Source: a virus
Taxonomy: Duplodnaviria; Caudoviricetes
DNA: 32,729 bases
Reading direction: 5' to 3' (one strand)
IMG/VR virus record: IMGVR_UViG_3300016665_000258
Location: 1-32,729 of that record
Shown here piece by piece: positions 1 through 32,729 of the stretch. A program made the position numbers and the translations under genes. Numbering within the stretch: the first letter of the stretch is position 1; each line of letters opens with the position of its first letter. Under the pieces are notes generated by a model. That model did not search any database and had not been told where the DNA came from. It was given only the letters and a program-made list of their open reading frames with translations.

Positions 1-9
1 CTTGAATTC

Positions 10-237
10 ATGCAAAAGAATGACTTGGACCTCTATGAGATGATGGACCAACTCGAAGTTGCATTGATTCTGGAATCCATCAAAAAGTGCAATGGCAACT
101 ATTCGGCTGCCGCCCGGTTGCTTCGAATCAACCGCACCACCTTCATGATGAAGCTTTACAAAGTCAGGCATTTTGACGTGCCATTTCCAAAAGAACCGGA
201 AGCACCCAAGCCCGAACTAATTGAAGCTGAAAGCTGA
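10..237 (+). CDS. Fis-family (HTH_8) DNA-binding protein
   Basis: LE..LI..S...CNGNYSAAARLLRINRTTF..KL matches the Fis/NtrC C-terminal HTH; true start may lie near the window edge. Confidence 0.8.
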   Translation: MQKNDLDLYEMMDQLEVALILESIKKCNGNYSAAARLLRINRTTFMMKLYKVRHFDVPFPKEPEAPKPELIEAES

Positions 238-260
238 AATAGGTCAAAATAGGCAACACC

Positions 261-569
261 ATGGGTGAAAGATTTGGTGGCCGAAAGAAAGGCACCCCCA
301 ACAAGACAACCCGGGAAGTCAAAGAATGGTTTGCGTTAGTCTTTCGGATGATCCAGAAAGACCCGAACGTGAACCTTTTGGCTTGGGCCAAGGCCAACCC
401 TTCAGAATTTTATCGGCTTGCTGCTAAGCTTATCCCGGTCCAGAACCAAGTGACCGGGGCCGAAGGCAAGCCCATTGAAGTTGTGGCTAAGCGTGACTTC
501 GAAGCCTTGCCCCTTCAAGACTTGGAAGCAATCGAAGCCATTCTGAACAAGCCAAAGGAATTGGAGTGA
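261..569 (+). CDS. terS: Terminase small subunit
   Basis: N-terminal GGRKKGTPNK motif and 'VTGAEGKPIEV' C-terminal motif; GTGA overlap with the large subunit. Confidence 0.75.
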   Translation: MGERFGGRKKGTPNKTTREVKEWFALVFRMIQKDPNVNLLAWAKANPSEFYRLAAKLIPVQNQVTGAEGKPIEVVAKRDFEALPLQDLEAIEAILNKPKELE

Positions 570-2032
570 ATGAAGCGGAAATCCGGGCATTCTATTCCGC
601 CCTTGCAAAGAAGTCTTTCAAGCACTTCATCAAGCTTTCAAAACCTGATTACGAATTCAACTGGCACCATCTTCGCCTGATTGAAAAGCTTCAAGACTTT
701 GCAGACGGCAAAATCAAGCGGTTGATGGTCTTCATGCCACCACGGCATGGAAAGTCTGAATTGACATCAAGGCGGTTCCCGGCTTGGCTATTGGGCCGGA
801 ATCCCCGGGCCAAGATCATTGCCACGTCATACGCTGCCGAACTTGCCTCAAGCTTCAACCGGGACGTTCAGCGCATTATTGATGAAGACAAATTCCAAGA
901 CCTATTCCCCGAAACAAAACTGAACGGGTCCAACGTCCGCACCACCAAGTCATGGCTTCGCAACAATGACATTTTTGAAGTTGTCAATCATGGTGGATTC
1001 TATCGGTGCGCCGGAGTGGGTGGGGCAATCACCGGCTTGGGTGGTGACTACCTGATTGTTGATGACCCATTCAAGAATTATGAGGAAGCGAAAAGCCCGA
1101 CGATTCGCAAAAAGGTGTTTGAGTGGTACACGTCCACCCTATACACACGGCAAGAAAAGAATGCCGGCATTCTGATCATCCAAACCCGGTGGCATGAAGA
1201 TGACCTTGCCGGGATGTTGCTTCAGATGCAGCGCAAGGGCGGTGACTTTGCCGACACATGGGAAGTCATCAACTTTCCGGCCGTGCTTGAACACCCGTCC
1301 GATGGTGACCCCCGGGAAGTGGGGCAAGCCTTGTGGCCGAACAAGTATGATGAACGGTGGATGAACATCACCAAAACGTCCCTTGGGTCTTTCCAATTCT
1401 CTGCCCTATACCAACAAAACCCCACCCCGGATGAAGGGCAATTCGTCCGGGCTTCATGGCTCAAAACCTACGGTGTCACGCCGGACCATTTCGACAAGAT
1501 TTGCATGAGTTGGGACATGACATTTGGCAGCGAAAAGAAAACGGCCGATTTTGTGGTGGGTGCCGTGTACGGAAAGGTGGGGTCAAGCGTTTACCTGATC
1601 GACAAAATACGTGGGCAATGGGATTTCCCCGAGACAATCGCACAATTCAAAAGGCTTGTTGCCAAGCACCCCAAGGTGAATGCCAAGTTGATTGAAGCCA
1701 AGGCGAACGGCCAAGCGGTGATTGATTCATTGAAGAAAGAAATCGGTGGCATCATCCCGGTGGTTCCCACGTCTTCGAAGTCATCCCGGCTTGCCGCTTG
1801 CCAACCATACTATGAGGCCGGAAACATTTTTTACCCAAGCCCGATGATTGCGCCTTGGGTCGGACAGCACATTGATGAATTGGTTGGCTTCCCCAATGTC
1901 AAAAATGATGACTCAGTGGATGCCGAAACCCAAGCAATCCAATGGCTGCTTTCAAGTGGTGTTGCCAAGTTCTCTGACAGCTTCACCGATTTTGTTCCTT
2001 CGGGGTTTGATAACGGAAAAATTCACTGGTAG
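566..2032 (+). CDS. terL: Terminase large subunit
   Basis: Walker A MPPRHGKS, Walker B LIVDDP, IQTRWHEDD, nuclease-domain SWD and DDSVDA motifs. Confidence 0.97.
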   Translation: MNEAEIRAFYSALAKKSFKHFIKLSKPDYEFNWHHLRLIEKLQDFADGKIKRLMVFMPPRHGKSELTSRRFPAWLLGRNPRAKIIATSYAAELASSFNRDVQRIIDEDKFQDLFPETKLNGSNVRTTKSWLRNNDIFEVVNHGGFYRCAGVGGAITGLGGDYLIVDDPFKNYEEAKSPTIRKKVFEWYTSTLYTRQEKNAGILIIQTRWHEDDLAGMLLQMQRKGGDFADTWEVINFPAVLEHPSDGDPREVGQALWPNKYDERWMNITKTSLGSFQFSALYQQNPTPDEGQFVRASWLKTYGVTPDHFDKICMSWDMTFGSEKKTADFVVGAVYGKVGSSVYLIDKIRGQWDFPETIAQFKRLVAKHPKVNAKLIEAKANGQAVIDSLKKEIGGIIPVVPTSSKSSRLAACQPYYEAGNIFYPSPMIAPWVGQHIDELVGFPNVKNDDSVDAETQAIQWLLSSGVAKFSDSFTDFVPSGFDNGKIHW

Positions 2033-2041
2033 GGTTGTCAC

Positions 2042-4861
2042 ATGGGTCTTTTGAATCTATTGCTTGGAAAAAGCGGCAACCAATCACAACCAACACCGGC
2101 AGACGTTGAAACAAAGAACGTGCGTGGCGTTGAAGTCAAGGTTTTGGAAATCGGGACCCCGGGCACGGAAATCTATGCCGGCTACCTTTCAGAAGAATAT
2201 CTGAAGGAATTGACCGGGAAAGAATGGGCGGACAAGGTGGACATGATGCGCCGGTCCGATGCCAACATCCGGATGGTGTTGAATGCAATCAAGCTTCCCC
2301 TGAAGTCATCCCCTTGGACCATTGCCGTCAAAGAAAAAACTGAGGAAGCCGAACTTCAGAAAAAGCTTTTTGAAAAAATCCTTTTCGAAGACCTCAACAA
2401 ATCATTCACCCAATTGCTTGGTGAAATCCTGACGTGCTTGGATTTCGGCTACTCGATTTTTGACATTACCCATGCCGTGAAATCTGATTCTGACCTTGGT
2501 GGATACAATGGTCTTAAATCCTTGGGCTATCGTTCACAGCGCACCATTGACCGGTGGAATCTGAATGACTCCCGGGACCTTGAAAGCATCACACAAATTG
2601 CCTATGGGGATGAAGGCGGGGCATTTGAACTTGATGCCCGGTTCATTCTGCACTTCGCACCCGAGCGTGAAGGTGACAACTTCGAAGGTGTCTCGGTTCT
2701 CCGGGCCTGTTATGGGCCTTGGTTCCGCAAGAATGAATTCTTGAAAAAGCTTTCCATCGGCATTGAAAAGTTTGCCGTTCCAACGGCCGTGTTGACTGTG
2801 CCAGAAGGCACCGAAGGCAAGCCGGAAATGGCTGCCGCAAAGAAAGCTTTGTCGTGCTACACGTCCGGGGCAACCAACTACCTGATTCTGCCCGAAGGCT
2901 TCAAGCTTTCGTTCAACAATGTGAGTGTTGACGTTGAAAAGATCAGGGCGGCCATCAATGCCGAAAACCAAGAAATGGTGAACAGCATTCTTGCAAGCTT
3001 CCTTTTGCTTGGTCAGAACGGTGCCGGGTCACTTGCCCTTGCCGGGTCACTTTCCGATTTCTTCAGTCAGACCATCCAGTACATTGCCGACCACATTTCG
3101 GAACAATTTGAGCGCAAGATTTTCAAGCCATTGGTGCAGATGAATTTTGGCCACGGCCGGGTGCTTGTGGACCTCAAGTGTGACGGCTTGGAACATCGGG
3201 CCAATGAAGCTTGGGCCAATATGGTCAACGGCTTCATTTCGACCGGGGCAATCAAGGCCGATGAAGACCTTGAAAAGAATCTCAGGGAAAAGTTGAAGTT
3301 GCCGCCGGTCCGGGAAGATGAACTTGCCGGCATTGGCGCACCCGGACCATTGACCCCAAGCCCGGTACAACCCGAAGGTGCGGACATTCAAAGCCAAGCA
3401 TTGAACGGGGCACAGATTGCAAGCCTTGTGGACGTGATCCAAAAGGTTGCGGCCGGATTGCTTCCCCGTGAATCGGCGGTTGAAATCCTTCAGGTGGCAT
3501 TCCAACTTGACCGGGCCGAAGCTGACCGGGTGCTAGGTGGTGCCGGCGGTTCATTCAAGATTGATCCGGGTGCCCTGAAGTCATTGGCCGAAAAAAAAAA
3601 GCCAAAAAAAGAACACCCTGAAGCGCAATTGATCCGGGACGCATCCCGGCGAATCCGGACCTTGGGGCGTGCCATGCTGCCGGCATTTGCCACAAAATAT
3701 GCCCGGGCCGTCATGATTCAAAAGGCCAAAGCCAATGAAGCAACGGCAATCAAGGCACCCGTCAACGCTTCCGTGCCAAGCCTAGCAGCCTATCAGAGCG
3801 CACTTCGGGCGGCCTATGCCATTGCATCAATCCAATCGGCAGACCTTCAGGAAAAGGCGTTTAGGGGGTCCAAAAGGAAGCTTTCGGAATTCCGGCTTGC
3901 GTCCACCAAATTGAAGCGGGTGACCGATGCCATCAGTCAATTTGAATCAGCCTTGAAGGAATTGGAAGCGGCACAGACCACCACCGAACTTGACTTGGCA
4001 ATTGGCAACGTCTTCAGCGTATCGGACCGGGCAAACGGGATCTTTTTTGAATACGTTTCATTTCCTCAAAAGCAAGCAATCACGGCCAAGGCTGAAGTGT
4101 TCAGTGACACCCAAAAGAATGACATCATGAAGGCGGTTGACCTTCAATATCAGTCTTCCCTTTCCTATGCCGACGACAATCAATTGGAAGATGACATGAT
4201 GAATGCAGCAGAAAAGGCAATCAACGGCCCAATGACTGTGGCCGGCCCGGACGTTCAGGCATCCCAAGTGGTGAATGAATCCCTTGATGAAGCGGCCGAG
4301 CGGTTCAGTGAAGAAACCGGCATTGAAATCGTGTCACACACCTTTATTGCTGTGGATGATGATGCCACCACCGAATTGTGTTCAGAACTTGACGGGTCCA
4401 CCTTCGGGCCGGAAGATCCCGATTTCAAGAAATACACGCCACCATTGCACTATAATTGCCGTTCATTCATGCAAGTGAATACAAGTCAGACCCGGGACAA
4501 TCCAGAAATCACCGGGGCACCCAAGCTTTCCAAAAAGGCACAATCCCAATTGGTGCTTGCTGAATCGGCACCTGCTCAATTTGAATTGGCCGAATACCAA
4601 GGCCGGAAGGTTGAACTTGAAAAGCCATTCCGCACCCCGGAAGGCCCGAAAAAGTTCGGGGTTTATGTCAAGAATGACAAAGGCAATGTTGTGCTTGTCC
4701 GTTTCGGTGATCCCAACATGGACATCAAGCGTGATGACCCCGAGCGAAGAAAGAACTTCAGGGCAAGGCACAAGTGTGATGTGGACCCCGGGCCAAAGTG
4801 GAAAGCAAAGTATTGGTCTTGCAAGTTCTGGTCAGATGAAAAGGTTGGCGAACTTGTTTGA
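2042..4861 (+). CDS. Portal protein (Mu gp29/DUF935-like) fused to MuF/SPP1-gp7 head morphogenesis domain and a C-terminal DUF6321-like domain
   Basis: Follows terL; portal features (LDFGYSIFDI, G.SVLRACY.PW, IEKFAVP); MuF motif D..TT.LC..LDG...PPLHYNCRS; C-terminal KKFGVYVKN..VRFGDPNM..RRKNFRARHKCD..KAKYWSC. Confidence 0.88.
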   Translation: MGLLNLLLGKSGNQSQPTPADVETKNVRGVEVKVLEIGTPGTEIYAGYLSEEYLKELTGKEWADKVDMMRRSDANIRMVLNAIKLPLKSSPWTIAVKEKTEEAELQKKLFEKILFEDLNKSFTQLLGEILTCLDFGYSIFDITHAVKSDSDLGGYNGLKSLGYRSQRTIDRWNLNDSRDLESITQIAYGDEGGAFELDARFILHFAPEREGDNFEGVSVLRACYGPWFRKNEFLKKLSIGIEKFAVPTAVLTVPEGTEGKPEMAAAKKALSCYTSGATNYLILPEGFKLSFNNVSVDVEKIRAAINAENQEMVNSILASFLLLGQNGAGSLALAGSLSDFFSQTIQYIADHISEQFERKIFKPLVQMNFGHGRVLVDLKCDGLEHRANEAWANMVNGFISTGAIKADEDLEKNLREKLKLPPVREDELAGIGAPGPLTPSPVQPEGADIQSQALNGAQIASLVDVIQKVAAGLLPRESAVEILQVAFQLDRAEADRVLGGAGGSFKIDPGALKSLAEKKKPKKEHPEAQLIRDASRRIRTLGRAMLPAFATKYARAVMIQKAKANEATAIKAPVNASVPSLAAYQSALRAAYAIASIQSADLQEKAFRGSKRKLSEFRLASTKLKRVTDAISQFESALKELEAAQTTTELDLAIGNVFSVSDRANGIFFEYVSFPQKQAITAKAEVFSDTQKNDIMKAVDLQYQSSLSYADDNQLEDDMMNAAEKAINGPMTVAGPDVQASQVVNESLDEAAERFSEETGIEIVSHTFIAVDDDATTELCSELDGSTFGPEDPDFKKYTPPLHYNCRSFMQVNTSQTRDNPEITGAPKLSKKAQSQLVLAESAPAQFELAEYQGRKVELEKPFRTPEGPKKFGVYVKNDKGNVVLVRFGDPNMDIKRDDPERRKNFRARHKCDVDPGPKWKAKYWSCKFWSDEKVGELV

Positions 4862-4914
4862 CTGTCAAAATAAACTGAATTGAAGCACGACAACAAAAGT
4901 GAAAGGATTGTTTC

Positions 4915-6051
4915 ATGTCTAGTGGTTACAAGATCAAGATGACAAAGTTCATTCTCGGTGATGATGGCTTGGTGTCATCCACCGGTGAGCGCATCCGGTC
5001 CATGCAAATCTTGCGCACCGGTGCCTTCAGTGACCCCCGGTATGGCCGTTTTGAAATCACCAAGCCCATGTTGGCCGACATGGTGAAGAATTTTTCCGAA
5101 GGTGTTCGGGGCGTGATCCCGGCACTTGATTACAAGCATGAATCGGATGATGTGGCCGCCGGTTGGTTCAAAAGCCTTTACTTGAAAGAAGACGGGGAAG
5201 AACTTTGGGCCGATATTGAAATGACCCCCAAGGGCGAAAAGATTCTTGGTGATAAAGAATTCGGGTATGTGTCGGCAGACTTTGACACCGAATATCAGGA
5301 CAATGAAAATCTGAAAAAGTTTGGTTGTGTTTTGCTTGGTGCGGGTTTGACCAACCGGCCAGTCATCAAACGGATGGAAAGTGTGATTCAACTTTCTGAA
5401 AAAGAAAAAGATCCCGTTTCCGAAAAAATCAGCAAGCTTGTTGGCGAGGGTTATCCTCAAGACCAAGCGGTTGCCATTGCTTTGGAAATGGAACGAAAAG
5501 GCAAACTGTCAGAAGGAGACAAAGAGATGGAAGAAAAAATGAAGGAAATGGAAGCCAAGCTTTCTGAAATGGAAGCCAAGCTTGCCGAATCTGAAAAGAT
5601 GTGTGCCGAATACAAGGCGAAGCTTGCAGAAATGGAAGCAAAGCCGGCCGAAGAAATGAAGCCGGAAATGCCCGAAGAAGAAAAGAAACCAGAAATTGAA
5701 ATTGAACTTGCCGCAGCCAAGAAAGAATTGGCCGAAGTGAAAGGGAAATTGACCCTTGCTGAAAAGACTTCGGAGTTTTCCATTCTTTTGGCCGAAGGCA
5801 AAGCTTGTGAAGCACAGCGTGAAGCATTCATTGCGGGTGACATGAAGTCTTTCATTGAAAAGGCCGTCCCTGTAAAGCTTGCCGAAAGCGGCCATTCCGC
5901 AAAACCCCCGGTTGAAGTGGGTGGGGATGCACAAGAAGAAGTTCTTTCACTGGCAAAAAAGCTTAGTGAAGAAAAGAAAATCAGCATGAAGGAAGCAATT
6001 TCCCAAGTGCTGAAAACCAACAACAAGCTTGCTGAAAAAATCAGCAAGTAA
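4915..6051 (+). CDS. Mu gpI-like prohead protease with C-terminal scaffold
   Basis: DYKH, AAGW, W..I..TP.G, FGYVSADF, LLGAGLTNRP motifs of the Mu-like protease; Glu/Lys-rich coiled-coil C-terminus; SD GAAAGGA. Confidence 0.9.
   Translation: MSSGYKIKMTKFILGDDGLVSSTGERIRSMQILRTGAFSDPRYGRFEITKPMLADMVKNFSEGVRGVIPALDYKHESDDVAAGWFKSLYLKEDGEELWADIEMTPKGEKILGDKEFGYVSADFDTEYQDNENLKKFGCVLLGAGLTNRPVIKRMESVIQLSEKEKDPVSEKISKLVGEGYPQDQAVAIALEMERKGKLSEGDKEMEEKMKEMEAKLSEMEAKLAESEKMCAEYKAKLAEMEAKPAEEMKPEMPEEEKKPEIEIELAAAKKELAEVKGKLTLAEKTSEFSILLAEGKACEAQREAFIAGDMKSFIEKAVPVKLAESGHSAKPPVEVGGDAQEEVLSLAKKLSEEKKISMKEAISQVLKTNNKLAEKISK
5527..6051 (+). CDS. Probable internally initiated scaffold protein (Mu gpZ-like)
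   Basis: AAGGAG at 5513-5518, 8 nt before in-frame ATG 5527, exactly where the coiled-coil region starts. Confidence 0.6.
   Translation: MEEKMKEMEAKLSEMEAKLAESEKMCAEYKAKLAEMEAKPAEEMKPEMPEEEKKPEIEIELAAAKKELAEVKGKLTLAEKTSEFSILLAEGKACEAQREAFIAGDMKSFIEKAVPVKLAESGHSAKPPVEVGGDAQEEVLSLAKKLSEEKKISMKEAISQVLKTNNKLAEKISK
5545..5583 (+). repeat. 21-nt period tandem repeat GAAATGGAAGCCAAGCTT x2 (coiled-coil heptad EMEAKL)
   Basis: Exact copies at 5545-5562 and 5566-5583; degenerate third copy near 5629. Confidence 0.8.
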
Positions 6052-6069
6052 CAGGAAGGAAAAAAAAGA

Positions 6070-6444
6070 ATGTCTCAAGTTTACTTGAAGCCAATCATTC
6101 AAGCTTTCTCTGCCGGTGCCGATCTTTCGGCGCATCAGTATAAGCTTGTGAAGTTTGACGCAACCAACAACAGCGTTGTCCTTTGTGGCAATGCTGAAAA
6201 GCCCATGGGTGTTCTCATGAATGCCCCGGCATCTGGCGAACTTGCCGAAGTTGCCGTGCAGGGTGGTGCCAAGGTGAAAATTGGTTCCACTATGTCCACC
6301 CTTGGTGGTTCGATTGCATCCGCTGCAAGCGGTGTTGCACGTGCTGCCGTTGCCGGTGAATGGGCAATTGGTACACAACAAGATGCAGGTGTTTCGGGTG
6401 ACATCATCCCGATCATTATCGACCTTCACCAACTTGACGCATAA
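6070..6444 (+). CDS. Capsid decoration/cement protein (DUF2190-like)
   Basis: AGADLS..QYKLVK, PMGVL.N.P.SGE.A.V...G motifs; small Ala/Gly-rich protein between scaffold and capsid. Confidence 0.8.
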   Translation: MSQVYLKPIIQAFSAGADLSAHQYKLVKFDATNNSVVLCGNAEKPMGVLMNAPASGELAEVAVQGGAKVKIGSTMSTLGGSIASAASGVARAAVAGEWAIGTQQDAGVSGDIIPIIIDLHQLDA

Positions 6445-6463
6445 TTGAAAGGAAACAAACACA

Positions 6464-7390
6464 ATGGCACAAACAAAAGCAATTGTTGATAAGCTACTGA
6501 CAAATGTGTCCAACGGGATTTTTCCCGCCGGATACATTGCCGACAAAGTTCTGCCCGAACTTGTTGTGAAACAAAAGTCTGGATTGATCGGCTCTTATGG
6601 CAACAACCATTTGCGCCTTTCGGATGACCTGATTGGTGGCCGTGCTGAAGCACGCCGTGCCGATCCTATCACCCGGGCTTCCCAAACCTATCTTCTTGAA
6701 TCGCACGCCCTTGAAGGCGTTGTGACCCAAGACGACTATGCCAACGTTGAACAGCCTTATGACGCTGAAGCGGATGAAGTTGCAGGATTGACCCACCTTG
6801 TTCTGACCAACAAGGAACGGGCTTTCGCAAGCACCCTTTTCAGCACTTCGGTTTTCTCGGGCCGTGTTACCACCCCGGGCACCAAGTACGGTTCTAGCTC
6901 TTCGGACCCACTTGCTGACTTCAAAACCGCTCAGAATGCAATCGTTGATTCTGTCGGAATGCAGCCAAATGCCGTGATTATGTCTCAGAAAGTTTTCAAC
7001 ATTCTGAAGTATCATCCACAACTTGCTGACGTTCTCGGTTTCAAATACAATCAAGCCGGTTCCCTGACTGCACTTGATATTGCAAACGCTCTGAACGTTG
7101 AAGAAGTGTTGATTGCCAATGCACCATATAACAGCGCAAAGGAAGGCCAAGCTGACTCCATGACTCAGATTTGGGCCGACTCCATGCTGTTCTATGTGAA
7201 GCCGAAGGCGGCCGCAAAATATCAAATCAGCCTTGGTTACTCCATGAAGCTTTCCGGGATTGCCGGACGTGAAGTGTACAAGTATGACCTGAACAATCCT
7301 CCCGGAAGCACCGGAATCATTGTTCAAGACGTTTATCAGTGCAAGCTTGTAAACGCATCTGCCGGCTACTTGCTGAATTCGGTTCTCTAA
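6464..7390 (+). CDS. Major capsid protein
   Basis: VDKLLTNVS..Y.AD.V.P N-terminus, SSDPLAD, G..PN..IM; 308 aa; strong SD; followed by a terminator. Confidence 0.9.
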   Translation: MAQTKAIVDKLLTNVSNGIFPAGYIADKVLPELVVKQKSGLIGSYGNNHLRLSDDLIGGRAEARRADPITRASQTYLLESHALEGVVTQDDYANVEQPYDAEADEVAGLTHLVLTNKERAFASTLFSTSVFSGRVTTPGTKYGSSSSDPLADFKTAQNAIVDSVGMQPNAVIMSQKVFNILKYHPQLADVLGFKYNQAGSLTALDIANALNVEEVLIANAPYNSAKEGQADSMTQIWADSMLFYVKPKAAAKYQISLGYSMKLSGIAGREVYKYDLNNPPGSTGIIVQDVYQCKLVNASAGYLLNSVL

Positions 7391-7402
7391 TTCTCCGATG
7401 CA

Positions 7403-7442
7403 CCCCACCCCCTTTGGGAATCCCTTTGGGGGTGGGGATTTT
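7403..7442 (+). terminator. Intrinsic terminator after capsid gene
   Basis: CCCCACCCCC (7403-7412) pairs with GGGGGTGGGG (7428-7437), inner GGG-AAT-CCC, followed by ATTTT. Confidence 0.8.
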
Positions 7443-7462
7443 AACAGAAAGGAAGACCCACG

Positions 7463-7909
7463 GTGTACGCAACAACACAAGACATTGAAGGCGAATTCAA
7501 GGCCACACAATTCACTTCATCATCTGCCGTGACTTCCAACCAAGTGCTTGATTGGATCAAGCAAGAATCAGCTTATATCAACGGGATGATTGCCCTTCGG
7601 TATGTCACCCCGGTTGCTTCCACTTATGAAGAAGCATTTTTGATTCTCAAAAGAATTTGCGTGTACCGGGTTGCCGAGCGTGTAAAGAACAAGCTTGAAG
7701 TGAAATCCGGCATTTCCCAAACCGATCAGGAAGTGAAGGCGTTGAACTTCACCCGGACCCCAAACGCTGACCTGAAGGCTATTGTTGACGGGGATTTGAT
7801 TTTGAAAGGTGTTCCCCTTGTGTCTTCAACCGGTGCCGTGTCTTCATGGTGTGAGCCGGATTGTGATTCATCAGACTGCCACACCTTTGACGGGTCACAA
7901 CAATGGTGA
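7463..7909 (+). CDS. Head-tail adaptor (Mu gp36-like)
   Basis: MYAT..DI start, SAYING.IA.RYVTPV, DLKAIVDG; GTG start with SD GAAAGGA; position after the capsid gene. Confidence 0.75.
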   Translation: MYATTQDIEGEFKATQFTSSSAVTSNQVLDWIKQESAYINGMIALRYVTPVASTYEEAFLILKRICVYRVAERVKNKLEVKSGISQTDQEVKALNFTRTPNADLKAIVDGDLILKGVPLVSSTGAVSSWCEPDCDSSDCHTFDGSQQW

Positions 7910-8478
7910 ACTTCAAGGTTGAGAATCAGTCAGTATTCGCAAACCTGTCAAAGTATGGTGAACAGGTTTCAGACCTTCGGCCGCCCCTGCTTCAGATTGC
8001 CCGGGAATTCTACAAATCAAACAAGTTCATTTTTGACGTTGGTGGTCCAACCCAAAGAAAATACCCCGACTTTACCGGGCCGAAGATTGCCCAAACGTGG
8101 CAAGACCCGGGCCGCCCTTGGATGCGCACCCGTGACGGAAGCATGACGGCCTACCAATGGGCCAAAACGCAAGCAGAATGGCCGGGAGTGAACACTAGGG
8201 GTTACCCATTGCTTCGGGCATCCGGTGCGCTAGAACGGTCAATCACGCAAGATGGTGACACCAATTCGGTGAAGGTCATCACAAAGAAAAGCTTGGTGAT
8301 TGGGACCAATGTTGAATATGGAATCCATCACCAATTCGGGGCACCAAAGGCGAACGTTCCAATGCGAAAATTTTTGTTCATTGATGCGTCAACCGATCAA
8401 AGGCTTTCCAGACGGTCCGAAGCTTGGACCAAGGCGATTCAGACTTACATTGAAAGGTTGATTCCAACCAATGGCTAA
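7903..8478 (+). CDS. Virion morphogenesis/neck protein (Mu gpG / P2 gpS-like)
   Basis: L..SG.L..SI, GTNVEYGIHHQFG, P.R.FL motifs. Confidence 0.85.
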   Translation: MVNFKVENQSVFANLSKYGEQVSDLRPPLLQIAREFYKSNKFIFDVGGPTQRKYPDFTGPKIAQTWQDPGRPWMRTRDGSMTAYQWAKTQAEWPGVNTRGYPLLRASGALERSITQDGDTNSVKVITKKSLVIGTNVEYGIHHQFGAPKANVPMRKFLFIDASTDQRLSRRSEAWTKAIQTYIERLIPTNG

Positions 8479-8947
8479 GTTCACACTTGAAACACTTTTG
8501 GACAAGCTTGCCGACCGGATGAAGGTTGAATTGCAATATCAGATTGATGCAATCAACCAATTGAATGATGACTTTGATTTGCCAAGCTTAGATGATGATG
8601 CGTGGATTGCCGGAAGCCTTGATGAACGGGTGGGCAACTACAATGAATTTTGCTTCTATTACGTGGACGACTTGCAAAGCATTGTGAACGGCCCACAAGT
8701 TGTGTCTTCCGTGTCGATTGAATTTGACCTAGTCACAAGTCAGCGGGAAGATGGAATGGATTATCGAAGAATCTTGAGATACCAACAAGCCTTGATGGAT
8801 GCGGCATCTGAAGTGTGGGGGAAGGTTGGGAAAGGCTATGACAAGGCCACAATCACAGCACTGAACCCAATAGACATAAAGCTTTTCAATTCGTCATACT
8901 GGTCAAAAGTGATTGGTGTGCGGTTTGAGTTCAACCTAATAAACTAA
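8471..8947 (+). CDS. Putative tail terminator/completion protein
   Basis: Acidic 158-aa protein between neck and tail tube genes; position only. Confidence 0.5.
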   Translation: MAKFTLETLLDKLADRMKVELQYQIDAINQLNDDFDLPSLDDDAWIAGSLDERVGNYNEFCFYYVDDLQSIVNGPQVVSSVSIEFDLVTSQREDGMDYRRILRYQQALMDAASEVWGKVGKGYDKATITALNPIDIKLFNSSYWSKVIGVRFEFNLIN

Positions 8948-8962
8948 TGGAGGAAATAAAAA

Positions 8963-9838
8963 ATGCCACTGTCACAGCCTAGAACATTATTCGGGGTCCA
9001 TAGTCTGACCCCCTACAATCGTCAAACCATGATTCCCTACGGTGAAGCGCAAGTGCTTCAAGGGTCCACCTTCGCACTTGAAGGCGGCCTCATTGAATTG
9101 AAAGGCGGGTCTTCCCGCTTTACTTGGGCCGTTGAAGACGGGGACATTGACGCAACCCTTTCTTTCACCGTTTCGGAATATCCAAATTGGCTTTTCGAAT
9201 TGTTTGGTGGAAAGGCACCAACCGTTGGGTCCGCTGAATCTTCCGGCAACGTGAGCGCAATTGCTGACGTGTTCGGCACTTCGGTTGTTGCTGCAACCGG
9301 TATTGCTTCGGTGACTGCCATTCCTTCAACCGGTGCGGCAAACCTGAAAATGGGCAAGTATGTTGTAAAAGCAACTGCGGCCGATGCCTTCACGGTTTAC
9401 ACCATGTCAGATGCAGACTTTGGCCGTGGCACTGACGGATCATTCATTGATGATTCACTTGCCATCTTCAGTCAGACCGGTGCAACCACCGGGTCCACCT
9501 ATGACATCACCGCTTTCGGGCTTCGCATCACCATGGGCGCATCTGCAACCGCAATGACCCCGGGTGACACCGCAAGCTTTGATGTGCGCCCAATCAACAC
9601 CTTCAACCGCAGCGTGCGGATTGGTGGGATTGCTGACAGCTTCCCGGAATTCGGTTGCGTGATTTACGCACAGAAATCCGGTTCCGGTGCGCTGTTTGAA
9701 ATCGACGCATTCAAAATGAAGGCAATCGGCATCAACCTTGGTGCTGAAAGAAAAGCCTTCGGACAATCCGAATACTCCGCAAAAGCCGCATACGATACAG
9801 CAAAGAACGGCATTTGTGAGATTCGGGAAGTTGAATAA
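8963..9838 (+). CDS. Major tail (tube) protein with inserted accessory beta domain
   Basis: Strong SD GGAGG, followed by terminator, upstream of chaperone and tape measure; beta-rich, ELKGG motif. Confidence 0.75.
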   Translation: MPLSQPRTLFGVHSLTPYNRQTMIPYGEAQVLQGSTFALEGGLIELKGGSSRFTWAVEDGDIDATLSFTVSEYPNWLFELFGGKAPTVGSAESSGNVSAIADVFGTSVVAATGIASVTAIPSTGAANLKMGKYVVKATAADAFTVYTMSDADFGRGTDGSFIDDSLAIFSQTGATTGSTYDITAFGLRITMGASATAMTPGDTASFDVRPINTFNRSVRIGGIADSFPEFGCVIYAQKSGSGALFEIDAFKMKAIGINLGAERKAFGQSEYSAKAAYDTAKNGICEIREVE

Positions 9839-9876
9839 TCCAGACGCAACCACACACTTGTTTCATGGATGAAGTG

Positions 9877-9909
9877 CCCCCCGGGATTCGACACCCCGGG
9901 GGGTTTTTT
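9877..9909 (+). terminator. Intrinsic terminator after tail tube gene (possibly also serving the convergent minus-strand genes)
   Basis: CCCCCCGGG (9877-9885) / CCCGGGGGG (9895-9903) stem followed by T6. Confidence 0.85.
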
Positions 9910-10093
9910 ATTGGGTCAAATTGTGAATCCAAACCTCATTCCCGGTTTCGGGGTTTTTATAGGTCAACCGGGGAAGGCACCAACATTCTTTGTCGGCAAT
10001 GTGTTCTTTGTGTGAATCAAGATCGGGCAAATGGTGGAATTCCGTTATTTCATCGGGAAAGTTCAGGTCTTCATCCCTTTTTTTCTTGATCAT
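9908..10093 (-). CDS. Small His/Cys metal-binding phage protein
   Basis: H..PD.D...H.....CWC.P.......G..VWIHN pattern; overlaps the end of the RHH gene. Confidence 0.65.
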   Translation of the reverse strand: MIKKKRDEDLNFPDEITEFHHLPDLDSHKEHIADKECWCLPRLTYKNPETGNEVWIHNLTQ

Positions 10094-10250
10094 GTTTCGG
10101 CCTTTTGAAATTGAGGATTGCGTGCCGGATCATGGCCGAGACATTCCCCTTGAAGAAATGCAGGGACCGGGCAATCAAAATTTTGTTGGTCTCCGGGTCA
10201 ATCCTGAACCGCACAACCTTGTTCTTGTTCGCTTGTTTTTTCGCCTTCAT
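10071..10250 (-). CDS. Ribbon-helix-helix DNA-binding protein (59 aa, not in ORF track)
   Basis: My translation: MKAKKQANKNKVVRFRIDPETNKILIARSLHFFKGNVSAMIRHAILNFKRPKHDQEKKG; alternating VRFRI strand, helix, GNVSAMIR.AI helix. Confidence 0.75.
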   Translation of the reverse strand: MKAKKQANKNKVVRFRIDPETNKILIARSLHFFKGNVSAMIRHAILNFKRPKHDQEKKG

Positions 10251-10285
10251 GTGGCTACATTAGCATTATGTTGAACAAACCACAA
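10233..10285. promoter_or_regulatory. Overlapping divergent sigma70-like promoters (putative leaderless) with central palindrome
   Basis: + strand: TTGTTT(10233-38)-17-TACATT(10256-61)-6-ATG 10268; - strand: TTGTGG(10285-80)-17-TAATGT(10262-57)-6-ATG 10250; GCTA-CAT-TAGC dyad. Confidence 0.55.
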
Positions 10286-10675
10286 AGACCATCTGTGTTC
10301 CTGAAGAATGTTGGAAAGCCGCTTTACCTGAATTTTGTCACCATTGAAGATGAAGACTTTTTCAATGAACGATTCCCGGGCAACGCCCTGATTGAAAGCC
10401 TGCAAGCCGGTGACGTTAATTCAGTGTTGGAAATCTTTTGGCGGCTTTTGGACAATGACGGAAAGCGGTTGATTCGTGATGCCAAGCTTGTCCGGTGGGA
10501 AGGCATGAAGGAAGTGATTGTGGCCACAGATGACCCAATAGAAAAGCTTCGGTTGATAGTGTCAGGTGGGGAAGAAATCACAGCCATGATGGAAGCCATT
10601 TGGGGAGTGAAGTTGAAATCAAACCCTGAGCCTAAGTTGACGCAAAAAAAAAAGAATCAGGCGGCCGAAGCTTGA
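10268..10675 (+). CDS. Tail assembly chaperone (lambda gpG equivalent)
   Basis: Between tail tube and tape measure; ends in a slippery A10G run. Confidence 0.75.
   Translation: MLNKPQRPSVFLKNVGKPLYLNFVTIEDEDFFNERFPGNALIESLQAGDVNSVLEIFWRLLDNDGKRLIRDAKLVRWEGMKEVIVATDDPIEKLRLIVSGGEEITAMMEAIWGVKLKSNPEPKLTQKKKNQAAEA
10644..10654 (+). other. Programmed -1 frameshift site (A AAA AAG within A10G)
   Basis: CAA AAA AAA AAG; the -1 frame is open and continues into ORF 10672-10935 (...KKESGGRSLSDAELV...). Confidence 0.85.
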
Positions 10676-10935
10676 GTGATGCCGAATTGGTGGACCTTTT
10701 CAAATTCGAATACGGAATGAGTATTCAGGAAATGCGCTCACTGACAAGACGGGAATTGTCAGACTTGCTTGATGCTATGGTGTCAAGAAAGAAAGGATAC
10801 CCCGAAGAAGAAGTGCCTGTTAAGATTGAAGCAACGGATGAAATCAAGGCCAAGATTGCGAAGGCAAGGGGCAAAAGGTTTCAAGGGGTGACAGATGGCG
10901 GCCAGCAATCAACTGACAATTCAAATCACGGGTGA
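10672..10935 (+). CDS. Frameshift extension of tail chaperone (gpGT C-terminal part)
   Basis: In -1 frame relative to 10268-10675, TTG start with no SD; EYGMS..E...LT.RE motif. Confidence 0.75.
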   Translation: MSDAELVDLFKFEYGMSIQEMRSLTRRELSDLLDAMVSRKKGYPEEEVPVKIEATDEIKAKIAKARGKRFQGVTDGGQQSTDNSNHG

Positions 10936-12979
10936 TGAATCAGACCTGAAGAAAGCCTTGGAAAAGGCGGCCAAAGATATTCAGGACACATCAAACCAAA
11001 TCAAGAAAAGCGGGAAAGATGCCGGCACAAATTTCGGCACCGGCTTTTCGGATGGTGCCCGGGGAAAGCTTCGCCTTGTCACCGAAGGATTCAAAGAAAT
11101 TGAAACAACCGCAGCATCCGGGTTTGGTGGAATTGCCCAAAGCTTTTTGACCTTGGCGGTTAATCCAATCACGCTTGGTGTTGCCGCCATTGGTGCTTCC
11201 GTCATTGCAGCCTTTCAATTTGCAAAGATCGGTGAAGAAAACAAAAAGATTGGTGAAACATTCTCCCGGTTTGCCAATGATGCCGGGCTTGATGCCGAAC
11301 GGTTGAAGGAAAAGATTTCAGACGTTGCGGACGGATTCGTTGACCTTGAAGACGTTCTCCCTCGAGCCGGTCAGGCGGTGCTTGCCCTTGGGAAGAATGC
11401 CGAGCGCATCCCGGAAATCCTTGCCCTTGCCCGAAACATCGGGGTGCAGACCGGGCGGGACGTGAAAGAAGTCTTTGATGAATTGACCAAAGGCATTGAA
11501 AATCAAAACGTCAAGCTTTTGAGAAACAACAGCATCCGCCTTGATTCCGATAAGGTGCTTCAGGATTATGCCAAAAGCCAAGGGGTGCTTGTCACACAGC
11601 TTTCCGAAGCGGCCAGACAACAAGCCTTTTTGAATGCCACGCTCGAGCAAGGGTCAAAGAAGTTCGGGGAAGTGGGGGCGCAAGCGGCACCGATTCAGGG
11701 CGGAATCAAAAAGCTTGAACTTGCCTTCGATGACTTGAAAGATGCGATTGCGGCCGTTGTGAATTCCAATCTTGGGGTGTTCTTTGCTGAAGTCATCAAT
11801 GATGCGGCATCTGCAACCAAGGCCGTGGCCGAATTCTTCACACCGAAAAAGGAAGGTCCGGCAACAATTGCCGACCAAATCAAAGAAGTCAAAGCAACAA
11901 TTGATCAGATTAGCGAATCGAAGCTTTCAAATCCGGCTTTTGCTGAAGGATACAACCGGCAACTTGATGAAGCCAATGCCAAGCTTGCCGCCCTTCAAAC
12001 GGTTCAGAATGCCATTGATCAGGCCAACACACAAAGGGCACAGCTAACCAAGGAAGAAGTGGTGGCCGGTGAAACGGATGCCCAAATCACCGCCCGGGTT
12101 GAAAAGGAAATGCAAGCCCAAGCCGAACTTGCAGCAATCAAGGCCGAAGGCCGGGCAATCGAACAGCAAGCCGAACTTGACCATCAAATTGCCCTGACAG
12201 CAATTGAGAATGACGGGGACATGAACAGCCAAGCCGTCAAAGACATGGCATTCCAAGCACAGATTCAGCGCAATGCCATGGAATATGAATCAGCATTGGC
12301 CAAGGCACAAAAGATCAAAGACATTGGACAGCGTGAAGCGGCCGAAGATGTTGCCCGGCAAAAGCTTGTGGCAGCCAATAGGAAAGCCGTTGATGCCCAA
12401 GGGGTCATTGATGCCAAGGCTGCGGCAGATGCAAAGCTTGCCATTGAAAACAATCTTTTCAAGGCGGCAACCATGTTGGCAGATCAGCAATCAGCACTTG
12501 GCAAAACCCTTGCCGTTGCCCAAGCCGTCCGTCAAACCTACTTGGCAGCAACCGCCGCCCTTGCCCCACCACCCGTTGGTGCCGGTCCCTTGTTCGGTCC
12601 CGCCCTTGCAGCTTCAACAATTGCCCTTGGGATTGCCCAAGTTGCAAAGATTACGGCAGCCAATACGGGTGCCCTTGTGACCGGTGGCCAACCCGGGCAA
12701 GACACCAATCCATTCTTGCTTTCCAAGGGTGAAATCGTTGCCCCGGCCAAGTCATTTGATGAAGTTGTGGAAGGCACAGCCCGGCAGCGTGGCTTTGTGA
12801 AGGGTGGGGAATCCGGGCAAACAGATGCCTTGCTGCGGGAATTGATTGACAAGATCGACACCAAAAGTGTTTCAATCACAGTCAACACCGATGTTGTGGC
12901 CGATGACAATGGAATCAACACATTGGTGCAAAGAATACGGGATGCCATAGACTTCAATGCGGCACCCACATTGGGGTGA
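10895..12979 (+). CDS. Tail tape measure protein
   Basis: 694 aa, Ala-rich helical; N-terminal L.I.ITGD.SDLKKAL; follows the chaperone pair. Confidence 0.92.
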   Translation: MAASNQLTIQITGDESDLKKALEKAAKDIQDTSNQIKKSGKDAGTNFGTGFSDGARGKLRLVTEGFKEIETTAASGFGGIAQSFLTLAVNPITLGVAAIGASVIAAFQFAKIGEENKKIGETFSRFANDAGLDAERLKEKISDVADGFVDLEDVLPRAGQAVLALGKNAERIPEILALARNIGVQTGRDVKEVFDELTKGIENQNVKLLRNNSIRLDSDKVLQDYAKSQGVLVTQLSEAARQQAFLNATLEQGSKKFGEVGAQAAPIQGGIKKLELAFDDLKDAIAAVVNSNLGVFFAEVINDAASATKAVAEFFTPKKEGPATIADQIKEVKATIDQISESKLSNPAFAEGYNRQLDEANAKLAALQTVQNAIDQANTQRAQLTKEEVVAGETDAQITARVEKEMQAQAELAAIKAEGRAIEQQAELDHQIALTAIENDGDMNSQAVKDMAFQAQIQRNAMEYESALAKAQKIKDIGQREAAEDVARQKLVAANRKAVDAQGVIDAKAAADAKLAIENNLFKAATMLADQQSALGKTLAVAQAVRQTYLAATAALAPPPVGAGPLFGPALAASTIALGIAQVAKITAANTGALVTGGQPGQDTNPFLLSKGEIVAPAKSFDEVVEGTARQRGFVKGGESGQTDALLRELIDKIDTKSVSITVNTDVVADDNGINTLVQRIRDAIDFNAAPTLG

Positions 12980-12982
12980 TTC

Positions 12983-13567
12983 ATGTCATTATATATTCCG
13001 AGAATTGAATGGAACGACCAAAGCGTGACAGGAACAAGGACAAGCGGAAATCCGACAATTTCGGGGATCACTTCAACGGCCGGGATCAATGCCGGCATGA
13101 TTGCCAACGGGACTGGAATACCCACCGATGCGGTGGTGATTTCAAAGACTGTCAACAGCGTGACCTTGAGCGCAAACGCAACATCATCCGGAACCTCAGG
13201 CGTGAACTTTCTGGAAAGGATTGATTTCGAATATCCACCAAGTTCGGATACCGAAGAAGAATTGAAGCCCAAGCAATCCATCACCGAATCACTTTCGGGG
13301 TTGACCCAAGTGGTCACCGATTACTTGGAAGCATTCCGCACCGTTGAAATGGGTTTCTTGACTGTGACGGTTGCCGACAAGTTGAAAGACAATTTTTATC
13401 TTTACGCATACACCGGGCAAAGTTTTCGGTGGTTCCCTGACAAGGCATTTCCGGCTTCCTTCCAAACCTATGAATTGGGCAAGTGGGATTTCTCCCGGGA
13501 TAGACAAGTGAAGAAACACCCGTCATTTCTTTACCGGATTAAAATGACATTCCGTAGGGTGGTTTGA
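12983..13567 (+). CDS. Distal tail (Dit-like) protein with inserted Thr/Gly-rich beta domain
   Basis: Directly after tape measure; ESLSG..QV and F.W.PD motifs; insert TG...SGNPTI..GM...GTGIP..VTLSANAT. Confidence 0.6.
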   Translation: MSLYIPRIEWNDQSVTGTRTSGNPTISGITSTAGINAGMIANGTGIPTDAVVISKTVNSVTLSANATSSGTSGVNFLERIDFEYPPSSDTEEELKPKQSITESLSGLTQVVTDYLEAFRTVEMGFLTVTVADKLKDNFYLYAYTGQSFRWFPDKAFPASFQTYELGKWDFSRDRQVKKHPSFLYRIKMTFRRVV

Positions 13568-15327
13568 TGGAATACGCTGACGCACTAACAGAAAAGAAAT
13601 ACATTCCCAATGTCATCATCAGCATTCTTGGGAATTACTTTTCAATCAGGCAACCCGATTCGGGCCTGACAGTGCCAAGCGCAAACAACGGCCTTGTGAC
13701 TTCCCTTTCCCTGAATCCTTCAACCGTGGACCCATTCCGGCCATCGGTGGCCATCAATTCAAACAGCTTCAAATTGATTGACCGGGGCGGTGTGGTCACT
13801 TCCCTTTTCAATGGCAACCCTGAACTTTTCCAAGGTGAACTTTGTGAAATATGGCTTGGCCGTGTTGGTGTTGGCATGGACTTTTCAGAATATCTGAAAG
13901 TGACCGACACCTATGTGACCAAGGTTTCAAGGGCAGATGGTTCCTATTCATTCAGCACACAGGAGGCAAAAGACAGACTGAACAAAGATGTTTATTCTGA
14001 GCAAAACAAGCTTGGGGCAAACATCATCCCTGCAACCACAACAATCACGTTGCAGTCACCGCCGGCGAATACCTCGGGACTCATTAAAATCAACAATGAG
14101 TTTATTTCATATTCGGGGGTTTCAGGCAATCAAATCACGGGATGCATCAGGGGGGAGGAAGGAAGCACGCCATCAAGCCATGACTTGGGTGATGATGTGT
14201 TTTTTGCCGAAGTTGTTTCGGGGAATCCTATTGATTTGCTTCTGAAGCTTTTGATTTCGCCGGCCGGCGGTGGTCCATATTCTGTTTTGCAAGACGGTGC
14301 AAACCTTGATCAGACCTTGATTGACGTTGCCGAATTCGAAGCACTTCGGGATGAATACTTTTTGGGCCAAACCTATGACTTCATTTTGTATCAAATCGAC
14401 AATCTGAAGACTTTCATTGAACAAGAAATCCTTTCCCCGGCTGGCATCAGGCTTCGGGCAAATCTGAATTCAAAAATTGGCCTTGGAATTCTCAACAAGC
14501 CGGTCATCAACCTTGACGCTCCGGACCTTGATGATGACCAATTGACCCGGCGGCCGGCCTATTCGGTTGATGAAACAAAGATTGTGAACCATTTGAACAT
14601 TCAATGGGGTTATGACTGGCCATCCGGAAAGTTCACCAAAATCACAACCTATGTTGATGCGCCTTCGGTGGCATCTTTTGGGGATCGGAAGGCCGTCAAT
14701 CTGAATTTCAAGGGCGTGACCACCCAAGCGGACGTGGATGAGATTGCGAAGAATTACTTTTTGCGGTTTGCCTATCCAAAGCCGTTGATTGATACCAATG
14801 CGCACATGAGTGCTTCGGCTTGGGGATTGCTTGAAAAGCCAACCGTCATTTCAAACCAAATCCCGACAAGTGCCGGGGACCTCAATTTCATTGATTCGCT
14901 TGAAGTGCTTCAAAAGGCAATCAACTACCAGACCGGGGATGTGCGCTTTCAGCTTTCGGCCACACAATTCACCGGGCTTCGGGTGTGCTTCATTGCCCCA
15001 AGTGACACAATTTTGACATTCAGCAATCAAAAGACTGTGACGGTTGGTGCCGGTAGGGGTGCCCAATATCGGGTGGGGTGGAAGATGCGCCTTTATGACA
15101 ACGCAACCCGAGATTGGTTGCCCGATCCGATCAACACCATTGTTGGCATTGCCGGGGATGTGATCACATTTGAAAACGATTGGACCACCACATTGGTGAA
15201 CAATGCCCAAAAAATCACGTTTGCCAACTATGATGACGTGACTTCACAGCAAAAGCGGTTTTGTTTCATTTCGGATGATGGCAACAATTTCACCGATGGA
15301 CTTCCATCATATTTGATTTCATACTGA
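13564..15327 (+). CDS. Tail tip/hub protein
   Basis: 587 aa after Dit; GNPID.LL.LL, IVN..NI.W.YD, SVASFG motifs; ATG at 13567 is an alternative start. Confidence 0.7.
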   Translation: MMEYADALTEKKYIPNVIISILGNYFSIRQPDSGLTVPSANNGLVTSLSLNPSTVDPFRPSVAINSNSFKLIDRGGVVTSLFNGNPELFQGELCEIWLGRVGVGMDFSEYLKVTDTYVTKVSRADGSYSFSTQEAKDRLNKDVYSEQNKLGANIIPATTTITLQSPPANTSGLIKINNEFISYSGVSGNQITGCIRGEEGSTPSSHDLGDDVFFAEVVSGNPIDLLLKLLISPAGGGPYSVLQDGANLDQTLIDVAEFEALRDEYFLGQTYDFILYQIDNLKTFIEQEILSPAGIRLRANLNSKIGLGILNKPVINLDAPDLDDDQLTRRPAYSVDETKIVNHLNIQWGYDWPSGKFTKITTYVDAPSVASFGDRKAVNLNFKGVTTQADVDEIAKNYFLRFAYPKPLIDTNAHMSASAWGLLEKPTVISNQIPTSAGDLNFIDSLEVLQKAINYQTGDVRFQLSATQFTGLRVCFIAPSDTILTFSNQKTVTVGAGRGAQYRVGWKMRLYDNATRDWLPDPINTIVGIAGDVITFENDWTTTLVNNAQKITFANYDDVTSQQKRFCFISDDGNNFTDGLPSYLISY

Positions 15328-15336
15328 GGAAAATTT

Positions 15337-17055
15337 ATGGCACTTCCATACCCAATAGCAGCAGGACAAACAGATGCACAAAGCCCGGTTGATGACAATT
15401 TGATGGATTCAATCAGGCTGGACCTTGGATACCTTGACACGGCAATCACAAGCGTTCAGTCATTTGACTATCAATTCAAAATGAATGGGCCGCTTGCAGC
15501 ACTGACACCGGCTTTCGGTATGTACAAAAGGCTTGATGGTGCGCTTGTCGTAAAAGAACAAACCTTGCAGGTGGTGCGCCTTTACGCTGAAGTGCCCGGT
15601 ACCACCGGCACACTTGAAATTGACCTGAGAAAATACCGGTCAACCAATACACCGATCATTTCGATTGCCAAACAGTATTCACAAAACATCAATTCGATTG
15701 CCCAAATTGCACCGGGCATTGCCACACAATCCATTTCACGGGTGACTTCGACAATCAGCACCCAATCAATCACATATTTCAAGCCGGCAATCAACATTGC
15801 TTCAATCACCAACATTGGGAACAACCTTTCACGCATCAATCTGGCATCGGCCGTTGATTCAACCTATGTTGCCGGGGACGTTATCACGGTTGCCGGTGCA
15901 ACCAATGCGGCCAACAACGGTCAATTCTTGGTGTCACGCATCAATGATGATGGCCTGAACAATCTTGTTGTCATAAATGGTTCGTCCGTTGATCAGAATT
16001 CGGCAGCCGGGACCATCCAGTTGATGGCATTTTCATACAACTTCACCAACCCCGTCAGCACCCAATTTGTTGCGGGTGAAGCTGCGGTGTTCGCCGGCCA
16101 CACAACGGGTGGCAACAACGGAACATTCAACATTTTTGCAATCAACCAATCCGGCAACAACATCATTGTGAAGAATAACACCGGGGCAACCCAAGCGGGT
16201 GTTGCAGGGACGGCAGACGTTTGCCGGTGGGTTTACACTTATTCAGCTTCAGTGCCTTCGGATTTTGTTGCGGGTGAACGTGCGCAAATGGCCGGTCACA
16301 CTTCGGGCGCAAACAACGGAAGCTTTGTGATTGTCGCAATCAATTCGGGTGGCAACAACATTGTGGTCATCAACAATGCCGGGGTTGCTCAAGGTGCGGC
16401 AGCCGGAACAGCAAACACTTTGCGTTGGGTTTATGCGTTGCCGGTTGATCCATCTTCTCAATTCATAGTTGGGCAAAATTGTGTGACAAGTGGCACAACC
16501 AATGCGAACAATTCGGGCACTTTTGCGGTGGTTCAAATCAACCGATTGGCAACCAACAACATTGTTGTTTACAACCAAAACGGGGTGGCGCAAGCCGGGG
16601 CAGCCGGTACGCTTGCCCATGAACGGACCATCATTTCATTTGCATCTGACCAATCTGCAATCTATACAACGGCAAGCAACGTGGAAGTGATCGGCACAAC
16701 ATCAACTGCAAATCAGGGTTATTTCAATGTTGTTGAAGTCAACCGTGGGGGTGGTGCCAACTACAATGTGGTGGTCATCAACACGGCATCGGTAGCGCAA
16801 GCCAATCCGGTTGGACGCATTGCGATTGAATCAAAGTCAATTTTTGCGACACGGCCAACGCTTGTTTATCCATACGATTCATTTTCTAACACATACAACA
16901 ACGGGTCACTTCGGTTTGTGACTGCAACAGGTGGGGCATTCAATGCCGAAGCAACCATCACGGCAAGTGACGTGGCAAATGGTATTGTGCTTGGCTTTGA
17001 TATTGTCAGAATTCCATCTGGTGCAATCGCTGACATTGTGATTCAAATAGCATAA
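15337..17055 (+). CDS. Tail fibre/adhesin-like protein with five ~66-aa repeats
   Basis: Asn/Gly/Thr-rich; repeats F.AG....AG.T..ANNG.F....IN..GNNI.V.N..G..Q...AGT. Confidence 0.75.
   Translation: MALPYPIAAGQTDAQSPVDDNLMDSIRLDLGYLDTAITSVQSFDYQFKMNGPLAALTPAFGMYKRLDGALVVKEQTLQVVRLYAEVPGTTGTLEIDLRKYRSTNTPIISIAKQYSQNINSIAQIAPGIATQSISRVTSTISTQSITYFKPAINIASITNIGNNLSRINLASAVDSTYVAGDVITVAGATNAANNGQFLVSRINDDGLNNLVVINGSSVDQNSAAGTIQLMAFSYNFTNPVSTQFVAGEAAVFAGHTTGGNNGTFNIFAINQSGNNIIVKNNTGATQAGVAGTADVCRWVYTYSASVPSDFVAGERAQMAGHTSGANNGSFVIVAINSGGNNIVVINNAGVAQGAAAGTANTLRWVYALPVDPSSQFIVGQNCVTSGTTNANNSGTFAVVQINRLATNNIVVYNQNGVAQAGAAGTLAHERTIISFASDQSAIYTTASNVEVIGTTSTANQGYFNVVEVNRGGGANYNVVVINTASVAQANPVGRIAIESKSIFATRPTLVYPYDSFSNTYNNGSLRFVTATGGAFNAEATITASDVANGIVLGFDIVRIPSGAIADIVIQIA
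15832..16827 (+). repeat. Five diverged tandem protein repeats (~200 bp period)
   Basis: Visible in translation; boundaries approximate. Confidence 0.8.
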
Positions 17056-17067
17056 AGGGGAGAAAAA

Positions 17068-17583
17068 ATGGCAACTTCAATCAACACTGCAGAAATTCCG
17101 GTCAGTATCGTTGCAAGCGCAACGGCTGCATCATACACCGTGCCATCGGATCGCTATGCGGTTGTCAGGGCGCAAGTCAAAACAGGTGGAACCTTGTCAA
17201 TCGGTGGCGTTGTCGTTCTCGGTTCTGATACATGGTCGGTCATTACAAACTCGAACAATATGTTTCGAACCCCCGGGAATCTTCAAAATCAGGGATTTTC
17301 TGGCGTTACTGCAATCAATGGAATTTTGGCCGTTGGTGGGCCGAGCAACAATTTGCAGGCTTTCACTGGCGGGCCAAACATCATTACCAGTACCGGATCA
17401 CAGTTTTTTACGACAACCGGTTACGGAACAAATGCTGTTTATGGTGTTGGAGTATATGGCAATGACACCGCCAGAACATCGGATACGGCCCAATTCAAAG
17501 TACCTGCCGGAACAGTGATTGTTGGTGCGGGTGACTCTCGCTATCTCATTGAACTTTACAGAATCCCCGGATCAGCAACCTGA
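17068..17583 (+). CDS. Putative tail-associated structural protein
   Basis: Gly/Thr-rich beta protein, SYTVP..RYA motif; SD GGGGAG. Confidence 0.55.
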   Translation: MATSINTAEIPVSIVASATAASYTVPSDRYAVVRAQVKTGGTLSIGGVVVLGSDTWSVITNSNNMFRTPGNLQNQGFSGVTAINGILAVGGPSNNLQAFTGGPNIITSTGSQFFTTTGYGTNAVYGVGVYGNDTARTSDTAQFKVPAGTVIVGAGDSRYLIELYRIPGSAT

Positions 17584-17596
17584 AAGGAAAATCATC

Positions 17597-18199
17597 ATGT
17601 TTATCGTTTCAATTTTAGGAAAAAAACAACTGTTCCTCAATTCAAAAACCGACGACTTCATCAGGCTTTTGCCAAAACAATTTGATTGTGACGAATCCGA
17701 TATCGAGGTCGAGTATTTGGACGAAGCCGATCAAAAAACAATCAAGCGTGAAATGAAAATCAACCCTGACAAAGGGTACAGGTTTGATTTTGATGAAAAA
17801 AAATTGTTTGAAATTACACGTGCGAAATTCAAACCGGGAGACCTCAATCCTGAACACATAATGAACAAACAACCGAAACCAAATGATGAACCATCGTCGG
17901 ACCCTACCGCAATTGAATATGATGATTTTTTGGAATTAACCATCGAAGAAAAAAAAGAATATCTCAAGCGTGTTTCATGGGTTCCGAGGAACTGGGAGCA
18001 AATCGAATACTCTGTCATTGTCGGAACAGTTGGATCTGATTTGATGTTCAACGCCGATTCCCATGAGTGCAAAGAATCAGTTCGAGAAGTGCTGACATTC
18101 AAAACAAAGAAGGTCACAAAAATCAATTATAGCCAAACCGTCAACATCTTGACCGGTGAAATCGGCATGAAGGTTGATTCAATGGAGTTTGAAGAATGA
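17597..18199 (+). CDS. Hypothetical protein (charged, AT-rich gene)
   Basis: SD GAAAGGA before ATG 17597 (preferred to the track start 17519); ATGA overlap with the next gene. Confidence 0.7.
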   Translation: MFIVSILGKKQLFLNSKTDDFIRLLPKQFDCDESDIEVEYLDEADQKTIKREMKINPDKGYRFDFDEKKLFEITRAKFKPGDLNPEHIMNKQPKPNDEPSSDPTAIEYDDFLELTIEEKKEYLKRVSWVPRNWEQIEYSVIVGTVGSDLMFNADSHECKESVREVLTFKTKKVTKINYSQTVNILTGEIGMKVDSMEFEE

Positions 18200-18456
18200 T
18201 CACCGAAGACCGGCGCAATCTAATTCTTGCGGTTGCCGATGGTCACGGGGATGCATTCCCATTTCTTCATTCATTGGAAAAAGCCAAGCGAAGGGAAGAA
18301 ATCTATTCGTATTTTGTCCGGCAAAAGATCACCGGCAAGAAATTCGTGACCTATTTTGCCGAACGGAAATTTAGTTTGCTTCAGGTCATGTCAGACGTGC
18401 TGACTGAGATTGACCGAAAGAAAAAGGAAGCCATCATTGCGGGGGTGGACCTGTGA
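18196..18456 (+). CDS. Hypothetical protein
   Basis: 4-bp overlaps on both sides; SD GGAG. Confidence 0.7.
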   Translation: MITEDRRNLILAVADGHGDAFPFLHSLEKAKRREEIYSYFVRQKITGKKFVTYFAERKFSLLQVMSDVLTEIDRKKKEAIIAGVDL

Positions 18457-18878
18457 GCCAAAGGGTCATTGACTATGCCAAGCCCGGGGTAAAGGATCGG
18501 CTTGAATGGCTTTGTGTTGAAGCCTTCATGATTCTTTGTGATGTTGTGCTTTGGGCACGTGGCAAGCAATTGCCGGTGGTCATTTCGGATGCCGTCACTT
18601 CCATTGATGAAGATGAAGCCTTGAAGCGGACAAGTTCGACGCACCGGGAAGGCCGGGCTTTTGACCTTTCCACCCGGGGATGGTCCAAAGACAACATTGA
18701 TGAATGCGTCCGGGTCTTCGGCTTCAAATATCGGCACCTTGCTGCGATTGGTGGGGATGGAAACCCCCGGCTTGTATATTTCCACAATGCCGGCACCGGG
18801 GACCATCTGCATTTTCAGGTGGCCAAACGGTTTGCCATGCCGGTTCAGAAATTTGCAAGTGACGAAAAAAAGGCATAG
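18453..18878 (+). CDS. Endolysin, peptidase M15-like Zn peptidase
   Basis: SSTH.EGRAFD (H-x6-D) and HLHFQ Zn ligands; upstream of holin-like gene. Confidence 0.8.
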   Translation: MSQRVIDYAKPGVKDRLEWLCVEAFMILCDVVLWARGKQLPVVISDAVTSIDEDEALKRTSSTHREGRAFDLSTRGWSKDNIDECVRVFGFKYRHLAAIGGDGNPRLVYFHNAGTGDHLHFQVAKRFAMPVQKFASDEKKA

Positions 18879-18900
18879 GCTGTCATTGGAGGAATAAAAC

Positions 18901-19062
18901 ATGGACTTGATTTCAATTATCGCAAAGGCACAAGACGCATTGGGTGCCATTTCTATGGTGTTGACCGGCTTGATTGCCATTTCCCTATTGATCCCGGGAG
19001 AACAGCCAGAAAAGGCATTGCAAGCGGCCTTGGACTTCATCAAAAAGTTTTCCAAAAAGTGA
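18901..19062 (+). CDS. Putative holin (53 aa, not in ORF track)
   Basis: My translation: MDLISIIAKAQDALGAISMVLTGLIAISLLIPGEQPEKALQAALDFIKKFSKK; one TM, basic C-terminus, SD GGAGGA. Confidence 0.7.
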   Translation: MDLISIIAKAQDALGAISMVLTGLIAISLLIPGEQPEKALQAALDFIKKFSKK

Positions 19063-19295
19063 TGGAATTGATCGGACCATTGCTTGCCCTGCTTTCCGAA
19101 GTGGGCAAAATGGTCAACTTTCACAATTCCAATGCCGTCTTGGAACGGATTGAAGAATTAAAAAGGGTTTATGAACAAGAATTGGCTAAGGGTCCGGGGC
19201 GTGATGACGCTTTGGTTTACTCTGTGCGTTTGGAGTTGCGCAACATCTGCAACCTATATTGTGCCGCTATTAAAGGACAGGCCACTAAGGGTTGA
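19059..19295 (+). CDS. Putative i-spanin-like protein
   Basis: Hydrophobic N-terminus, coiled coil, C-terminal Cys pair; overlapped by a lipoprotein ORF. Confidence 0.45.
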   Translation: MMELIGPLLALLSEVGKMVNFHNSNAVLERIEELKRVYEQELAKGPGRDDALVYSVRLELRNICNLYCAAIKGQATKG

Positions 19296-19470
19296 CATTG
19301 AAACACCCCGCACGGTTTTCCGGTGGTACAAGGTGAAGCCGTGTGGATTTCTTGACTTGTTTCGATGCAAAGAAGAAGTCTTGGAATATGACTTTGATTT
19401 GTCCAAGCGTGAAGACCGGGTCCGGTTCAATGAAATGGGGTTTGAATGCCTAGTCCCCGAGCATCCCTAA
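19204..19470 (+). CDS. Putative o-spanin-like lipoprotein
   Basis: MTLWFTLCVWSC signal/lipobox-like sequence; starts inside the previous gene in the +1 frame. Confidence 0.45.
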   Translation: MTLWFTLCVWSCATSATYIVPLLKDRPLRVDIETPRTVFRWYKVKPCGFLDLFRCKEEVLEYDFDLSKREDRVRFNEMGFECLVPEHP

Positions 19471-19952
19471 GGGGTGCCAAGGCCAAGGCATCGGGCCGGT
19501 TGTTTGAAAACATACTTGCTGCCCGGTGTGCCCGGGACGGCATCAAGTTTGAGCAATTGCCTAGTGGGTGCCGATGGATTGGGAAGGTGGCGGTGCCGGC
19601 CAAATCCCCTTTTGACTTCATCATTGCAAAAGACGGCAATGTTGTTTTCTTTGATGCAAAGTCAATTGATGCCACAACCTTCACAAGATCGGCTTGCAAA
19701 CCCCACCAAATTGAATCATTGGCCGGTTTTGAACTGTCAGGATTGACGGCGGGTTTTGTTGTTTGGCTAAGGGCAACCGGGCAAGTGGTCTTTTTCAAGG
19801 CATCACAGTTGAAAGCGTTGCCCCCCCGTTATAGTCTGAAAGTATCAGACGGGATTCTGTTAGGATCAGTTGACACCTTGACCTTGGAGGGTTTGTTGAA
19901 TGGGAAAGCCGGAAGAAAATCAGACCTTCAAGAGAAGTCACCCGGACTTTGA
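19446..19952 (+). CDS. recU: Holliday junction resolvase RecU-like
   Basis: G..FE, KSPFDF, FFDAKS, KPHQI..L, AGFVV motifs. Confidence 0.85.
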   Translation: MPSPRASLRGAKAKASGRLFENILAARCARDGIKFEQLPSGCRWIGKVAVPAKSPFDFIIAKDGNVVFFDAKSIDATTFTRSACKPHQIESLAGFELSGLTAGFVVWLRATGQVVFFKASQLKALPPRYSLKVSDGILLGSVDTLTLEGLLNGKAGRKSDLQEKSPGL

Positions 19953-20169
19953 TTTTTTCTTCAACAAACTGGCTTGGGCCGCCATTACTTGTGTTGTATC
20001 TTTTGCAGCAATCCAATTGAACAAGCTTTCTGACAACGTGGCAGAATTAAATAAAAACATGACGCTTGTGGTTTACCAATTGCAGACGGTTGAAAAGCAA
20101 TCGGACCAATTCAGGCGTGACCTTGAAGACCTTGTGGAAAGGGTCAACAAGTTGGAGGGCAGAAAATGA
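19900..20169 (+). CDS. Single-TM coiled-coil membrane protein (holin/XhlA-like)
   Basis: TM LAWAAITCVVSFAAI followed by coiled coil ending RVNKLEG; SD GGAGG. Confidence 0.55.
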   Translation: MGKPEENQTFKRSHPDFDFFFNKLAWAAITCVVSFAAIQLNKLSDNVAELNKNMTLVVYQLQTVEKQSDQFRRDLEDLVERVNKLEGRK

Positions 20170-20507
20170 GTGCCGGACCTTATGAACTAGAAATTGAACA
20201 GGGCGTTGACCGGGTAATTGCAATCACGCTGAAAGACAAAACCACCGGGCTTCCGTTGAACTTGACCGGGTGGACATTCCAAATGCAGATTCGTGAGAAA
20301 TACACTTCAACTTCGGTGTTGTATTCCCCGACAATCAACATCACCGGTGCGCTGACGGGTGAAATCCAAATTGTTTTGACCGATACGGACACGGCCGCAT
20401 TGCCGGCCAAGGCTTTGGTTTATGACCTTGAAGGCACCAGACCCGACACAACCAAGATCAGGATTTTGAAGGGTCCATGCATTGTTGATCCGGAAGTGAC
20501 AAGATGA
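20166..20507 (+). CDS. Small beta-sandwich virion protein (fibre adaptor-like)
   Basis: IEQG..., LTGWTF.MQIR, YDLE, V.PEVTR motifs typical of proteins preceding fibre genes. Confidence 0.7.
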   Translation: MSAGPYELEIEQGVDRVIAITLKDKTTGLPLNLTGWTFQMQIREKYTSTSVLYSPTINITGALTGEIQIVLTDTDTAALPAKALVYDLEGTRPDTTKIRILKGPCIVDPEVTR

Positions 20508-22315
20508 GTGACCAATTCCAAGTCATCATTGTTGATGATCCACAGAACTTGGTGATTGAAATTGAAACGGTGGTGCAGCCGGACATTACGGTTGAAATCA
20601 GCCCGGACCCCACCACATTGATTGTTGAAGTTGACAACGGGATTGTTGGGCCGCAGGGTCCAACGGGTCCAACTGGACCGGCCGGCCCGGGCGTTGCTGC
20701 GGGTGGAACAGCCGGGCAAGCACTGACCAAGATTGACGGCACCAATTACAACACCCAATGGACCACAATTGACAAAGCCTTTGTTGGGCTTGGGAACGTT
20801 GACAATACTTCAGATTTGAACAAGCCAATTTCGACGGCAACCCAAACGGCATTGAATGCCAAGGAAGATGTTGCCAACAAATCAACCGCAACCACCCTTG
20901 GAACGTCCGATGTTCTTTACCCTTCGCAAAATGCCGTCAAGACTTATGTGGACAATGCTATTGTGGCGGGTGCTACACCTGACGCAACCGCTACACTAAA
21001 AGGAAAGGTGAAGCTTGCCGGTGATCTTTCCGGCACGGCCGATCTTCCAACCGTCCCGGGATTGGCAAACAAAGAAGACGTTGCCAACAAATCAAACAAC
21101 ACGGCACTTGGCACTTCGGCCACCCTATACCCCACCCAAAATGCGGTGAAGGTTTACGTTGATGCGGCCATTGGCGTTGTTGACTCTGATATTGATGCAT
21201 ACAGGGAATTGCAAAAGGAACCGACAGGCTTCCCCAATCGCACTGATTCGGTCATTTCATTCAATGATGGCACGCTGACTTTCACCATTGCCCCGGCTGT
21301 CAGTGCCTATGATGTTTATATCAAGGGGCACAAGTTCACAAAGACGGCATCCGCATCAATCACAATCCCAAGTGCAGCCGGGAACCATTACTTTTATTTT
21401 GACGTGACCGGTACGCTATCCACCACACAAGTCATTGATTCGGAATTCTTCCAAAACAACGCTTTCATTTCGATTGTCTATTGGAATACCGATACCAATT
21501 CAAGCACCTATTTTGCCGAAGAACGGCATGGCTTGATCATGGACGGAATGACGCATTCCTATTTGCACACCGTCTTCGGTGCCCGGTATCTTTCGGGCGG
21601 TGCGCTTCAGGGTTTCAGTGTTGACGGCACCGGGAACATTGCGGCCAATGCCCAATTCACCGGTGATTCGGGATCAATCAGGGATGAAGATATTCTGATT
21701 CAGTATCTTGCCCAAGCGACAATCCCAATCCTTTACCGGCAAGGGGTGCTTTGGAGGAAAAAGGCGGCCGATTCCTTCCCTGTAATTTATTCGGGCACGG
21801 CCGGATACACCGGGGCAAATGGCCGGCTTCCTTACAACCAACTTATTTCCGGGAATTGGCAATTGACCCAAGTTGCCAACAATCAATTTGTCTTGGTCCA
21901 CATTTTTGCAACCAATGACCGAAACAATCCTATTGTTGGGATTCAGGGGGTTGCAGAATACACTTCAATTTCGGGCGCACGGACGGGGGCATTGTCTGAA
22001 ATTGCATCCCTTGCCGGGCTACCGTTTGCTGAATTCGTGGCATTGGGGTCCGTTATCTTTGAAACAGCTAACACCTACACAAACACACCGAAAGCCCGGG
22101 TGCGCTCAACCGATACCGGGGCAAATTATGTGGATTTTAGGGGCACGCAACCCTATGCGCCGGCAGCCGGCACAGCTACTTCACACGGTTTGCTTTCTGG
22201 TCTTTCAAATGATGATCACCTTCAGTACCATACAGATGCAAGGGGTGATGTTAGGTATTACACAAAGGCCGAAAGTGACCTTTTGATGAAGGTCAACGCA
22301 ATCATTTTTGGGTGA
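20504..22315 (+). CDS. Fibre protein with collagen-like segment
   Basis: GPQGPTGPTGPAGPG, VGLGNVDNTSD.NKPISTATQ, ATATLKGKVKLAGDL, HGLLSGL..DDHLQY motifs. Confidence 0.8.
   Translation: MSDQFQVIIVDDPQNLVIEIETVVQPDITVEISPDPTTLIVEVDNGIVGPQGPTGPTGPAGPGVAAGGTAGQALTKIDGTNYNTQWTTIDKAFVGLGNVDNTSDLNKPISTATQTALNAKEDVANKSTATTLGTSDVLYPSQNAVKTYVDNAIVAGATPDATATLKGKVKLAGDLSGTADLPTVPGLANKEDVANKSNNTALGTSATLYPTQNAVKVYVDAAIGVVDSDIDAYRELQKEPTGFPNRTDSVISFNDGTLTFTIAPAVSAYDVYIKGHKFTKTASASITIPSAAGNHYFYFDVTGTLSTTQVIDSEFFQNNAFISIVYWNTDTNSSTYFAEERHGLIMDGMTHSYLHTVFGARYLSGGALQGFSVDGTGNIAANAQFTGDSGSIRDEDILIQYLAQATIPILYRQGVLWRKKAADSFPVIYSGTAGYTGANGRLPYNQLISGNWQLTQVANNQFVLVHIFATNDRNNPIVGIQGVAEYTSISGARTGALSEIASLAGLPFAEFVALGSVIFETANTYTNTPKARVRSTDTGANYVDFRGTQPYAPAAGTATSHGLLSGLSNDDHLQYHTDARGDVRYYTKAESDLLMKVNAIIFG
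20861..21163 (+). repeat. Two copies of a 31-aa shaft repeat KEDVANKS...LGTS..LYP.QNAVK.YVD
   Basis: Copies begin at 20861 and 21071. Confidence 0.8.
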
Positions 22316-22319
22316 CAAT

Positions 22320-24335
22320 ATGAAAAGAATTCTTCCAATCAGCAACTTCACTTTCACGCCATCACTGAACCGGGTGGATTTCAGCCCAATGGGTGGTGGA
22401 TTCAAGAAAGAGAACCTTTATGCGGTGATCAATATCACAACCGGAAAATTGGTTTATGCGGTGGCATCGGTTTCTTCGGGATTTGGTGGCACGTTTGCCG
22501 GAAACATTTTGACTTATTCTTCATCGAATGCCGGGCAATTGGCATCCGACACCCTGCAAGTCATCTATGATGATGAAACGGCCGTGCAAAATATCACGGG
22601 AACGGTGAGCATCCAAGACCCGGCAAACGTGACAGGCACTTTGGGTGCTGCCCATGCTGTACCGGCGGCAATTCATGATGGATCAGGAACCTATCAAATC
22701 CTTTCAACCCCGGACCCCGTAACGCTTCGGGAAGGTTTAGACATTAACGTTCAAAGCGCAAGCGTGCAGGGTTTGCTTAATAACCCGTTGCCGCTTCCCT
22801 ATCAGAACCAAGCCTTGAGTGTTGGTTATATCAACGGCGGTGACCTTGTGGCACCGGCCATGAACATTGGAACCAATGAATTGATTGTGGATGCCACACA
22901 AAATGGCAATCTTCCGGTGAGCATTGATGCCGTAACCACACCGATCACGGTTGACATTGGTTCGGTTCTGACTTCTCTTCCGGTTGACGTGCAATCAGTT
23001 GCCGTCACGGTTCCGGTTTCTGCCGCATCACTTCCATTGCCAACCGGTGCGTCCACAGAAACAACACTTGCGGCGGTGTCTGGAAAGCTTCCCGCAACAC
23101 TTGGTCAAAAGACCATGGCCAATTCAATGGCCGTTGTTTTGCCATCTGATCAGGTGGTGCCAGTATCGCAAAATGAAACATACACAACGGGTGCCCTGAC
23201 TCTTTCGCTTGCCAACAACATTTTCAATGCCGTTGCCGGTCCAAATTCCACCGATGCGTTGGGATTCAAAACAGGATCGGTTCAACTTGTCACAAGCGCA
23301 ACCACCGGTTCTTTGATTTTTGAGCATTCAAATGACAACATCAATTATCAGCCAATGCCGGTGTTTCGGACGGATTCGGCTTCACCAAACGCCATTGTCG
23401 CAGCATTCACCCCGGTTGCATCAAGCTTTGTTTACCATTTCCCAATCAAAGCAAGATATATTCGTTGCAGGATTGCAACGGCATTGAACCAAAACGCCCA
23501 AGCGTTTCTTCGATTGTCACAAGAATCATGGACACCGATTGTGCCACAAGTGGTCAACGCAACGGCTGCCAACTTGAATGCTACTGTTTCAGGGTCTTTG
23601 ACTTCGGCCGGCACGGTTTCAACAGTCACCACTGTGACAACCGTTGCATCTGTCACTTCAGGCAATACCGGTATTCCATTGCTTGTTGTTGACGTTGCGT
23701 CAGCGGCATTGACAACCACCACCACAACAGGAACATTGACACCAACAAACGGGGTGGCCTATCAGGTTGTCATCCCGGTCACTGTCGTGGGTGGAACAGG
23801 TCCAACGCTTGATGTTTCAATTGAGGAATCAGACGATTCAGGCACCAATTGGGTGCGTGTATATGACTTCCCAAGAATCACGGCCGTTGGTGTTTATCGC
23901 TCTGGACCGATTAAGCTTAGGGGCAACCGGGTCCGCTATGTTCAAACCGTTGGCGGCACTTCGCCTTCATTCACCCGATCCATTCAAAGGCTTCAAAGAT
24001 CGGACACAATTTTCAGTCGTTTGACCATGATCAACAGAACCATTGACCCCAACACCTTGAACAGCACTTCAACGGTGCTTTACTGTGACGGTGCATCTGA
24101 ATTCAATTATTATATGCGTTGTACCGCTCAAACAACGGCGGCAACAATTCAAATTCAATTCAGTGATGACAACACAAATTGGTATTCTCCGGCAACCGCA
24201 ACGCTGACAACCATCAATGGCATTGTCAAAGGGAACATTGCAGATGAATATTGGCGTTTTGCCCGGGCAATCGTAACGGCACCGGGAACCGGAATCACAC
24301 TTGGTGAATTTTCATTGAAAGGCGCAAGGGAATGA
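22320..24335 (+). CDS. Fibre/spike-like structural protein with three beta-sandwich modules
   Basis: Thr/Ser/Val-rich; three modules with E/F-x-S-x-D..NW/NY ... R(Y/F)-x-R pattern; ATG 22320 preferred to TTG 22308. Confidence 0.7.
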   Translation: MKRILPISNFTFTPSLNRVDFSPMGGGFKKENLYAVINITTGKLVYAVASVSSGFGGTFAGNILTYSSSNAGQLASDTLQVIYDDETAVQNITGTVSIQDPANVTGTLGAAHAVPAAIHDGSGTYQILSTPDPVTLREGLDINVQSASVQGLLNNPLPLPYQNQALSVGYINGGDLVAPAMNIGTNELIVDATQNGNLPVSIDAVTTPITVDIGSVLTSLPVDVQSVAVTVPVSAASLPLPTGASTETTLAAVSGKLPATLGQKTMANSMAVVLPSDQVVPVSQNETYTTGALTLSLANNIFNAVAGPNSTDALGFKTGSVQLVTSATTGSLIFEHSNDNINYQPMPVFRTDSASPNAIVAAFTPVASSFVYHFPIKARYIRCRIATALNQNAQAFLRLSQESWTPIVPQVVNATAANLNATVSGSLTSAGTVSTVTTVTTVASVTSGNTGIPLLVVDVASAALTTTTTTGTLTPTNGVAYQVVIPVTVVGGTGPTLDVSIEESDDSGTNWVRVYDFPRITAVGVYRSGPIKLRGNRVRYVQTVGGTSPSFTRSIQRLQRSDTIFSRLTMINRTIDPNTLNSTSTVLYCDGASEFNYYMRCTAQTTAATIQIQFSDDNTNWYSPATATLTTINGIVKGNIADEYWRFARAIVTAPGTGITLGEFSLKGARE

Positions 24336-24496
24336 TGATCACAATTTGGAAGATGGTCAATGACGGGTGGGAATTGGTGGAAGAATTGCAAGATGATCTT
24401 GCCTTGGCACAAAGGCTTTCAGAATTACGCACGGACGGTGAAGAATACCGGGCAGAAAAGCGTGACGGTGGATTTGCAACCGTCTTGGAGGATTAA
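24332..24496 (+). CDS. Hypothetical protein (54 aa, not in ORF track)
   Basis: MMITIWKMVNDGWELVEELQDDLALAQRLSELRTDGEEYRAEKRDGGFATVLED; ATGA overlap with the previous gene. Confidence 0.65.
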   Translation: MMITIWKMVNDGWELVEELQDDLALAQRLSELRTDGEEYRAEKRDGGFATVLED

Positions 24497-24498
24497 AA

Positions 24499-24771
24499 AT
24501 GCCAGCGTCACCATACCAAACAAAGCTTGCAAGGCTCAACAATGAGATCAACAACCAAATCATTGGTGCTTTTGCGGATGCCCAAACTGAATTGATGGCA
24601 ATCAGCGCACCGCCGACAACCTACCTTGAACTTCAATGGGATGGTTCTTTTGTGAATCGTGCTTGGGACAACAACAAGGTTGTGAACTTAGACCTATCCG
24701 AACAAAACAGATTACTAAGTCAGCTTGATGGTCTTTTCAAAAAGGCTGTTTACGCATTAAATTTGCCATAA
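24499..24771 (+). CDS. Hypothetical protein
   Basis: SD GGAGGA; tight packing. Confidence 0.7.
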   Translation: MPASPYQTKLARLNNEINNQIIGAFADAQTELMAISAPPTTYLELQWDGSFVNRAWDNNKVVNLDLSEQNRLLSQLDGLFKKAVYALNLP

Positions 24772-24785
24772 TAGGAGGATGAACT

Positions 24786-25115
24786 ATGCCGGCACCGGTT
24801 ATTTTTGAAGGCGCAACTGACACCATTCTAAATGGTCAAAAAGTTTTTACAGCAAACAAGGCCAACATTGCCCAAAGCGCATTTGTCAAAATGTCGGTTT
24901 ATGATCCTATTGGCATTGGCACATTTGGAAGCACGTTTGAGTGGGGTTGCCCGGATGGTCCAACCTTTATTTTCTCAATCAGCAATAGTGAAATTTTATA
25001 CAATGGCACGCCATATTCTGGTCTTGGTGCTGAAGAAAAGGCCATCTTTCACAAATGGCTTCCACAGTTTTCTAAGCAATTTGTGATCAAATACAATCGA
25101 GAATTCGGAATCTAA
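24786..25115 (+). CDS. Hypothetical protein
   Basis: SD AGGAGGA; last + strand gene, convergent with the - strand block. Confidence 0.7.
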   Translation: MPAPVIFEGATDTILNGQKVFTANKANIAQSAFVKMSVYDPIGIGTFGSTFEWGCPDGPTFIFSISNSEILYNGTPYSGLGAEEKAIFHKWLPQFSKQFVIKYNREFGI

Positions 25116-25684
25116 TTGATTCCAAGTTCACCGGCGCAAATGTCCCAAATGTCGTTCATCTGGTAGGGCACGGTGGTTGGCAAAATCTGATAATGGTTAA
25201 ATCCTCTGAGGTGAGCGATCTCGTGAATGAGATTACGGGCAATGTCATTTCGATCTTTCACAAAGAACCGATTTTGGAAGACGGTGTCAGGGATTGAATC
25301 CCGGACATACCCAATCACCCCAAAAAGGTGATTTTCAAAAAAGCTTCCTGTGTAATAAATGACATGAATGCCTTTCACACCCGAGCGCAACCGGTTGAAT
25401 ATTTCCTGATTGTTCATGCCGTCCGTTTCGGTGAAATCCCGGGAGAACAATTCCCGGGCAAAACAGTTTGATGAATAAACAATGTTGAGATTTTCAACGG
25501 CTGCGGCAAGTTCAAGAATTTCGGACCGGGTGCCCTTCGCTGAAAGCAATTCCACAAATGGCACTTCAATCAGTTGGACCGGTTCAAGGTAGGTGATTGC
25601 CGGGGTCATGATGCCTTTCACGTCTGGAATAAAAAAGACCACACCCATTGCGAACAACAAAACAGCCAAGCGCAAAATCATCAT
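25112..25684 (-). CDS. Secreted/membrane-anchored zincin-like metalloprotease
   Basis: N-terminal hydrophobic MMILRLAVLLFAMGVVFF; HEIAHLRGFNH motif, VPY; ATGA overlap fixes the start at 25684. Confidence 0.7.
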   Translation of the reverse strand: MMILRLAVLLFAMGVVFFIPDVKGIMTPAITYLEPVQLIEVPFVELLSAKGTRSEILELAAAVENLNIVYSSNCFARELFSRDFTETDGMNNQEIFNRLRSGVKGIHVIYYTGSFFENHLFGVIGYVRDSIPDTVFQNRFFVKDRNDIARNLIHEIAHLRGFNHYQILPTTVPYQMNDIWDICAGELGIN

Positions 25685-26694
25685 CCCTTGAATACCTTTC
25701 CCCCGAAAGAAAACTGACCATTGAAAATTTTTGGGCAATAGAAAGAAAAGGCACCATCCCGGCGCACTTCGAAGACCCCGAAGGCATGGACCCAATTGTT
25801 GGGCCGTCCCTTCAGGAATGGCGCATCAAGCCGGCACAGGCACCCAAGGCTTGCCGCTTCAATCTGGCCATTCATGGTTGGTTCATGGTGGGTCAAAACA
25901 TCATGGGTGTGAAAATAGTAAATGTTGCCCTTGATCAGATTCAGGTGTTTCTTTGCTGCACTTGGTCCAGTGAACAGCCCATGGGTGAAATGAAGCTTTC
26001 CAATTTTCAGAATCTCATTGACCGGGATCAGGGGAATGCCCCGGGCCGGCAAGTCTAGCAGACTGGAAAGGTCGGGCATCAAGCCCAGTTCATCAAGGCC
26101 GAAAAAGAATTCCGGCATTTTGGCAACCATGGCTTGTCTGATCCAGTCTTCGTGATTGCCTTCGATATATAAAAGGTCACCAGACGCACACAATTTCGAT
26201 TTAAGCGCATCCAAAGCCTTCCTTGCTTCCATGACCTCAGGAATGAAAGACTTCGGCTTAAGGTCATTTGAAGGCCAATGGGAAATCCCCTCAGCGTCAA
26301 GAAAGTCACCCCCGATGATGTGCAAATGTGGACGGAAATGATCAAGAAATGAAAGCATTGCACCAACCGCCCGGTCATCCCGGTGCTTCATGTGGGTGTC
26401 GGGTTGTGCCGTGATGCGTAGGATTTCCGGGTTGCCGTGCTTTTCAAACAATTCATCAAGGTCAAGTTCATGAACCTTGAAGCTTTCAATCTGGCGTTTC
26501 TTCCATTTGAACTTTTGTGGCTTTTCTTTCTTGTTCGGTTCAAGGCCGGCAGCGTGAAGAAACGGGGTGAATCCCCCGAAGTGCCGGGAATAGGCTTCCC
26601 CGTGTTCCTTTCGGAATTCGTCCCGGGTTGGCACACGCCCCAAATCGGATGCGAGTGCCTTCAATTTTTGAAGCAAGGCAACCTTCGCATCCAT
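25681..26694 (-). CDS. Calcineurin-like metallophosphoesterase with N-terminal helical (homing-endonuclease-associated repeat-like) domain
   Basis: DTH, GGDFLD, GNHEDW, HG, HTH motifs; N-terminal LGRVPT..EF...YSRHFGGF...L.AAGL. Confidence 0.88.
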   Translation of the reverse strand: MDAKVALLQKLKALASDLGRVPTRDEFRKEHGEAYSRHFGGFTPFLHAAGLEPNKKEKPQKFKWKKRQIESFKVHELDLDELFEKHGNPEILRITAQPDTHMKHRDDRAVGAMLSFLDHFRPHLHIIGGDFLDAEGISHWPSNDLKPKSFIPEVMEARKALDALKSKLCASGDLLYIEGNHEDWIRQAMVAKMPEFFFGLDELGLMPDLSSLLDLPARGIPLIPVNEILKIGKLHFTHGLFTGPSAAKKHLNLIKGNIYYFHTHDVLTHHEPTMNGQIEAASLGCLCRLDAPFLKGRPNNWVHAFGVFEVRRDGAFSFYCPKIFNGQFSFGGKVFKG

Positions 26695-26743
26695 GCACTT
26701 TAATTGTTGCACACCCTCGAGGGATTAAAAGAGAATTATTTCA

Positions 26744-27025
26744 ATGAAAGTGCCAAGCAAGATTAAGATCAAAGGCCGGGTGTTTTATCAGGTGGTTTGG
26801 GCCGATGAAATCAAGGGCAATCCTGACACCATGGGATTGTCCGAACCAAATGAGAAGACAATTTATTTGAAGCTTGGAATGTCAGAATCCGAAACACTGA
26901 AGACCCTGATTCATGAAGTCATCCATGCAATCGAGTTTGAATGGAATGAACCAATCCCCCACCGGATCACCTACACTTTGGAAGAAGGGATTTTCAAAGT
27001 GCTGAAGTTGAATAAGTGGATTTGA
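26744..27025 (+). CDS. Small HExxH (minimal zincin-like) phage protein
   Basis: P.KIKI.G..Y.V, TLIHEVIHAI. Confidence 0.75.
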   Translation: MKVPSKIKIKGRVFYQVVWADEIKGNPDTMGLSEPNEKTIYLKLGMSESETLKTLIHEVIHAIEFEWNEPIPHRITYTLEEGIFKVLKLNKWI

Positions 27026-27466
27026 TCAGCTTGCCCAATCCGAACAGGTGACCTTTTGCCCCTTAGCAATTGGCAATTCAATGAAGGAATCTTCAAAGTC
27101 AGTCAGGCGGGTTTTCTTTTTCACCCTTGTCCCGGCCGCAACGTCATCAAGCTTGAACCAAACAAAGCGATTCATTTCCTTATTCATGACCACAAAAATC
27201 ATGGGCCGGTGTTGGAAGATTCTTTCTTTTCGGCTTGGGATGTGAACCGTCTTGAACGGGAACCGTGCCCCGGTCCAATTGTGCTTCACTTCGATTTCAA
27301 CAAATCCCTGAAATACGCTTCCCCGGTAGGCAATTAGGTCCGGCCCGAAAATGTCGGGATTGTCCACCAAGTGCAACCCCCACATTTCGGCAAAAGATTG
27401 GCGCACCCGTGCCCGGGCCGGTCCGTCATTCTGGTCATGCAATTCTTTTGAAAACGGTTTTTTCAT
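27026..27466 (-). CDS. PD-(D/E)XK-type nuclease
   Basis: FGPDL...FVEIEVK, FPF.TVHIP.RK; start MKKPF with ATGA overlap. Confidence 0.7.
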   Translation of the reverse strand: MKKPFSKELHDQNDGPARARVRQSFAEMWGLHLVDNPDIFGPDLIAYRGSVFQGFVEIEVKHNWTGARFPFKTVHIPSRKERIFQHRPMIFVVMNKEMNRFVWFKLDDVAAGTRVKKKTRLTDFEDSFIELPIAKGQKVTCSDWAS

Positions 27467-27654
27467 ACCGAAGCCAAGGCATCCCGGGCAATGCGTGTGT
27501 CTTTGGCTATGACTTCGGCACATTGTTCAACGCCTTGGTTTGTCCAAAAAGATTTCCGAGAATGTTCCGGAAAATCAAATGATGCAATTTCCATAAGTGC
27601 TTTTTTTAGTTTGTTATAGTCAGCCAAAAATTTTTTGATTTCTCGGTCGGTCAT
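27463..27654 (-). CDS. Hypothetical protein
   Basis: SD GAAAGGA; LKKAL.EIA...IARDAL pattern. Confidence 0.65.
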   Translation of the reverse strand: MTDREIKKFLADYNKLKKALMEIASFDFPEHSRKSFWTNQGVEQCAEVIAKDTRIARDALASV

Positions 27655-27718
27655 TTTTTTGTCCTTTCTTTTGGGGTGGGGCAAGTGCAAATGAAAATCA
27701 AACAGCTTGGTTGGTGTG

Positions 27719-27856
27719 TCATTGGAAGTTTGCCAGTCTGAAAAAGATAGGCCAAAAAGTCAGGTGGAAGACCACCAAAAAAAAGGCAATGTCTTTGACC
27801 GATATTCTCACAACGATTTCGGACCGGTAGTTTTCAACTTTCTTTTCCATCACCAT
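27719..27856 (-). CDS. Small membrane protein (45 aa)
   Basis: MVMEKKVENYRSEIVVRISVKDIAFFLVVFHLTFWPIFFRLANFQ; overlaps the upstream stop. Confidence 0.5.
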   Translation of the reverse strand: MVMEKKVENYRSEIVVRISVKDIAFFLVVFHLTFWPIFFRLANFQ

Positions 27857-28017
27857 TCCCCTTCCAATGCTTCATTTGCAATCTGGACGGCCGTCTCATA
27901 ATCGCCTTCACAATCTATGACCTCATAAAGGGCGGACCGATAGGTGGAAATTTCCCCCTGCAAATGAGTTACATAGTCAATCAATTGTTCACGTGTTAAT
28001 TCTTCAGGCTTCACCAT
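27850..28017 (-). CDS. Hypothetical protein (55 aa)
   Basis: MVKPEELTREQLIDYVTHLQGEISTYRSALYEV...IANEALEGEW; SD GGAAAGGA. Confidence 0.65.
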   Translation of the reverse strand: MVKPEELTREQLIDYVTHLQGEISTYRSALYEVIDCEGDYETAVQIANEALEGEW

Positions 28018-28041
28018 TGTTTTTTTCCTTTCCTAAAATGA

Positions 28042-28099
28042 CCCGGTGGATGTTGCTTCAACCGTGCAGAATCGAAAATTGCACAATTCACCCACCGGG
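28042..28099 (-). other. Long intergenic RNA hairpin with UUCG-containing loop
   Basis: CCCGGUGGGUG...CAUCCACCGGG outer stem, AAUUGUGCA/UGCACGGUU inner stem; G-U pairs favour the minus strand. Confidence 0.6.
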
Positions 28100-28112
28100 G
28101 CAATCCATTGGC

Positions 28113-28331
28113 CTATTCCAATGAATCTTTCAAAATGTCGTCAAAGTTATTGTCCAGAAAGCTTGCCCAATCTGAAGAATGAATGCACCGGTTGTTGCCG
28201 GCATTGTTGTCATCAAGATCAACCTTGGTCAGTGCCCGGATTGCCGCCGCAAAGCCTTCCTTGACCCCGACCCGATAGGCCGCTTCCCTAGTTTGTGGGT
28301 TGTGGGTTTCAAGCATTGTCTTTGTGTTCAT
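28113..28331 (-). CDS. Hypothetical protein
   Basis: 72-aa ORF in a packed operon. Confidence 0.6.
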   Translation of the reverse strand: MNTKTMLETHNPQTREAAYRVGVKEGFAAAIRALTKVDLDDNNAGNNRCIHSSDWASFLDNNFDDILKDSLE

Positions 28332-28524
28332 TTGAAATCACCCTTTCAGTCATGCCACGCTTGGTGGCGAATTGGTTCCAAGCATTGATTGCTTGTTCCT
28401 TGGTTTCAAAACAGCCAACGTAAACCCTTTCACGGTTGATGGTGGTTTTGACCACCCACCGGTAGGCTTCCCCGTTGCGCTTCATCAGAAACACGCACCC
28501 GGGCTTTGCAAGCACCCTATTCAT
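28309..28524 (-). CDS. AP2-like DNA-binding domain protein
   Basis: PG......RW.V.....RERVYVGCFETKEQAI.AWN; ATGA overlap at 28524. Confidence 0.7.
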   Translation of the reverse strand: MNRVLAKPGCVFLMKRNGEAYRWVVKTTINRERVYVGCFETKEQAINAWNQFATKRGMTERVISNEHKDNA

Positions 28525-28667
28525 TTGCGCACCCCCGCCCGGTCCGTTGCCGTGAAAACGCTTTTTAGCAAGTGGAAAACCCCAAGGCCGAGCAATCCAC
28601 CGAAGACCACACAAAGGCCAAAGCAAATGCACATACCGCACAAGAAAAGAAATTCTCCGAACATCAT
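28521..28667 (-). CDS. Small membrane protein (48 aa)
   Basis: MMFGEFLFLCGMCICFGLCVVFGGLLGLGVFHLLKSVFTATDRAGVRK; ATGA overlaps at both ends. Confidence 0.6.
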   Translation of the reverse strand: MMFGEFLFLCGMCICFGLCVVFGGLLGLGVFHLLKSVFTATDRAGVRK

Positions 28668-28867
28668 TCAGACCCCCTTTTTTTCATGCACCTTTGGCAA
28701 GTGCGGCCAATCAATACGGTTACAAGTTCGCCACACTGTCGGCATGGAGTGCGCCGGCAATCGGCGCAATTCTCATGTTTGGACCCGTGAGGCTTCCCAC
28801 ATTTTTTGCAGGGGGAATAAATCCCCGAGCGCATTTTATATTTGAAATTTGGATCAGTTGAATTCAT
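28664..28867 (-). CDS. Double zinc-ribbon protein
   Basis: Four CxxC motifs (CKKC, CADC, CRQC, CQRC). Confidence 0.7.
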   Translation of the reverse strand: MNSTDPNFKYKMRSGIYSPCKKCGKPHGSKHENCADCRRTPCRQCGELVTVLIGRTCQRCMKKRGSE

Positions 28868-28953
28868 GTGAACATCCAGACAAAGAAATAGGCCGGCAAG
28901 ATTACAAGGGCGCAAAACATTGCCAACAATTCGAGTGCTTCAAAGGATTCCAT
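28864..28953 (-). CDS. Small membrane peptide (29 aa)
   Basis: MESFEALELLAMFCALVILPAYFFVWMFT; ATGA overlap with the next gene. Confidence 0.5.
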   Translation of the reverse strand: MESFEALELLAMFCALVILPAYFFVWMFT

Positions 28954-28974
28954 GGTTTTGATTCCGTTTTAATT

Positions 28975-29031
28975 CGGCGGGGGTGTGGTTTTTTAGACCA
29001 TCCCCCACCGGGTCCAATAGAAAGGAACCAC
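28975..29031 (-). promoter_or_regulatory. 3' element of recombination operon: anti-SD sequence plus GC-rich hairpin
   Basis: GUGGUUCCUUUC then CGGUGGGGGAUGGU-loop-ACCACACCCCCGCCG; no U-tract. Confidence 0.55.
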
Positions 29032-29037
29032 CCGCAA

Positions 29038-29970
29038 CTATTTGGACCCCTTTTTCAGTCTGATAAAATCTTCAACCATTTGGATGAATTCAATGCCTTG
29101 TGCATTCAGCGGCTTGCCTTGTTCTTCGGCCGAATTCTGAAGCCAAGTAGCAAACCCAACCGCATCATCAAGGCCGATTTCTTCAAGAGTCATGCCCTTA
29201 TACTTTTTCGAGAATGGCACCACATAAGTCAGGCAAGCGTCATCACCCGGGGCATTGTCAAAGCTTGGTTCACCTTCCCCGTTAGAAGACACGGGGGAAA
29301 TTGTATCTTCAAACGGGGCCGGGGATTGTTGTGCTGCCTTTGGTTGCGTCTTCACAGCTGTTTGCGGCAGCACCACATTTTTGATTTCTTTTGTTTCGGG
29401 TTGCGCTTGGGCCATTTCTTCAGAAGTGTAAAGGCCAGAAAGGTCATTTGGGAAAGCCTTTCGAAGTGCAAGCGATTCGGCAACCTTGGCAATCATCAGC
29501 CCGGGCATCTTTGCCCACATGAAAGTCAGGCTTCCATCATTCTTTCGTTGGGCATATTCATCGAAGATTGCGATTGCCGTCAACGCTTCCCGGAATCCTT
29601 TCTTGTACACGCCAACCTTGCAAGCGGCCGGTGGGGTTTTCTTGAGCCATACGTCAACCCATTTGCCGTCATCACCGCACCATTGTGGTTGTGTCTGACC
29701 CTCATATTGCCCGGACCTTTCGGCAACCAGACGGAAGCCGTCAATGCTAGTCTGAATCTGGACCTTTCCTTTGTGGTCTTTGATGAAATAAATTTGTCGG
29801 GTGATCGGATCAAGCCCGGTGCGCTTGCATTGCTCAACAAAGAATTGCAATTCAAGATCAGTTGCACCTTGGGCAACCGTGGCCTTGATCAGCGCAACCT
29901 TGTCTTGCGTGAATGTGTTTTGGATTTGTGTGTTGGTTGTGGTTACGACAGAAACGGATTGATTGTTCAT
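29038..29970 (-). CDS. bet: Phage recombination protein Bet (RecT/Red-beta family annealase)
   Basis: GATD.EL..F...[59 protein letters not shown]; alternative start 29988. Confidence 0.93.
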
Positions 29971-29984
29971 CTGATTGGTTCCTT

Positions 29985-30866
29985 TCATTGCTTGTTCAGA
30001 TTTACTTTGACATAGGTTGTACCTTTTTTTCGGTACTGATTCAAGTCAACATTTTTTAATTCTGGAATTTTTTTGTAATCAACGGACCCCTCACGCTCAA
30101 CAAGTTGAATGTTGATCCCCTCACCCTGCACTTGGGTTGCGCCATTCTCGGAAAGAATCTTTTGGGCAAGGGTTTTGATTTCTTCGTCCAGTGCGTCCAA
30201 CGCTTTTGCCGCTTCAACCGAAGCGCATTTCAATGCGTGAAGCTTCACAATGTCGGGTGATGCCAGTGAAAGCACCGGTGCCGGCAATGTCCCGGCCTTG
30301 ATTGCGTCAAGGTCTGAAAGAAAAGCTTCGGCCGATTGAAACAATGATTGTTGAAAAGCCTTATCGGCCTTCACTTCCTTGACGGAAAGTTCACCGTTGT
30401 GGACAAAGGCAAGCCAAGTGGTGGAATATCCAGTCACCGCCATTTGCCATTGCACTTGGGCAAAGTAGTGGTCAGGGGTGCTTTCCACATAGGCCGCAAA
30501 TTTCTGCACGGTTGTGCATGACTTCACTTCCAAAAGCAATTCCCGATCAGCGTCAAGGCCATCAAGGGATGCAAAGAACCGGGCATTGATGCCGGATTCG
30601 ATAACGGCCGGTTGGAAGTTGAAGCCTTGCCCATTCAATCGGTCACGCACCACCGCCTCCCATTCATGACCGGCGGCAAAGATGCCCTTTTGGTATTCGG
30701 TCAATTCCTTGGTGTGCCCCAATTTTTCCATCATCACTTCCCCCCGTTTTTTGAATGCGCCTTCAGACCCATGGATTGAAGCAATGTCACTGCCCCCAAT
30801 CCCGTTCACCCGGTACGCAAGCCATTCAGGGGTGCCTTGTTCAAGGTTGATTTTCTTGATTGTCAT
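29985..30866 (-). CDS. YqaJ/lambda-exonuclease family recombination exonuclease
   Basis: QGTPEWL..R..GIGGSD, G..WE, ASLDG, LEVK, Y.AQVQWQM.VTG. Confidence 0.93.
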
Positions 30867-30899
30867 TGTGGTTCCTTTCGTGTTGTTTGGTTCACTTGC

Positions 30900-31157
30900 T
30901 TATTGCAAGTTTTCGGTTGATTCCGAAACGTTTTGAATAATCGGGTCAAGTTCGCTGAAGAATCCAAAGCGGATGCGCCCGGTCTTGTCATCGGTTTCAA
31001 TGCAAACGGCCGTGCAATTCCATTCGAAGGTCTTGGATCGAAGGCCGGCACCTTCCGGTGACTGGTAATAAAAAAAGATTGGGGTGTTGTCGGGCAAATC
31101 GTGGGAATCGAGAACGGTTCGAAGTGCCCCAAGGGTTTGGATTTCAGGCTTTGCCAT
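30900..31157 (-). CDS. Hypothetical protein, first gene of recombination operon
   Basis: SD GAAAGGAACCAC before ATG 31157. Confidence 0.7.
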   Translation of the reverse strand: MAKPEIQTLGALRTVLDSHDLPDNTPIFFYYQSPEGAGLRSKTFEWNCTAVCIETDDKTGRIRFGFFSELDPIIQNVSESTENLQ

Positions 31158-31191
31158 TTGTGTGGTTCCTTTCGGTGTTGTTGTTGGGATC

Positions 31192-31220
31192 AATTTACTT
31201 CATGTCAAAACTGACTGCAA
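31192..31220 (-). promoter_or_regulatory. Putative sigma70 promoter of the recombination operon
   Basis: TTGCAG-17 nt-TAAATT in the intergenic gap. Confidence 0.5.
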
Positions 31221-31222
31221 GG

Positions 31223-31525
31223 CTAAAATGGCAAATCTTCATCATCATCCGGACCTGCCGCCATTGCCCGGAAATCGGTCTTGAACTTGACCGGGTCTTT
31301 TTTGGTTTCGGCTTGGTGCTTTCTGACCATGACCGGGGCGGCACCATCGGCATCCGGAGTGAAGTCTTTGGCATAGTCCAGACCCCACACCGGGATTCTG
31401 TCGGAATAGTTTTGGCCAATCGCACATGAACACCGGAAGCCATAAACACCGATCAATTCCCGATGGTGTGCAACCACCCACCCGGTTGATTTGCAGAATG
31501 CGCAACTTGGGTTGAAGGTCTTCAT
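31223..31525 (-). CDS. Zinc-finger protein with SSB-like acidic tail
   Basis: CAFC..TGW...FRCSC..G; ends DDDEDLPF. Confidence 0.7.
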   Translation of the reverse strand: MKTFNPSCAFCKSTGWVVAHHRELIGVYGFRCSCAIGQNYSDRIPVWGLDYAKDFTPDADGAAPVMVRKHQAETKKDPVKFKTDFRAMAAGPDDDEDLPF

Positions 31526-32064
31526 TCAATGGCCGCCTTTCTTGTGAATTGCCCAATCAGCTTTTGCGCTTCCCCGGTGCCGATCTGGTCCGGGAAGTTT
31601 TGCGGTTGGTTCAAGGTGCCATTGATTGCTTTCTTGTTCACGGTTTGGGCAAGGCCACGGATTTGGGCAAAGAAAGTGCCCTTGTTTTCTTCGGTCAATT
31701 CGGCACAGATGGTGGACCACCCGCCCATGCGTTGCACGCATTCCCACCCGATTTGGCCGATCCATTCCCGGGCTTCGGTGCTTCGGTATGAACCGAACTT
31801 GGAAACCGCCCCAATGACTTTTGAAGCAACGTCTTGCCCAAGGTCCAAATCCGTTTCAACCGGCTTCACAATGGCAATCAGGGCCGATGGAAGCGGAAAG
31901 AATTTGTTTGCCGGGTTGCGCCGGTATTCCTTGCAAGCCTTCACAAGTTCATCAGGTGAAAGGCACGACAAATCTTCAGCGTACATTGCAAACTGCATTG
32001 GGGTGATTTGGGTCCGGTAATATGCGGCCAAGGCTTCAAGGATTTCAACGATTGCTTTTTTCAT
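31522..32064 (-). CDS. Replication accessory protein (helicase loader/inhibitor-like, DUF6475-like)
   Basis: LA.YY....Y..DL...L..A...Y....FFP.P..L; AVSKFGSY, VQRMGGW..IC; follows the initiator. Confidence 0.65.
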   Translation of the reverse strand: MKKAIVEILEALAAYYRTQITPMQFAMYAEDLSCLSPDELVKACKEYRRNPANKFFPLPSALIAIVKPVETDLDLGQDVASKVIGAVSKFGSYRSTEAREWIGQIGWECVQRMGGWSTICAELTEENKGTFFAQIRGLAQTVNKKAINGTLNQPQNFPDQIGTGEAQKLIGQFTRKAAIE

Positions 32065-32729
32065 GACTCAACCCCCATAAGCTTCAGGGCAGCTTTTGCC
32101 GCCATTGCGTTGCTTGCTTCCCGGGCTTCCCCGTCTGACTGCCGGCTTGGTGCCACCCGTCTTGAGTCCCAAGCTCGAGCAAGCCAATTGTTTAGGAACC
32201 GGGCAAAGTCTTTCTTGCGCCTTGCCGGGTTTGATTCTTCCCATGCCACCGCCTTCAGTGCTTCCCCCTTGATGAAGGCCGAATCCGGAAAGGCTAACAG
32301 CATTGCGTCAAGTTGGGTTGGCTTCACCCCCCTTTCAAGCCAAAGTGATTTCAATTCACCAACACCATCAGGGAAGACAATCGAAGATTGCTCTGACCTA
32401 GTAGTGTTTTGTTCTGTTCTGTTCTGTTCTGTTCTGTTCTGTTCTGTTCTGTGTCGTTCGGATTCTGTACAGACTCTGTACGCAATCTGTACAGATTCAA
32501 TCTTTTCAATGGTTTGCATGAGGATTTTTGGGGTCATCAAATTAAGCCGACACCAATGGTCAACGAATAGCTCAATTTTTCCGTGTTTATTCTGTTTTGA
32601 GACCTCACAAAGTAGGAACACCAAACACAGCTTTTCTTCGTTGGAAAGGTCATTCAGTTTTGGGTCCAAAGGGAAGTCATTTGATAGCGCAAACCAATGG
32701 TGACGCTTGTAGTCTTTTCGGGGGTGGAA
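32061..32729 (-). CDS. Phage replication initiator protein (5'-truncated at window edge)
   Basis: Frame is open to the window end (FHPRKDYKRHHWFALSNDFPLDPK...); low-complexity TEQNR linker; C-terminal W...NP.RRKKD..RFL.NWL.R. Confidence 0.75.
   Translation of the reverse strand, partial: FHPRKDYKRHHWFALSNDFPLDPKLNDLSNEEKLCLVFLLCEVSKQNKHGKIELFVDHWCRLNLMTPKILMQTIEKIESVQIAYRVCTESERHRTEQNRTEQNRTEQNTTRSEQSSIVFPDGVGELKSLWLERGVKPTQLDAMLLAFPDSAFIKGEALKAVAWEESNPARRKKDFARFLNNWLARAWDSRRVAPSRQSDGEAREASNAMAAKAALKLMGVES
32411..32450. repeat. Pentanucleotide tandem repeat (GTTCT)x8 encoding TEQNR
   Basis: Directly visible. Confidence 0.95.
32464..32497. repeat. Putative iterons: TCTGTAC(AG/GC)A x3 at 11-bp spacing
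   Basis: TCTGTACAGA 32464-73, TCTGTACGCA 32475-84, TCTGTACAGA 32486-95; inside the initiator gene. Confidence 0.6.

Follow-up and report, generated by a model that had tools for sequence, protein, structure and literature searches.

The sequence directly behind the bet gene of this virus is complementary to the ribosome-binding leaders of its own recombination genes and is predicted to fold into two hairpins that are conserved among relatives. Its loop and the leaders change together from phage to phage, and in relatives leaders with the same tag are found on both strands. Based on these comparisons and on modelled folds, the element is probably a processed antisense RNA that would block translation of early genes in trans. 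Genes are called early here by position and type (small genes, recombination genes, promoter-like sites before some clusters). The window, i.e. the whole stretch of DNA analysed, is an entire virus record of 32,729 bases with an estimated completeness of 88%. Its relevant features are collected in Table 1.

Genome setting

The plus strand of the window carries the terminase, Mu-like portal, protease and capsid genes, and a minus-strand cluster consists of an 85-aa gene, a YqaJ exonuclease gene and RecT/Bet. The preliminary description had called this cluster a Red-like operon. That name fits the exonuclease and Bet, both recognized by Pfam and PHROG, but not the 85-aa protein (31157 gene), for which no Pfam or PHROG family was found and whose Atlas neighbours were all below threshold. 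Among cultured phages the best matches to Bet have <50% identity. The possible weak promoter before the 85-aa gene was below the thresholds of the promoter scans. A stricter scan found a site at the equivalent position in the related loci L052, L059, L118 and L111, and also in L083, which lacks the element. The short hydrophobic ORF that follows hairpin H2 has no clear SD, and L081 has a different short hydrophobic ORF at this place. Since genes on the same strand continue past H2, the element is intercistronic.

Elsewhere in the window, a pentamer tandem repeat (32405-32459, RTEQN repeats) lies in the gene at 32061-32729 and is adjoined by 11-nt repeats at 32456-32498. At the place of the 32405-32459 repeat, another pentamer is repeated in the sister phage G009. 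These repeats are possibly a replication origin inside an initiator gene.

Table 1. Positions of the recombination genes, the element and its target leaders in the window
Feature	Position	Strand	Remarks
Possible weak sigma70-type promoter before 85-aa gene	31192..31220	-	Found by eye; 7/12 consensus, 17-nt spacer
Target leader 1 (SD plus spacer), 85-aa gene	31162..31173	-	12 Watson-Crick pairs with loop; net -11.6 kcal/mol
85-aa gene	30900..31157	-	First of cluster; homologues 43-96% in relatives; not shown to be Gam
Target leader 2, exonuclease	30868..30879	-	12 Watson-Crick pairs; net -14.0 kcal/mol
YqaJ-type recombination exonuclease, 293 aa	29985..30866	-	PF09588, E 1.5e-15; phrog_434
Target leader 3, bet	29976..29986	-	Overlaps exo stop; 11 Watson-Crick pairs; net -5.5 kcal/mol
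RecT/Bet single-strand annealing protein, 310 aa	29038..29970	-	PF03837, E 4.1e-34; phrog_2780
Hairpin H1	29010..29049	-	5' arm includes bet stop codon; loop carries antisense seed
Antisense seed GUGGUUCCUUUC	29020..29031	-	Mostly inside H1 loop
Hairpin H2	28976..29009	-	Abuts H1; without U-tract; predicted 3' stabiliser; -23.1 kcal/mol, z -4.57
Short hydrophobic ORF, 29 aa from first ATG	28864..28953	-	Right after H2; kept in L001

A shared leader tag and its inverted copy

The leaders of the 85-aa gene, the YqaJ exonuclease and RecT/Bet share the sequence GAAAGGAACCA, and its complement is found 6 nt past the TAG stop codon of bet. The record of 32,729 bases contains GAAAGGAACCA four times: in the minus-strand leaders of the genes at 31157, 30866 and 29970, and once on the plus strand at 29020-29030. 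When one mismatch was allowed, 6 matches were found versus 1.22 expected, and 0 of 100 shuffles reached 6, for a motif that was picked after the fact. Three of the five AAAGGAACC sites in the window are leaders. Recomputation gave the 12, 12 and 11 Watson-Crick pairs that the preliminary description had claimed for the complement 6 nt after the bet stop, and all four of its coordinates were correct.

Ranked by contiguous pairing, the three tagged leaders are first to third among 90 SD-bearing ORFs of the window (12, 12 and 11 nt), followed by the 7463 leader at 9 nt and by four leaders, including that of the capsid gene, at 8 nt. All net energies of loop-leader pairing given here include opening costs. 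With these costs the bet leader falls below the untagged 27654 leader (-7.8 kcal/mol), because the site at bet is predicted to be partly folded. The strong target leaders are unstructured (opening cost 0.3-2.7 kcal/mol), so that pairing would have nothing to open and would cover the SD. A suggested weak targeting of the capsid leader was not supported: the match is 8 nt and the net energy is -3.5 kcal/mol, compared with -14.0 kcal/mol for the exonuclease. On these values, together with +1.2 kcal/mol for the protease leader, the capsid and protease leaders were rejected as strong targets. The seed matches the SD core of late leaders over 7-9 nt. Its reported likeness to the 16S 3' tail is not a conserved feature and is lacking in one loop class (class C, below), and a generic role as a 16S mimic was rejected for this reason.

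Predicted fold of the element

Hairpin H1, which in the modelled fold presents the complement in its loop, was missed in the preliminary description; the strong downstream hairpin without a U-tract that it did report is H2, and the computed energy bears it out (Table 1). In the window H2 is followed by an A-rich run with no U-tract, and it is absent from the terminator listing. Two adjacent hairpins on the sense strand were predicted in all nine element loci that were folded, with z-scores of -2.0 to -6.0. At eight of these loci the seed is 56-87% unpaired, whereas the minimum-energy fold of the ninth, L052, hides it (unpaired 0.14). Among the nine, a U-run after H2 is present in L059 only, the sequence being A-rich in the window and most relatives. 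No conserved internal promoter was found before H1, the scan giving matches in two of the nine loci and at different places. A search of Rfam gave no significant match in window positions 24000-32729 or in five other loci.

Among relatives the stems of H1 and H2 have been rewritten while the loop and both hairpins were kept. Within the class A sequences an 11-nt run overlapping the seed is invariant in seven of seven, and flanks and stems vary; in L001, H2 has a U-G to U-A change. Alignment-based evidence for covariation of the stems is weak, because slid controls score almost as well in RNAalifold (0.357 and 0.341) as the element itself (0.373, with double changes at 7 of 15 pairs). MAFFT alignments do not bring the stems of different classes into register.

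The core of H2 (UGGUCUAAAAAACCAC, in the region 28989-29000 of the window) is identical in the window, which is of class A, and in L118 (5955-5971), which is of class B. The outer H2 stems differ between the two, and L052, L054 and L081 share a different loop motif. H2 may bind something.

Distribution among relatives

Relatives were collected by protein-guided scans of viral, metagenome and genome contigs. These yielded 101 loci in which the sequence includes a bet-like gene and the 40 nt past its stop codon. The loci represent 74 distinct post-recT 35-mers. The element, pairing with a leader of the same locus over 8-15 nt, accounts for nine of the 74. Of the remaining 65, one reaches 9 nt, 62 reach at most 7 nt and two have no candidate leader. 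The element is kept in phages down to 36% exonuclease identity, and it is lacking in six relatives whose bet is 48-58% identical. Automatic screening of 63 distant exonuclease loci brought no further element to light, and others may have escaped it: two loci within this set, L117 and L118, were recognized as carrying the element only on closer reading.

One element-less relative, G006 (L083), has three consecutive genes that share the leader motif GGAGCTAA (L241:7316, 8214 and 8572), and no inverted copy of this motif is present in its complete genome. A shared leader thus does not need an RNA of this kind. In L117 the N-terminal domain of the annealing protein has been replaced by a non-RecT domain, with the same C-terminal domain, and an HNH-like gene has been inserted. 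Despite this swap and insertion the element is unchanged and the tag on the gene after exo is retained; the HNH-like gene (L117:4876-6068) has taken over the tagged leader.

Two further observations concern single loci. Between exo and bet, L041 has an inserted inverted repeat (L041:4884-4920) that occurs in that lineage only and is a possible operator, promoter or processing site. L111 (G005:C54), a 44-kb contig that carries this phage module and has a repeated end, was assigned to a genome bin titled Bacteroidetes; it may be mis-binned, and its placement was not taken as evidence of host.

Loop and leaders change together

The elements fall into three seed classes. Class A, with the tag GGAACCAC, comprises the window, L001, L052, L054, L055/L081 and L111; class B, with the tag CGAAAGGAAAC, comprises L059 and L118; class C, with the tag GGACGAA, comprises L116 and L117. 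We compared loops with leaders in a swap matrix, using a fixed 35 nt after the stop and 22 nt before the start. The matrix is block-diagonal, each class pairing best with its own leaders. Class A loops pair over 9-13 nt with A leaders, 5-8 nt with B leaders and 5 nt with C leaders. Class B loops pair over 11-14 nt with B leaders and 8-9 nt with A leaders. Class C loops pair over only 8 nt with their own leaders and over at most 6 nt elsewhere. The preliminary description had named compensatory change in related phages as a check on its proposal, and the preference of every seed class for its own leaders provides it. Since the seed classes follow the exonuclease tree, they represent about two independent switches and not nine.

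Shuffled sequences reached the observed run of pairs in 0-31 of 2000 cases for eight element loci (the 31 belonging to class C) and in 885-1977 of 2000 for six element-less relatives. Smaller changes within the classes fit this picture. L111 has a longer U-run in the loop and longer A-runs in the leaders, and the leaders of L081 have A-to-G changes that preserve G-U pairs. The tagged members of the operon vary by lineage: exo is not a Watson-Crick target in L111, L118 and L116, nor is bet in L059.

Tagged leaders outside the operon

The opposite-strand targets come from relatives, the window lacking the stretch of about 1 kb in which they are found. This stretch is covered by the sister phage G009, which is 94-95% identical to the window. 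G009 has six AAAGGAACC sites. One is the element, and the other five are leaders, of which two lie on the opposite strand. For the two opposite-strand leaders the net energies are -15.0 and -10.1 kcal/mol with opening costs. Five leaders are tagged in the complete genome G001, including two that belong to a divergent small-gene cluster on the opposite strand. G010 and G011 likewise have opposite-strand leaders with the tag. In the L111 contig six distinct genes, all on one strand, are tagged. G004 has four, and one of these lies farther downstream than the element. The opposite-strand tags point to action in trans.

The preliminary description proposed that the element shuts off its own operon. 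Pairing with the operon leaders agrees with this, but the scope is too narrow, as in relatives small non-structural genes on the opposite strand are also tagged. Given the matching leaders on the opposite strand and elsewhere in relatives, an RNA that diffuses to several early genes would fit the sequences better than shut-off of one complete transcript. No integrase or antirepressor was found among the 36 proteins of the window or among the 30 of 43 G001 ORFs that were scanned.

A small hairpin, CCCC-ACGGAC-GGGG, lies before the second gene in the divergent cluster of small genes, both in G009 (L246:8519-8560, minus strand) and in G001 (L234:7360-7377). It is the same in both although the genes differ.

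Proposed mechanism and alternative explanations

We propose that the element would be transcribed from the early promoter and that host nucleases would cut at its AU-rich flanks, releasing an RNA of ~75-90 nt from the early mRNA. H2 would serve as a 3' barrier that stabilises the released RNA. As the RNA accumulates, the H1 loop would bind the SD-plus-spacer tags in trans and block ribosome loading. Because the duplex would cover the SD of leaders that are unstructured, repression and not activation is the expected outcome. Production of Exo, Bet and other early proteins would thereby be stopped by a delayed negative feedback. A search for RNA runs matching 28400-31600 returned none, which speaks neither for nor against such an RNA.

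Two alternatives accept the pairing and differ in what it does. In a purely cis fold-back, the loop would pair with a leader on the same full-length mRNA and the transcript would be translated only while nascent. The minimum-energy fold of the 2,271-nt transcript does pair the seed with 31162-31173, long-distance interactions in hok and aapA offer a precedent (PMC6733600), and the absence of a conserved internal promoter before H1 is also in its favour. However, one seed cannot cover three leaders simultaneously, the opposite-strand leaders of G001, G009, G010 and G011 are out of reach, and intramolecular pairing is reported to have been tested and excluded for OppZ (PMC7398697). Fold-back onto the operon's own leaders is possible according to the modelled fold; as the sole mode of action it is unlikely. 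Pairing might instead stabilise early mRNAs or direct their processing, or the leaders might titrate an RNA that acts elsewhere, e.g. on host mRNAs. The covariation shows that there is pairing and not its sign, and the match of the seed to the SD core of late leaders could be read in the same direction. Against this, the duplex covers most of the spacer in addition to the SD, and this SD-covering arrangement is reported to repress in C4, OppZ and CarZ. We therefore regard a non-repressive role as improbable.

The remaining alternatives dispense with an antisense RNA. If the tag were a protein-binding site, its inverted copy could be a DNA site or a plus-strand decoy RNA with the leader sequence in its loop. 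The two strands of the window fold equally well (-39.0 kcal/mol each), and L001, L059 and L118 favour the antisense strand by as much as 3.5 kcal/mol, so that the sense fold ties or loses at four of ten loci; G006, moreover, has a shared leader without the element. At the other six loci the sense fold is better by 5-13 kcal/mol, through G-U pairs. The variants seen in leaders can still form G-U pairs with the sense strand, the neighbouring genes are all on the minus strand, and a protein would need a new specificity for each seed class, which makes this explanation quite improbable. The element could also be a product of chance, or a relic in which an ordinary hairpin at the operon end adjoins the ribosome-binding site left over from a vanished gene of the opposite strand. 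The class A sequence often serves phages as a ribosome-binding site: scanning viral contigs with the class A DNA pattern gave 41 matches, 26 of which precede a start codon on the other strand. Only two are the element, and the scan added no new contig with it. In contrast, no real ORF follows the inverted copy at any element locus checked. The preliminary description had recognized that the copy might prove to serve a real plus-strand gene, and no start that opens an ORF of at least 45 aa lies behind it in the window or in four relatives; L059 and L116/L117 give frames of only 9-12 aa, and such a gene was rejected. Phages whose exonucleases are 36-66% identical also keep the copy in the loop, where it changes in step with the leaders. 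A chance or relic origin thus appears largely refuted by the swap matrix, and we consider it very improbable.

Comparison with known systems

The element is real and conserved, and its loop and leaders covary; it would work like known antisense and 3'UTR-derived sRNAs. No description of this element was found in searches of the open-access literature. In Vibrio cholerae, the sRNAs OppZ and CarZ derive from 3'UTRs and regulate their own operons (Hoyos et al. 2020, PMC7398697). As described there, an RNA from the 3' end of an operon pairs with the translation-initiation regions of its own transcript and exerts negative feedback without a protein regulator. The element, likewise, immediately follows the coding sequence of a gene in the operon that it would target and is complementary to the translation-initiation regions of that operon. 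Both Vibrio RNAs are reported to be cut by RNase E, OppZ being Hfq-dependent and acting on one transcript, and CarZ is drawn with a Rho-independent terminator (PMC7398697), whereas no such terminator with a U-tract follows the element in the window. Unlike OppZ and CarZ, the element is phage-encoded, intercistronic and mostly without a U-tract, carries the seed within the loop of a hairpin, and is complementary to a tag on 2-6 genes, some of them in another transcription unit.

C4 of P1/P7 and the CI RNA of P4 are processed phage RNAs with seeds in loops (PMC5320573, PMC12197685, PMC4825925). According to these accounts C4 blocks a ribosome-binding site and CI causes termination, and specificity changes with the loop. 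In the element, too, the seed lies in a predicted loop and would cover ribosome-binding sites, and specificity differs between phages. C4 is described as having three stem-loops, two seeds, processing by RNase P and an antirepressor target, and CI as acting on seqA/seqC. In contrast, the element has two hairpins and one seed, has YqaJ, RecT and small non-structural genes as its putative targets, and has no Rfam match; neither three stem-loops with two seed loops nor an antirepressor or immunity target was found for it. In hok, the Helicobacter pylori aapA toxin mRNAs and the leader of the MS2 maturation gene, a distant downstream anti-SD is reported to close the ribosome-binding site in cis on one gene (PMC6733600). 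Here several leaders are matched, and the opposite-strand tags of relatives show that anti-SD and target are not confined to the same transcript.

Another likeness is found in the cluster K mycobacteriophages, which carry a 13-bp start-associated sequence (SAS) whose function was stated to be unknown (Pope et al. 2011, PMC3203893). The same report describes a single inverted copy, not linked to a start, in four K1 phages, and the passages on SAS in PMC11373665 and PMC12699233 still leave its role open. Like the tag described here, SAS is an extended ribosome-binding tag whose conservation goes beyond 16S pairing, is present on a subset of non-structural genes and has one inverted copy in K1; the two differ in being of unrelated sequence and from unrelated phage groups. 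The tag of our phages is likewise a repeated, SD-overlapping sequence on a subset of non-structural genes.

We found the single inverted SAS in a hairpin loop in five K1 mycobacteriophages, where the intergenic region around it is structured and conserved. A long hairpin between gene 96 and gene 97 of Anaya holds it in a 10-nt loop (L252:31871-31883; Anaya 59870), in a region that matches 150 phage records. In Adephagia it is at 58685 (L266:1386), between genes 92 and 93, a gap reported as the start of late transcription (PMC11373665). Among nine aligned cluster K phages the anti-SAS core is present in four (Anaya, CrimD, Peanam and LilPharaoh), altered in Ekdilam and absent from four (Yuna, Keshu, SirPhilip and Pixie). 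As the inverted copy is missing in four of nine and altered in one, it cannot be the whole explanation of SAS. No loop-borne inverted SAS was found in the stretches of Kratio, Unicorn and ZoeJ that were examined; an inverted copy in ZoeJ turned out to be the ordinary leader of a leftward gene.

Implications

To our knowledge, each of the known phage antisense RNAs (C4, CI, sar and OOP) controls one locus. We suggest tentatively that many phages might possess a protein-free regulon made of one ribosome-binding tag on early genes and one anti-tag loop RNA that switches them all off, of which the bet element and the inverted K1 SAS would be instances. If so, an RNA that reads a tag on dispersed genes would provide a temporal switch and a brake on recombination proteins for <100 nt. 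The natural loop/leader pairs of different sequence make the claim testable with reporters, and the seed/leader classes might serve as orthogonal translation switches. If it is true for K1, this would be the first testable function for SAS in culturable phages, and it could be tested in M. smegmatis.
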